From a virus (taxonomy: Duplodnaviria; Caudoviricetes), in the IMG/VR virus record IMGVR_UViG_3300032327_000953, positions 160,001 to 224,000 of that record: DNA of 64,000 nucleotides, one strand, 5' to 3'. Positions 1 to 64,000 of the stretch are shown in pieces. The stretch's first letter is position 1; every line of letters starts with the position of its first letter. The translations under genes were made by a program, and so were the position numbers. Under the pieces are notes generated by a model. That model was not told the origin of the DNA and made no database searches. It worked only from the letters and a program-made list of their open reading frames with translations.

Positions 1-842
1 AGGATGGATGGTATGTTAGCAGGAAGATCGACGGTGCTAGATGCGTTGCTATTGTTGACAGTAATAGCAATGCTACCTTTTATTCCCGCACGGGAAAAAA
101 CTTTGATACTCTTGATATTGTTAGCGGTGGCATTAAAGCTTTGGGACTTACTAATGTAGTTCTTGATGGAGAGCTTTGTCTTGTTGATGAAGATGGTAAT
201 GAGGATTTTCAAGGAGTAATGAAAGAACTTCGTAAGAAAGATCATACTATTCCTAATCCTTCATATAAAATCTTTGATATGATTACTCATGATGAGTTTT
301 ATAGTCAGAAGGGAGAAAAGAATAGACCATTCGGTATTAGACTCAAGAATCTTACAGAGATTATGAAGAAGAACGAATGTCCATGCTTGACACTTTTGGA
401 ACAGTCTTTGATTAAGGACGAAAACCATTTTCAAGAATTTGTTAAAGAATCTACTCAAAATGGCTGGGAGGGATTGATGCTTCGTGCCGACACTCCATAT
501 AAAGGAAAACGATCCAAAGACCTACTAAAGTATAAATCATTTTTTGATGACGAATATGAAGTTCTCGACACTGAAATGGGGCCATTCCGCTATGTTAAGA
601 ATGGTGCAGAATGTGAGGAGACTATGTTGAGTTGTGTTATGATTCAACATAAGGGTCATACTGTCAGGGTGGGTTCTGGTTTTAGTATTGATCAAAGACA
701 GGAGTTTTATAAGAACCCTAAGAAAATTCTTGGTAAGATCATTTTGGTACAATATTTCGAGGAGACAGAGAATGAAAAAGGTGGTATCTCTTTGAGGTTT
801 CCAACATTCAAATATCTATATGGAGATTCTAGAGATACATAA
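1..842 (+). CDS. lig: ATP-dependent DNA ligase (5' partial; frame open from nt 3)
   Basis: Frame upstream of the listed ORF reads SRKIDGARC (KxDGxR motif I); also LDGEL, YKIFD, EGLMLR, LLKYK, VGSG and LRFP ligase motifs. Confidence 0.95.
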   Translation, partial: DGWYVSRKIDGARCVAIVDSNSNATFYSRTGKNFDTLDIVSGGIKALGLTNVVLDGELCLVDEDGNEDFQGVMKELRKKDHTIPNPSYKIFDMITHDEFYSQKGEKNRPFGIRLKNLTEIMKKNECPCLTLLEQSLIKDENHFQEFVKESTQNGWEGLMLRADTPYKGKRSKDLLKYKSFFDDEYEVLDTEMGPFRYVKNGAECEETMLSCVMIQHKGHTVRVGSGFSIDQRQEFYKNPKKILGKIILVQYFEETENEKGGISLRFPTFKYLYGDSRDT

Positions 843-906
843 TCTTCTTCAAAAAACTGGGAATATTTTGGGACATTTGGTGTAACTATTAGTAGGAGAA
901 AACCAA

Positions 907-1527
907 ATGAAAAAGAATAAAATCTGCTCTTCTTGTAAAATAGAACATAACGAATGGAAAAAAGGAACATGGTGCAAAAATTGTAATAAAAAATGTCAGC
1001 AAGAATGGTATAAAAAGAATAAAGTCGATGTACTAGATAGAGTTACTAATAATTACATTCAAAATAAAGACTCTAAGCTAGAATATGCCAAAAAATATAG
1101 AGAAGAAAATAAAGAGAAAGTACAAGAATACTTTGATAAGAATAAAAACAAAATATATAAGCAAAGAGCAAAGAGAGAAAAAGCAAGAAGAAAAGAGGAT
1201 GTCTCATTTAGAATAACACAAAACTTAAGATTTAGATTAAGAAACGCTATCAAAAAAAATCAAAAAATAACAACCACCATAGAATACATAGGATGTACAA
1301 TAGAAGAACTAAAGATTCATCTAGAATTAAGATTCATAAAAGGTATGACTTGGGAAAATTATGGGAAATGGCATATAGATCACATATTACCGTGTTCGTC
1401 ATTTGATATGTCCAAAGAATCAGAACAAAGAAAATGTTTTCACTATACAAATTTACAACCATTATGGGCGATAGATAATATGAAGAAAAGCAATAAGATT
1501 CTTCATGGAGAAGAAAGAGACATTTAA
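907..1527 (+). CDS. HNH-family homing endonuclease
   Basis: N-terminal CxxC..CxxC; C-terminal HIDHILP..CFHYTNLQPLW..DN; own AGGAG RBS. Confidence 0.8.
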   Translation: MKKNKICSSCKIEHNEWKKGTWCKNCNKKCQQEWYKKNKVDVLDRVTNNYIQNKDSKLEYAKKYREENKEKVQEYFDKNKNKIYKQRAKREKARRKEDVSFRITQNLRFRLRNAIKKNQKITTTIEYIGCTIEELKIHLELRFIKGMTWENYGKWHIDHILPCSSFDMSKESEQRKCFHYTNLQPLWAIDNMKKSNKILHGEERDI

Positions 1528-1567
1528 CTATGGTGTATGGTATAGTCCCGCCTTAAAGGAGCCTACC

Positions 1568-2011
1568 ATGCACAAAATAGTTATTAGGTCAATTTTTTAT
1601 CACTGGCTATTTTTATTTGTCGGTGTTGCTATAGGATTTATCTGCAACTCAGAATATGTTGGAGAAAAAGCTGTTATTATAGAAAGATCAATCAAAAATA
1701 TCTTTTTCCCTTTGGAATATAATGAGGATATAGAAAACTATATTAAGTGGATGGGTAGAAATAGAATACATTCTGAGTTAGGATATCCTCATGATTTTCA
1801 AATTCTTGAAGATGTTGTTAAGGGAGACGAATATTATTGGGCTATAGCTAAATATACCGATGTAAAAACGGGCAAAGAAATTAAAACTATAGTTAGTACA
1901 AGAGTAAGATGGAAACCTTGGGAATATGGTTATCATACTAAACAATTTGGAAAAATTGTTAAAGAAAAAGAAGAAGCAAATTTGCACAGCAAGGTCGATA
2001 AAGAAAACTAA
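1568..2011 (+). CDS. hypothetical membrane-anchored protein
   Basis: AAGGAG RBS before ATG 1568; N-terminal hydrophobic helix (YHWLFLFVGVAIGFIC). Confidence 0.6.
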   Translation: MHKIVIRSIFYHWLFLFVGVAIGFICNSEYVGEKAVIIERSIKNIFFPLEYNEDIENYIKWMGRNRIHSELGYPHDFQILEDVVKGDEYYWAIAKYTDVKTGKEIKTIVSTRVRWKPWEYGYHTKQFGKIVKEKEEANLHSKVDKEN

Positions 2012-2022
2012 AGAAGCGTGGC

Positions 2023-2051
2023 TTGACAAGACGATAAGACTAGTGTAGAAT
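2023..2051 (+). promoter_or_regulatory. sigma70-type promoter
   Basis: TTGACA-17 nt-TAGAAT in intergenic DNA. Confidence 0.85.
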
Positions 2052-2088
2052 CGCAACATACACTTTGGAACCAAACTTTGAGGACAAG

Positions 2089-2787
2089 ATGACAGAGCAA
2101 GTTATTGAGAAAAAGCCGATTGTTATGAGTACGAGCAAGGCCGACGAGTTTTTTAAGAATTTCCCCAAGGATAAAGTAGTTGCTTATAAAGACTATTGGG
2201 AAAGCGTTCGCCCCAAGACTGACGAAGATATTTTTCGTCGATATCTTTTTGCGTACTGTTCAGTCCATACCACTTGGCAGGGCAACGTAAAGGGATACAA
2301 TGCTATCAAGAATTTTAATGAATGGATAGACAGTAAAGAAATTCTTTTGACAAAACTTCACAAGAGCGGCGTTGGTCTACACAATAATCGCACCAACTAT
2401 ATCTGGGATTTCAGCACCAAGTTTTGGGCTAATCCTAAAGATTTTTATCTTACTACCAAAAAGTATCATGTTAAAAAGCGTGACAGTATTCTGAATAAGA
2501 TTAGCGGAATTGGCCTAGCTAAAATTAGCTTTGCATTGGAGATGGTTCATCCTAATGAGGCTAGAGTATTGTGTGGAGACATTCATCAGCTTCGACTTTA
2601 CGATGTAGAGGCTTTGAAATATAATAAGAGTAAGTCTGGTTCCGAAATCTATAAAAAGATGGAGAGGCACTGGATAGTTAATTGTGGAAAACTTAAAGTT
2701 CCTTCTTATGTTGCACGATCTATCTATTGGGATGATCTTCAAAAGAAGGAAGATAGTCGCTACTGGAGTTATGTTCTGGAGAGTTAA
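2089..2787 (+). CDS. HhH-GPD DNA glycosylase/AP lyase-like protein (OGG/endonuclease III-like)
   Basis: ISGIGLAKISFAL helix-hairpin-helix plus CGDIHQLR (cf. xxDxHxxR catalytic Asp motif). Confidence 0.6.
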   Translation: MTEQVIEKKPIVMSTSKADEFFKNFPKDKVVAYKDYWESVRPKTDEDIFRRYLFAYCSVHTTWQGNVKGYNAIKNFNEWIDSKEILLTKLHKSGVGLHNNRTNYIWDFSTKFWANPKDFYLTTKKYHVKKRDSILNKISGIGLAKISFALEMVHPNEARVLCGDIHQLRLYDVEALKYNKSKSGSEIYKKMERHWIVNCGKLKVPSYVARSIYWDDLQKKEDSRYWSYVLES

Positions 2788-2789
2788 TT

Positions 2790-2915
2790 ATGCAGAATGG
2801 TAAAGGTTCTAAAAGACGACCAAGTGTAGTATCTCAAGAAACTTGGTCAAAAAATTACGATAAAATCTTTAGAAAGAACAAAGATGGGAAGCGTAACGAA
2901 TCTAAAAGAAAATAA
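2790..2915 (+). CDS. small basic phage protein (41 aa), not in the ORF track
   Basis: MQNGKGSKRRPSVVSQETWSKNYDKIFRK, resembling a recurrent GKGSxxRP..N(W/Y)DxIF small phage protein. Confidence 0.6.
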   Translation: MQNGKGSKRRPSVVSQETWSKNYDKIFRKNKDGKRNESKRK

Positions 2916-3162
2916 AACACTGTTCATTCCTTGCTCTTGTAAGAGTGAAATTTTGGTTATCGAATATGATCACGACATAGATATGGCTGACTTGGCAATA
3001 TTTGAGCATTATACAAATTATGGCAATAAGATGTCATTATGGCAGTGTTTAAGATATTGTTATCAAGTTTTAGTCAATAAAAAGCCCTACTCTGATCAAA
3101 TGGTCTTGGATAAGAAACAACTCAAAGATTTACAAAAATTCTTGAACGGGCTTACCATGTAA
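2884..3162 (+). CDS. hypothetical protein
   Basis: ORF track; CxC near N-terminus; packed in operon. Confidence 0.55.
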   Translation: MGSVTNLKENKTLFIPCSCKSEILVIEYDHDIDMADLAIFEHYTNYGNKMSLWQCLRYCYQVLVNKKPYSDQMVLDKKQLKDLQKFLNGLTM

Positions 3163-3214
3163 GGTGTATTATAACCTTAGCTGCTACACCATATCATAAT
3201 CAAGGAGACTCAAA

Positions 3215-3427
3215 ATGGTGATCATTAAGCACGTTAATGAATATCTTGCCGATCAATTATCTGAAAGAGTTTCTCATTTACAAGATGCTCTAAATCAAGC
3301 AGAAAAAATAATTCAAACTCTTGATGAAGAAAATAATAGATTAAAAGATCTTCTTATGAGTTTATCTTCAACCGAAAGCTCTGGCTATATTATTGATAGC
3401 GAAGCTTTTGAGACTCAGTTATGTTAA
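3215..3427 (+). CDS. hypothetical coiled-coil protein
   Basis: AAGGAG RBS; heptad pattern. Confidence 0.6.
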   Translation: MVIIKHVNEYLADQLSERVSHLQDALNQAEKIIQTLDEENNRLKDLLMSLSSTESSGYIIDSEAFETQLC

Positions 3428-3910
3428 ATGAATAACCAAACTAGGTATGTAATTTGTTTTGTATTATTACTGGTACTTTATTACCACCACAATAATAAAC
3501 AGCAAAAAATCATACCAGAGGTAGTAAAACCAGTTCCTTCTGTTGTTATTCCAGAAATTATTCCAGATGTTCCTAAACCAAAACCAGTGGTTCCATCTGA
3601 TATCATCATAGACAATTATGAGTTAGCTATATCTTGTGGTAAAAAACTAGATAAGCCAATTCTTTTGGTCTTTACTGCTGACTGGTGTGGATATTGTCGA
3701 TCTCTTAAAAGAGAATTGAAGTCAATAATTCCTAATCATAAATATGTTGTCTGTTTTTTAGATATAGATAATGAACTAAATGAAAAATTAGTTAATCAAT
3801 TTAATATTAAGTCTTTACCCACATCTATTATAATGGATCAAAAACAAAATAAAGAAATAAAGAGGCAAACTGGTTTCCTCAAGGAATCATATAAATCATG
3901 GCTTAGGTGA
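3428..3910 (+). CDS. exported/membrane-anchored thioredoxin-like protein
   Basis: N-terminal hydrophobic segment, Pro-rich linker, FTADWCGYC active site, SLPT cis-Pro loop. Confidence 0.85.
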   Translation: MNNQTRYVICFVLLLVLYYHHNNKQQKIIPEVVKPVPSVVIPEIIPDVPKPKPVVPSDIIIDNYELAISCGKKLDKPILLVFTADWCGYCRSLKRELKSIIPNHKYVVCFLDIDNELNEKLVNQFNIKSLPTSIIMDQKQNKEIKRQTGFLKESYKSWLR

Positions 3911-4779
3911 TTATTATGTTAAGACTATCTCAAATCATACTAATGATTTTTATTGCACTGTATGGGATGAATCCTAATTTTGCAGAAGATACATTGACTC
4001 ATCTTAACTATAAAGCCAGATTTGTTAAACTTAAAGATAATCATAGAGTTAGAACATACGGATTAAGCTTTATTAAAATTCCAAAGTATAGAGATATAGA
4101 AGATCGTGGGATAATTTATCAAGATGTTCTTAGTTATTCTAAACAAAAACCTTTTGGTGATGAATCTGGAAGAAATATCAATGTACATGAAACTGTGCAT
4201 GGTATTCACTCTGATGTTAGAAACGAATATGAGAAGAAATTGGGATACAAGCTAAATGCTTTATACTGTTTAGATGGAAATGTTATCTTGCTCAAAGAAC
4301 CAAATATAACCATAAGACATGTTATAAAATATGTTCCAGAAGAATTACGATCCTATAGATGGAATTTATACTTTGTACAGCAATTATCAAATTGGGATGA
4401 TCAACCAACATATATTTTAGATGAGTGGATAGCCTATATATTAGGATCTAAATGTGCAGTAAATGATCATGAGCTAGGTATAAATACACACAAGTCTGAT
4501 GCAATATCTGGGTGCTTAGACTTTAGTATATACGCGATAGCTTTTGCAATGGCTGTTAAAGAGCATGATCCAAATTACTGGAAAAATCATCCTGAATTTA
4601 AAGAAACTATAAAATATCATCTAATTCAAGCAGAAAAAACTATTGGGGCTGGGTTAGATATTTCAGAATTCAATAGTGAGAAACAAGATATTCTGTATAA
4701 TAATTTACTTCATCATGTAAATGGCGAAGATATTAGAGAATTTTTATTTGATGAGTTTGAAGGAATTTTCGTAGATTGA
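3907..4779 (+). CDS. putative exported zinc metallopeptidase (zincin)
   Basis: Signal-like N-terminus; HETVH (HExxH) plus downstream LDEW third-ligand candidate. Confidence 0.5.
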   Translation: MIIMLRLSQIILMIFIALYGMNPNFAEDTLTHLNYKARFVKLKDNHRVRTYGLSFIKIPKYRDIEDRGIIYQDVLSYSKQKPFGDESGRNINVHETVHGIHSDVRNEYEKKLGYKLNALYCLDGNVILLKEPNITIRHVIKYVPEELRSYRWNLYFVQQLSNWDDQPTYILDEWIAYILGSKCAVNDHELGINTHKSDAISGCLDFSIYAIAFAMAVKEHDPNYWKNHPEFKETIKYHLIQAEKTIGAGLDISEFNSEKQDILYNNLLHHVNGEDIREFLFDEFEGIFVD

Positions 4780-4804
4780 CAAGTCAAACAGGGTGTGGTA
4801 CAAT
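4776..4804 (+). promoter_or_regulatory. sigma70-type promoter
   Basis: TTGACA-17 nt-TACAAT with TG at the extended -10 position. Confidence 0.85.
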
Positions 4805-4837
4805 AAGTATATTTCCCACAAGCAATGAGGATATAAC

Positions 4838-4960
4838 ATGATCCAAGAACTAGTTCCAGTTATGGGGTATTATCAAGCAATGTTACTAGCTGGCTATACT
4901 AGCTATCAAATTCAAGAAATAATGAAAGGGTCAACTTATGAATCAATTTCACAAGAGTAA
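4838..4960 (+). CDS. small hypothetical protein (40 aa)
   Basis: GAGG RBS, ATG directly downstream of the promoter; MIQELVPVMGYY... Confidence 0.4.
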   Translation: MIQELVPVMGYYQAMLLAGYTSYQIQEIMKGSTYESISQE

Positions 4961-5123
4961 TAAGAATAGGGTTTTCTTTGGTGTTTGTGGGGGTCTTGCT
5001 GAAAGTCTAGGATTAGATGTTTCTGTAGTCAGACTAGGATTTGTTGCTGGTGCAATTTTTACTGGTAGTATTCTTTTCTGGGCATATTTACTGATGGCTC
5101 TGGTTCTTCCAACAGAGGATTAA
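4938..5123 (+). CDS. pspC: PspC-domain membrane protein
   Basis: RVFFGVCGGLAESLG..VVRLGFV..AYLLMALVLP matches the PspC pattern. Confidence 0.85.
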   Translation: MNQFHKSNKNRVFFGVCGGLAESLGLDVSVVRLGFVAGAIFTGSILFWAYLLMALVLPTED

Positions 5124-5127
5124 TAAG

Positions 5128-5745
5128 ATGGATACGATAGTTGGTCAGAAAGTATTCTTTACTGCTGATCTTCACCTTGGACATAGAAATATCATAGGAT
5201 ATTGTAATCGTCCTTTTTCTAGTGGTGGAGAAATGGATGCTAAAATTATTTCTTCTATAAACGAAACTGTTGGACAAAACGATATTCTTTATATTATAGG
5301 AGATTTCTGCCATAAGGGTGGAACTGCTCTATCTTATAGAGAAAGAATAGTTTGTGAGAATGTTCATATTATTCTTGGTAATCATGATGAGCCAACCAAA
5401 TTCACTAGTGGATTTTCTAGTGTCTCTGATCAGAAAATGATTCTGTATATTAATCAAAAAATATTTATGTGCCATTATCCTATGAGAAGTTGGTCTGGTA
5501 GCTATAGAAAAAGCTGGATGCTATATGGTCATGTTCATGGTAGACTTCATCGTGAGGACGTTGCTTCTGGAACGCTCACGCTTGATGTAGGCGTGGATAA
5601 TAAAAGAGATGGGGTAGAGTTTGGTACTCCTTGGAGTTTTAAAGACGTTCAACAACAATTTCTGGCGAGAACGAAAAAAATTTCAAGGTCGCCCATTGAC
5701 AATGACGATACTCTGTTGTACAATCGAAGGAACAACGCGAGGTAA
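5128..5745 (+). CDS. calcineurin-like metallophosphoesterase
   Basis: DLHLGH, GD, GNHD, CHYP and GHVH motifs. Confidence 0.9.
   Translation: MDTIVGQKVFFTADLHLGHRNIIGYCNRPFSSGGEMDAKIISSINETVGQNDILYIIGDFCHKGGTALSYRERIVCENVHIILGNHDEPTKFTSGFSSVSDQKMILYINQKIFMCHYPMRSWSGSYRKSWMLYGHVHGRLHREDVASGTLTLDVGVDNKRDGVEFGTPWSFKDVQQQFLARTKKISRSPIDNDDTLLYNRRNNAR
5696..5724 (+). promoter_or_regulatory. sigma70-type promoter inside the 3' end of the phosphoesterase gene
   Basis: TTGACA-17 nt-TACAAT. Confidence 0.8.
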
Positions 5746-5804
5746 GATCAGTCGCCTGACTGAGCCTCATGTTGAAAGATTGGTTAAGAATTTGGAGGTT
5801 GATT

Positions 5805-6089
5805 ATGGCTGAAGTTACTACTACTGATAAGCAGAGTCGTGTTCGTTGTGATGATGATACTTTTCTTGAGGCAGTTTTTTCCAGCAAGACTTATGCTGAG
5901 ATTGCTGTAAAGACTGGTCAGAAGGTTGCTAGTACGATGGCTCGTTATGCTCGTACAAAGGCTGCTCTTGCTAAGAAGGGTATTGACCTTCCTGCGATGG
6001 AACGAGCAAAGCCTGTTAAGACTGTGGATAATGTCGAAGCTATGGCTGAGACTGTTCGCCGCCTAAAGGCTGCTCATTCTAACGGCTGA
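5805..6089 (+). CDS. small basic, probably DNA-binding (HTH-like) early protein
   Basis: GGAGG RBS; TYAEIAVKTGQKVASTMARY helix pattern. Confidence 0.6.
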   Translation: MAEVTTTDKQSRVRCDDDTFLEAVFSSKTYAEIAVKTGQKVASTMARYARTKAALAKKGIDLPAMERAKPVKTVDNVEAMAETVRRLKAAHSNG

Positions 6090-6106
6090 GTTTTAGTGTA
6101 AACCAA

Positions 6107-6194
6107 ATGCTTCCAACTACATCCCTCATAAAAATTAGTAGAGACACATAGACAAACATCTAACTAATTGTTATGATATGTAGCTTGGAGGTAT
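6107..6194 (+). other. long rod-like RNA hairpin directly upstream of the tRNA
   Basis: 6107-6122 pairs with 6178-6194, 6126-6131 with 6171-6176, 6133-6138 with 6164-6169, 6139-6142 with 6159-6162. Confidence 0.7.
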
Positions 6195-6196
6195 AC

Positions 6197-6471
6197 GGGA
6201 GCGTAATCCAATGGCAGAGATAAAGGACTTATACAATTTGAGTGCGTAAAGAGAAATCTTTAATGTAGAACCTGTCAAATTCGGTGGAGGCTTAACTGCT
6301 AATACCGAGCCAAGCTTAATAGAAATATTATGAAGGTGTAGAGACTTGACGGCAGGAACCTAAAACGAAAGTTATGGTTAAGATAAAGTCCAGACCACAA
6401 ACAGAAATGGTAGTGAAAACTATAGTGGTAAGAAAATCCTTCAAGTGTGGGTTCGAGTCCCACCGCTCCTA
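6197..6471 (+). tRNA. trnL-UAA: tRNA-Leu(UAA), exons 6197-6230 and 6433-6471, short variable loop, CCA not encoded
   Basis: Spliced form GGGAGCG TA ATCCAATGGCAGAGAT A AAGGA CTTAAAA TCCTT CAAGT GTGGG TTCGAGT CCCAC CGCTCCT A folds as a cloverleaf. Confidence 0.92.
6231..6432 (+). ncRNA. ORF-less group I self-splicing intron (IC3-like, 202 nt)
   Basis: Inserted after U34; P1 U6230:G6240 wobble; P3 CCTGTC/GGCAGG; P4 TTCGGT/ACCGAG; P7 GAGACT/AGTC; GAAA tetraloops; terminal G6432. Confidence 0.92.
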
Positions 6472-6924
6472 CTTATTTTTTCCACGATAATTATCGGTTA
6501 AGGCATGACAGTTTGGGCAAAGTAAAATTAGATTAGTTAACTCATTATTATAATGATCTCCGTCAATATGATGGAGTTCTAGAGGTATAGAGTGATTTAA
6601 CCATTTGGTTTGTTTGCATTTAGAACACTTATGTTCAAAAACATTCTCAGATAATAATCTTTTCTTTAGCCTAAAACTCTGAACAACAGAATTCTTAGTG
6701 AGATAAAAATGGACAGGTTTTTTAGGGCCAGTAATTTTTCCTTTATTCCAAGACTGACCGCCGAAATGAGAAGTATCAATACTATATTTAGATATTCTTC
6801 TTTTAACTGTTTGATAATTACCTCCCGCTGGAACAATACCAAGTTTATCTAATACTTGTCTAATTGAACGAGAATTTTGAACAGCATTTTTGAGATCATC
6901 GACCGAATATTTATGTCTTTCCAT
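6469..6924 (-). CDS. free-standing HNH endonuclease
   Basis: CSKC..LELHHIDGDHYNNELTNLILLCPNCH; GGAG RBS on the minus strand. Confidence 0.9.
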   Translation of the reverse strand: MERHKYSVDDLKNAVQNSRSIRQVLDKLGIVPAGGNYQTVKRRISKYSIDTSHFGGQSWNKGKITGPKKPVHFYLTKNSVVQSFRLKKRLLSENVFEHKCSKCKQTKWLNHSIPLELHHIDGDHYNNELTNLILLCPNCHALTDNYRGKNK

Positions 6925-6992
6925 AGTTGACTCCTTGATAGGTATAGGCTATGATAGTAGTACACCAAAGCGTTTGCAGGATATAAAATCTT

Positions 6993-7214
6993 ATGACATT
7001 CGACCACTGGATAAATGAAGTTGAAGGATATAGCGTTAGGCACGAAAGAGCTATAAGCGACATAAGAAATTGTGTTGCAAAAGGTAAAACTGACGATATA
7101 ATCAAGTGGTTGATGGCAGCTTATGCTATGGGCCATGAACAAGGTTATGATACTGGACATTATGATGGTAAGAAAGATTGCAAAGAACATTTTGATGAAT
7201 ATGGATGGGTATAA
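6993..7214 (+). CDS. hypothetical protein
   Basis: ORF track; GHEQGYDTGHYDG motif. Confidence 0.6.
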   Translation: MTFDHWINEVEGYSVRHERAISDIRNCVAKGKTDDIIKWLMAAYAMGHEQGYDTGHYDGKKDCKEHFDEYGWV

Positions 7215-7216
7215 TT

Positions 7217-7426
7217 ATGAAAATCCACAACAAAACACACATTACTTTAACTCTTGATGATATTGAAAAAGCTATTGAAAGATATATTGACAGCGAGATT
7301 ATTGAAGCACCCAATGGTTTAGATATCAAGTTTATAGTTCATGATGTTTACCAGAAAGATAGTTTAACCGGATATTACAAGTCTGAATTTGTTGGTGCTG
7401 AAGTTACAATAAAGGACGATGTTTGA
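7217..7426 (+). CDS. hypothetical protein
   Basis: ORF track; tightly packed. Confidence 0.55.
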   Translation: MKIHNKTHITLTLDDIEKAIERYIDSEIIEAPNGLDIKFIVHDVYQKDSLTGYYKSEFVGAEVTIKDDV

Positions 7427-7824
7427 TTGAAGAATATGAGAATTGGGAAGATGGTATAAGAAGGACATTTATAGAATTAGCAACTTATATGGAAAAAAAT
7501 GCAGATCCTATTGATTATTTGATCGAATTTGCTTGGGCAAATGGTGCTGATCGTTTTGTGGTAAATAATGCCAAAGACGAACTAAAGAAACTAAAAGACA
7601 AAAATAAAGAACTGGCTCTTGAGGCTTTTAAAGCTAATGAATTTGCACTAGCAGAAACTAATCGTTGGCTTAGTTGTGAAAAAGAAATAGCACAATTTAA
7701 AAAAGCTATGTCCAATCCTGTTGCTTGGGCTAGGATTAATGATCGTGGAGATTTGTTTGATCTTAGACTTCAAAACAATCCTTATATTGATCAGGATACT
7801 GTGGTTCCCCTATATAGGAAATAA
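7423..7824 (+). CDS. hypothetical protein with coiled coil
   Basis: TTG start overlapping the previous stop; AAGGA RBS. Confidence 0.6.
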   Translation: MIEEYENWEDGIRRTFIELATYMEKNADPIDYLIEFAWANGADRFVVNNAKDELKKLKDKNKELALEAFKANEFALAETNRWLSCEKEIAQFKKAMSNPVAWARINDRGDLFDLRLQNNPYIDQDTVVPLYRK

Positions 7825-7825
7825 A

Positions 7826-8152
7826 ATGAGACCAAGAGGAAATAGATTATGTCGAGCAGAAGTTAAGAATCATAATCCTAAATCTCCGATAGATACCTTC
7901 GTTCTTGTTACAGTAAGAGAATTTAATGATGATGAGGGCGGCACATACATAGACGAGATCAATACTGCTGCTCAATTTCTAGCAACTGAGAGCGAGGCTT
8001 ATGATGAGCCGTTCTATCAGATTTATGGTAAGAGATATATGGATGATATAATGTCTGGCCCGATGTTTCTTGGAGAGTTTTACGATCTAGACAAGGCTCT
8101 TAATTTTCTTTACTATTTAACTGGCGAAGAAGCACAAGTTATTTCTTATTGA
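7826..8152 (+). CDS. hypothetical protein
   Basis: ATG at 7826 right after the previous stop. Confidence 0.6.
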   Translation: MRPRGNRLCRAEVKNHNPKSPIDTFVLVTVREFNDDEGGTYIDEINTAAQFLATESEAYDEPFYQIYGKRYMDDIMSGPMFLGEFYDLDKALNFLYYLTGEEAQVISY

Positions 8153-8153
8153 T

Positions 8154-16638: not shown

Positions 16639-17500
16639 AGATGTCATTGGTCAGTCTGCCGTTGTGGATCGCTTACGCATCGTTGTAGCGGGTTATAAAA
16701 ACTGTGAGGCTGCGATGCCGCACACTTTATTAGACGGCCCTCCCGGCCTTGGCAAGACCACCATAGCGAGTGCTATATCGTCAGAGATCGGAGTGAACCT
16801 TTATACGATCAATGCGGCCAATGTTAGAAGCATAAAGAACCTTCTGCCGTATTTGATGGGTATTGAACCAAGGTCTGTTCTTTTTATTGATGAAATCCAC
16901 AGACTTCCTAAAATTGTAGAAGAATTTCTATATCCAGTTATGGAAGATTTTGTTCTGAGTATCGTTATTGAGAATAAGCCAGAAACTATTCAGCTACCAG
17001 TATTTACTATGGTAGGGGCTACAACTAGTGGTGGTAGTCTTAGCCAGCCATTCTATGATAGATTCACAATTAAAGAGCATCTATCTTTTTACTCACCAGA
17101 AGAGTTAGCTAAACTAGCAGGGTTGAACGCTAAAAAGCTCGGACTAACACTTTCTGAGGATGATCTATTGGAAGTGGCAAAAAGAAGCAAGGGAACTCCA
17201 AGGATTTTGAATTCAAGACTTCAATGGTATAAGAGCTTTGTTTCATACCATAACAAAACTGATGTTATTATTGATGATGTATTCAATAGTCAGGGAATTG
17301 ATGCAAGAGGGTTGGATGTTTATGATCGTCTATATTTGGATTTATTGTCCAAGAATAAGACAAATCCACTTGGTCTAAAGAGTATTTCTTCCTTGACAGG
17401 AATTGCTATGGAGACTATTGAGAATAGTATCGAGCCGTTCCTTATTCGTATGGGTTATGTTGTTCGTACTCAAAAGGGAAGAGTTATAGGAAAGATGTGA
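16607..17500 (+). CDS. ruvB: Holliday junction branch-migration ATPase RuvB
   Basis: RP..GQ, GPPGLGKTT, FIDEIHRL, GATT, DRF, GTPR, EPFL..RT.KGR. Confidence 0.95.
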   Translation: MSQLMRPTRFEDVIGQSAVVDRLRIVVAGYKNCEAAMPHTLLDGPPGLGKTTIASAISSEIGVNLYTINAANVRSIKNLLPYLMGIEPRSVLFIDEIHRLPKIVEEFLYPVMEDFVLSIVIENKPETIQLPVFTMVGATTSGGSLSQPFYDRFTIKEHLSFYSPEELAKLAGLNAKKLGLTLSEDDLLEVAKRSKGTPRILNSRLQWYKSFVSYHNKTDVIIDDVFNSQGIDARGLDVYDRLYLDLLSKNKTNPLGLKSISSLTGIAMETIENSIEPFLIRMGYVVRTQKGRVIGKM

Positions 17501-17820
17501 TGTTTAGTATCCTAGGCTTTGGTAGATTACGATATGCTATTAGATCTCCAAGATGGAGAACAGTTAGAAAAGAATTTATTAAGAATAATAATAGCTGTGC
17601 AGCATGTGGTTCTACCAAAGACCTAGAAGTACATCATGTTATACCAGTACATATTGATGAATCAAAAGAGCTTGATATGGATAATTTAATAACCTTGTGT
17701 TCAGAATCATGTCATATATTGTTTGGTCATTTGATGGACTTTAAAAGCCACAATCCTATGGTAAGGGAAGATTGTGCTTTAATGTCCAATAAAATAAAAA
17801 CTAGACCTTATTTGGAGTAG
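17497..17820 (+). CDS. small HNH endonuclease
   Basis: CAACG..EVHHVIP..NLITLC...CH. Confidence 0.85.
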   Translation: MMFSILGFGRLRYAIRSPRWRTVRKEFIKNNNSCAACGSTKDLEVHHVIPVHIDESKELDMDNLITLCSESCHILFGHLMDFKSHNPMVREDCALMSNKIKTRPYLE

Positions 17821-17899
17821 TCTGGAATAGCATAGGCCACTTTGATTGCTCTATATTGGGTGTATAGATAGTCATATCTATATTCTAATTAGGTGACTT

Positions 17900-18643
17900 A
17901 TGTTTAAATTCTTATTAGTTTTTCTAGTATGTATTTTTGGTTCTATTTCAAATGCTGGAACCATAGATCCTAGAAAAACAGATACTCAATATATAGAATA
18001 TGGAAAGAAATTTATTCATGTTGGTAAAATATATGGTCAAGATCTAAATGATGTGCAATATAGCGGATCTTGTGTAGCCTATAGCGATAGGGTGGTGCTA
18101 ACTGCAGCACACATATTACATGATAGTAAAAATGCTGCAATCCATATTAACGATAAAGACATTAAAGTAAATAAATGGATAATCCATGAGAATTTTGAAT
18201 ATAAAAAGTTGGGCTTTAATGATATTGCAATTTGCTTTCTAGAAGAAGATATTGGCCTAGGATGGTATCCATCTCTCTATAAGAATAAAAACGAGGTGGG
18301 ACAAGTCTGCTCTTTGTCTGGTTATGGTTCTACTGGAACATTTATAACCGGCCCTAAAAAACAAGATGATATAAGAAGAGCAGGATCAAATTTAATCAGT
18401 ACAATAGAAAATGGAGTGTTGATGTGTGATCCTTCAATGGATAATACAAAAACACAATTAGAATTTTTTATATGTCCTGGTGATAGTGGGGGTGGTTTAT
18501 TTATTGATCAACAAATTGCTGGTATACACTCGTACACAATGAAATTTATACCATCAAATAAACAATTTAGTGGACATACTCGTGTAAGTAATTATGTTGA
18601 ATGGATCAATAACAAAAAACAATTACTAGAGAATAATAAATGA
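17900..18643 (+). CDS. exported trypsin-like (S1) serine protease
   Basis: Signal peptide; LTAAH, NDIAI, GDSGGG triad motifs. Confidence 0.9.
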   Translation: MFKFLLVFLVCIFGSISNAGTIDPRKTDTQYIEYGKKFIHVGKIYGQDLNDVQYSGSCVAYSDRVVLTAAHILHDSKNAAIHINDKDIKVNKWIIHENFEYKKLGFNDIAICFLEEDIGLGWYPSLYKNKNEVGQVCSLSGYGSTGTFITGPKKQDDIRRAGSNLISTIENGVLMCDPSMDNTKTQLEFFICPGDSGGGLFIDQQIAGIHSYTMKFIPSNKQFSGHTRVSNYVEWINNKKQLLENNK

Positions 18644-19581
18644 AAAAAATACTCAATAAGTTCTTTAATAAAAAGATTGGATTACTTCCATATATTAGAG
18701 AAGATATTAATAGCTTATCTACAACCAGTCCTCAAGTTCGTGGATGGGAAATAGAAAAATTTGATATTCCTAGTTTATGGTCAAAATCTCAAGGTGAAGG
18801 AGTAGTAGTTGGAGTTATTGATACTGGATGTGATTTTAATCACGAAGATATTAAAGACAATATTTTGCAGGGAATAAACTTTGTTAATCCTGGCCGCGAC
18901 CCTATGGATGTTGCTGGTCATGGTACGCATGTATCGTCAACTATTGCCGCAAGTAATAATGGTACTGGTATCGTGGGTGTTGCTCCAAAAACTAAAATAG
19001 TTCCTATCAAAGCTCTTGGTGATGATGGTAATGGCAGACTTGATCATATCGTTAAAGCTATCATTTGGGCGGCTGATCGTGGTGTTGATTTTATTAGTAT
19101 GAGTTTGGGTGCGCCAACTCCTAGTAGAGATTTAGAACAGGCTATTAATTATGCTGCCAGTAAGGGTTGTATTATTTTTTGTGCTGCTGGTAATTCTGGC
19201 CCAAATGTAGATATTATGTATCCTGCTAAATATGATCATACTATAGCCATTGGAGCTATTGACGAAAATTTAAATAGAACATCATTTACTTGTAGTGGAG
19301 ACTCATTAGACTTCTTAGCTCCCGGACATAATATTTTAGGGTGTGTCCCAGGAAATAACTATGCCATGATGAGTGGAACAAGCATGAGTAATCCATTTTT
19401 TGTGGGTTGTGCATCGCTATTATTATCTCATTTAAAGCACGAAGGACGATTAAAACCAAAAAGCACAGATGAGTACATAGATATTTTTAAAAACCATACC
19501 ATTCATTTGAGAGATAGTAAATTTGCTGGTCAGAAAAAATATGAAGGTTATGGTATTATCAATCCAAAAGGATTAGTATAA
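18640..19581 (+). CDS. subtilisin-like (S8) serine protease
   Basis: VIDTG, HGTHV, AAGN, SGTSMS. Confidence 0.92.
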   Translation: MKKILNKFFNKKIGLLPYIREDINSLSTTSPQVRGWEIEKFDIPSLWSKSQGEGVVVGVIDTGCDFNHEDIKDNILQGINFVNPGRDPMDVAGHGTHVSSTIAASNNGTGIVGVAPKTKIVPIKALGDDGNGRLDHIVKAIIWAADRGVDFISMSLGAPTPSRDLEQAINYAASKGCIIFCAAGNSGPNVDIMYPAKYDHTIAIGAIDENLNRTSFTCSGDSLDFLAPGHNILGCVPGNNYAMMSGTSMSNPFFVGCASLLLSHLKHEGRLKPKSTDEYIDIFKNHTIHLRDSKFAGQKKYEGYGIINPKGLV

Positions 19582-19928
19582 TGAGTTTAGATATATTTTT
19601 GCTCATTATAAGTCATACAGTTTTTCTCTTGCTAGGATACTTTGCCCATTCTGCAATACATAAACACACATCAAATAATCATATTAATACTTTTGGAATT
19701 CAACAAGTATCTGCTCCTAGAAAAAAATCAGAACCATCAGTAGAAACAACTGAGAAAATAAGAAAGATACATATAGATACAAGCAAAGTTGTTGTAAATG
19801 ATCTTGATAATGAATTTGAAAAACATTTTGATACATTTGGCAATATAAAAACAGAAAAAGATAATATCGAAGAAGTAGTAAATAAATTAGCTCAACTTAA
19901 AAAGAATAATGGAGGCAATAATGGCTAA
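19581..19928 (+). CDS. single-pass membrane protein
   Basis: N-terminal TM helix, charged C-terminus. Confidence 0.65.
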   Translation: MSLDIFLLIISHTVFLLLGYFAHSAIHKHTSNNHINTFGIQQVSAPRKKSEPSVETTEKIRKIHIDTSKVVVNDLDNEFEKHFDTFGNIKTEKDNIEEVVNKLAQLKKNNGGNNG

Positions 19929-20937
19929 AGGTTTAGACGTAGGCACATCATATATTGTTATGGCAAATCATCTAGATAAAAATGATACATTAACAGCAAT
20001 GAATTATGTAGATTTTAGAGATGCTTTTTATGTTCTTAAACCAACTAGCGCTATAGCTAAAAGTATGATGGAAAAAGGATTGGCTGGTAAAGTATTCGTA
20101 AAAGATACAGATGACTCTTTTATTCTATTAGGTCAAGATGCTATAGATAAGGCTCTTGAAAGAAATGAGAGTGCAAGTAGACCAATGTTCAGGGGAATTA
20201 TATCAGCCAAAGAAAAAAATGCTAAAAAAGTTTTGGCATTTATCATAGGTCAGGCAGTTGGTCAAGCATCAGAAGCTAATGAAAAAATAGTATTCTCAAT
20301 TCCAGCACAACCAATTGATCAAGAAGATGATGATTTTGATGTTGGATATCATGAAGATGTTATTAATACTATTCTAACAAAATTAGGTTATAAATCTAAA
20401 GCTATTAATGAAGCTGAAGCTTTATGTTATTCTGAGTTAACCGAATCTAATTATACTGGTATCGGATTATCTTGGGGTGCCGGTATGGTTAATGTTTGTA
20501 TCATGTTAAATGGAGAACCGATCTCAGTGTTCTCAACAACCAAATCTGGGGACTGGATTGATAGAATGGCTGCTTCTGCCACTGGAGAAACAGATACGGT
20601 TATTCAGTATGAGAAAGAGAATGGTAGTTTTATAATTGGGGAGTCTAATGATAATCCAATTCTGTCGGCAGTCTCGGCCTATTATCAGAGACTAATTGAT
20701 TATACTACCAAGTATTTAGAAGTTGCAATTAGTGAGCATAAATTATTGTCTAAATTTAAAGATCCTCTAAATATTGTTGTTGGTGGAGGAACTACTCAAG
20801 CTAAAGGATTTGTAGAAGAGTTTGAGAAGAAATTGAAAGAAAATAATTTTCCACTCAAAATTAAAGCTGTATCCAAAGCAAAAGATCCTCTTCATGCCGT
20901 TGCAAGAGGATGTTATATAGCAGCTAAAATACTGTAA
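19921..20937 (+). CDS. actin-fold ATPase, volactin/MamK-like
   Basis: GLDVGTS (phosphate 1), AINEAEA (connect 1), SWGAGMVN (phosphate 2), VGGGT (adenosine), DPLHAVARG (connect 2). Confidence 0.8.
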   Translation: MAKGLDVGTSYIVMANHLDKNDTLTAMNYVDFRDAFYVLKPTSAIAKSMMEKGLAGKVFVKDTDDSFILLGQDAIDKALERNESASRPMFRGIISAKEKNAKKVLAFIIGQAVGQASEANEKIVFSIPAQPIDQEDDDFDVGYHEDVINTILTKLGYKSKAINEAEALCYSELTESNYTGIGLSWGAGMVNVCIMLNGEPISVFSTTKSGDWIDRMAASATGETDTVIQYEKENGSFIIGESNDNPILSAVSAYYQRLIDYTTKYLEVAISEHKLLSKFKDPLNIVVGGGTTQAKGFVEEFEKKLKENNFPLKIKAVSKAKDPLHAVARGCYIAAKIL

Positions 20938-21584
20938 TGAATTTATTTGGTGGGTCTTTACATCCAGATTTTTTAGATTCCAGATACATAGAGTATGCTG
21001 AGTGGATACCTATTGTAAAGATTATCACAAATAGCAGTTATTGTAGTGGAACCATTATTAGTAATAGATTTATTTTAACTATTAAACATGCTATTGAATA
21101 TGAATCAAAGCTTGAAATCATATTTGATAATCAAATTTTAAAGTATGAGAAAGTTATTATTCATCCTAAAATGGATATTTCTATTATAGAACTAAAAAAA
21201 TCAGTTAAAACTACTAATCTTGAATTCTATGAAAGCTCTGATCTGATAGGAAAGATGTGTGTTATAGGTGGGTATGGTATTTGTAAGAAGCTTGGAAAAG
21301 AACCAAAACTAGATGGCTATAAAAGGGCTGGTAACAATATCATAGTCTGGGAGAACTCAGACCTCTTTGAATGTTGCATGGATGGGTTGAATCCTATTGA
21401 TCTTGAGTTTATATCCACCCCAGGTGATAGTGGAGGCCCAGTTTTAATTAATAATCAACTGGCTGGAGTAAATCAGTATGTTAAAGCTGATGACAACAAT
21501 CCAGATAGTAGCGTTGGGGATAGGTCAGGACATATTAAGATATCTAGTATAAAAAACTGGATAGACAAATATATCAACAGTTAA
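20937..21584 (+). CDS. second trypsin-like (S1) serine protease
   Basis: LTIKH, DISII, GDSGGP. Confidence 0.85.
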   Translation: MNLFGGSLHPDFLDSRYIEYAEWIPIVKIITNSSYCSGTIISNRFILTIKHAIEYESKLEIIFDNQILKYEKVIIHPKMDISIIELKKSVKTTNLEFYESSDLIGKMCVIGGYGICKKLGKEPKLDGYKRAGNNIIVWENSDLFECCMDGLNPIDLEFISTPGDSGGPVLINNQLAGVNQYVKADDNNPDSSVGDRSGHIKISSIKNWIDKYINS

Positions 21585-22491
21585 GTTCTTCAAGTATCTT
21601 ATAGAAACTTTTGCTTTTGGATAGAACTTCACTTTCTTTTCCTTCATATAAGTTAGCAATATTATCCTCATGCCACCATAAATCAAAGAATATGCTTTGG
21701 AAAAGTTCAGGATGATTATAGTATAATGCTGTCATAATTTGTTCTTCACTATATAATTCTATCTCTTGATCTAATAATGACATGAGTAGATCTAAAAATT
21801 TATTGCATATATTATTTACTATTGATTTTTGTCCACCAAAGAACCCACCAATAATATGATGATCTCTACATAAATTAGTATAGTATGTATCTGGTATGGT
21901 TTGACTCCAGAAAAAATCAGTATTGTTTTTAGCAATAACAAAGAATTTATCTTTTGTATACTCTATTAAACACTTTAAGAAATTATTATTATACAGATGA
22001 GAGTTGAAGTATTTATCATAGTAAGTATTTCCAATGATATTCAAATGTTTATCTGGAATCAGTCCTGAGTAGGATAATCCAGCATCGAACCAGTAAATAT
22101 AATCAGTATTATTTTTAGGCAAGTGATTTAATAGCCAATAAATTTTAAGATACTGAAGCTCAAAGCATCTAAATGATTTTTTCATATCATCTAAATTTTT
22201 TAGTTTCTGAATTTTTTCCTTATGAGGAGTAGCATTTAGATCAAAAGGAATAAGAGTAATATCTGTTGGGCTATCTCCATTTTCTTTTAAATATGTATTT
22301 AATTTATCAATTTCATTAGTATATACAATAAATTTAGCATCAGACATTCTAGATAATGTTTTTAAACTAGAATAATAATGAACTTCTCTAGATGGTCTAC
22401 CACCATAATCTGTGCCATGTAAATGATTAAATATTGCACTAACTATCGTTATTGACATTAGTTTAAAGTGCCTTCTATAATTGGACACCAA
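21574..22491 (-). CDS. HtrL/YibB-like protein (putative glycosyltransferase)
   Basis: YWFDAG, GGFFGG, SEEQIM; similar to the N-half of 24353-25993. Confidence 0.6.
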   Translation of the reverse strand: MVSNYRRHFKLMSITIVSAIFNHLHGTDYGGRPSREVHYYSSLKTLSRMSDAKFIVYTNEIDKLNTYLKENGDSPTDITLIPFDLNATPHKEKIQKLKNLDDMKKSFRCFELQYLKIYWLLNHLPKNNTDYIYWFDAGLSYSGLIPDKHLNIIGNTYYDKYFNSHLYNNNFLKCLIEYTKDKFFVIAKNNTDFFWSQTIPDTYYTNLCRDHHIIGGFFGGQKSIVNNICNKFLDLLMSLLDQEIELYSEEQIMTALYYNHPELFQSIFFDLWWHEDNIANLYEGKESEVLSKSKSFYKILEELNC

Positions 22492-23732
22492 CCCTTGCTA
22501 ACACTGTGGGGCCAGACAACCCACTTCTTTGGAAGAACTTTAGTCTGGAACTCTCTCCATACCTTACAATATCCATCTGGATCATTTTTCATTCTGGCTA
22601 TTTCATCAGGAGTCGCATCTAGTCTATATAGATCATTTTCTTTCTCATCTTTAAATGCAACACACCAGAAATCATAATCTGTTTCAGGTACCTGGGAATA
22701 TCCGATGTCTATACAATGTTTGAAAATATTCAATAAAGAATTTTCCCATTGATCATCTGGAACTTCAGAGTTGGGTGGTTCTTTATGCTCTAATGTTTCT
22801 TGCTGTATTGCTCTATCTTTAAAACTAATTCCAGCATACTTTTCAAAATCATGTAAAGATCTAACATTACCAAATCCATACATACCCATATCTATTTGTT
22901 CTTCATTGTCCATACCAAATAGTTGCCTATTCATTTTATGAGCTTTATTATTTTTGGCGACCCATTCTTTGTCGTCATCCCACTGTTTAGATCGACCCTT
23001 CCTTGTATACTCATGCCAACATACAACCTTGTGAGGGTGATATAGATCGTAGCCGTGGGTATATGCTCGGACACCGACACTAATTTCTTCCCCATGAAAG
23101 TAATAGTCTGGGTTATGCTGGACCTCTTTGGAAAATTCTCCAACAGTAAAAGCAAAATGAGCACTATAAAATCTAGCTCTTAAAGGTCTATCCTTAGCAT
23201 TGAATCCGTCGAATGATGCTGGCAGAAAGAAGATTGCTCCTTCTGGAATGAATCTATCAAAATTCATTTTCCATGGTTCTTGGACTCTTGCTGCTGGATC
23301 ATTATCTGGGTCAAAACTTGGGATATATGCTGTAAGTAATGGCTTAGGGCTTCCATTCTTCTGAAGATCCACTATCATATCAATTAAAGTAGTATCCCAT
23401 CCTGGCGCAAATCTATGATGAGAGTCTATTTGTAATGTATATTTTTCATCAACATAAAGTTGTTGTACAGCATTTCTGGCCCAGCAAACACCCTTTGATT
23501 CTAGATAATCAATATCTATAATTCTGAATCTATCATCATTTTGATATTCATTTAGATTATCCCAAGCATCTTCTTTGTTATGCTGCCAAGCTATTCCTAT
23601 CCTAAGATTCTCTGGGTGGTCAGCTTTTTCAAGCATGTCTTTCAAAGTTGGCAATAATTGAGGGTCTCTATAAGAAGCTATCTGTACAAATATAGTTGAA
23701 GTATTCTTTTTCTTGCCCTTAGACTTTTTCAT
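22458..23732 (-). CDS. GlcNAc-transferase of the Skp1-hydroxyproline GlcNAc-T type
   Basis: IFVQIASYRDP, GVCWAR, LQIDSHHRF..WD, FHGEEI motifs. Confidence 0.75.
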   Translation of the reverse strand: MKKSKGKKKNTSTIFVQIASYRDPQLLPTLKDMLEKADHPENLRIGIAWQHNKEDAWDNLNEYQNDDRFRIIDIDYLESKGVCWARNAVQQLYVDEKYTLQIDSHHRFAPGWDTTLIDMIVDLQKNGSPKPLLTAYIPSFDPDNDPAARVQEPWKMNFDRFIPEGAIFFLPASFDGFNAKDRPLRARFYSAHFAFTVGEFSKEVQHNPDYYFHGEEISVGVRAYTHGYDLYHPHKVVCWHEYTRKGRSKQWDDDKEWVAKNNKAHKMNRQLFGMDNEEQIDMGMYGFGNVRSLHDFEKYAGISFKDRAIQQETLEHKEPPNSEVPDDQWENSLLNIFKHCIDIGYSQVPETDYDFWCVAFKDEKENDLYRLDATPDEIARMKNDPDGYCKVWREFQTKVLPKKWVVWPHSVSKGWCPIIEGTLN

Positions 23733-24353
23733 TTATTCAGATTCCTTATTTAAGTTTACAATTTTTCTATGACTATATTGTTCTGTCAATTTAGAGATTT
23801 CTTCGTCTGGTAAATCAACTAGATATAGATTTTCTTTATTATTATCGTTAGTATTTCTGATATAAATACCATAATCATATCTTATACAAAAAGGAATTAG
23901 ACCTTCGTACATTGATAAGAATTTTTCATTTGTTAGATCGTTTTGAATATGTATCTCATACTCATTTCCCATCACTGGTCCTTGTGAGGCTTGAAATGGT
24001 ACGGCAATTAATAATTCACAATGTTTTAATCTATCTAGAACCTTTAAAGAATCAGCATAGAACATATGTTCAACAACATCGCCAAGAATAGCAAAAGTAT
24101 AATCATTTAAATAGATATCACTAGTAATGATATTATCAATATAAACTGATCTATATTTTAGTTTTAATTGATATCCATCAACATAATTTTGAAAAACTTC
24201 GATAGCATCAATATTTTCATAACCTAATGGCCTTAACATATCAGCATATGTGCCTAGACCAGCACCAATATCAATAATATTAGCTGACTTATCAATGCGT
24301 CTTACTATATAATCTTTAGTTTGTTCTTTAAAAATTGGCGTACTAGTTGGCAT
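23733..24353 (-). CDS. class I SAM-dependent methyltransferase
   Basis: IIDIGAGLG, DAIEVF, GDVVEH. Confidence 0.85.
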   Translation of the reverse strand: MPTSTPIFKEQTKDYIVRRIDKSANIIDIGAGLGTYADMLRPLGYENIDAIEVFQNYVDGYQLKLKYRSVYIDNIITSDIYLNDYTFAILGDVVEHMFYADSLKVLDRLKHCELLIAVPFQASQGPVMGNEYEIHIQNDLTNEKFLSMYEGLIPFCIRYDYGIYIRNTNDNNKENLYLVDLPDEEISKLTEQYSHRKIVNLNKESE

Positions 24354-25993
24354 TAGTTCTCCTTACGTTCTTTATCACCATAAAAATAAACTCTATTATG
24401 TGTTATTGGACTAGCTAAAAGAATAGCTGGTTTAACTTCTTCATTTTTGGTTAAAGTATAGATGTGACTCATCCATGTTTGTTCATAAGGATATTGCCAC
24501 TTAGTATCAAGAAACATTTTTTTATTGCCTTCTTGGGTTACTATCTGTGGCCAATTAGAATAAAAGATTTCTCCTTCGGCATATGGTATCTTTTCAAAAG
24601 TTTTTATATTTGTGAATTTAGTAAATGGTTTTTTATTGATCGATCCAAAATATTCTTCTTTTCTTGGATTGGGAACATTATGCCATGCCCACTGCTCTCC
24701 ATTATGACCATAAAATTCACTAAAAGTTAATTTGAGATAATCATAGTATTCTTTATTCATTAATTTAATAATGTTCTCATAAAAATTAGGAACTAGTTTA
24801 TTAAATCCAAAATTACATTTCATATTAGATAAATCTAACAACATATCATCTTCAAAAAACATCATATACTTAGCGCCAGACTCTTCAAAATGTTCGGCAG
24901 CAAATTGTCTTGCTCCACAAACTCCAAGATTGCCCTTCTTAATCTGTGTAAAGTTATGTTTATCGGCTATTAAATCATATTGAGGCATTAATGTATCAAC
25001 AGTGCTATTGTTGATCAAATAAATTTTTGTTGCAGAAAGGAATCTATTGTCGTGGGTCTCAAATGAACTAATTAATAGTTTCAACTGCTCTGGAGTATTA
25101 AACGTATTAATATACAGGATAACGTCATCATTTTTGTATGATTTGAGTGGTTTATTTGCTTCTATATCATAGTTTTTAAGATATTCAAAGAATGTACCAA
25201 GAAGACCATTATCCTCAATCATCTTTATTTCGTATGTTTCTGGGTCATTGTAGGTCATTAGAGTAAATATGCTCTCTTCAGTACCCATGTATCCCATTTC
25301 TAATGAATCTTTTAATAGATTATAGTATAGTTCATTAGCTTGAGAAATAAAATCAACATGACCTCCAAAGAAACCACCTCTTGCAACTCTATTAACTTTT
25401 TCTTTGGCAAATTTATTCATTCCTTCGATATTAAAGCCATGTATTTCTGACGTTGTTTCGTATGGAAAACAAATGAATAGAAATTTATTGACAATATATT
25501 TGATTTTTTCTAATACATTATCATGACTAAAATAACCAGGATGTATGGTATTTGTTATTCCTCCATCAATCCAGAAATAATAATTGTCATTAAATGGATT
25601 AAAACACTTAGCATTATGAAGTAAGAACATTTTACTCATAACCATAGGATTATACCACTCTAAACATCCTTGGGTACTATCTTTTAACCACCCAACTTGA
25701 TCAAACCATTCTGGACTAGTCCTAATAGATTGAATTTTATCAAAAAATGGGAAAAAACTACCCTTAAAATTCTCTTTTGGATGATGTATAATTCTTGTAT
25801 TGTGTTTTTCTCTTATCTCCCATATCATACTTTCTAAGCTTGGATCAACAAAAATACACATATTAGTGTCTTTTGCAGAGATTAGCAGCTTCTTAAAGTT
25901 TTCTATGTAGTGATCAAATGATCTACTCCACCCATCAGAGGCAGATTCCCTCTTGAGATCCCATATACCAGTAACTAGTGTAATGTCATGCAT
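24353..25993 (-). CDS. HtrL-like domain fused to a GT-A glycosyltransferase domain
   Basis: WIDGG, GGFFGG, TEESIF; C-terminal NLGVCGAR..FFEDD. Confidence 0.65.
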   Translation of the reverse strand: MHDITLVTGIWDLKRESASDGWSRSFDHYIENFKKLLISAKDTNMCIFVDPSLESMIWEIREKHNTRIIHHPKENFKGSFFPFFDKIQSIRTSPEWFDQVGWLKDSTQGCLEWYNPMVMSKMFLLHNAKCFNPFNDNYYFWIDGGITNTIHPGYFSHDNVLEKIKYIVNKFLFICFPYETTSEIHGFNIEGMNKFAKEKVNRVARGGFFGGHVDFISQANELYYNLLKDSLEMGYMGTEESIFTLMTYNDPETYEIKMIEDNGLLGTFFEYLKNYDIEANKPLKSYKNDDVILYINTFNTPEQLKLLISSFETHDNRFLSATKIYLINNSTVDTLMPQYDLIADKHNFTQIKKGNLGVCGARQFAAEHFEESGAKYMMFFEDDMLLDLSNMKCNFGFNKLVPNFYENIIKLMNKEYYDYLKLTFSEFYGHNGEQWAWHNVPNPRKEEYFGSINKKPFTKFTNIKTFEKIPYAEGEIFYSNWPQIVTQEGNKKMFLDTKWQYPYEQTWMSHIYTLTKNEEVKPAILLASPITHNRVYFYGDKERKEN

Positions 25994-26081
25994 TGTATTA
26001 AGAGATTATAAGTCACGGACCTGCATAATAATTAGTACTTACCACTATTGAGGTCAAGTTTAGAAAATTTTGTTTTTCAAC

Positions 26082-26109
26082 TTGACACGAAACTGGGTTT
26101 GGTGATAAT
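26082..26109 (+). promoter_or_regulatory. probable sigma70-type promoter
   Basis: TTGACA-16 nt-GATAAT in the divergent intergenic region. Confidence 0.55.
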
Positions 26110-26141
26110 AATGTCAAGTCAGTTTTTGAGCGAGAACCGAA

Positions 26142-26336
26142 ATGTTTGATGAAAATAAAAAAGAAAATCGAAGAAAAAATTTAAATACCAAAAAGAAGAA
26201 GGACAACTCAAAGAAACGTTTTCAAGATTTTAGTGAAGACGCATCTTTTGGGGATGGCCATAATATTAGATATCAAAAGAATAATATTAAGGCAGATGAA
26301 ATATGGGAAGAATGGAATAATAGAGAAGAAGAATAA
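26142..26336 (+). CDS. small charged protein
   Basis: ORF track. Confidence 0.55.
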   Translation: MFDENKKENRRKNLNTKKKKDNSKKRFQDFSEDASFGDGHNIRYQKNNIKADEIWEEWNNREEE

Positions 26337-27085
26337 TGGACGGTGATGGTCTATCGTTAGTTTTTTCCGTAATGAATAGAACTAATGTTCTCATTCAAAG
26401 TATACCATCATGGTTAAAAAGTAAATCATTTGACGAATTGATTATCGTCGATTGGTCTTCAACAATCCCCATATATAATGATCCAATAGTTAAAGATATT
26501 ATCAAAGATGATAGAATAAAGATTATCAGAGTAGAAAATGAAAAATCCTTTATTTCTCCATCTTTTCCTCTTAATCTTGGTATTTCAAAAGCATTAAATG
26601 AGAATATTATCAAATTAGATATAGATTATCAACTTATTAATTTAGAACTATTTGATTTCATAAACACAATAAAGCCACTACTTAAAAAATCTTTTTTTGT
26701 CACAGACTCACCATTTTGCAAGACAACGATATCCATTATTGGATTCATTTTGTTAAATAAGTATCATTTCCTTTATGTGAATGGATACAATGAAAATTTA
26801 AAGGGTTGGGGTTTTGAGGATCTTGATCTGTATCAAAGACTCGAATCATTAATAGCAAAAAATATACTAACAGATCTTGATGATTATATTTTTCACATTC
26901 CTCACGACGATTCCTTAAGAATAGCAAACTATGTTGACAAACAGACTCCAATCGGTGATAATGAAAGAATGAACAGATCCAGAGCAAAAGCTTTCCCTCC
27001 GACAAAACTATCAGAATATAAAACTATTGATACCATTTATTGTAATAATAAAGTAAAATACGAATTAGTTGAAAGAATTAGATAA
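26336..27085 (+). CDS. glycosyltransferase (GT2/GT7-like)
   Basis: IIVDWSS, KLDID, GYNE..GWGFEDLDL. Confidence 0.85.
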   Translation: MDGDGLSLVFSVMNRTNVLIQSIPSWLKSKSFDELIIVDWSSTIPIYNDPIVKDIIKDDRIKIIRVENEKSFISPSFPLNLGISKALNENIIKLDIDYQLINLELFDFINTIKPLLKKSFFVTDSPFCKTTISIIGFILLNKYHFLYVNGYNENLKGWGFEDLDLYQRLESLIAKNILTDLDDYIFHIPHDDSLRIANYVDKQTPIGDNERMNRSRAKAFPPTKLSEYKTIDTIYCNNKVKYELVERIR

Positions 27086-27086
27086 T

Positions 27087-27332
27087 ATGCTATATAAAGT
27101 TATCACATTTTTTAAATCCCTCTATTTTCATATTGGTGCTGGTTTACCAAAGACCTCTCAAGAGGATATAGACTTTAGGTATAGTATTTGTCTTGGTTGC
27201 GATCAATTTAACAGCAAAAAATCAGAATGCTATGTTTGTGGATGTAATATCAATCAAAAAAGAATATTCATGAATAAGTTGGCGTGGGCAGACCAAGAAT
27301 GTCCTTTACACAAGTGGAAAAAAACAGTTTAA
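27087..27332 (+). CDS. small Cys-rich protein
   Basis: CxxC..CxxCGC..CP..KW. Confidence 0.65.
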   Translation: MLYKVITFFKSLYFHIGAGLPKTSQEDIDFRYSICLGCDQFNSKKSECYVCGCNINQKRIFMNKLAWADQECPLHKWKKTV

Positions 27333-27343
27333 AGGTTTTAATT

Positions 27344-27907
27344 ATGCCATATACACAAGACGGAAAAAACAATACTTTTACTCTACATACAAATAGAGAT
27401 ATTTTTGAATCTGTGAGAACCAGAGTTCTTGCTGATCAAACGGGTTCGTCCGTAATTATCCCCCATGTTTGCAACAATATTAATCTTTTTGGTGCTGGAT
27501 TTGCCGATGCCCTAGCAGATAAATATCCAGAGACTAAAGAAAATTATCATTTACTAGGAAATTCTTTTCTAAGAAATAATCTGGGATATGTTCAATTTAT
27601 AGAAGTGTCCAAGAACCAAAAATATGGACATAAATTAATTGTAGCAAATATGATAGCACAAAACGGTATTAAAAAAGCTAATAATCCCAGACCTTTAAAT
27701 TATATTGCTCTGGGAAAATGTATGCTTAATGTATCGGTTTATGCTAGAGCTTTAAAGACAGCAGCAAAAGAGAGTCATTCATCATGCGAGATTCATGCTC
27801 CCAAGTTTGGATCTGGTTTAGCTGGAGGAAATTGGAACTTCATCTCAGACATGATAGATGACGCTTGGAAAGACTTTAATGTTTTTGTATATCAACACCA
27901 TAAATAA
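27344..27907 (+). CDS. macrodomain protein (ADP-ribose processing)
   Basis: PHVCN..FGAGFA..KYP, NMIAQ, PKFGSGLAGGNW. Confidence 0.85.
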   Translation: MPYTQDGKNNTFTLHTNRDIFESVRTRVLADQTGSSVIIPHVCNNINLFGAGFADALADKYPETKENYHLLGNSFLRNNLGYVQFIEVSKNQKYGHKLIVANMIAQNGIKKANNPRPLNYIALGKCMLNVSVYARALKTAAKESHSSCEIHAPKFGSGLAGGNWNFISDMIDDAWKDFNVFVYQHHK

Positions 27908-27909
27908 TC

Positions 27910-28218
27910 ATGACAAATAAAGATTTTAAAAAGTTTTTGAAGTGGATGAAAAACAGACTCATACATAAATATGGTGAGACTGATCAAGAAGTTATCTTTC
28001 TATTCAATTGTTTGATCAATAATCACTTTTTCTTGATTGATCATGAAATAAAAGAGCCAGATTTAACAAACATATGTAGAAAATACTATGCGGACTACGA
28101 CTACGAAAGGGACGTTGACTCCGTGATCCGTCTTGGCTATACTAATGAAGAACGTGATGAGATTCGTGGTTTCATCAACGAATTGAGCAAAGATCTTTTG
28201 GAGACATATAATCAATGA
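27910..28218 (+). CDS. hypothetical protein
   Basis: ORF track. Confidence 0.6.
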   Translation: MTNKDFKKFLKWMKNRLIHKYGETDQEVIFLFNCLINNHFFLIDHEIKEPDLTNICRKYYADYDYERDVDSVIRLGYTNEERDEIRGFINELSKDLLETYNQ

Positions 28219-28367
28219 TCCTATTTCTTGCATTTTTTTTAGCAATTATTGTTGGTGTGATGCAAGGTGTGGTTGAAATGGGTGAAATTCACGCTGGTAA
28301 AAAACCCGGCGTAAGAGAATCTGAAAATTTATTGGATTTTATGCTTAACGGTGATAAGAGGAAATGA
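28215..28367 (+). CDS. small membrane protein (50 aa), not in the ORF track
   Basis: ATGA overlaps at both ends; MILFLAFFLAIIVGVMQG hydrophobic start. Confidence 0.55.
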   Translation: MILFLAFFLAIIVGVMQGVVEMGEIHAGKKPGVRESENLLDFMLNGDKRK

Positions 28368-28894
28368 ATAGACTTAAAGATCAAAGAGTGTATCTCGCTG
28401 GCGCTATGGATCGCGTTGCAGATAGGGGAAGTACTTGGAGAGACAATATCACCCCATTTCTAGAAGAGATGGGTATTATTGTATTTAATCCAATAACTAA
28501 ACCAACAACAACAGGTATGGAGGACCATGATTCTCATATGATCAAAACCAAATTAAAAGGTTCTGAAAGATATGACGAATTAGCTGAGATGATGAAAGTT
28601 ATCAGAAGGGTAGACCTTAGATTGGTTGATATTAGTGATTTTCTAATAGTAAATCTTAATCTAGATATTCATCCTTGTGGTACATACGAAGAAATTTTTT
28701 GGGCCAATAGACAAAAGAAACCAATCGTTGTTCATATGGAACAGGGCAAAATAAATGCTCCGGATTGGTTGTTTGGAACTATACCCCATCAAACTATCTT
28801 CTCTTCTTGGACAGATATTAAAGAATACTTATCTCATATTAACTCTTCAGAGAATATAGATACATACAAGAGATGGTACTTTTTTAAGACATAA
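28364..28894 (+). CDS. nucleoside 2-deoxyribosyltransferase-like protein
   Basis: VYLAG, FNP, GTYEE motifs. Confidence 0.75.
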   Translation: MNRLKDQRVYLAGAMDRVADRGSTWRDNITPFLEEMGIIVFNPITKPTTTGMEDHDSHMIKTKLKGSERYDELAEMMKVIRRVDLRLVDISDFLIVNLNLDIHPCGTYEEIFWANRQKKPIVVHMEQGKINAPDWLFGTIPHQTIFSSWTDIKEYLSHINSSENIDTYKRWYFFKT

Positions 28895-28896
28895 CA

Positions 28897-29634
28897 ATGC
28901 CAAGAAAATTAACCATAACATTAACTTGCTCAAATAGAGCAGATTATCTCAAGGAAGTTATAGATACTATCAGAGATGCAGACAAGACAGATATAGAAAT
29001 TCTGTTCTTGCCATCTATTGACTATAAATCTCAAAAGGTTGTTGATATTATCAGTAATGTAGACTTTATTGAGAAAGATATTTATATACATAATCCAAGA
29101 TTAGGATGTAATCAGAATACTCTTTTTGCTATCAATAGAGGTATTCGATATGGTTTCTCAGACTATGTTTTACATTTAGAAGATGATACTCCAATATCAA
29201 AAGATGCTCTTCAATACTTCATGTATTGTTTCAAGAAGTATGATGATGATAAAAATATTCTTAGTGTTGGTGGATATAATAAAACAGAAGACTTTGATGA
29301 ATCAGAAATATATGAAATATTCACACAAAACTTTTTCTCCGCATGGGGTTGCGGATTTTGGAAAAGCAAGTGGGATATTTTTGTTAAAAATTGGTCAAAA
29401 TCTAATAGTAACTTTGATATGTCTTGGGATTCATATATACATGAGATACTCTTTGTAAAAGAGTTATTCCATCAAGCCAGACCCAAGATTTCTCGTATTC
29501 AAAATATTGGTGCTCTTAATGGTACTTGGGTTCAAGATCCAGTTTGGCACTACTATAATCATAGATCTCCATATTTATCAAATGACTTTGAAGGAAATAT
29601 AGACTGGATTCAATATGCAAAAAATAATCAATGA
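28897..29634 (+). CDS. GT-A glycosyltransferase
   Basis: NRADYL, NLGC-like RLGCN, HLEDD, SAWG..W, SWD. Confidence 0.75.
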   Translation: MPRKLTITLTCSNRADYLKEVIDTIRDADKTDIEILFLPSIDYKSQKVVDIISNVDFIEKDIYIHNPRLGCNQNTLFAINRGIRYGFSDYVLHLEDDTPISKDALQYFMYCFKKYDDDKNILSVGGYNKTEDFDESEIYEIFTQNFFSAWGCGFWKSKWDIFVKNWSKSNSNFDMSWDSYIHEILFVKELFHQARPKISRIQNIGALNGTWVQDPVWHYYNHRSPYLSNDFEGNIDWIQYAKNNQ

Positions 29635-30757
29635 ACTCAAACTAGATTTTGACGATGTACTTATCAAGCCAAAGAGGTCAAAATTAGGTAGTAGATCAGA
29701 GGTTAGTCTACAAAGAGATTTTAAATTTTTATATTCCACAAGATCATTATCATGTACTCCCATCATCGCCGCCAACATGGATACAACTGGTAGCATGAGT
29801 ATGGCAAGTGTTCTTTCAAAATTCAATGCCATAACCTGCCTGCACAAACACTACTCAATTGATCAAATAGTTCAATACTTTTCAACAGATGAAAATCCAA
29901 GCTTAAGCTTTTATTCGACAGGAATAAATAAAGCAGATATAGAAAAACTAACAGAAGTTTTTGATAAGCTAAAATCTAAAAATCTTTACATACCTAATAT
30001 CTGTATTGATGTAGCTAACGGTTATAGTGATAGATTTGTAAAAGTAATCAAAAATATTAGAGATTCCTACCCTGATATTATTATTATGGCTGGAAATGTT
30101 GTTACTCCAGAAATGACAGAAGAATTACTAATGCACGGATGCGTTGACATAGTTAAGGTTGGTATAGGTTCGGGGTCTGTGTGTACTACCAGATTAAAAA
30201 CTGGCGTGGGATACCCCCAACTATCCGCTGTGATGGAGTGTGCAGACGCGGCTCATGGAATAGGTGGTCATATTTGTAGCGACGGAGGTTGCAAAATAGT
30301 TGCTGATGTTTGCAAAGCTTTTGGTGGAAATACTGATTTTGTTATGCTTGGAAGTATGTTAGCTGGTACAGATTGCTGTGAAGGAGAATGGGAATATGAA
30401 TATAAATGCGCTAAAGCTGGTATGGCTGGAGAATTTTGGCAACCTTTTTATCCAGGATATGAAACAGAAAAGCGTAAAATAAATCTTAAATTCTATGGTA
30501 TGAGTTCAAGAGATGCTATGGAAAAATATCATAATGGTGTTGCTAATTATAGAACAAGCGAAGGAAGATCAGTAATAATTCCATATAAGGGAACAACCGA
30601 AGAAATTATGCTAGATATTTTAGGTGGACTTCGTAGCTCTTGCACTTATATAGGAGCATCGAAGATCAAAGACTTCGGCAAGAAAACCACATTCATACAA
30701 GTTAATAATACTCATAATAGAGTATATGAAAATAATCCAACCAGGAGTGCAAAATGA
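29615..30757 (+). CDS. guaC: GMP reductase
   Basis: LDFDDVL, AANMDTTG, DVANGY, KVGIGSGSVCTTR, DGG, FYGMSS. Confidence 0.92.
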   Translation: MQKIINELKLDFDDVLIKPKRSKLGSRSEVSLQRDFKFLYSTRSLSCTPIIAANMDTTGSMSMASVLSKFNAITCLHKHYSIDQIVQYFSTDENPSLSFYSTGINKADIEKLTEVFDKLKSKNLYIPNICIDVANGYSDRFVKVIKNIRDSYPDIIIMAGNVVTPEMTEELLMHGCVDIVKVGIGSGSVCTTRLKTGVGYPQLSAVMECADAAHGIGGHICSDGGCKIVADVCKAFGGNTDFVMLGSMLAGTDCCEGEWEYEYKCAKAGMAGEFWQPFYPGYETEKRKINLKFYGMSSRDAMEKYHNGVANYRTSEGRSVIIPYKGTTEEIMLDILGGLRSSCTYIGASKIKDFGKKTTFIQVNNTHNRVYENNPTRSAK

Positions 30758-31824
30758 AAGTTAATTTCTATAGTCCAATTGGCTATACAGGTTATGGTGT
30801 AGCAGGAATGAATCTTTTACGAGCAATATCTACAGATAATGAAGTTGCTCTTTTCCCCATTGGACAAATGCATCCAGAGTCTCAAGAAGATTCGGCAGTT
30901 TGTTTAAAAGGTTTTGAAAAGCAAGAAACATACGACCCAGAGGCACCCTGCGTAAAGATATGGCATCAATTTGATTTGGCAACAAGAATTGGGCGAGGTA
31001 AATTCTTTGCATTTCCATTCTTTGAACTTACAGATTTAACAAAAAAAGAAATTCATCATTTGAGTAATGCGGATGAGATTATCGTCACATGCGAATGGGG
31101 CAAAAAAGTTCTTGAACAAAATGGAATAACTAAAAAAATACATACTGTTCCTCTGGGTGTTAATACAAAAATTTTTGATCATAGTATTAAATCATCGCTA
31201 AAAACTGATGACAAATTTATTTTTATGAATATTGGTAAGTGGGAAGTAAGAAAGGGACATGACTTACTTATTGATCTATTTAATGAAACATTTAATGAAT
31301 CAGATAATGTTGAGCTTTGGGTAGCAGCATCTTCTAGCGAGTTAGCATTTACCCAACAAGAAATTGACAAGTGGCATAATCTATATCAAAATTGTAAACT
31401 AAAAAATAAGATCAAAATCTTTCCGAGACTAAATACTCAGACCGAGATTGCTCAATTAATGAGTTATGCAGACTGTGGAGTATTTCCAACTCATGCCGAA
31501 GGGTGGAATTTGGAACTATTAGAGATGATGGCAATGAATAAACCAGTTATAACTACTAATTATTCAGCACATACAGAGTTTTGCACAAAAGACAACTCTT
31601 TCCTTGTAGATATTGACGAATTGGAAAGTGCTAATGATAATAAATATTTTAATGGATTCGGCAAATGGGCCAAAATAGATACTAAACAGTTGGATCAATT
31701 CAAGTACTATATGAGAAAAGTGTATTCAGATAATATAAGATCTAATCCAGAAGGTCTTAAAACGGCTAATAATCTATCTTGGGAAAATGCCGGATCAAAA
31801 CTCATAAAGTGTATATCAAGTTGA
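30754..31824 (+). CDS. GT-B (GT4-like) glycosyltransferase
   Basis: TGYG, PLGV, RKG, EGWNLELLEMMA..PVITT. Confidence 0.85.
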   Translation: MKVNFYSPIGYTGYGVAGMNLLRAISTDNEVALFPIGQMHPESQEDSAVCLKGFEKQETYDPEAPCVKIWHQFDLATRIGRGKFFAFPFFELTDLTKKEIHHLSNADEIIVTCEWGKKVLEQNGITKKIHTVPLGVNTKIFDHSIKSSLKTDDKFIFMNIGKWEVRKGHDLLIDLFNETFNESDNVELWVAASSSELAFTQQEIDKWHNLYQNCKLKNKIKIFPRLNTQTEIAQLMSYADCGVFPTHAEGWNLELLEMMAMNKPVITTNYSAHTEFCTKDNSFLVDIDELESANDNKYFNGFGKWAKIDTKQLDQFKYYMRKVYSDNIRSNPEGLKTANNLSWENAGSKLIKCISS

Positions 31825-31835
31825 AAGGGATCAAT

Positions 31836-32393
31836 ATGCCAATTCCAAAACCAAATAAAGATGAAGATAAGCAAAAATTTGTTGCTCGCTGTATGGGTGA
31901 CGAAGTAATGAAAAAAGACTACCCAGATTCTAGTCAAAGAGTAGCTATTTGTCTTGGCCAAACTAAAAAGTCCAAGGGAAATTTAATCAATCAAGTACTA
32001 GAAATATTAGGATTTACAGCAAGTTTCGATTGCGAAGATTGTGGATCTTCAGAAGAAATAAATTCTTCAAATATAATTATTCCTAGTGAAGAAGATTATA
32101 TTGATGCAGGAGAAGAAACTGAGGATTACGATATCTCACATATAGTTGCATCAGAATATCAAGGTAAAAAAGTAACTCTTAATAAATACTTTAGAACTCC
32201 AGATGGTCCTAAAAAATTTAGTGTTTATGTTAAGAATGAAAAAGGTAATGTTGTTAAAGTAAATTTTGGCGATCCAAACATGGAAATCAAAAAAGATATT
32301 CCAGCAAGAAGAAAAAGCTTTAGGGCCAGAATGAGATGTGATACTCCAGGGCCAAAATGGAAAGCTAGATATTGGGCATGTAAGAGTTGGTAA
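31836..32393 (+). CDS. two-module phage protein
   Basis: N-term MPIPKP..FVARCM..QRVAIC; C-term KKFSVYV..VNFGD..RRKSFRAR..ARYW. Confidence 0.7.
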   Translation: MPIPKPNKDEDKQKFVARCMGDEVMKKDYPDSSQRVAICLGQTKKSKGNLINQVLEILGFTASFDCEDCGSSEEINSSNIIIPSEEDYIDAGEETEDYDISHIVASEYQGKKVTLNKYFRTPDGPKKFSVYVKNEKGNVVKVNFGDPNMEIKKDIPARRKSFRARMRCDTPGPKWKARYWACKSW

Positions 32394-32434
32394 TAATTCT
32401 AAAAAATAATCCCCTATAAAACGGACTAATAATT

Positions 32435-32992
32435 ATGACTAAAAGTATACAAGAACTATTAAACGAACAATCTCAAATTGCTAAGGTAGATAATTCAAAT
32501 GAAACATCTGCGCAAGAAATTACAGGATATACATCTGATACTGTAATTGAACTTATCAAAAAATCATTAAATATTCACTGGCAGCAAACTACTGTATTAA
32601 CAGCCCAAGCCGAACATCTTCAAAGATGGGGTTACAAGAAACTAGCAGCAATTATCAAAGAAGATGCAATTCAAGAACAAACACATGCTGCAATTAATAT
32701 TAAAAGACTAGAATTTTTTGATGTTGATTATCAACCATTAGTTTTGAATCCTCCAGCTTGGAAGAGACATGATATGGTCGCAATGATAGAATATAATCTC
32801 TCTTCTGTAAGAGAAGCGTCAGCAGCTGAAAGAGCAACAATAGTTGCTGCCAGATCAGTTGGTGATGAAATAACTGCCAATATGTTCATTGAACTACTAC
32901 AAGGTAGTGAAGACGGTATTGAACTTTACGAAGGTTTTCTAAAACTTATTGAGCAAATGGGTGTTGATAACTTCCTAACACTACAGGTCTAA
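32435..32992 (+). CDS. bacterioferritin-like protein with degenerate ferroxidase centre
   Basis: WGYKKLA..EQTHA..RL and QMGVDNFL align with Bfr; several metal ligands replaced. Confidence 0.75.
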   Translation: MTKSIQELLNEQSQIAKVDNSNETSAQEITGYTSDTVIELIKKSLNIHWQQTTVLTAQAEHLQRWGYKKLAAIIKEDAIQEQTHAAINIKRLEFFDVDYQPLVLNPPAWKRHDMVAMIEYNLSSVREASAAERATIVAARSVGDEITANMFIELLQGSEDGIELYEGFLKLIEQMGVDNFLTLQV

Positions 32993-33023
32993 AATAACCT
33001 TTCTTAAATAATGGAGATTACTA

Positions 33024-33605
33024 ATGGATAGTATGCGTAAATTATTAAACGATGTAAATGAAATTTTATTGAATAATCGTAAAGTTTGCTCTGATATAGA
33101 ATCAGATTTACAAACAGATGATGGATCAATGTTAGAAGATGAAATATTAGATATGGTTTTATCCTCTCTGAGAAGTATTAGTAATAATACAGCATCAATA
33201 CTTTCTAATGCCAATCTGGATCGCGTACAGAAAAATTTGACAGAGCCGTGGGTATTGGGTATGATTGCTGTTGTTGAGGACAATATCCGAAATGTCCACG
33301 ATTACGTCAAGTTTTCGGGTGAGGCTTCCGATAGAGATAGTGCGCTCCCCATGTCTGTCACTTGCGAAAATTGTGGAGCAATAAATGAATTAGATGGTGA
33401 CACTTTAATGGAAGAAGAATTTACATGTGCAATATGCAAAACCATGTCTACTATAGCATCTAAATCTCGACCAGGACTTTGGGAAAATATTAGGAAGAAA
33501 AAAGAAAGAGAAGGTAAAGATTACAAACCAGCAAAACGTGGAGAAAATGACAGACCAGATCCGGAACAATGGAAGAAGTTGACCGAAGAGAATAAGAAAA
33601 AGTAA
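33024..33605 (+). CDS. hypothetical protein with CxxC pairs and basic C-terminal module
   Basis: CENC..CAIC; RPGLWENIRKKKER. Confidence 0.65.
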   Translation: MDSMRKLLNDVNEILLNNRKVCSDIESDLQTDDGSMLEDEILDMVLSSLRSISNNTASILSNANLDRVQKNLTEPWVLGMIAVVEDNIRNVHDYVKFSGEASDRDSALPMSVTCENCGAINELDGDTLMEEEFTCAICKTMSTIASKSRPGLWENIRKKKEREGKDYKPAKRGENDRPDPEQWKKLTEENKKK

Positions 33606-33642
33606 GAATTTTAGACAAGACCAATCTTTTAAGGACTAACTA

Positions 33643-34230
33643 ATGGAAAAACAGTTTGATGATCTATCTACGTATATTAATCTAGCCAAAAGAACAATAT
33701 CGAAGTTTTCTAGTAAGTATCATAGCTCTCTAAGAAATGAGATGCTAAAGAACGAAGATGCCATATCCGACGTTGCATCAGCTATTATGTATGCTGATTG
33801 GCGATGGGATTCTAATAGGGTAGGAAAGGCATCTGGTATGGTCAAGAGTAAGTACGCATATAGAAATCAATGTGCTATATGGGCAATTCAGACATATATC
33901 ACAAAGAAGTACAAGACCAAACATAAAAAGTTATCTCTAGATGCCGTAATGGCAGATAGCCAGCTTTCTCACGCTAGTATTATAGAATCAAAAACTGAGC
34001 AAGATCCTTTAGAGGGTATTATTGAGAACGAAAAAACAGATTTAATTCATTCTCATATTCAAGATCTTATAAATAGCGATATAATAAACGATAAACAAAG
34101 ACAACAACTAAAGATGTATTATTTTGATGATATGACATTAAATGAAATTGGGAAGAAGTTTAATGTAACTAGAGAAGCAGTAAGGCAAAATATTAAAAAG
34201 GCCATAACTCTATTCCAAGAAATAGCATGA
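33643..34230 (+). CDS. phage sigma70-family sigma factor
   Basis: Region 2-like EDAISDV..WD..KYAY; region 4 HTH MTLNEIGKKFNVTREAVRQ. Confidence 0.8.
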   Translation: MEKQFDDLSTYINLAKRTISKFSSKYHSSLRNEMLKNEDAISDVASAIMYADWRWDSNRVGKASGMVKSKYAYRNQCAIWAIQTYITKKYKTKHKKLSLDAVMADSQLSHASIIESKTEQDPLEGIIENEKTDLIHSHIQDLINSDIINDKQRQQLKMYYFDDMTLNEIGKKFNVTREAVRQNIKKAITLFQEIA

Positions 34231-34568
34231 CAAAATTAATTCTATGTCTATTCACAATAGATAATAAAGATGCTTTAGACTATATCTTATCAAGAAGTAA
34301 TATAACATTATCTTTACCTTATATAGAGAATAATATAAACATATCTATTCAAGATAATCTAAAAAAATTAGTGGATTCTTGCGTGAGAGCAGATATTGAT
34401 TGGCTTAAACTTAAGATCTTTGAAATAAGAAATACTCAACAAGATACTGAAATTCTATACTTTGGTCGCATACCATACGAATATAAGTATATGGTTAAAA
34501 ATGCGTTTTTCGTAAGACCATCTATTACAGAAGATCAAACTATTTTAAAGATGAAATATTTCATATGA
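34227..34568 (+). CDS. hypothetical protein
   Basis: ATGA overlap. Confidence 0.55.
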   Translation: MTKLILCLFTIDNKDALDYILSRSNITLSLPYIENNINISIQDNLKKLVDSCVRADIDWLKLKIFEIRNTQQDTEILYFGRIPYEYKYMVKNAFFVRPSITEDQTILKMKYFI

Positions 34569-34984
34569 ACTATATTATAGGCTGGATTAAAAGCTTTTTT
34601 ATTAAGGCTAATCCTCCAGAAATCAAAGAAGTTCCAGTAGAAGCAAAGCCAGTAAAAGACAAATCGTTAATTTGTGGAGTTGCATTTGACTATTTTACAA
34701 ATCACACAATTGGAATAGAATTACTAATGGGTGGTCAGTATGATTCTGATAATCTAAAATTTTCTGAAAAATTTGCACAATTTATTTATCATATCACACA
34801 ACCATCATTTAGGCAGACTATTCTGGATAATATTAGGGATAATAGTGAAACCCCAGAAGATACTTTGTTTTACCAGAATGTTGTTTTTAATATAGCTCTT
34901 TTAGATACATATAAAAAGGAGAATACAAATACAAAAGATACAGAACCAGTCGTCAGACCGCTCGCTGTTTTCAGCAGACAATAA
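34565..34984 (+). CDS. hypothetical protein
   Basis: ATGA overlap. Confidence 0.55.
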   Translation: MNYIIGWIKSFFIKANPPEIKEVPVEAKPVKDKSLICGVAFDYFTNHTIGIELLMGGQYDSDNLKFSEKFAQFIYHITQPSFRQTILDNIRDNSETPEDTLFYQNVVFNIALLDTYKKENTNTKDTEPVVRPLAVFSRQ

Positions 34985-34994
34985 TGGTGAAATT

Positions 34995-35438
34995 ATGACA
35001 TCTAGAACTCCTTTGATAGTCTGGGAAAAATGGATCGATCCTCTTGGATTAGATAATGAAGAAGATATTGAAGACAATCCATTCTTTGATGATGAAAACG
35101 AAGAAGATACCCAAGATGCTGAACATGGTCATGATCCTATGGAGATGCTAGATCAACATCTTATTAAAAAAACAAAAAATGTCAGAGTAATATCAACGCC
35201 CATGGGAATTATTCCTATGGAAGAAATGTTAGCTTCTGGTAAAATTTTTAATTTTTGGGTAGGCTATACTAATTTCAGTATCACAAAAAACATAGCTTAT
35301 ATTTTAGAAAAAACTGATGGTGTTGAAACTTTAGATATATTTACAAGATATAGATTTAGAGTTGGAGTTGGCAAACTATTTGAGGATGGAGAAGTAATGA
35401 GAAACATTAATGCTAAGGTATACGAATATTTGTTATGA
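34995..35438 (+). CDS. conserved hypothetical protein
   Basis: WEKWIDP..FNFWVGYTNF..TRYRFRVGVGKLF. Confidence 0.65.
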   Translation: MTSRTPLIVWEKWIDPLGLDNEEDIEDNPFFDDENEEDTQDAEHGHDPMEMLDQHLIKKTKNVRVISTPMGIIPMEEMLASGKIFNFWVGYTNFSITKNIAYILEKTDGVETLDIFTRYRFRVGVGKLFEDGEVMRNINAKVYEYLL

Positions 35439-36103
35439 CAATACCAAAAACAATTACTAATGATGATATCCATTTGATACATAACCAAAATATAGATCCT
35501 GGAAACAGAGAGATATATCTACATTCTTACGTTTGTGAAGGAGAGTTTGAGCCTGGAGTAGATTATCGTGCTGCTATAAACTTTGAAAAAAATCTGAGAT
35601 ATTTGAGTTTAACATCAAAAGAACCCATACTAATACATATGCATATTCCTGGTGGAGACTGGGAAGATTGCATGGCTATCTATGATTCTATCAAAACATG
35701 TAAAGTTAAAACTACTATTCTAGGATATGGTAAAATTCAATCGGCAAGTAGTATTATTCTACAAGCTCCTAATCATAGAATAATAATGCCAAATACTAAT
35801 ATTCTTATCCACTACGGTTCTATTAGTCTAGATAGTGAGCATAGTAAAGCGGCAGCAAGTAGCGTTCAATGGAATGAACGAGAATGTGAAAAAATGGTAG
35901 ATATTTTTGTTGATAGATGCATGAATAGCCCATTAGCAAAAGAAAAAAATTGGAAACGAATGATGGTAAAAAAACATATCGTTTCTCAACTGGCTAATAA
36001 ATGCGATTGGATACTAACTGCAGAAGAAGCGGTGTATTATGGTTTTGCAGACGGCATTTTAGGAGATGTCAAATATCCAAGCATTAACAGTCTTAAAAAA
36101 TAA
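35435..36103 (+). CDS. clpP: ClpP-like (S14) protease
   Basis: PGG, QSAS (Ser), ILIH (His), DWILTAEEAVYYGFAD (Asp). Confidence 0.85.
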   Translation: MTIPKTITNDDIHLIHNQNIDPGNREIYLHSYVCEGEFEPGVDYRAAINFEKNLRYLSLTSKEPILIHMHIPGGDWEDCMAIYDSIKTCKVKTTILGYGKIQSASSIILQAPNHRIIMPNTNILIHYGSISLDSEHSKAAASSVQWNERECEKMVDIFVDRCMNSPLAKEKNWKRMMVKKHIVSQLANKCDWILTAEEAVYYGFADGILGDVKYPSINSLKK

Positions 36104-36762
36104 TGTATATAGAATACGCATATTACGATTTATCATCAAATGAAGCAGAAACAAAACAAAATATAAACCAAGCAATTAAGCTAGGTGTTCATAATATCTC
36201 CGTATTGCCATCATATGTTAAGATGGCTAAATCTATTGTTGAAAAATTGACCGTATCTTGTCCAATAGATTATCCCCTCGGCGTTCTGGATCTAAAAAGC
36301 AGAATAAGTGCCGTGGAGGGCGCTGTTAAAAATGGTGTGAATATTGTAGATGTGGTCTGCCCAGCTTACCCTTTGTGCCATAGAAAATATGATAAGTTTA
36401 GAGAGGATATAAAAAATCTTAAAGATCTATGTGATTATAATAAAATACAACTTAGATATTTTTTAGAATACAGAATATACTCATATGATTTGCTTTATAA
36501 AATAGCTCAAGTTTTATTAGAATTTGATATTAATATTTGTTTTCCTTCTACTGGACATTTATTAGACGATATTAATGATAATCTCATTGCATCAGCCATG
36601 ATCAATAAAAAGACAGAAAAAATTAATATGGTCATTAATGGTAACATATGGAATAGTTCTCAGGCTAATTTGATCTTAAAGTCCAAACCATATGGAATTA
36701 GGCTAAATTCTATTAACTCTTTACAACTCGTTTTGGAAAATAGTAAGAAAATAGCCGATTAG
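36103..36762 (+). CDS. deoxyribose-phosphate aldolase-like TIM barrel lacking the catalytic lysines
   Basis: ISVLP, IDYPLG, GVNIVDVV, FPSTG in place of KTSTG. Confidence 0.7.
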   Translation: MYIEYAYYDLSSNEAETKQNINQAIKLGVHNISVLPSYVKMAKSIVEKLTVSCPIDYPLGVLDLKSRISAVEGAVKNGVNIVDVVCPAYPLCHRKYDKFREDIKNLKDLCDYNKIQLRYFLEYRIYSYDLLYKIAQVLLEFDINICFPSTGHLLDDINDNLIASAMINKKTEKINMVINGNIWNSSQANLILKSKPYGIRLNSINSLQLVLENSKKIAD

Positions 36763-36771
36763 GTGTATAAA
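36762..36771 (+). promoter_or_regulatory. GGTGTATA-class promoter (no -35 box)
   Basis: GGTGTATAAA; motif recurs upstream of other gene starts. Confidence 0.5.
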
Positions 36772-36809
36772 TTTTTGATTCTTTCACCATATTTTATCTG
36801 GAGACTAAA

Positions 36810-37400
36810 ATGGCAACAGTACAAATCGACGGTTCAACTGCTGTAACAGGCACATACTGGAGCGGTACTTCAACAAAAAACAATCACGGTGTGGCCGTTA
36901 AAACTGGTTCAGCATCTTCTATTCTAAGCAACAGATCAGTTGCTAGTCCAGCTACAACTGTGTTTGGATCAACCGTAGTCCCAGCTTCTAGTACAGTTAA
37001 TGATTATGCAACAAAGGCTCTAAGTGCTGGTACTTTCAGATACAACAATCAAAGACCATTAGCTAGAAGACTAACAACCACAATTAGTGGCGTTAGTAAT
37101 ACTGTGCTAAGAAGTGGAGCTCTTGTTCCATCACTTGTTACAACAATCAATAGATCTCGTGTTAGAAATGGTAGTGGTAATCTTGTTGATGGAGTTAGAA
37201 CAAGAAGAGATACAACAGCTATTAGGGCTGGTAATTTCAACCTCTACACAGGCAAGTTCACAGTTGCACCAACCGTTGCTGCTGACACATACAATTCAGA
37301 CTCAGCTGCAACACCAACAAGAGATGTTCCTGGTCAACTTGTTTTCAGAACAGGTTCCAAGGTTCCAGTTACAAGAGACTATGCGGCTAAAACAGCCTAA
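36810..37400 (+). CDS. Thr/Ser/Ala-rich probable virion structural protein
   Basis: GGAG RBS; own promoter motif and terminator; low-complexity composition. Confidence 0.6.
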   Translation: MATVQIDGSTAVTGTYWSGTSTKNNHGVAVKTGSASSILSNRSVASPATTVFGSTVVPASSTVNDYATKALSAGTFRYNNQRPLARRLTTTISGVSNTVLRSGALVPSLVTTINRSRVRNGSGNLVDGVRTRRDTTAIRAGNFNLYTGKFTVAPTVAADTYNSDSAATPTRDVPGQLVFRTGSKVPVTRDYAAKTA

Positions 37401-37427
37401 TAAGGTTCTTATTAAGACAATTCAAAC

Positions 37428-37462
37428 AAGGCCAGTAACTTCGGTTGCTGGCTTTTGTTTTT
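37428..37462 (+). terminator. Rho-independent terminator
   Basis: GCCAGTAAC-TTCG-GTTGCTGGC followed by TTTTGTTTTT. Confidence 0.9.
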
Positions 37463-37484
37463 AATATGCCGAAATATTTGAAGT

Positions 37485-37494
37485 GGTGTATAAT
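37485..37494 (+). promoter_or_regulatory. GGTGTATA-class promoter
   Basis: GGTGTATAAT just after the terminator; no TTGACA upstream. Confidence 0.55.
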
Positions 37495-37542
37495 AATACG
37501 TTTATTTCACGACTTTCTTTCCCTGTTATAAATGGGCCAAAA

Positions 37543-37860
37543 ATGTCAGAAACCATTATTCATTTCTGGGAAAATATCGCAACCACCAGCATTGGTATTA
37601 TTGTTACCATGGTTGGTTTTTGGGTGGCAATAGGAAGAAATATGGCTACAAAATCAGAAGTATTAGTTATGATTGAAACACAATCACCATATGTTCATGA
37701 TAAACAATTTATTATGGAAAGACTAGCCTCAAATAAAGAAAGTCAAGCAGCTTTCGCATTAGCGTTACAAAGAAACACAGATGTTATGACAGAACTAAAA
37801 GTTCAAATAGCAATGCTTGGTAAAACTTTAGAAGCCCTTGAAGACAGAATAGAAAGGTAA
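37543..37860 (+). CDS. single-TM coiled-coil protein (holin-like?)
   Basis: TSIGIIVTMVGFWVAIG helix followed by a coiled coil. Confidence 0.55.
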   Translation: MSETIIHFWENIATTSIGIIVTMVGFWVAIGRNMATKSEVLVMIETQSPYVHDKQFIMERLASNKESQAAFALALQRNTDVMTELKVQIAMLGKTLEALEDRIER

Positions 37861-37866
37861 TAATTT

Positions 37867-38079
37867 ATGACAAACGATATTCAAAAAGCAGTTTCTGCAA
37901 ATCCAGTAAAAAATGGTACTATGCTTGTTGGTACATCATGGACAGGCAATTATAGCACAAGAGATACCTATGTTAAAAATACTCCTACTATGAATACTAT
38001 TGAAGCTAAATATGATAACAGATTCTACAATGGTATTTTTGTTACATTAACTGGTAATCAAACAATAGTAGGTGGTTAA
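37867..38079 (+). CDS. small probable virion protein
   Basis: ORF track; context. Confidence 0.5.
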   Translation: MTNDIQKAVSANPVKNGTMLVGTSWTGNYSTRDTYVKNTPTMNTIEAKYDNRFYNGIFVTLTGNQTIVGG

Positions 38080-38080
38080 C

Positions 38081-38338
38081 ATGAGTATTCAAAGAATAAA
38101 TGAATTTCCAGCAGCTAGTGGATTAACTAGCGATGATATATTTTTGATCATGGACGATCCCGCTGGATCTGCTTTGACTAAAAAAGTCTCTCTATCTACT
38201 CTTCATTCTGGTTTAGTTCAGAGCAACACTAGTTTAGTTAGTAATTCTATCAATATTACAAATATAGTCAGCATATCTCAAGCCAATTACGATGCTTTAG
38301 AAACAAAAGATCCTAGTACATTATATGTTATTCAATAA
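38081..38338 (+). CDS. small tail-fibre-associated protein
   Basis: RINEFP..TKKVSL and NIVSISQANYDAL..KDPSTLYVI motifs typical of tail fibre ends. Confidence 0.65.
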   Translation: MSIQRINEFPAASGLTSDDIFLIMDDPAGSALTKKVSLSTLHSGLVQSNTSLVSNSINITNIVSISQANYDALETKDPSTLYVIQ

Positions 38339-38351
38339 TTAAGGATCTCTT

Positions 38352-41300
38352 ATGGCAGATTTTACAATAGAGTTCTGGACCAAGATTTCATCTAATAATA
38401 GTCAAACTAATTTTTTTAATATTGGCACAGAGACATCTTTAAAATACTCAGCTTCCGTATGGACATTAAAACTTGCTGGAAGTAATAAAACTACATTTAG
38501 TTATAGTTTGCCATTGAATACTTGGACACATATTGCAATAACAAGATCAAATACTACGGTCAAATTATTTATTGGTGGGGTAGCAAAAAGAACATATATT
38601 GGCACATCAGACAATATAAATGACACTTCAGGACTGCTAACAATAGGAAACGCCGATACTCCTGATAGCACAAAAAATGTCAAGGGGTATATTAGTAATT
38701 TTCATATAGTAAAAGGAACATCTCTTTATAATGGAAATACATACACTCCTTCAACAGCTATACCAACAACAATATCAGGACAATCTGTTTTATTGATGGA
38801 TTTCTATGATAATGATACAAGATTTTTAGAAGAGATTAGTGGTAATGGAACAACTAAAACTATATCAAATTCTGGAGTAGTATTTAATTCTGATAATCCT
38901 GCTGGTGTTGGAAATCCTGGAAGTGCAAATTTTGGATCAGTTGGATCAACTAATAATTTAACAGTATCTAATGATGGAGATTTTGCTTTTGGTCTTGCTG
39001 GCGCAGATTTAACACCAACTCCAACACCTACTCAAACAGCAACTCCAACATCCAGCATAACAGCAACTCCAAGTTTGACTCCTAGCACAAGCGGTCCAGC
39101 TACAGGATATTGTGTTTATGAGTGGAGCGCTAGTGGATCAGTATGGAATAATATACAATCTCTTTGTTCTGTAGGATATGAATGTGGAAGTGCTCCAGGA
39201 TTTAATGGAACATTCGATGGGCAAAGAGTAAATATATCTTGTGTATTTACAGCAACTCCACCAGTTACTCCAACACAAACACACACACCAACCAATACCC
39301 TTACAGCCAGTCCAACAAATACAAAAACCTCAACACCAACTCCAAGTAATAGTGGATATGTTAGTGGATACTGCACATATGAATATAGCTCAAGCAATGG
39401 AGGAGTTTGGAATAATATTTTAACTAATTGTGCCCCAGGATATGTTTGTGGAAATCAACCTGAATTTAATGGATTTAATGGACAAAAAGTAAATGTATCT
39501 TGTGTTATTGGAGTAACACCAACTCCAACGTCAACCGTTTCAGCCACTCCAAGTAATTTTGCCCCATACTCATATACAATAAAATACAGAGAAGCTGATG
39601 GCTCAAATAATAAGTATGGTTGGTTTGATAATGAAACAGCTTGTACTTTAGAATCAGAGGGCTGGGGAGAAATAACCATATACTCTCCAAGCTCAATATT
39701 TACTAATGGCATGAGTTTTTATTTGGATTCTTCAGGATCACAAATTGTTAATGTAGTTGCAAATCAATATTACTATTATTCAGATGAAAATAAATCATTC
39801 ATGTGGGTTGCTGGAAATACTATTTCAAACATAGCAGCTTGTAATACCTGTAACTCAATTACTTTAGTTGGTCTTAATGCTAACACAACATCAAATTCTG
39901 CAATTAGTACTCATGGAGGAGGATGGACAGCATCAGCATATTCTACAGAAACTTATACTAGTCCAGTTTCAGTAACATTTAAGACATCGGCAAGCGACAA
40001 TTATTTAATGGGTGGATTCTCTTATACCCCAACTTCAAATTCAGAAACCTATATCAATACAACTTATGGTCTCTATATACAGCCAGGGTTTTTAGAGATA
40101 TATGAATATGGTGGTCAGGTTAATGTTCCAGGATCTATTACTAGATCAGTAAATGATATCTGGAAAGTTGATTATAATGGAACAAATGTTAAATATTACC
40201 AAAATAATACTTTAATTTATACTTCATCAAATATAGTAAATCAACCATTACATGTATTTTTCCCTCTTTTAACAGGTGGGGCGGGAGTTACAGATGTTTG
40301 TGTTAATATACCGGCCCCTACTCCAACTCCAACGCCAACCCCTACAGCGACACCAGTCAATCCTAATGATCTAATATTTGATTCAAATTACTTGGGAGAT
40401 TTTATAGTATTAAGTAATTATGATTGTACGGCTTCATTTACTTCTGATACTAGTGAAAATGAAACATCTGTTTTAACAAATTATAGAATAAGTGATGGAC
40501 AAAAAGTGGTTTTCAGTATGGTCACAACTTATGGTGGCACCAGTGATTACACAGGTGTAGGAGTAGCCAACCGTCAATTTAATGTAAATAATTATTTAGG
40601 GGGTACCAATTCAATTGGTCTCTATGATGGCGGTGAGCTATATTATGCACTATTAAATAATAATGGATATATCACTCTAGACTTAAATTTTCAACAAGAT
40701 GGAAATATTGTAGATGTTGCCGTTGATAGAGTTAATAATTTAATATGGTTTAGGGTAGATGGAGGATATTGGAATGGTGATGAAACACAAGACCCAGAGA
40801 CAGCCTCGGGAGGAATAGATATCTCTGGTATCTCTGGAGATGTTTATCCTGGAGCTTGTCCATATGCTTACGACGGTATCTTTGGTCTAATATCTATCAA
40901 TAATAGGGTATCTAATCCACCAGCAGGATTTACTGTATTAAAAAGTTCACATGCTCCTCTAATTAATAGAGCATTTTCTAGTCAAATATATTTAAGTGAT
41001 TCTAATATAACTTCTATTAAACTAGGAAATGATGACGTTTCTAAAATATTTTTAGGAGATGTTTTAGTATTCGGTGGAGTAACACCGACTCCAACAGCTA
41101 CGCCTACTCCTACTCCTACTCCGACACATGCTAGCTTTGGTAGTTCAGGATTCCAATGGATGAATATTAATTCTGTTACTTCGAATACAGCATCAGGAAT
41201 AGGCCAAAATAATATTACAATATCGATTACACAAACTGGTGGTGGAATGGCATCTCATAATGGAATGGTTGGTGGATCAACTTTCCCTGAAACCTACGGT

Positions 41301-41636
41301 GTCCCACTAGGTGGAACTCAAATTTTAAATAGTCAATCTGGTATATTTACGGCAGTTTTTAGTCAACCAGTTACAGATGCACTGGTTGCATTTGCTAGTG
41401 TCGGTCAACCAGGATTATCAGTACCAGTACAAGTATCTACTCCCTTTACTCCAGTTTGGAGTACTGATACCACATATCAAAATGCGGTAAATGGTACTCA
41501 ATATTCTCAATTTACTGGAGAAGAAGGATATAATATAATCAGAATAGATGGTACAGTAACTACTGTCACTTTCAACTATACTGTTAGTGAATATTATTGC
41601 ACGGTTTGTTTTGGATTTGTTGACCAAAACGCTTAA
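38352..41636 (+). CDS. modular tail fibre/adhesin (LamG-like, Cys-rich repeats, SPRY-like, Pro/Thr linkers)
   Basis: DFTIEFW..WTHIAITR (LamG); five PT-rich linkers; duplicated 4-Cys module. Confidence 0.75.
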   Translation: MADFTIEFWTKISSNNSQTNFFNIGTETSLKYSASVWTLKLAGSNKTTFSYSLPLNTWTHIAITRSNTTVKLFIGGVAKRTYIGTSDNINDTSGLLTIGNADTPDSTKNVKGYISNFHIVKGTSLYNGNTYTPSTAIPTTISGQSVLLMDFYDNDTRFLEEISGNGTTKTISNSGVVFNSDNPAGVGNPGSANFGSVGSTNNLTVSNDGDFAFGLAGADLTPTPTPTQTATPTSSITATPSLTPSTSGPATGYCVYEWSASGSVWNNIQSLCSVGYECGSAPGFNGTFDGQRVNISCVFTATPPVTPTQTHTPTNTLTASPTNTKTSTPTPSNSGYVSGYCTYEYSSSNGGVWNNILTNCAPGYVCGNQPEFNGFNGQKVNVSCVIGVTPTPTSTVSATPSNFAPYSYTIKYREADGSNNKYGWFDNETACTLESEGWGEITIYSPSSIFTNGMSFYLDSSGSQIVNVVANQYYYYSDENKSFMWVAGNTISNIAACNTCNSITLVGLNANTTSNSAISTHGGGWTASAYSTETYTSPVSVTFKTSASDNYLMGGFSYTPTSNSETYINTTYGLYIQPGFLEIYEYGGQVNVPGSITRSVNDIWKVDYNGTNVKYYQNNTLIYTSSNIVNQPLHVFFPLLTGGAGVTDVCVNIPAPTPTPTPTPTATPVNPNDLIFDSNYLGDFIVLSNYDCTASFTSDTSENETSVLTNYRISDGQKVVFSMVTTYGGTSDYTGVGVANRQFNVNNYLGGTNSIGLYDGGELYYALLNNNGYITLDLNFQQDGNIVDVAVDRVNNLIWFRVDGGYWNGDETQDPETASGGIDISGISGDVYPGACPYAYDGIFGLISINNRVSNPPAGFTVLKSSHAPLINRAFSSQIYLSDSNITSIKLGNDDVSKIFLGDVLVFGGVTPTPTATPTPTPTPTHASFGSSGFQWMNINSVTSNTASGIGQNNITISITQTGGGMASHNGMVGGSTFPETYGVPLGGTQILNSQSGIFTAVFSQPVTDALVAFASVGQPGLSVPVQVSTPFTPVWSTDTTYQNAVNGTQYSQFTGEEGYNIIRIDGTVTTVTFNYTVSEYYCTVCFGFVDQNA

Positions 41637-41644
41637 GACTAATT

Positions 41645-41654
41645 GGTGTATATT
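41645..41654 (+). promoter_or_regulatory. GGTGTATA-class promoter
   Basis: GGTGTATATT in intergenic DNA. Confidence 0.5.
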
Positions 41655-41691
41655 ATACTAGTATTTACTATCTTTATTGGAGTAATATATT

Positions 41692-42018
41692 ATGGTAAAA
41701 CCTGGCTATAGAACTAGTGAATTTTGGTTCACAATGGTAAGTTTTATATTTAGTGGTTTATATTTACTTGGAATTATTGGAGAAAATTCTCAAAAAGAAG
41801 ATCTGATTCAAGAAACTAGCAGGGGATTAGAAGCTACAATTCTTATTATCGGACAACTCACTATACTCTTCAAATATGTAAAAGGAAGAACCGATCTTAA
41901 AAAGACTTGGTGGAGCACAGCAACACCAGAAGAAAGAAAAGAAGCTAATAAAAAGAACAGTCAACCATTAAGAAAAAAGAAAAAGAAAAATGCAAGTCCA
42001 AAACCTATCAGTAAATAA
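41692..42018 (+). CDS. two-TM holin-like membrane protein
   Basis: KPGYRTSEFW start, two hydrophobic helices, basic tail. Confidence 0.55.
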   Translation: MVKPGYRTSEFWFTMVSFIFSGLYLLGIIGENSQKEDLIQETSRGLEATILIIGQLTILFKYVKGRTDLKKTWWSTATPEERKEANKKNSQPLRKKKKKNASPKPISK

Positions 42019-42415
42019 TATTCAATCTTTAGTAGATAAAGCTAAAGCTATACTAAAAGCTGTAAAAGAAGTAGCAATGCCTCAAGCATGGAATGTGCTC
42101 CAGCTTGCTACAGTAGATGTTATTCAAAGTATAGAAAATAATAGTCCAACTTTAAAAGGTGCAGATAAAAAGACACTAGCTATGACCATGATTAGTAACT
42201 TTTACGATCAGGTCTTTACTGTAGTGAACTTTCCATTTGTTCCAAAAATTTTACAACCTATTATACAGAAGTACGTCAAGCAATTGTTGATGTTGTTGGT
42301 CAGTTCATCTATCGATGCGTTAGTAACCACTTTCAGAGATAACGGGATTTTTACTGATCCACACTCCACAATAACTACTGACGTAGATAAAGTTCCAGAG
42401 GTTTCAGACAAATAA
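41990..42415 (+). CDS. hypothetical helical protein
   Basis: ORF track. Confidence 0.6.
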   Translation: MQVQNLSVNNIQSLVDKAKAILKAVKEVAMPQAWNVLQLATVDVIQSIENNSPTLKGADKKTLAMTMISNFYDQVFTVVNFPFVPKILQPIIQKYVKQLLMLLVSSSIDALVTTFRDNGIFTDPHSTITTDVDKVPEVSDK

Positions 42416-42425
42416 GGGGATTAAA

Positions 42426-42815
42426 ATGAATTTCACAGAAAGTTTTGAACAGTTTAGTAGTAAATTAACAACAATGGATTTGGCTCTATATGCTGGGGTG
42501 GGTCTTGTTCTTTGGGTTCTTTTTAAGGATAAGTTGAGCCCAGTACAGTCTTTACTTTTATCTTTGATGAATAAGGTAAAGGGAGTCTCTGGGGTAAAGA
42601 CTCCAGATTCATTAGTTCCAGTTGTTGTTCCTCCAGTAGTAGAAGTAGCTACTCCAAAGGTAAATGAGCAAGATACATTCTTTAAGCTAGTTGTTTCTTG
42701 GAAACAAACAAGAGATTTGGCTGTTGAAAGCGGTTGCTCAGAAGCAGTAAAGGTTGCAGATCAGATGTTTCCATTTTTAAGTCCAAATGTTTGCGGTAAA
42801 AAGGATGTTCTATGA
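42426..42815 (+). CDS. membrane-anchored protein
   Basis: TM LALYAGVGLVLWVLF; Pro/Val linker. Confidence 0.65.
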   Translation: MNFTESFEQFSSKLTTMDLALYAGVGLVLWVLFKDKLSPVQSLLLSLMNKVKGVSGVKTPDSLVPVVVPPVVEVATPKVNEQDTFFKLVVSWKQTRDLAVESGCSEAVKVADQMFPFLSPNVCGKKDVL

Positions 42816-43306
42816 ATAATAAAGTAATACTAGTACTAGCTGCTTTGCTAATAGTTCTTGGCTTGGTTCAGCCTAATCTATCTAATTGGGGAGTTCCAAG
42901 CAAACCAGTATCAGTAGATGTTCTGGAGCTTTCGGCACCAGTTGATGAAAATGTAAAAAAGGAAGCTGATGATGTGGTATCCTTACTAAAGGAATCTGGA
43001 TCTTCAGTAAAAGTTGATGCTAAACGTTTAAGAGATCTATATTTAGACTTGGCAAAACTTGTTGAGCTTGATGGTGAAGAAGAAGTGATCAAAAGTACTG
43101 AAGAAATTCGTCAAGCTAATAGTTTAGCTGGACTTATGCTAAGATTAGATATCAAAGGAAAGTATCCTAATTTAGCAAAAGAAGCTAAAGAAGTTGTTGT
43201 GTCAGCTATTGGTGATGATCAAATTCTTTTATCCAAAGAGCTTAGAGTTAAAGCTGTAGAAGGTCTAAATGCTTTAGCTTGGGCTTGCAATGAAGGTGGT
43301 AAATAA
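42812..43306 (+). CDS. membrane-anchored/exported protein
   Basis: Signal-like N-terminus; ATGA overlap. Confidence 0.65.
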   Translation: MNNKVILVLAALLIVLGLVQPNLSNWGVPSKPVSVDVLELSAPVDENVKKEADDVVSLLKESGSSVKVDAKRLRDLYLDLAKLVELDGEEEVIKSTEEIRQANSLAGLMLRLDIKGKYPNLAKEAKEVVVSAIGDDQILLSKELRVKAVEGLNALAWACNEGGK

Positions 43307-44232
43307 TGGCTAGACTATCTCCAAAAGAACTATACGATAATTATCGCAAAGGCTTTTCCGGATGTATCTGGGAACAGCATGTTTTTGATCATTTGATGGA
43401 AACATCTAAATATCCACTATTTGGAGATGCTAGTAAAAAAATTAGTGGTAGTGGTAAGGGTAAATTGTCAACACCATTCAAAAGCGTATTGAAGTTTGAG
43501 AAGAATCCTTATAATGAAAGACAAACCACTGGAGATTGTGTGAGCCATGGAACACGAAATGCTTGTGATGTTTCACGAGCAGTAGAAATAGATATTGGCA
43601 ACGAAAGAGAGGATTGGATAGCAAAAGGAGCTACAGAAGCAATCTATGGATATCGTGGATTTTCTGGTCAAGGTATGAGTTGTGCAAGAGCAGCTGAGTT
43701 TGTTAGTAAAGTTGGTGGTATTGTTGTTAGAAAAGATTATCCCGGCATTGCAGACTTCACCAAGTATAACGGCAATCTAGGTGCCGGATGGGGTGGACGA
43801 GGACTACCAGATAAAGTATTGGATCTTGCAAACGACCATCAAATCCGTACTGCATCATTAATAAGAACAGTAGAAGAAGCAAGAGATGCATTAGCTAATG
43901 GTTATGGTTTAGCAGTATGCTCTAACTATGGTTTTGCCAGTACAAGAGATAAGAAGGGATTTGCAAAACAGTCTGGATCCTGGGGACATTGTATGGCTTG
44001 GACAGCTTGTGATGATACTAATGGTGAGCCAGCATTTCTAGTACAAAATAGTTGGGGAAAATGGAATGATGGTGGACATCCAGAATGGGGTCCAATTCCT
44101 GACGGTAGTTTTTTAATTCATGCTGATGTGGCAGAAGGGATGTTGTCTCAAAATGGGTCTTATGCTTTTAGTGGGTTTGATGGATTTCCACTTCAAAAGC
44201 TTCCTTCATACGGTTTTGAGGATTATCTATGA
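43306..44232 (+). CDS. papain-like (C1) cysteine peptidase
   Basis: QTTGDCVSHG (Gln/Cys), GHCM (His), VQNSWG (Asn). Confidence 0.85.
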   Translation: MARLSPKELYDNYRKGFSGCIWEQHVFDHLMETSKYPLFGDASKKISGSGKGKLSTPFKSVLKFEKNPYNERQTTGDCVSHGTRNACDVSRAVEIDIGNEREDWIAKGATEAIYGYRGFSGQGMSCARAAEFVSKVGGIVVRKDYPGIADFTKYNGNLGAGWGGRGLPDKVLDLANDHQIRTASLIRTVEEARDALANGYGLAVCSNYGFASTRDKKGFAKQSGSWGHCMAWTACDDTNGEPAFLVQNSWGKWNDGGHPEWGPIPDGSFLIHADVAEGMLSQNGSYAFSGFDGFPLQKLPSYGFEDYL

Positions 44233-44456
44233 ACCTACGCGAAAGATTAGAGTTACGTGCTATAATTAATATGGTTATTGGCATTATAGAAAGATTAGTA
44301 AGTCTTTTTGAGAAAGCTTCATCTAAATTTACGCCAAAACCAAAAGTTGATATCCCAGAAGAACCAATTAAACCACACAGACCAAAGCCACTTAAAAAAG
44401 TAATAGATACTATAGATAATATAATTCCATTACCATGGAGAGATAAAAATGAATAA
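44229..44456 (+). CDS. small hypothetical protein, Pro-rich
   Basis: ATGA overlap. Confidence 0.55.
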   Translation: MNLRERLELRAIINMVIGIIERLVSLFEKASSKFTPKPKVDIPEEPIKPHRPKPLKKVIDTIDNIIPLPWRDKNE

Positions 44457-44691
44457 AGTGTTTATTGGACTGTTTTGTCTTGGACTATTTTTCACAGAAT
44501 CCCATTACTATGGATCAACAACGGCCCCAGTTACTCTTGCTGGAGGCATTATTAAAGCAAAGCACTCCCAGGAGGCAACAGTTAAATATAAAAGAAAAGA
44601 CTGCCCCGTTTGCAAAGGTAAGGGTTGGTATATGAGTGGTGATGGTATAAAAAAAATAGAATGTACTTACTGTGAACCAGAGGTAAAATAA
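44449..44691 (+). CDS. exported small protein with DnaJ-like zinc motif
   Basis: Hydrophobic start; CPVCKGKG..CTYC. Confidence 0.6.
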   Translation: MNKVFIGLFCLGLFFTESHYYGSTTAPVTLAGGIIKAKHSQEATVKYKRKDCPVCKGKGWYMSGDGIKKIECTYCEPEVK

Positions 44692-44693
44692 TT

Positions 44694-45101
44694 ATGAGCA
44701 AAATTATCCCTGATGATAAATTAAAAGCTATTGCAACAAAGATATTAGAAAAATCTAATGTTCCAAAAGAAGACAATTATGGTTTTGCAATAGTAACAAT
44801 TTTGATGATAATTAGCATAGTACTAACTTGTGTAAGAATACTTCAAGAGTGTAATAAAAATAAACTAACATCTCAATCTACAGCAGAAGATAAATACTCA
44901 ATGTACGGCGAACAACTTCATACTTTTAGTGAGCGTAGAGGTTGGTTTACAAAAATGAGAATCAAAAAAATTCTTCGCAGAGAAATGAAAAAAGAAGATT
45001 ATGAGAAATATTCGTTAAGTATTTTAAACGCTTTGTTAGAAACAGGAGAAGTTCTCACGGAGGATGAAATCCAAACACTAGTGGAGGCAGCAAATGTTTA
45101 A
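44694..45101 (+). CDS. single-TM membrane protein
   Basis: FAIVTILMIISIVLTCV. Confidence 0.65.
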   Translation: MSKIIPDDKLKAIATKILEKSNVPKEDNYGFAIVTILMIISIVLTCVRILQECNKNKLTSQSTAEDKYSMYGEQLHTFSERRGWFTKMRIKKILRREMKKEDYEKYSLSILNALLETGEVLTEDEIQTLVEAANV

Positions 45102-45345
45102 TATTTTAGTATGGTGTGTTTATGGCATCTTTGTTGGTAGCATAGCTAAAAGCATAGTTCCAGGAGAAGAAAACTTCGGATTCCTGAAAACTGTAGCTCT
45201 TGGTGTGGCCGGATCTTATATGGGTGGGGCTATATGTTATATGGTAGGCCAATATAGTTCATTACAGCCATCTGGTATTTTTATGGGTGTTGCTGGATCA
45301 GTTTTAGCTATAGTTCTTTACAATAAGCTGTCTCAAAAAGCTTAA
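45094..45345 (+). CDS. GlsB/YeaQ/YmgE (transglycosylase-associated) stress membrane protein
   Basis: GIFVGSIAKSIVPG..LGVAGSYMGG..GVAGSVL pattern. Confidence 0.8.
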   Translation: MFNILVWCVYGIFVGSIAKSIVPGEENFGFLKTVALGVAGSYMGGAICYMVGQYSSLQPSGIFMGVAGSVLAIVLYNKLSQKA

Positions 45346-45359
45346 AAAGTATTTTTCTC

Positions 45360-45387
45360 TTGACCATTATTTAATAGGCTGTACTAT
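45360..45387 (+). promoter_or_regulatory. possible sigma70-type promoter
   Basis: TTGACC-16 nt-TACTAT. Confidence 0.4.
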
Positions 45388-45445
45388 AACTGTAGCTTTG
45401 TCTAATGACAGATTGCTCAGACTATTGACTATTAAATGGATATCT

Positions 45446-45679
45446 ATGAAATACCTAGAGGAATTAAAAGCTAGTGATTGCTTCTCCAATAATGATGAAA
45501 TATTCATTGTTAGCTCAGATTTTAAAAGATCTGGAGATAAAATATGCATATCAACAAAGACTGGTTTTGTTAGAAGCTTTCCAACAGATCTCATTGTTGA
45601 ACAAGCTCATCTTTATATCTTAGATAAAGACAATAATATTATTCCTATCAATCCGATAGCTAAAGAATCTTTAGAATAA
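45446..45679 (+). CDS. hypothetical protein
   Basis: ATG in frame with the listed ORF. Confidence 0.55.
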   Translation: MKYLEELKASDCFSNNDEIFIVSSDFKRSGDKICISTKTGFVRSFPTDLIVEQAHLYILDKDNNIIPINPIAKESLE

Positions 45680-45686
45680 ATGAACT

Positions 45687-46520
45687 ATGAAATTGCAAAG
45701 AATAGGATATACAGAAGGAACATTGCTTTTTTGCAACTATCTCAAGAATACTATTGGTGTTGATAAACAAATTATTGACCCAAAAGAAGCATTATTTATT
45801 AATTGGCTATATAGCTCCAGTGGATGGTATGATAAAGACCTATCTTACTCTTATTTTGACATGAACTATGATGAAGTATATCAAAATTCTAATTATCATA
45901 AATTTCTAAATATCTATAAAAGCTCTATAGAAAATAGTGATCATTTAATAGTATTATTACATGAGTATTATGTCAATAATTATTTAAATCATAAACCTTC
46001 TTTTATCTCTAGTTTGAAATCAAATTGGTCTCAACATTATGCGGATTACTGGTGTCATAGTGAAAAAATATATGATCTATTAAATAGTAAAAATATTTTA
46101 GTTATTAATAGTTTTGATGAATTAATTTACAATCAGTACCATAGTGGCAATGTAAATAAAATTTTCCATGATTTCCCAGTTTTTAAAAGTTTATCAACCA
46201 TCAATTTCCCGTATTGTTTTTTTAACGACGGCCCGCACCAGAATAGTTTTGAAACTATAGATCATATAATACATCAAGTGCAAAATTATGAATTTGATAT
46301 AGCATTAATTGGAGCTGGCCCAAGCGGAGCTATAATAACAGATAAAATTATTCAAATGGGAAAGAGTGCCATAACTATGTGTTCAGGAATTACTAAAATG
46401 TTTGGTATAGATCCTGGTTCAGAACACAAAGACTTCTGGGTTACTACTATACCAGAACAATATATTCCTAAAAATTTTGAGAAAATAGAAAATGGAAGAT
46501 ATTGGATTGGAGTAAAATAA
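45687..46520 (+). CDS. putative glycosyltransferase (GT-D-like)
   Basis: ILVIN..FDIALIGAG..MGKSAI..LFG-like C-terminus; context. Confidence 0.5.
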   Translation: MKLQRIGYTEGTLLFCNYLKNTIGVDKQIIDPKEALFINWLYSSSGWYDKDLSYSYFDMNYDEVYQNSNYHKFLNIYKSSIENSDHLIVLLHEYYVNNYLNHKPSFISSLKSNWSQHYADYWCHSEKIYDLLNSKNILVINSFDELIYNQYHSGNVNKIFHDFPVFKSLSTINFPYCFFNDGPHQNSFETIDHIIHQVQNYEFDIALIGAGPSGAIITDKIIQMGKSAITMCSGITKMFGIDPGSEHKDFWVTTIPEQYIPKNFEKIENGRYWIGVK

Positions 46521-47200
46521 TGGCTAAATATTTAATACTAAATCATATACCAAGATGTGGTGGATCAAGTTTAAGAAAAAGTATATATGATGGAATAAAA
46601 AATAACTCCCACTTCCGTCATGATCCCGCATATATTTCAGATCATACACACTCAAATATTTGTTTATATGAAAAACCACAGTTAATAGAAGCTATTCATC
46701 CAGAGACTCTCCTGTTTATAGATCATAGTCCAGCTTTTTTTCTTGAAGATAATTTTAATCTACCAATAAGTGATACTTATCGAATAATTACTCTTAGAAA
46801 TCCATTATCAAGAATTATCAGTCATATTCATTTTTTTTATGAGCAACATATAGATACTATACCAGATAATATTTTAATAAATTACCTAAAACAATTTGGT
46901 AATCTAACAATACATTTTTTAACTAAGTATCAATATCCAAACTTATCATTACAGCAACAATATAAAGAAGCTAAAAATATTCTAAAAGATTATCAATTTT
47001 ACTTCCAAGTAGAAAATCAAAAACTTTGTGAAGTCTTTAATTCATCAAATCCTTTTGAATTACATATTCCAAATTATCATATCAATAGATCTAGTATTGA
47101 TAGTACCATAAAAATTAATCAAATTACAAAAAATATCATCTATAATGAAATCAAATTAGAAATTAAATTACTAGAAAAATATTATGAAGTGGATCTCTAA
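46520..47200 (+). CDS. sulfotransferase family protein
   Basis: HIPRCGGSS (5'-PAPS binding) and LRNPLSRIISH (3'-PAPS binding). Confidence 0.8.
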   Translation: MAKYLILNHIPRCGGSSLRKSIYDGIKNNSHFRHDPAYISDHTHSNICLYEKPQLIEAIHPETLLFIDHSPAFFLEDNFNLPISDTYRIITLRNPLSRIISHIHFFYEQHIDTIPDNILINYLKQFGNLTIHFLTKYQYPNLSLQQQYKEAKNILKDYQFYFQVENQKLCEVFNSSNPFELHIPNYHINRSSIDSTIKINQITKNIIYNEIKLEIKLLEKYYEVDL

Positions 47201-49331
47201 TCAACATACTAAACAATTGGTTGAAAAATATTCATATTTAATACCTAAAGATTTTGATCCAATAACTTATGCGTTAATGCATCCGGATCTTATTCAATGC
47301 AAGGTGGATGATATTCAAAAAGCTACTGAGCATTATCTAATGTTTGGAATGAGAGAAAATCGTAGATATAAGAAAGAAATAATAAAAAAACTGAAAATAG
47401 AAAATAAAAATATTCCTGAATTTTGGAATAATGGAAAGAATCTACTATACTTTTCCCCAATGGCTCCTGATTTTGATTGTAGTAGTGGAGGAAATAGATT
47501 GTTACAGATTCTTAAAATTTTAAAACTTGATTTAGAATATAATGTATGGTTTTTATGTAATGGTTCTAATAAACAAAAGTATATAGATATTGTTAAAAGT
47601 TTAAATATACCTATTTTTTTACCAGATATCGATAAAGAAATATATTTGAATAAATACTTGGAACAAGCAGTCAAGGATAAGTTAATTTTTGATAATGCTA
47701 TTTTTTCTTGGTATGATATAGGTAACCAATATATAGATATCGTCAAATCATTTTTTCCAAATATCAAGATTTTAGTAGACAGCGTTGATGTTCATTGGAT
47801 AAGAGAACAAAGAGGAGTAGATTCTGGGCAGTTATTAATGTCTCAAGAGAACATAGATTATAGGAAAAACATAGAAACAAACGTGTATTCTAAAGCTAAT
47901 ACCATATTTGCCATAACTGAGGATGATAAAAAACATATTCAGAAAGAATTGGGTTACGGACACAATATTAAAATATTAAGCAATATACATGACGCTAAAA
48001 ATATTAAATTAGGTAAACATATGTCATTTATAGGAAACTATAATCATGGACCAAATGTAGAAGCTGTCAAAAAAACCATAGATATTTATACAAAATTTCA
48101 GAATAGCAAAATATACCAATCTTTAAAATCCAAACCCAAGCTACTTATAGTTGGACCACACCTAGACGAATCTATCCAACAGACTGTAAAAAATATTCCC
48201 AATATACAATACCTAGGACAAGTAGAAGATTTAAATGATATCTATAAAAAATCTGCTTTAATTATAGCACCATTATCTTGGGGCGCAGGCATCAAGGGAA
48301 AAATTTGCGATGCAGGAATGTGCGGGCTACCAATACTCACTTCTGATATAGGTAATGAAGGAATAAAATTTAACCATAAACAAAATGCCCTGATAGCAAA
48401 TTCAGAAGAAGAGTTTGTGGAAGAATTGCAATACTTCTTCTCGTTATCTGCAAAACAAAAATCTGATTTAGGTAAAGCGGCACAAAAACACTTGTCGCAA
48501 ATAGTATCAACAGCATCAGCAGCGAACATGCTTAAACACGCATTACAAGACAAACATATTGTTATTAGTATTGTAACATATAACCAACCAAAAAAACTTA
48601 AAAAATGTCTTCATACCATATTAACTAAAACAACATATACGAATTATACAATAGTTATAACTGATAATGGTCCAATAAATCAATCAAAATTCATAAAAAA
48701 TCAATTCAAGACAAAGAAAATTAGATACATAAAAAACAAAACAAATGAATACTTTATTGTTCCAAATAATAAAATCATAAATGATACAGAATATCAATTT
48801 TCTGATATACTTTTAGTTAATGATGATATAGAAATTATTGATAGATATTGGTTAAATTATTTATACTCTAGCGCATATAGTGCTGATTATATAGCGGCCG
48901 TTGGGGGCAAAACTTTATATCCAAACGGTACAATAGCCGAAGCTGGCGCTGAATTATATTCTGATGGTACTGGTAGAAATAAAGGAAGATATCAAAATTC
49001 CGATGATATACAATTTAATATTCCTCACTATACTGGCTATTGTTCTGGATGCCTACTATACATGAGAAGAGACGCTTTGAATAAACTAGGTCCATTAAGC
49101 GATAAACTTGATAAGATGTACTATGAAGATAGTGAATGGCAATATCGCGCACATATTCATGGCTTAAAAACTTTATATGAACCACGATGCATTGCTATTC
49201 ATGATGAAGGATCTTCTAGTGGAACAGATATAACAAAGGGTATGAAAAAATATCAAGAAATTAATAGGATCAAATTTTTAAAATTAATGAATAGTCAAAC
49301 AAATATGAAAATAGAAACATTTAATGAATAG
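47184..49331 (+). CDS. bifunctional GT-B + GT2 glycosyltransferase
   Basis: SGGNR, GAGIKGKI (GT-B); SIVTYN, LVNDD, YYEDSE..HDEG (GT2). Confidence 0.85.
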   Translation: MKWISNQHTKQLVEKYSYLIPKDFDPITYALMHPDLIQCKVDDIQKATEHYLMFGMRENRRYKKEIIKKLKIENKNIPEFWNNGKNLLYFSPMAPDFDCSSGGNRLLQILKILKLDLEYNVWFLCNGSNKQKYIDIVKSLNIPIFLPDIDKEIYLNKYLEQAVKDKLIFDNAIFSWYDIGNQYIDIVKSFFPNIKILVDSVDVHWIREQRGVDSGQLLMSQENIDYRKNIETNVYSKANTIFAITEDDKKHIQKELGYGHNIKILSNIHDAKNIKLGKHMSFIGNYNHGPNVEAVKKTIDIYTKFQNSKIYQSLKSKPKLLIVGPHLDESIQQTVKNIPNIQYLGQVEDLNDIYKKSALIIAPLSWGAGIKGKICDAGMCGLPILTSDIGNEGIKFNHKQNALIANSEEEFVEELQYFFSLSAKQKSDLGKAAQKHLSQIVSTASAANMLKHALQDKHIVISIVTYNQPKKLKKCLHTILTKTTYTNYTIVITDNGPINQSKFIKNQFKTKKIRYIKNKTNEYFIVPNNKIINDTEYQFSDILLVNDDIEIIDRYWLNYLYSSAYSADYIAAVGGKTLYPNGTIAEAGAELYSDGTGRNKGRYQNSDDIQFNIPHYTGYCSGCLLYMRRDALNKLGPLSDKLDKMYYEDSEWQYRAHIHGLKTLYEPRCIAIHDEGSSSGTDITKGMKKYQEINRIKFLKLMNSQTNMKIETFNE

Positions 49332-50616
49332 TTTAGCTATTTTAACTACAATTTATAATCATCAAAATTCACCACTAGTGATGGAAAATTTTCATAGATT
49401 TATTTCGTTTATTAACGAATGTGGATTGGGCAATCATTTATATATTTGTGAAATTATACCTGAAAATACTACATCTAATTTGAATATAGATAGTGGCACA
49501 GTATTCACTATACATAACAGTAGTCCTTTGTGGCATAAAGAATCAGGTATTAATTTCTTACTAAAACAAGTCCCTAAACGCTATGAATATATTGTGGTTG
49601 CTGATAATGATATTATGTTAAATGATAGTAATTGGTATTATAAAGTTTACAACTTATTAAAGAATCATGTTATGGTTCAATGCTTTGACACTATTAAATA
49701 TCTTGGTCCTGATGGTTTAGGTATTGATAAATACTATGAAGGAACTGTCAAATTTGCATCAATAAATAATAATATCGATGAAGGCAATCCCGGAGCATTC
49801 ATAGCATATAGAAGAGATTATTTATCTCATACTAAAGGTTTGTTTGATAAATGTCTGGTGGGAGGTGGAGATACTATAAATATAGTTCCATTTTTTTCTG
49901 ATAGTCATTATATATCTATGAATATTTTTAATAAAGTATTTTATGATCATCAAATACAAATTTTAAATTATATTGAAAAAAGCAAACAGTTTATCAATTC
50001 AACAAGTCATAAAAAAGCAACTTACATCAAAAATTGTCATGCAACCCATCAATACCATGGAATGATTAATGATAGAAGCTATAATAACCGATATAATCTA
50101 ATTAATAAATTAAATTCTACAAATTATATTGAACAAAATAAAAATGGATTCTACACACTTACTGATCAATTAATATCAACCTATAATTTATCAAAAGATT
50201 TAGAATGTTTTTTCAATAATAGATCTAGCTCTTATGCTGATATTAAATCGCTAATTTATAATTCTAATAAATATGCAGTTGAAAACAATATATTATGGTT
50301 ATCTGATAATAACTGTTTTAGTTTCAGAAATATCGATAAAGTAAAAATTAGTTTTAAAAAACCACATCAAATCCAATATATCAATATTTTTACTAATGGT
50401 TCTAAAATAGATACAAAAAATTTATTATCTGATGGATCTATGACGATAGAGATAATAGAACCAATCAGCATGATTATTGATTCAGATTATATTATTCCAA
50501 AAAATCTAGAATTAAGTCAAGACATAAGAAGGCTTTCTCTCTACATAGACAATATTCAGATCACTTCTTCCGACAATTCGGACTACATTGAGTATCCGTT
50601 GATGGATGTTCTGTAA
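49324..50616 (+). CDS. putative GT-A glycosyltransferase
   Basis: WHKE..IN, VADND, GGGD, HQYHG..R.Y. Confidence 0.65.
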   Translation: MNSLAILTTIYNHQNSPLVMENFHRFISFINECGLGNHLYICEIIPENTTSNLNIDSGTVFTIHNSSPLWHKESGINFLLKQVPKRYEYIVVADNDIMLNDSNWYYKVYNLLKNHVMVQCFDTIKYLGPDGLGIDKYYEGTVKFASINNNIDEGNPGAFIAYRRDYLSHTKGLFDKCLVGGGDTINIVPFFSDSHYISMNIFNKVFYDHQIQILNYIEKSKQFINSTSHKKATYIKNCHATHQYHGMINDRSYNNRYNLINKLNSTNYIEQNKNGFYTLTDQLISTYNLSKDLECFFNNRSSSYADIKSLIYNSNKYAVENNILWLSDNNCFSFRNIDKVKISFKKPHQIQYINIFTNGSKIDTKNLLSDGSMTIEIIEPISMIIDSDYIIPKNLELSQDIRRLSLYIDNIQITSSDNSDYIEYPLMDVL

Positions 50617-50648
50617 AAAGTTATTTTGCAAAAAGTAAAAAGACACCA

Positions 50649-50676
50649 TTGCTATTCTGATTCGAGCGCATATAAT
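50649..50676 (+). promoter_or_regulatory. possible sigma70-type promoter
   Basis: TTGCTA-16 nt-TATAAT. Confidence 0.5.
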
Positions 50677-50738
50677 GAACTATCTTGGTGGTTACATCAA
50701 TGATTCAAAAATTAATAAAGAGTTAGCGCAAGATAAAA

Positions 50739-51206
50739 ATGAGACCGATCTGGACGGATTATTTTCTTGGTATGGCGAAAGTTGTATCTCAAAGAAGTCA
50801 CGACATTCATACTCAGCATGGATGTGTTATTACGGATCAAAATAATAGAATCTTAGGGGTTGGATATAATGGTTATCCAAGAGGTTTAGATGATTCTAAA
50901 CTTCCAAAAAATCGACCAGACAAATATCCCTGGATGGTACATTCTGAAAGAAATGCTTTGTCTAATTGTGTAGTGCGACCAGATAATGGAATAGCTTATG
51001 TAACCGGACAGTGCTGCAATGATTGCATTATGGCTTTGTGGCAAGAAGGGGTGTGTACTGTTTATATGGCTGATGACCACGGAACACATTTATTTGATGA
51101 TAATGCTAAAAAAATATTTGATACTTTTGTGGAAATGAGTGGTATAAAAATAATTAAAGTAACACCAGATCTCTCTTGGCTGAAGACCCTGTGTGGTGTA
51201 TTATGA
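50739..51206 (+). CDS. dCMP deaminase
   Basis: SHD..GCVI, GVGYNG, HSERNAL, CNDC. Confidence 0.88.
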   Translation: MRPIWTDYFLGMAKVVSQRSHDIHTQHGCVITDQNNRILGVGYNGYPRGLDDSKLPKNRPDKYPWMVHSERNALSNCVVRPDNGIAYVTGQCCNDCIMALWQEGVCTVYMADDHGTHLFDDNAKKIFDTFVEMSGIKIIKVTPDLSWLKTLCGVL

Positions 51207-51329
51207 ATATAACAAACAGTGTTTTTACAACATTTACATCTCAAAATTAAACCGGTGAATCAATTGAATATCAATAGTCTTCTTTCATCGGTATTCTCAG
51301 ACTTATAGCATTATTTAATAGGAGAAAAT

Positions 51330-53522
51330 ATGTCGGCGCTTCAAGAATTGCAGAATTATACATTTGTTAGTAAGTATGCCAGATGGATAGAAAGCGAAAA
51401 TCGCAGAGAAACATGGAAAGAAGCAGTCGATAGAGTTAGAGAGATGATGCATACTCGATATGACTCATTCGGTATCTCTGAAGATATTGATTGGGCATAT
51501 GATGTAATGTACAAAAAGAAGGTATTAGGAAGCCAAAGAGCGCTCCAATTTGGTGGAGAGCCTATCATCAAAAGACACGCTAAAATCTATAACTGCACAA
51601 GTTCTTACTGTGATAGATTACGATTTTTTCAGGAATGTTTTTGGTTATTGCTGTGTGGTAGTGGTACTGGATTTAGTGTGCAAAAGCATCACGTATCCAA
51701 GTTACCAACACTAGAACATAATCCAGAACAAGGTATTGCTACCAAATATTTAATTGAAGATAGTATCGAAGGCTGGGCAGATTCATTAGGAGTATTACTT
51801 AGTTCTTATTTTAGCAAGCCTATTGACGAATTTAAAGAATATAAGAATTGTCATGTTGTATTTGATTATTCTAATATCAGAAAGAAAGGTTCTGCTTTAA
51901 GCTCTGGGGTAGGAAAAGCTCCTGGTTATGAACCTTTAGCTAATGGATTAGAAAAAGTCAGAGCCTTGCTTGATAGATGTATTTCTAGTGGTCAAAAGAA
52001 ACTAAGACCAATTGATGCTTATGACATTATTATGCATAGTAGTGATGCTGTATTATCCGGCGGCGTTAGAAGAAGTGCCTCTTTAGCATTATTTAGTCAT
52101 GATGATAATGAAATGGCCAAAGCAAAGACTGGTAATTGGTATATGGAGAATCCACAAAGAGCACGAAGCAATAACTCTGCGCTACTCTTAAAGGAAAATA
52201 CAACTTATGAAGAATTCTCAGCATTGATGGAATCTGTCAAAGAATTTGGAGAGCCAGGATTTATCTGGAGCGATTCAACAGAAATGACATTTAATCCATG
52301 TGTTGAGGTCGGAATGTGGCCCGTTGATGAAGAAAGTGGCAAGTCTGGTTGGCAGGGTTGCAATCTATCTACCATTAATTGTGCAAATGTTGCAGATGAG
52401 GATGATTTCTATGAGAGATGCAAGGCTGCTGCCATAATCGGGACATTACAGGCTGGGTTTACTGATCTTGATTATCTTGGCGATATTAGTAAGAAAATCT
52501 TTGCCAGAGAAGCCTTATTGGGCGTTTCTTTGACTGGTACTATGGAAAAGCACGATATTGTATTGACTGAGAAAGTTCTAAAGAATGGGGCTAAAATAGC
52601 AGTCGAAACCAATAAAGAATTTTCCAAAAAGATCAAAATCAACCAAGCTGCCAGAGTCACCTGTTTAAAACCAGAGGGTACTTCCTCAAGTATGTTAGGA
52701 ACGTCCTCTGGAATCCATCCTCACCACGCTAAACGCTATATTAGGCATGTGCAGGCTAATATTCTAGAAGCTCCATATCAACACTTTAAAAAGGTCAATC
52801 CACAAGCTTGTGAAAAGTCCTCTTGGTCGGCCAATAATACCGATGAAGTGGTTAAATTTCCTATTGAGGTTCCAGATGGGGCCAAGTTAAAGAATCAATT
52901 ACCAGCAATAGAAATGTTATCTGTTGTAAAAGATACTCAAAAGAATTGGGTATATTCTGGTAAAAATAGGTCATTATGTACTCAGGACTATCTTAGTCAT
53001 AATGTTAGCAATACTGTTACAGTTAAGCCTGATGAATGGTCTGATGTAACCAAATATATCTATGACAATAGAAAGTATTTTGCTGGTATTTCACTAATTC
53101 CACAAAGTGGAGATAAGGATTATCCTCAAGCTCCCTTTACAACAGTGTATACTAGTAGAGAGATTGTCAAAGAATACGGAGATGCTGCATTGTGGTGCTC
53201 CGGATTGATAGAGTTAGGTCTTAATGCTTTTGATAGTAATCTTTGGGCTGCTTGCGATTATGTAAGCATGAACCAAGGAAAAGATCAAGATGATGAAACT
53301 AAACTAAAATTTGTCACCAAAATGAAAAACTTTGCTGGCAAGTACTTCGATGGAGATGTTAAGAGATTAACATATTGTATGAAAGATGTATACAACTGGA
53401 AGCTTTACTGTGATCTATATAATAGCTTTGGCAAAGTTGATTATACGCAGTTATTGGAGACAGAGGACAACACTTTAGGCATAGAGGAAATTAGTTGTGC
53501 TGGCGGCGCATGTCTAATCTAA
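51330..53522 (+). CDS. nrdJ: class II (adenosylcobalamin) ribonucleoside-triphosphate reductase
   Basis: YNC, GGVRRSA, SNNS, NPCVE, GCNL, KPEGT, C-terminal CAGGAC. Confidence 0.9.
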   Translation: MSALQELQNYTFVSKYARWIESENRRETWKEAVDRVREMMHTRYDSFGISEDIDWAYDVMYKKKVLGSQRALQFGGEPIIKRHAKIYNCTSSYCDRLRFFQECFWLLLCGSGTGFSVQKHHVSKLPTLEHNPEQGIATKYLIEDSIEGWADSLGVLLSSYFSKPIDEFKEYKNCHVVFDYSNIRKKGSALSSGVGKAPGYEPLANGLEKVRALLDRCISSGQKKLRPIDAYDIIMHSSDAVLSGGVRRSASLALFSHDDNEMAKAKTGNWYMENPQRARSNNSALLLKENTTYEEFSALMESVKEFGEPGFIWSDSTEMTFNPCVEVGMWPVDEESGKSGWQGCNLSTINCANVADEDDFYERCKAAAIIGTLQAGFTDLDYLGDISKKIFAREALLGVSLTGTMEKHDIVLTEKVLKNGAKIAVETNKEFSKKIKINQAARVTCLKPEGTSSSMLGTSSGIHPHHAKRYIRHVQANILEAPYQHFKKVNPQACEKSSWSANNTDEVVKFPIEVPDGAKLKNQLPAIEMLSVVKDTQKNWVYSGKNRSLCTQDYLSHNVSNTVTVKPDEWSDVTKYIYDNRKYFAGISLIPQSGDKDYPQAPFTTVYTSREIVKEYGDAALWCSGLIELGLNAFDSNLWAACDYVSMNQGKDQDDETKLKFVTKMKNFAGKYFDGDVKRLTYCMKDVYNWKLYCDLYNSFGKVDYTQLLETEDNTLGIEEISCAGGACLI

Positions 53523-53546
53523 ACCTCTAACCCTAAAGGGGCAAAC

Positions 53547-54266
53547 TTGAGAAAAAAAAATACGTCCAAAAAGAAAAATAATCGTCCTATAGATGCCACT
53601 AATAATCTTGAATCACCAATCAAGAATGTCTATAGGAATAGACTAAAGCCTCGTAGTAAAAATCAACAAGAGTATATTCGTAGTGTTGCTGAAAACTGCA
53701 TTACTTTATGCCATGGCGTTGCTGGTTGTGGTAAAACACACATAGCAATTGGTATGGCTATAGAATATCTTATAGAGGAAAAAGTTAAGAAAATCGTTAT
53801 TACTAGACCAGTAGTAGAATCCGGCGAAAGAATCGGATATTTACCTGGAACAGCAGAAGAAAAGCTTCATCCTTACTTATTACCAATTTTGGACGAAATT
53901 AATTATTTTATGTCGGCTGGTGAGTATAATACTCATAAAACTAATCATAGAATAGAAGTTGTTCCACTAGGTTTAATGAGAGGTAGAAATTTCCATAATA
54001 CCTTCATTGTTGCTGACGAATGTCAAAATGCATCATATGATCAATTAAAAATGCTCTTGACAAGACTAGGTACCGACAGTAAAATGGTATTAACTGGAGA
54101 TACTAGTCAGTCAGACCTAGCTAAGTTTGCTCGTGGCGGTTTTGCTACGATGATGGAAGCTTTATCTGGCTTGGAAGGAATCGGTGTTTCTCATTTGGAT
54201 TATAGCGATATTGTTCGCAATCCAATTATAGAAAAGATATTATTAAGACTAGACAATATAGATTAA
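53547..54266 (+). CDS. phoH: PhoH-family ATPase (TTG start)
   Basis: GVAGCGKT, TRPVVE, GYLPG, MRGR, DECQN, LTRLG, GD..QSD, VRNP. Confidence 0.93.
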   Translation: MRKKNTSKKKNNRPIDATNNLESPIKNVYRNRLKPRSKNQQEYIRSVAENCITLCHGVAGCGKTHIAIGMAIEYLIEEKVKKIVITRPVVESGERIGYLPGTAEEKLHPYLLPILDEINYFMSAGEYNTHKTNHRIEVVPLGLMRGRNFHNTFIVADECQNASYDQLKMLLTRLGTDSKMVLTGDTSQSDLAKFARGGFATMMEALSGLEGIGVSHLDYSDIVRNPIIEKILLRLDNID

Positions 54267-54267
54267 T

Positions 54268-54849
54268 ATGCTTCATGAACATAAACAGTGTCTGATATTA
54301 AATTCAGACTACTCTCTACTAACAGTTATGCACTGGCAGAAAGCTATTGTATTGTCTGTTAGACATGGATATAATAAAAATCTGGGTGTTGAGATCCTTG
54401 ATTTTTATAAAGATGATTTTATTTGTGGAGTTAATAATAAAAAACATCCAATACCTGCTGTTGCTAAAACTGTAAAATTCTTAAAAGTATTTAATCATAC
54501 TGTTAAGTTTTCCAGAATGAATTTATTTATTAGAGATAATTATACATGTCAATATTGTGGAATTAGAAAAGAGATTTCTGATTTAACATATGATCATGTC
54601 ATACCTAAATCAGCTTGGTTGAATGATAGGGCTTCTCCTACTTCATGGACTAATATTGTAACAGCATGTACAAGATGTAACAGAAGAAAGAGTAATAGAA
54701 CACCAGCACAAGCAAATATGCCAATTAAGAATCTCCCAATTGCACCAAGAAAACACGAAAAATACTTGCCAGTAACGTCCTATCTAGCTAACATAAGGTC
54801 GAACATCCCAGAAGAATGGGCTTACTATTTGCCAGGATCATATCAATAA
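54268..54849 (+). CDS. HNH endonuclease (McrA-like)
   Basis: RDNYTCQYCG, DHVIPKS, NIVTACTRCN. Confidence 0.88.
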   Translation: MLHEHKQCLILNSDYSLLTVMHWQKAIVLSVRHGYNKNLGVEILDFYKDDFICGVNNKKHPIPAVAKTVKFLKVFNHTVKFSRMNLFIRDNYTCQYCGIRKEISDLTYDHVIPKSAWLNDRASPTSWTNIVTACTRCNRRKSNRTPAQANMPIKNLPIAPRKHEKYLPVTSYLANIRSNIPEEWAYYLPGSYQ

Positions 54850-55250
54850 TGCCAGTTTATTCTTATTTGTGTAATAGTTGTGGAAATAATTTTGAGATAT
54901 TCTGTAGTTTTTCTCAATATGAAAAGAATCCACCACCAAAATGTTCATCATGCTCTTCTAAGTCAACGGTTAGAAGATATGCAGAAGATGTTCAAACCAT
55001 CAGTTCTTCTATTAAAAAATCAGACTCTGAACTTAAAACTATTGGAGATATAGCTAATAGAAATAGAGACAGGATGTCTGACGATGAAAAACGAGCAATA
55101 TATGAAAAACACAATGCTTACAAAGAAGTAGAAAGCCAGAATGAACTACCAACTGGTATGACAAGGATGAGGAAAACGAATAAAGTACAATGGACAGATA
55201 AGCCACTCAGGAAAAAAAGAAAAATCAATGAGAAAAAATCCAATTCATAA
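54849..55250 (+). CDS. FmdB-family zinc-ribbon protein
   Basis: MPVYSYLCNSCG..CSSC. Confidence 0.8.
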   Translation: MPVYSYLCNSCGNNFEIFCSFSQYEKNPPPKCSSCSSKSTVRRYAEDVQTISSSIKKSDSELKTIGDIANRNRDRMSDDEKRAIYEKHNAYKEVESQNELPTGMTRMRKTNKVQWTDKPLRKKRKINEKKSNS

Positions 55251-55626
55251 TATTACTAAAAATGATGGGATTAGTGAGTATTATACTTTATTAGGTAATC
55301 ATTCTTTTCTAGACGACGAAGGTTTCCCTCGCCTGGATAATGAGTCTTCTGAAATGGTATTTGCTAAATGCATTAGAAATAAACTAACTAAGACTTTTGG
55401 ATCATCCAGTAAGTTTAGGTTCTATATGCTATTATCTCCAAGTAATAAGCCATACAATCCAATTCAAAAAGAAACAATCTCAGACGGCAGAAAATTCATA
55501 GATAAGGTTTGCAAAGACCCTTTTACTTTTAAGGAAGTTAATCAAACCATTTTCCAGAAATATCTAGAATTTTTGAAATCTAAAAATACCAGATGGATCA
55601 CAGATATAGAAAGAGATTTAAAATAA
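55228..55626 (+). CDS. hypothetical protein, paralogue A
   Basis: Shares H.FLD..PR, KPYNPI and VNQ..F..Y..FL..W..ER with the next gene. Confidence 0.7.
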   Translation: MRKNPIHNITKNDGISEYYTLLGNHSFLDDEGFPRLDNESSEMVFAKCIRNKLTKTFGSSSKFRFYMLLSPSNKPYNPIQKETISDGRKFIDKVCKDPFTFKEVNQTIFQKYLEFLKSKNTRWITDIERDLK

Positions 55627-56000
55627 TGGACAACTCATTTATCTTCACAAGACAAACGGATTCTGCTGAACAGGCTAAGTTTTTTACTTTCATAGGTGAA
55701 CACGATTTTTTAGATGAACAAAAGAATCCAAGATCAACTACAGAAGAAAACGAAAAGACTCTAGCTAAACTTATTATTAGAGAAGATAATAGTAAAAAGT
55801 TTATGATTAAGGTTGATGCTACTTATAAACCATATAATCCTATTTCTATATATGGCAATAAACAAGCATATAAGAAAATGGACAAGACTAGACCAGAGAG
55901 CAAGTTTATATCCGTCAATCAAGAAGCTTTCAACAATTATGTGAATTTTTTAAGAACTAGAATTGTTTCGTGGTTACACAATACAGAAAGGTCAATATAA
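55626..56000 (+). CDS. hypothetical protein, paralogue B
   Basis: Shares motifs with the previous gene. Confidence 0.7.
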   Translation: MDNSFIFTRQTDSAEQAKFFTFIGEHDFLDEQKNPRSTTEENEKTLAKLIIREDNSKKFMIKVDATYKPYNPISIYGNKQAYKKMDKTRPESKFISVNQEAFNNYVNFLRTRIVSWLHNTERSI

Positions 56001-56335
56001 TGGCAAGATTAAATAAGACTCAGAAGTATGCTATTCAGTGGTTAAATAGTAATGGTAAGACTATTGAAGAAATATCATCTGAATTAGAAATATCAGAAAA
56101 GCAAATTGGTTCGGTACTAGAAAAAAATTCTAATGCAGGAAACAATGATAAGATTCCTGTAGCAACATCAAAGGTTGGCAAGATCCCGAATTTGATGATT
56201 AATGAGACAGCGGCCAAGAGAAACAAAGGTGTGGCGATCATGACCAAGGAAGCCTCAGAAGTTCATGATGCTGCCAGATCAAAGCTTGTTAGTCAAAAGA
56301 AAAATGTAGAAGGAATTTTCCGTCCTAGAGGATAA
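56000..56335 (+). CDS. HTH-domain protein
   Basis: GKTIEEISSELEISEKQI. Confidence 0.7.
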   Translation: MARLNKTQKYAIQWLNSNGKTIEEISSELEISEKQIGSVLEKNSNAGNNDKIPVATSKVGKIPNLMINETAAKRNKGVAIMTKEASEVHDAARSKLVSQKKNVEGIFRPRG

Positions 56336-56343
56336 GAATATCA

Positions 56344-56766
56344 ATGGCTGATAAGTACCCATCGAAGTACTCTAACGATAAGCTTGTTTCTGCAGCACAG
56401 TATATTACTGAGCTAATTTGTGAAAAGAAAGCGAAGTTAGATAAAGAAGATGTTCATGCTAAATTTTGGTTAACAAAGAAGTGGGAAGCTTACTATAGGA
56501 ATCAAATACCAACAGCTAACAAGTTGGTAAAAAAGTTCAACGATAAAGCTATCATAAGGGCATTGAATAGTCCCAAGGCTCAAAAAATCTATTCTCTGCG
56601 AGCGCCACATCTTATTCCTATAATAGAGCAAGAAAATGAAAAGATTCAAAAGGAATCCACAGACATAACTACAAAACTAGATAGGTCTGATAAATCTACA
56701 TTCAGGAAAAACAAAGTAAATAAATCAATTCTATCAAAATTAGAGGACTTAGATAATGGCTCTTAA
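56344..56766 (+). CDS. hypothetical protein
   Basis: ORF track. Confidence 0.65.
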   Translation: MADKYPSKYSNDKLVSAAQYITELICEKKAKLDKEDVHAKFWLTKKWEAYYRNQIPTANKLVKKFNDKAIIRALNSPKAQKIYSLRAPHLIPIIEQENEKIQKESTDITTKLDRSDKSTFRKNKVNKSILSKLEDLDNGS

Positions 56767-57775
56767 AGAAGATGTAAAGAAGAATTTTGGCGAAAATGTT
56801 ATGTTAACAGCCAATTCTGTTATAGATAAAACTATGGTAACAATTCCAGTGAGTCCTGCTCTGGATATTGTTTTAAATGGTGGTATACCAGAAGGTTCCT
56901 TCGTAATTTTTACTGGTCAACCCAAGTGTGGAAAGACTACAACATCCCTAGACTTCTGTGCCACTGCTCAAAGACCAGAGTATGCTTATGGGTCGTTTAA
57001 AGAAGGTAGAGAAGTTTATTATCTGAATATTGAGGGTCGTTTAAAGAAAAGAGACCTAGAAGGTATTCCAGGATTAAATCTAGAAAAATTTAACATTATC
57101 GGATCTCAAGAAGGTAAAATCTTACACGCCGAAGAATATCTACAAATTGGTGAAAGAATTATTAATGAGATTCCAGGATCAGTAGTTATTATAGACTCCT
57201 ATTCTGCTTTATGTACAGAAGCAGAAATCACTAGTGATATGAATAAGATGCAAAGAGCAGATGGTGCTAAACTACTAGCTAAGTTTTGCAGGAAGGTGGC
57301 GAATGTTATTCCTGTTAATAGAAATGTAGTTATAGGTATCACTCATCAAATGGGTAATCCCGGTATGGGTCATAGTGAATGGAAAGAAAAGAGTGGTCAA
57401 GCTATTGCATATCAAACAGATATTAAGATTAAAGCTAACTACTTTAGTCCATGGAATTTAAGTACTGATAGTCCACAAATTGGTCAAGAAGTACATTGGC
57501 AAGTTCTCTGCTCTGCATTAGGTGCTCCTGGCGGTAAAATTACCAGTTATATCAGATATGGACAGGGTATTGATAAGCAGATGGAATTATTAACTCTTGC
57601 TGTGGATTTGGGGCTTGTATCTAAAGGTGGTGCATGGTATACTATGTCATCTGTCGAGGATAAGCCTAAATTTCAGGGTCTTGAGAAAACAAGACAATAT
57701 TTAGTAGATCATCCCGAAGTTTATGACGATTTATGGACGAAGGTCAAGGATACTATGGGAATCAAATGCAAGTAA
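56756..57775 (+). CDS. recA: RecA/UvsX recombinase
   Basis: LNGGIPEG, GQPKCGKTT, IIDS, THQM, YGQGID, GAWY. Confidence 0.92.
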   Translation: MALKEDVKKNFGENVMLTANSVIDKTMVTIPVSPALDIVLNGGIPEGSFVIFTGQPKCGKTTTSLDFCATAQRPEYAYGSFKEGREVYYLNIEGRLKKRDLEGIPGLNLEKFNIIGSQEGKILHAEEYLQIGERIINEIPGSVVIIDSYSALCTEAEITSDMNKMQRADGAKLLAKFCRKVANVIPVNRNVVIGITHQMGNPGMGHSEWKEKSGQAIAYQTDIKIKANYFSPWNLSTDSPQIGQEVHWQVLCSALGAPGGKITSYIRYGQGIDKQMELLTLAVDLGLVSKGGAWYTMSSVEDKPKFQGLEKTRQYLVDHPEVYDDLWTKVKDTMGIKCK

Positions 57776-58188
57776 AAGATCTCGACGGTAATTCTTATAA
57801 TTGGCAACTAATTGGGAATATCGCCCATGGTTCTGCTAAGAATAAGTCTAGTTTACATTTACAAGCTAGAGATTTGATCCATGAGTGTTTTCCAACACTA
57901 CAGGTATTAGAAGAAGTCTCTGTAAATATCAGAAGAACGGAAATTTTATACTTAGATTTTTATCTTCCATTAATTAAAAAATGCGTAGAAGTTCATGGTG
58001 AGCAACATTACAAATTTAATAAATTCTTCCATAATAGTGCCTTGGGTTTTATAAGACACAAGAAGCGAGATCAAGAAAAACAAGAATGGTGTGCATTAAA
58101 TGGTATAGAATATATCGAATTACCATTTGACCAAATAGACCAATGGAAAGCGAGGATAAAAAATGAATACCAAAGAACAAGTGAATGA
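57766..58188 (+). CDS. PD-(D/E)XK endonuclease (Vsr/DUF559-like)
   Basis: LEEV..LDFY..VEVHGEQHY..RD..K..WC. Confidence 0.75.
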   Translation: MQVKDLDGNSYNWQLIGNIAHGSAKNKSSLHLQARDLIHECFPTLQVLEEVSVNIRRTEILYLDFYLPLIKKCVEVHGEQHYKFNKFFHNSALGFIRHKKRDQEKQEWCALNGIEYIELPFDQIDQWKARIKNEYQRTSE

Positions 58189-58645
58189 ATGGGATAAAAT
58201 ACTAGATGAATATGAAAAAGGTATTGGTCTTGGAACTTACAGAGCAGATTCTTTTCCAGAAGAAGAGCTTAATAACTATTTCCAAATGAGTAGGGACGAA
58301 CTAGAAAAGACAACACCAGAAGTTTGTGGAGAAATAGCGTATAGATTAGGCCAATTTGCATTTCATGTTCAGAGGTCTATTAATAGAGAGTTGAGCAGAC
58401 TAAATTGGGCCGATGAGACCATTAAAGAAACCATAGCCGAAGAGTTGAATAACTATAAGGGTTATGGATATATTGAAAAGTCCTGTCAGGCAATTAAGAA
58501 TAATGAAAAAGCAACATCATTAAATAAGATTAAGAAGTATGCTAAGCAAAGAAGTGATAGGCTTCAATACTTAGCTAATAGTATCAAACATTTGTCAGAT
58601 ATCATGTTATCTATTCAAAGAGCAAAGGTGAAAAATGGATCTTGA
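58163..58645 (+). CDS. coiled-coil hypothetical protein
   Basis: ORF track. Confidence 0.6.
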   Translation: MNTKEQVNEWDKILDEYEKGIGLGTYRADSFPEEELNNYFQMSRDELEKTTPEVCGEIAYRLGQFAFHVQRSINRELSRLNWADETIKETIAEELNNYKGYGYIEKSCQAIKNNEKATSLNKIKKYAKQRSDRLQYLANSIKHLSDIMLSIQRAKVKNGS

Positions 58646-59024
58646 AAATTTAGCCAGTAATCCAGAACAAATCAAACAATTAATTTCTCTGCTATCATCA
58701 CTGCTTCCAAAAGATCAAGCAAATGTTATGGAGCAAGACCCACCAGAAGAACCAGAATCAGTTATTAGAACAAAGAAAGTTAAGCAGGATAAAAAGAGGC
58801 ATGTTAATAAATTTTTAGCTATGCCAGAATCCAAGATGCATAAGGATGATGTCGAGATAGATAAGAAATTACAGAAATACCCACCAACTGCAAGAAATAG
58901 AGAATCAGCCTTGGTTGAAGTAACGTGTCGCGTTTGTGGTAAAACCGAAGAAATTGCAAGTCTGCTCGCATCCGAGAGTCGTGGTAGATATAAGTGTAAC
59001 CAATGCTCAACAAGTCCGGGGTGA
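58635..59024 (+). CDS. hypothetical protein with C-terminal zinc ribbon
   Basis: CRVCG..CNQC. Confidence 0.65.
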   Translation: MDLENLASNPEQIKQLISLLSSLLPKDQANVMEQDPPEEPESVIRTKKVKQDKKRHVNKFLAMPESKMHKDDVEIDKKLQKYPPTARNRESALVEVTCRVCGKTEEIASLLASESRGRYKCNQCSTSPG

Positions 59025-59027
59025 AAA

Positions 59028-59426
59028 ATGTTAGATGATTCGATTGTCTCTTCTTTAACAGAGGACGAGAAAAAAGTTTTATTGGACCTGTATATGAAGA
59101 TTGCAGCAAATGCTGAAAAAAATCAACCTCCAGTAAACAAAGAAGAAGATCTATTAACAAAGATAGAATATCAAGCACTACATCAGTATGATGCTCTGGA
59201 ACAAGGCTTATCAAAACTGAATAGTCCAGTAGAATTGGTATTCACTATCAATTGCACAGTATATGAGAAGAATCCCGCAGGCGAACTCATTAATAATAAT
59301 GATATTTTCATCAAGAACTATCATGTGCCACTAGAGAACCAGAGTCAAATCAAAGAGTTTATTGAGTTGTTTTTTAAGAAATTTGTAAGAGTAACAGAAG
59401 ACACTTGTAGAGAAGTTATCAAATAA
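59028..59426 (+). CDS. hypothetical protein
   Basis: ORF track. Confidence 0.55.
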   Translation: MLDDSIVSSLTEDEKKVLLDLYMKIAANAEKNQPPVNKEEDLLTKIEYQALHQYDALEQGLSKLNSPVELVFTINCTVYEKNPAGELINNNDIFIKNYHVPLENQSQIKEFIELFFKKFVRVTEDTCREVIK

Positions 59427-60886
59427 TGATTTTATCAGATCCAGCAGCAGAAAGAGCTGTACTTGCCGGTGTGTGTAGCTATGGCGATAAAGCATACTAT
59501 GACATATCAGATATTCTTTCGGAATCTTGCTTTACAATAGATAGCAATGCTCTTCTTTATAAGTGTTTAAAAAACTTATTCGATAAGGGTCATTCTACCA
59601 ATATAGACATTCCTTCTATAATGTCATCAGCCCAAGAATTAAATCTTGGACATTTGTTGTCAAAGAAGGAAGAAGCACAGCATCTTAAAGCAGTATTAGA
59701 CTTTCCAGTAAGTCTAGATAATGTTCGCAAGTTTGCTGCAAAAATTAAGAAGTTAGATATTGCAAGATTATTGCATAAACAATTAAAGGTTGCTCAGGAT
59801 AAAATACTTGATGTAAACGGATCAGAAAGCATAGCGTCGATTCTCAGTATTGCAGAAGATACGGTCTTTGATTTTACTTCAAAGCTAAACGATAGTGAGG
59901 CTGGGCCAGAAGCTATTTCTTCTAATCTTGAAGAATATATTAAGTATCTGGAAGATCATCCCATTGATCAGGCGGGCATATCAACGGGTTTTAAAATCTA
60001 TGATCAGGCTATTGGTGGGGGATTAAGAAAGAGTACCGTTAATGTTATTGCAGCAAGACCAAAAACGGGCAAAACTCTATTAGCCGATAATATGGGATTT
60101 TATATAGCAAATAAGCTAGGTATTCCAGTATTGAATATGGATACGGAAATGACCAAAGAAGATCATCTCCATAGAGTATTGGCTATGATGACAGAAATAG
60201 AAATTAACACAATCGAAACTGGCAAGTTTGCAGATACCAATGACAAGAAGGCCAAGATAACAGAAGCTGTAGAAGATCTAAAGAAGACTAAACTATACTA
60301 CAAGACGATTGCTGGTAAGCCATTTGAAGAACAATTGTCCATTATGCGTAGATGGATAATTAAGGAGGTTGGTCTTAATGAGGATGGTACAGCAAAAGAT
60401 TGTGTTATATTCTATGACTATCTAAAGCTCATGGACTCTGCTGGAATATCTCAGGATATGAAGGAGTATCAAGTTCTTGGTTTTATGATGACATCCTTGC
60501 ATAATTTTGCTACAAAATATAAAGTTCCAATTGTGGCATTCATACAGTTGAATAGAGACGGTATTACTAAAGAGAGTACGGATACAGCATCTGGCTCAGA
60601 TAGAATCATTTGGCTATGTAGTAATTTTACAATCTTTAAGAGAAAGTCCGATGAAGAGATAGCTGAAGATGGACCAAATAATGGTAATAGAAAACTAGTA
60701 CCATTGATTAGCCGACATGGTGGTGGATTGGATGACAATGACTATATTAATTGTCAAATGAAGGGGTGGTGCGCTAAGATCACCGAAGGAAATACTAGAC
60801 TTGAATTAATTAATAACATCAAACCTAAACAGGCTGACGGATTTATAATAGATGAAAACAATGACCAAGAAATCAACTTCGTATAA
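59426..60886 (+). CDS. dnaB: DnaB-type replicative helicase
   Basis: AERAVL, STGF..D..GG, ARPKTGKT, DTEM, YDYL, QLNR. Confidence 0.92.
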   Translation: MILSDPAAERAVLAGVCSYGDKAYYDISDILSESCFTIDSNALLYKCLKNLFDKGHSTNIDIPSIMSSAQELNLGHLLSKKEEAQHLKAVLDFPVSLDNVRKFAAKIKKLDIARLLHKQLKVAQDKILDVNGSESIASILSIAEDTVFDFTSKLNDSEAGPEAISSNLEEYIKYLEDHPIDQAGISTGFKIYDQAIGGGLRKSTVNVIAARPKTGKTLLADNMGFYIANKLGIPVLNMDTEMTKEDHLHRVLAMMTEIEINTIETGKFADTNDKKAKITEAVEDLKKTKLYYKTIAGKPFEEQLSIMRRWIIKEVGLNEDGTAKDCVIFYDYLKLMDSAGISQDMKEYQVLGFMMTSLHNFATKYKVPIVAFIQLNRDGITKESTDTASGSDRIIWLCSNFTIFKRKSDEEIAEDGPNNGNRKLVPLISRHGGGLDDNDYINCQMKGWCAKITEGNTRLELINNIKPKQADGFIIDENNDQEINFV

Positions 60887-62012
60887 TCAGAACGAACTTA
60901 AATTAATATGCGATGCCTTGTGTGATGATATTGACACAGTTTTGGAAAAGCTTGGAATAGAGTACAAGCAAGCCGGAAGAATGGTATCAATGTCATGCCC
61001 TATACATGGTGGAGATAATCCATCAGCATTAAATCTATATCCAGAGGGCGAAACCTATAGAGGCAATTGGAAGTGTAGAACACACGGATGTGAAAATACT
61101 TTCAAGTCTTCAATTATTGGTTTTATTCGTGGAGTATTATCACACAAGCAACTAGGATGGATAAAAGAAGGAGACGACTCTGTATCATTTTCTGTGGCTA
61201 TTAATTTTGCTAAACAAATATTGAAAGATGATTTTAATGGCATAAAGGTTTCGAAAACACAAATAGAAAAAAGTACGTTCTCTTCTTTTGTAGGTAATGT
61301 TTCCGTAAAAGATAAACCAGTAGAAACAGCATCTTTGGTCTCTAGGAGCGCCGTTAAAAAGAGTCTAAATATACCAGCCCAATATTTCGTGGATCGTGGA
61401 TTTAGTCCAACAATGCTAGGTAAATATGATGTTGGTTTGTGTGACAAGCTTGGAAAAGAGATGTACGAAAGGGCAGTTGCTCCAATATATGATAATGATC
61501 ATAAATTTATGGTAGGATGTACTGGTAGAAGCATATTTAATAAATGTGAAAATTGTTCTAGCTATCATAATCCATCAATGTCTTGTCCAGATGTGGAGAA
61601 TCGTTGGAAACATTCAAAATGGAAACATAACTATGGATTTAAAACACAAAACCACCTATACAACTTGTGGTTTGCAAAAGACTATATCAGAGACACAAAA
61701 ACTGTTATAGTAGTTGAAAGCCCAGGAAACGTATGGAAGTTGGAAGAATGCGGTTTTAGAAATAGTGTTGCAATTTTTGGATCTTCATTAGCAGATAAAC
61801 AAAAAATGTTATTAGATTCATCTGGGGCAATGCAACTAATACTCTTATTAGACAATGATAATGCGGGTAAGCAAGCCACGGATATTATTGCTAAAAAATG
61901 CTCCAGAACGTATAACATATATACTCCAACATTCGTGACTTCGGACATAGCAGATATGGATCAAGAAATTATTATAGAGGAACTTGGTAAACTAACTCAG
62001 AGGTTTGTATGA
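60861..62012 (+). CDS. dnaG: DnaG-type DNA primase
   Basis: CPIH..C.THGC zinc finger; VVESPGN, LDND TOPRIM. Confidence 0.88.
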   Translation: MTKKSTSYNQNELKLICDALCDDIDTVLEKLGIEYKQAGRMVSMSCPIHGGDNPSALNLYPEGETYRGNWKCRTHGCENTFKSSIIGFIRGVLSHKQLGWIKEGDDSVSFSVAINFAKQILKDDFNGIKVSKTQIEKSTFSSFVGNVSVKDKPVETASLVSRSAVKKSLNIPAQYFVDRGFSPTMLGKYDVGLCDKLGKEMYERAVAPIYDNDHKFMVGCTGRSIFNKCENCSSYHNPSMSCPDVENRWKHSKWKHNYGFKTQNHLYNLWFAKDYIRDTKTVIVVESPGNVWKLEECGFRNSVAIFGSSLADKQKMLLDSSGAMQLILLLDNDNAGKQATDIIAKKCSRTYNIYTPTFVTSDIADMDQEIIIEELGKLTQRFV

Positions 62013-62743
62013 CTAAAATTATAGGTTTTTCTGGCAAAAAACAATCTGGTAAAAATACATCAGCAAACTTTATCTACAGTTTGTATATGATTAATCAGGC
62101 TCATTGTCAGAAAGCAAAGATTAATCCCCAAGGTTTAATCGATGTTGTTAAAAATGATAATATGAATATTACTATTGATGTTAATGAATATTATCTTAAT
62201 GCCTCTAACTATATAGATCAAGAAATGCTTGATGTTATCAACAAACTAAATTCATACATTAAAATCTATAGTTTTGCGGATATTCTAAAAAAGAACATAT
62301 GCATGGATCTACTAGACTTAACATACGAACAATGTTATGGTCCAGATTCTTCAAAAAATGAAGTGACAAATGTATTTTGGGAAAACAAATATCTAACTGC
62401 CAGAGAAGTTATGCAGTTCGTTGGAACTGATTTATTCAGAGCAATGAAACCTAATATTTGGCCAGAAAGTACAATTAAAAGAATTCAAGAGGATGCTCCT
62501 GAGTTAGCTCTTATTACTGATTGCAGATTTCCAAATGAAGTGGATGCTATTCATAGTGCTGGTGGTATAGTTATTAGGCTAACAAAAGATAAACATCTAT
62601 CGTCCAGTCATATTAGTGAAACTATTTTAGATAAAAATTCTTATGATTGGAATAATTTTGATTTTATTTTAGATAATGACAATATGTCAATCTATGAACA
62701 GTCGATGGCTCTATATGAACTTTTACAAAATATCCTAGCGTGA
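62009..62743 (+). CDS. deoxynucleoside monophosphate kinase
   Basis: IGFSGKKQSGK, SFADILK, REVMQFVGT, ITDCRFPNE. Confidence 0.85.
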   Translation: MTKIIGFSGKKQSGKNTSANFIYSLYMINQAHCQKAKINPQGLIDVVKNDNMNITIDVNEYYLNASNYIDQEMLDVINKLNSYIKIYSFADILKKNICMDLLDLTYEQCYGPDSSKNEVTNVFWENKYLTAREVMQFVGTDLFRAMKPNIWPESTIKRIQEDAPELALITDCRFPNEVDAIHSAGGIVIRLTKDKHLSSSHISETILDKNSYDWNNFDFILDNDNMSIYEQSMALYELLQNILA

Positions 62744-62751
62744 GGTGACCC

Positions 62752-63792
62752 ATTATAATTACATACTTTAGAAGCTCATCATATAATACTCATTCAATGT
62801 GTGAGCAACAGTACTTTATGGAGTACGTATTAGGTTGGAGATCGCCTAGTAATCAAAAAGCAGACAAGGGAACTATTGTTCATAAGGTTTTGGAAATCTT
62901 GGCCGTTATCAAAAAAGCACAGCAAGATAATCAAGATTCTATAAATGATGATATTCTTGGAGATCTTCCAGTAGTTGGATATGATCTGGAAAACATCATA
63001 AAAAATGTATACGATTATTATATAGGATTATGCCATCACCATAAGTGGGCAGAAAAAGATTTTACAGATTGTCGGAAGTGGGTATATAAAGCTCTAGAAT
63101 TTAATAATGGGATGTTTGATCCTAGGAATAGAGATATCCTGTGTCCAGAACAAAGGTTTGACATAGCTATCAATAAGAAGTGGGCAGAATATGAGTATGA
63201 CTATAAAGATCAAAAAATTAAAGGTACTCTTGGCCTAAAGGGAACTATAGACCTAATAACCAAAGTTGATGATTCAACCATAGAAATTATTGACTGGAAA
63301 ACAGGGAAAAGATTAGATTGGGCTACTGGACAAGAAAAGACCCAAGAAAAGCTAGAAAATGATCCACAGTTAAGAATCTATCACTATGCTGTTCAAAAAC
63401 TATATCCCGATATTCCCCATGTTATCGTTACGATATTTTTTATCAACGACGGTGGTCCATTCAGTATAATCTTTGACAAGTCTGATCTGCCAAAAACAGA
63501 AGAAATGCTAAAAGATAAATTTGAGATTATTAAGAAAGCAAGAAAACCAGCATTAAAGAAAAGCTGGATGTGCAGTAAGCTATGTCACTTTGGTAAAACA
63601 ACTTTTGACAATACTCATATTAATCCATTAGAAGAATATAGAGATGGACAGCTTTGTGCCAAAGACTCCAATATGACCAAGTGCGAACAAATAAAGCATG
63701 ACATAGAGATGAAAGGTATGGATATGGTCATTGACGAATACTCCGCCAAGGGGCATAATATAGGAAACTACAAAGCCCCAGGAACCATTTAA
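62752..63792 (+). CDS. Cas4/RecB-like PD-(D/E)XK nuclease, probable non-AUG start
   Basis: RSSSYNTHSMC, GTIVHKVLE, PEQRF, GTIDL, IIDWKTG, QLRIY; C-terminal Cys cluster. Confidence 0.85.
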   Translation: MIITYFRSSSYNTHSMCEQQYFMEYVLGWRSPSNQKADKGTIVHKVLEILAVIKKAQQDNQDSINDDILGDLPVVGYDLENIIKNVYDYYIGLCHHHKWAEKDFTDCRKWVYKALEFNNGMFDPRNRDILCPEQRFDIAINKKWAEYEYDYKDQKIKGTLGLKGTIDLITKVDDSTIEIIDWKTGKRLDWATGQEKTQEKLENDPQLRIYHYAVQKLYPDIPHVIVTIFFINDGGPFSIIFDKSDLPKTEEMLKDKFEIIKKARKPALKKSWMCSKLCHFGKTTFDNTHINPLEEYRDGQLCAKDSNMTKCEQIKHDIEMKGMDMVIDEYSAKGHNIGNYKAPGTI

Positions 63793-63858
63793 TACACACT
63801 CATACACATTTTAAGTTTTTCTCCAAATTAGTGTATATGTATGTATAAGGAGAAACAT

Positions 63859-64000
63859 ATGGGGCGTAAAATCGAAAATGGCAGATTTACTAAATGTTAC
63901 GATAAAAAGCTAACTAAAAAATTCTTAGAAAAAGAATATCCAAAAAAAGGGGCATATGTTCTTTCTAAATCTTTAAATATACATGTTAAGACGATATATA
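63859..64000 (+). CDS. 5' part of a basic protein with HTH-like start (possibly homing endonuclease), runs off the window
   Basis: AAGGAG RBS; MGRKIENG..LSKSLNIHVKTIY. Confidence 0.55.
   Translation, partial: MGRKIENGRFTKCYDKKLTKKFLEKEYPKKGAYVLSKSLNIHVKTIY

What the first reader, a model, noticed from the sequence alone, without database searches (positions are those of the whole stretch)
6197..6471. Phage tRNA-Leu(UAA) carrying a cyanobacterial/plastid-position group I intron
Seen: a 202-nt intron after U34 with recognisable P1-P9, U:G splice-site pair and terminal G. Known: this is the insertion site of the IC3 trnL(UAA) intron of cyanobacteria and plastids. Here it is in a phage tRNA with a short variable loop, G1:U72 and no encoded CCA. 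Inference: phages may carry tRNA introns between lineages, and the unspliced precursor hides the anticodon.
Basis: partly seen in the sequence, partly recalled or inferred. Interest (0 to 1): 0.7.

Follow-up and report, generated by a model that had tools for sequence, protein, structure and literature searches.

The report
Self-splicing intron in phage leucine tRNA
A 238-kb uncultured phage carries a leucine tRNA gene split in its anticodon by a complete, mobile self-splicing (group I) intron; the call is right, but such introns, and this short-armed kind of leucine tRNA, turn out to be common in phages although I found no paper reporting a group I intron in a phage tRNA gene.

Summary
Confirmed. 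Window 6197-6471 (+) is a tRNA(UAA) gene interrupted after U34 by a 202-nt group I intron (6231-6432): Rfam Intron_gpI 55.4 bits (cut-off 50), and ARAGORN in intron mode gives the same boundaries. Related phage contigs carry the same locus without the intron, joined exactly at the predicted splice junction. On 31 phage homologues, 95% of cells pair in my P1-P9 model and 28 of 55 pairs show compensatory changes.

It is not a one-off. At least 61 of the first 120 IMG/VR contigs sharing the core motif have this intron in trnL(UAA). So do two GenBank jumbo phages, where it is unannotated, and 64 of 120 bacterial genomes from many phyla, not only cyanobacteria.

The short variable loop, G1.U72 and A73 are traits of a large phage family of type I tRNA-Leu. 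That family also occurs in cultured phages and as a chromosomal tRNA in some Actinomycetota.

Both the intron and the adjacent HNH endonuclease gene are optional among near-identical relatives, so this is most likely a selfish homing unit, not a regulator.

TTA is the phage's commonest Leu codon, yet rIIA and rIIB avoid it entirely.

This scan has already noted the same intron in other phage genomes.

The parts
6149..6177 (+). promoter-like site (TAGACA, 17 nt, TG-TATGAT) about 20 nt upstream of the tRNA 5' end
   Evidence: Consensus scan, 10 of 12 matches. The stretch is conserved in the syntenic relatives L058, L040 and L313 (alignment A2). Function is inferred.
6197..6230 (+). tRNA 5' exon (nt 1-34: acceptor 5' strand, D arm, anticodon stem 5' strand, C32 U33 U34)
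   Evidence: ARAGORN intron mode; identical or compensated exons in 99 distinct family members.
6231..6432 (+). 202-nt ORF-less group I intron. P1 6227-6230/6240-6243 with U6230.G6240; P2 6246-6263 (GAAA loop); P3 6271-6276/6351-6356; P4 6280-6286/6303-6309; P5 6289-6300; P6/P6a 6310-6336 (GAAA loop); P7 6343-6347/6386-6390 (pseudoknot); P8 6357-6379; P9/P9a 6394-6429 (GAAA loop); terminal G 6432.
   Evidence: Rfam 55.4 bits; RNAalifold consensus; pair counts; helix coordinates.
6433..6471 (+). tRNA 3' exon (A35 A36 to A73); followed by CTT, so no encoded CCA
   Evidence: intron-less alleles.
6469..6924 (-). free-standing HNH endonuclease gene (151 aa), convergent with the tRNA; its stop codon overlaps the last 3 nt of the tRNA
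   Evidence: ORF list; phrog_10822 'HNH endonuclease', E 1.7e-46; Pfam HNH only below cut-off. The gene is absent from the otherwise about 92% identical L058, L014 and L025. Homologues lie within 150 nt downstream of 14 of 77 viral intron-bearing tRNA genes.

Best explanation
This is a working phage gene for a type I (short variable loop) tRNA-Leu(UAA). It has been invaded by a compact, ORF-less group I intron of the classical trnL(UAA) 34/35 type. The gene is probably transcribed from its own conserved promoter-like site. The intron folds (P1-P9, with the P3/P7 pseudoknot), and an exogenous guanosine attacks after U34 at the U.G pair of P1. The terminal G6432 then takes the G-binding site and the exons are ligated, restoring the loop CUUAAAA. 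RNase P and the host CCA-adding enzyme finish the tRNA, and host LeuRS charges it. The tRNA then reads UUA (and UUG), the commonest leucine codon of this 35% GC genome. The intron itself is most likely a selfish mobile element with no benefit to the phage. It spreads among phage tRNA-Leu(UAA) genes of both the short-arm and long-arm kind. In this phage it probably spreads together with the adjacent free-standing HNH endonuclease, which would cut intron-less alleles in co-infecting relatives (collaborative homing). Shown here: the intron's presence, boundaries and conserved covarying structure; its presence/absence polymorphism; the HNH association; the codon usage. Inferred: splicing activity, leucylation, the HNH target and homing.
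For: Intron identity and boundaries. Structure on 31 phage homologues: 95.4% of cells paired against 27-44% when partners are slid; 28 of 55 pairs changed on both sides; 0 of 500 shuffles as good; U.G at the 5' splice site in 31 of 31; P7 100% paired with one pair covarying A:U/U:A. Optional element at one locus: L313, L339 and L245 lack the intron, with the exact junction; L058, L014 and L025 have the intron but no HNH; the window and L099 have both. The spliced L014 tRNA is identical to the intron-less L313 tRNA. Mobility between tRNA bodies: type I and type II exons are interleaved on the intron tree (at least 6 changes forced by starred branches), and L040 has type II exons at the same locus with the same promoter and a similar intron. 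HNH: phrog_10822; within 150 nt downstream of 14 of 77 viral intron-bearing tRNAs, 0 of 90 bacterial ones, and only 3 hits anywhere in the 120 intron-less loci; a homologue lies inside a 687-nt trnL intron in a Bacilli MAG (L238). tRNA function: 99 distinct family members have all four stems about 100% paired with many compensatory changes, A73 in 99 of 99 and U8-A9 in 98 of 99. The D arm has the same layout as type II tRNA-Leu. Demand: TTA is 37% of Leu codons, 29 per 1000 codons. Precedent for charging type I tRNA-Leu in a bacterium: Fan et al. 2019, PMC6614811.
Against: P6a has a U.U mismatch in this clade. The Rfam score is only 5 bits above the cut-off, and three clear homologues (L001-L003) fail it. 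Fan et al. report that other bacterial LeuRS tested charge only type II tRNA-Leu, so leucylation of a type I tRNA by the unknown host is an assumption. Only 18% of viral intron-bearing tRNA loci have the HNH neighbour, and it occurs in both orientations, so the HNH may home on its own rather than with the intron.
Confidence: 0.8

Rival explanations
1. The intron is a timing or metabolic gate. The phage's UUA-reading tRNA becomes available only after self-splicing (which needs guanosine, Mg2+ and correct folding). TTA-free early genes are therefore translated first, and TTA-rich genes wait, as with bldA in Streptomyces.
For: Eight genes with at least 12 Leu codons have no TTA at all, among them rIIA (0 of 67), rIIB (0 of 29) and a ligase-like gene (0 of 39), against a genome mean of 37%. 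TTA share varies from 0.15 to 0.54 between 10-kb bins. The tRNA gene sits among these genes on the same strand.
Against: Close relatives with the same promoter and the same tRNA lack the intron (L313, L339, L245), so the intron is dispensable. Any TTA gate would work through the tRNA gene itself, with or without an intron. TTA share also correlates with GC3 (r = -0.67), so part of the pattern is general composition. There are no expression data.
Confidence: 0.1
2. The spliced RNA is not a leucine tRNA. A type I body with anticodon UAA might be charged by another synthetase, or act as a decoy or spare that escapes host nucleases aimed at the long variable arm or anticodon loop of host tRNAs.
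For: Bacterial tRNA-Leu is almost always type II (PMC6614811). All 64 bacterial intron-bearing trnL(UAA) genes sampled are type II, against 16 of 61 viral ones that are type I (Fisher p = 3e-6). G1.U72 is unusually frequent (77 of 99).
Against: A73 is invariant and the D arm (3-bp stem, C13.A22, loop AAYGGCAG) has the type II tRNA-Leu layout. The same type I body occurs with the three leucine anticodons UAA, CAA and UAG in cultured phages. In five high-GC Actinomycetota genomes it is the only tRNA gene found with the ACUUAAAAU loop, in one case beside a pyruvate kinase gene. S. coelicolor LeuRS charges a type I tRNA-Leu (PMC6614811).
Confidence: 0.07
3. The intron is a decayed, non-splicing remnant and the gene is a tRNA pseudogene.
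For: No direct evidence of splicing. There is a U.U mismatch in P6a, and the Rfam score is only just above the cut-off.
Against: All core helices, the U.G pair, the terminal G and three GAAA tetraloops are intact. The intron is 99% identical to the L099 copy and lies a path distance of 0.029 from the L014 copy, inside a clade under clear structural constraint. The exons keep perfect stems. TTA is the most used Leu codon, and ARAGORN finds no other tRNA-Leu in the genome.
Confidence: 0.03

Closest known systems
Group I intron of tRNA-Leu(UAA) in cyanobacteria, plastids and many other bacteria (subgroup IC3 in the literature; type 'Leu.3Ug', CUU/a...g/AAAA, in Williams 2020, bioRxiv 10.1101/2020.01.27.920355)
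   Same: Same host gene, same insertion site (34/35), U.G at the 5' splice site and a terminal G. It shares a 20-nt core (J6/7-P7-P3') and groups with cyanobacterial and Bacteroidota copies on the intron tree.
   Different: It sits in a phage, not a cell. It is shorter (202 nt; viral median 200 against bacterial median 236). Its exons are a type I tRNA-Leu, which none of the 64 bacterial examples has. It is flanked by a free-standing HNH gene.
Azoarcus tRNA-Ile(CAU) group I intron (about 205 nt, the model compact IC3 ribozyme)
   Same: Similar size and the same minimal architecture without P5abc, with GAAA tetraloops and a receptor-like P8. The sequence likeness of the core is from my memory of the Azoarcus sequence and was not tested here.
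   Different: Different tRNA and insertion position; a bacterial host.
Collaborative homing of an ORF-less intron with a neighbouring free-standing endonuclease (cyanophage S-PM2 psbA intron with F-CphI; T4 mobE and seg genes); from my own knowledge of the literature
   Same: An ORF-less group I intron next to a free-standing HNH gene. Both are present or absent independently among close relatives, and a homologue of the HNH is intron-encoded elsewhere (L238).
   Different: The target is a tRNA gene, not a protein gene. No cleavage site is known, and only 14 of 77 viral loci show the pairing.
Type I tRNA-Leu(CAA) of Streptomyces coelicolor (Fan et al. 2019, PMC6614811); short-variable-loop tRNA-Leu(TAG) in mycobacterial tRNA clusters (PMC6582537)
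   Same: A bacterial-world tRNA-Leu with a short variable loop. The window's spliced tRNA is 64 of 73 identical to a chromosomal type I tRNA-Leu(UAA) of a high-GC actinobacterium.
   Different: Anticodon UAA rather than CAA or UAG. Phage-borne and interrupted by an intron. G1.U72 is frequent.
'Enigmatic' tRNA introns of Lak megaphages (Devoto et al. 2019, PMC6784885)
   Same: Introns in phage tRNA genes, present or absent between variants.
   Different: Those introns were left unclassified and called 'enigmatic' by the authors. This one is a full group I ribozyme.

Membership tests
Group I intron (Rfam RF00028) | Covariance-model match above the curated cut-off | tested here: met
   55.4 bits against 50, E 2.4e-11, full model 1-253.
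Group I intron (Rfam RF00028) | P1 with a U.G wobble at the 5' splice site, and a terminal G before the 3' splice site | tested here: met
   U6230.G6240 and G6432; both invariant in 31 of 31 homologues.
Group I intron (Rfam RF00028) | Conserved core P3-P9 with the P3/P7 pseudoknot, supported by covariation | tested here: met
   95.4% of cells paired; 28 of 55 pairs with compensatory change; slid controls 27-44%.
Group I intron (Rfam RF00028) | Guanosine-dependent self-splicing | not testable with these tools
trnL(UAA) 34/35 intron (IC3, 'Leu.3Ug') | Inserted between U34 and A35 of a tRNA with anticodon UAA | tested here: met
   ARAGORN intron mode; intron-less alleles.
trnL(UAA) 34/35 intron (IC3, 'Leu.3Ug') | Sequence kinship with cyanobacterial trnL introns; compact core without P5abc | tested here: met
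   Shared 20-mer core. The phage clade is sister to Cyanobacteria plus Bacteroidota copies with support 98/95. P5 is a 3-bp hairpin. The label IC3 itself is taken from the literature and was not recomputed.
Canonical bacterial tRNA-Leu (type II) | Long variable arm (more than 10 nt) | tested here: not met
   5-nt variable loop CAAGU.
Canonical bacterial tRNA-Leu (type II) | A73 discriminator and Leu-type D arm (3-bp stem, G18G19 in an AAYGGCAG-type loop) | tested here: met
   A73 in 99 of 99 family members; same D-arm layout as type II copies.
Type I tRNA-Leu (phage family; Streptomyces-like) | Short variable loop with a leucine anticodon, conserved cloverleaf, and recurrence in independent genomes | tested here: met
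   At least 120 intron-less viral loci, 99 distinct sequences. Cultured phages P-SSM7 and ZC03 (UAA), Moab (CAA), LP65 (UAG and CAA) and Thrax3 (UAG). 7 of 401 Actinomycetota genomes.
Type I tRNA-Leu (phage family; Streptomyces-like) | Charged with leucine by LeuRS | not testable with these tools
   Only the precedent of S. coelicolor LeuRS (PMC6614811).
Collaborative homing pair (ORF-less intron plus free-standing endonuclease) | Endonuclease gene next to the intron-bearing gene, with both polymorphic among relatives | tested here: met
Collaborative homing pair (ORF-less intron plus free-standing endonuclease) | Endonuclease cuts the intron-less allele near the insertion site | not testable with these tools
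   Needs a cleavage assay.

The most novel reading that the evidence does not exclude
The phage runs a bldA-like codon gate. A set of early genes (rIIA, rIIB, a ligase-like gene, a phosphoesterase) contains no TTA at all, while the rest of the genome uses TTA for over a third of its leucines. The rest therefore depends on the phage's single tRNA-Leu(UAA), whose supply is further delayed or tuned by the need to self-splice. On this reading the intron is a domesticated timer rather than a passenger.
Probability: 0.12. Interest if true: 0.75.

Novelty: new member of a known kind. Interest (0 to 1): 0.45.

Why it matters
The 2014 review of bacterial group I introns states that all phage introns seen so far were in protein-coding genes, despite the many phage tRNA genes (PMC3984707). 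Devoto et al. 2019 reported only unclassified 'enigmatic' tRNA introns in Lak phages. This locus and its relatives show that the classical self-splicing trnL(UAA) intron is common in phage tRNA genes, and that it moves between short-arm and long-arm tRNA-Leu genes, sometimes alongside an HNH nuclease.

There are practical consequences. Default tRNA finders miss these genes: ARAGORN found none in this window, and the copies in Atu_ph07 and LR756501 are unannotated. Phage tRNA counts and codon-supply analyses are therefore biased.

The exons also draw attention to a large, barely discussed family of type I tRNA-Leu in phages. That raises the question of how bacterial LeuRS enzymes, reported to need type II substrates, charge them.

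Tried and rejected
1. Default ARAGORN on the window found no tRNA; the intron mode was needed.
2. Rfam at gathering threshold on the three GenBank relatives (L001-L003) found nothing, although they are clear homologues. Rfam absence is therefore not informative for these compact introns.
4. Host inference from rIIA by tblastn: best hits are only 25-38% identical and come from enterobacterial phages, which is uninformative.
5. Host inference from the type I tRNA. I first read the hits in 7 of 401 Actinomycetota, against 0 of 802 Pseudomonadota and Bacteroidota (p = 4e-4), and the 88% identity to an actinobacterial tRNA, as pointing to an actinobacterial host. I then found the same type I tRNA-Leu in cultured phages of Prochlorococcus, Pseudomonas, Bacillus, Lactobacillus and Streptomyces. 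The tRNA body does not identify the host, and I leave the host open.
6. The 54-aa ORF inside the intron (6299-6463, minus strand) lies on the wrong strand across conserved core helices, so I treat it as spurious.
7. ARAGORN's 'tRNA-Tyr(ata)' calls on 14 viral loci are trnL(UAA) introns with the boundary misplaced by 2 nt.
8. Literature searches for a published group I intron in a phage tRNA gene found none. Paywalled papers were not searched.

Full report
WHAT IS THERE. The window is bases 160001-224000 of a 238,135-bp virus record with direct terminal repeats. Between a small gene ending at 6089 and a convergent gene at 6469-6924 lies the stretch 6197-6471. Rfam's Intron_gpI model matches 6220-6414 on the plus strand at 55.4 bits (gathering score 50, E 2.4e-11) over the full model. 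It is the only Rfam hit in the window and the only group I hit in the whole genome.

Default ARAGORN sees no tRNA in the window. With introns allowed it calls tRNA-Leu(taa) with a 202-nt intron between nucleotides 34 and 35, i.e. 6231-6432. The spliced sequence is called tRNA-Leu(UAA) with a 5-nt variable loop, a G1.U72 pair, A73 and no encoded CCA.

INDEPENDENT CHECK OF THE BOUNDARIES. Related viral contigs carry the same locus, with a conserved upstream gene, a conserved promoter-like site and a conserved downstream gene.
- L313, L339 (with L251 and L336) and L245 have an uninterrupted tRNA in which GGACTT is joined directly to AAAATCC.
- L058, L014 and L025 have the intron.
- The intron-less tRNA of L313 is identical to the predicted spliced product of L014, L025 and L058.

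STRUCTURE. I aligned the window with 30 distinct viral trnL introns (alignment A1).
- RNAalifold recovered the anticodon stem, P2, P3, P4, P5, P8, P9 and P9a, with compensatory changes in 24 of 43 pairs.
- I added P1, P6/P6a and the P7 pseudoknot by hand. With that model, 95.4% of cells form standard pairs, against 27-44% when the 3' partners are slid by 1-3 columns.
- 28 of 55 pairs change on both sides, and none of 500 shuffles reaches any of the five observed measures.
- The U.G pair at the 5' splice site and the terminal G are invariant. P7 is 100% paired, with one pair switching between A:U and U:A.
- In window coordinates: P1 6227-6230/6240-6243; P2 6246-6263; P3 6271-6276/6351-6356; P4 6280-6286/6303-6309; P5 6289-6300; P6/P6a 6310-6336; P7 6343-6347/6386-6390; P8 6357-6379; P9/P9a 6394-6429.
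- P2, P6a and P9a end in GAAA tetraloops. There is no P5abc extension and no ORF on the intron's strand.
- The one blemish is a U.U mismatch in P6a, shared with the closest relatives.

HOW COMMON IT IS. A 20-nt core motif (J6/7-P7-P3') was found in at least 120 IMG/VR contigs and at least 120 GTDB species genomes.
- After correcting ARAGORN's boundary slips, 61 viral loci and 64 bacterial loci carry this intron at 34/35 of trnL(UAA).
- Other viral loci have related introns in tRNA-Arg(UCU), Lys(UUU), Lys(CUU), Met/Ile(CAU), Thr(UGU) and others.
- In GenBank, the 735-kb phage LR756501 and Agrobacterium phage Atu_ph07 carry intron-bearing trnL(UAA) genes that are not annotated. Microcoleus phage My-WqHQDG has a 286-nt 'tRNA-Arg' with a 213-nt intron inside it.
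- The bacterial carriers are mostly Pseudomonadota and Acidobacteriota, with Cyanobacteriota third. This agrees with Williams 2020, who mapped 5,292 such introns in bacterial tRNA genes and named this type Leu.3Ug.
- 'Cyanobacterial/plastid' is thus the historical name of the site, not its range.

LITERATURE. [quoted passage not shown] Devoto et al. 2019 wrote that introns in phage tRNAs had not been reported before their 'enigmatic' Lak phage examples (PMC6784885). I found no paper describing a group I intron in a phage tRNA gene. Notes of this scan show that the same intron has already been picked up in several other phage genomes.

THE tRNA BODY. The short variable loop is not an accident of this gene.
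- A pattern for an uninterrupted short-arm tRNA(UAA) hits at least 120 further viral contigs, and ARAGORN of those 120 hits tRNA-Leu(taa) of 73-78 nt.
- Across 99 distinct sequences, all four stems are about 100% paired with many compensatory changes. A73 is invariant, U8-A9 and a C13.A22 mismatch are nearly so, and G1.U72 occurs in 77 of 99. The pattern itself fixed part of the variable loop and T stem, so I draw no conclusion from those positions.
- The D arm has the same length and loop as type II tRNA-Leu.
- The same body is annotated as tRNA-Leu in cultured phages of unrelated hosts: Prochlorococcus P-SSM7 and Pseudomonas ZC03 (UAA), Streptomyces Moab (CAA), Lactobacillus LP65 (UAG and CAA) and Bacillus Thrax3 (UAG).
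- In cells, the pattern was found in 7 of 401 Actinomycetota genomes and in none of 802 Pseudomonadota and Bacteroidota genomes (p = 4e-4).
- In the five Actinomycetota genomes checked, it is the only tRNA gene found with the ACUUAAAAU loop. It sits in 62-66% GC DNA, once beside a pyruvate kinase gene.
- The window's spliced tRNA is 64 of 73 identical to one of these actinobacterial tRNAs, including G1.U72.
- Fan et al. 2019 showed that S. coelicolor LeuRS charges a type I tRNA-Leu(CAA), whereas other bacterial LeuRS tested did not (PMC6614811). A mycobacterial genomics paper noted in passing a short-loop tRNA-Leu(TAG) in a tRNA cluster that also holds an HNH gene (PMC6582537).
- I conclude that the gene encodes a member of a real, constrained type I tRNA-Leu family. 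Its charging by the unknown host's LeuRS is an inference. Because cultured phages of five different phyla-level hosts carry the family, it does not reveal the host.

MOBILITY. On a maximum-likelihood tree of 69 introns, 31 of 33 viral copies form one group (support 89/99). That group is sister, at 98/95, to a small Bacteroidota plus Cyanobacteria group. Two viral copies sit among alphaproteobacterial introns. The tree is unrooted, several rows have long branches, and the sample is biased by the exact-motif scan.

Within the viral group, type I and type II exons are interleaved, with at least 6 changes forced by well-supported branches. L040 shows the exchange directly. It has the same promoter, the same downstream gene and a similar intron, but long-arm tRNA-Leu exons. 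All 64 bacterial hosts of the intron are type II, against 16 of 61 viral ones that are type I (p = 3e-6).

THE HNH NEIGHBOUR. The convergent 151-aa ORF is an HNH endonuclease (phrog_10822, E 1.7e-46; Pfam only below cut-off).
- It is an insertion relative to L058, L014 and L025, which are otherwise about 92% identical.
- Homologues lie within 150 nt downstream of 14 of 77 viral intron-bearing tRNA genes, in either orientation, and of none of 90 bacterial ones. Only 3 of the 120 intron-less loci have a hit anywhere.
- In a Bacilli MAG (L238) a homologue lies inside a 687-nt trnL intron.
- An intron-less relative (L339) keeps about 30 nt matching the HNH gene's 3' end.
- This fits an intron plus free-standing endonuclease that home together or separately. 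The cleavage target is unknown.

WHAT THE tRNA IS FOR. The genome is 35% GC. TTA is its commonest leucine codon (37% of Leu, 29 per 1000 codons), and ARAGORN finds ten other tRNAs but no other tRNA-Leu. Eight genes with at least 12 Leu codons have no TTA, including rIIA (0 of 67), rIIB (0 of 29) and a ligase-like gene (0 of 39).

This confirms a lead from another note of the scan. It suggests that some early genes are written to be read without the phage tRNA. Because relatives with the same promoter lack the intron, I rate a regulatory role for the intron itself as unlikely (about 0.1).

VERDICT. The object is a new member of a known kind: the classical trnL(UAA) group I intron, here in a phage type I tRNA-Leu gene and accompanied by a free-standing HNH gene. 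It is one example of a widespread phenomenon that appears to be unpublished.

Noticed in passing
window 9656-12331 (rIIA), 12427-13326 (rIIB), 5128-5745, 2065-2787; genome 159508-160842: These genes contain no TTA codon (0 of 67, 0 of 29, 0 of 13, 0 of 16 and 0 of 39 Leu). TTA is 37% of Leu codons genome-wide, and interleaved genes use it heavily. TTA share per 10-kb bin ranges from 0.15 to 0.54.
   Followed up: partly
L040:10360-10800 (-): A close relative has, at the same locus and behind the same promoter, a long-arm (type II) tRNA-Leu(UAA) with a similar intron. The exons were swapped while the flanks and intron stayed.
   Followed up: partly
type I tRNA-Leu family (L245-L364, window 6197 and 6470): G1.U72 wobble in 77 of 99 distinct type I tRNA-Leu(UAA) genes, and in many phage type II copies and some actinobacterial ones. 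The bacterial copies I sampled mostly have G1:C72. I have no explanation.
   Followed up: no
L365-L371 (Actinomycetota genomes G247, G275, G288, G333, G351, G373, G399): High-GC Actinomycetota carry a chromosomal type I tRNA-Leu(UAA). In the five genomes checked it was the only tRNA gene found with the ACUUAAAAU loop, once next to a pyruvate kinase gene. It would be the counterpart of bldA, but short-armed.
   Followed up: partly
L002:1460-1821 (Agrobacterium phage Atu_ph07) and L001:1472-1762 (LR756501): Intron-bearing tRNA-Leu(UAA) genes that are not annotated in GenBank. In Atu_ph07 a 'hypothetical protein' CDS (AUZ94936.1) overlaps the 3' part of the intron and the 3' exon.
   Followed up: partly
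L010, L023, L043, L044, L056, L063, L069, L092, L104, L114, L121 and others: Related group I introns interrupt other viral tRNA genes (Arg-UCU, Lys-UUU, Lys-CUU, Met/Ile-CAU, Thr-UGU, Pro-UGG by ARAGORN). Splice sites were not checked one by one.
   Followed up: no
L238 (Bacilli MAG), 687-nt trnL(UAA) intron: A homologue (49% identity) of the window's free-standing HNH protein is encoded inside this bacterial tRNA-Leu intron.
   Followed up: no
L339, about 30 nt after the intron-less tRNA: A short remnant matching the 3' end of the HNH gene next to an intron-less allele. This suggests past loss of the HNH gene, and perhaps of the intron.
   Followed up: no
genome 157574-158560 (just upstream of the window): ARAGORN in intron mode calls a 'tRNA-Stop(tta)' with a 904-nt intron. 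No Rfam group I hit lies there, so it is probably a false call. Another note of the scan places a tmRNA-like gene in this area.
   Followed up: no
L381 (Lactobacillus phage LP65), L382 (Bacillus phage Thrax3): Cultured Firmicutes phages carry short-arm tRNA-Leu with anticodons UAG and CAA. In Thrax3 an HNH endonuclease gene lies immediately upstream.
   Followed up: no
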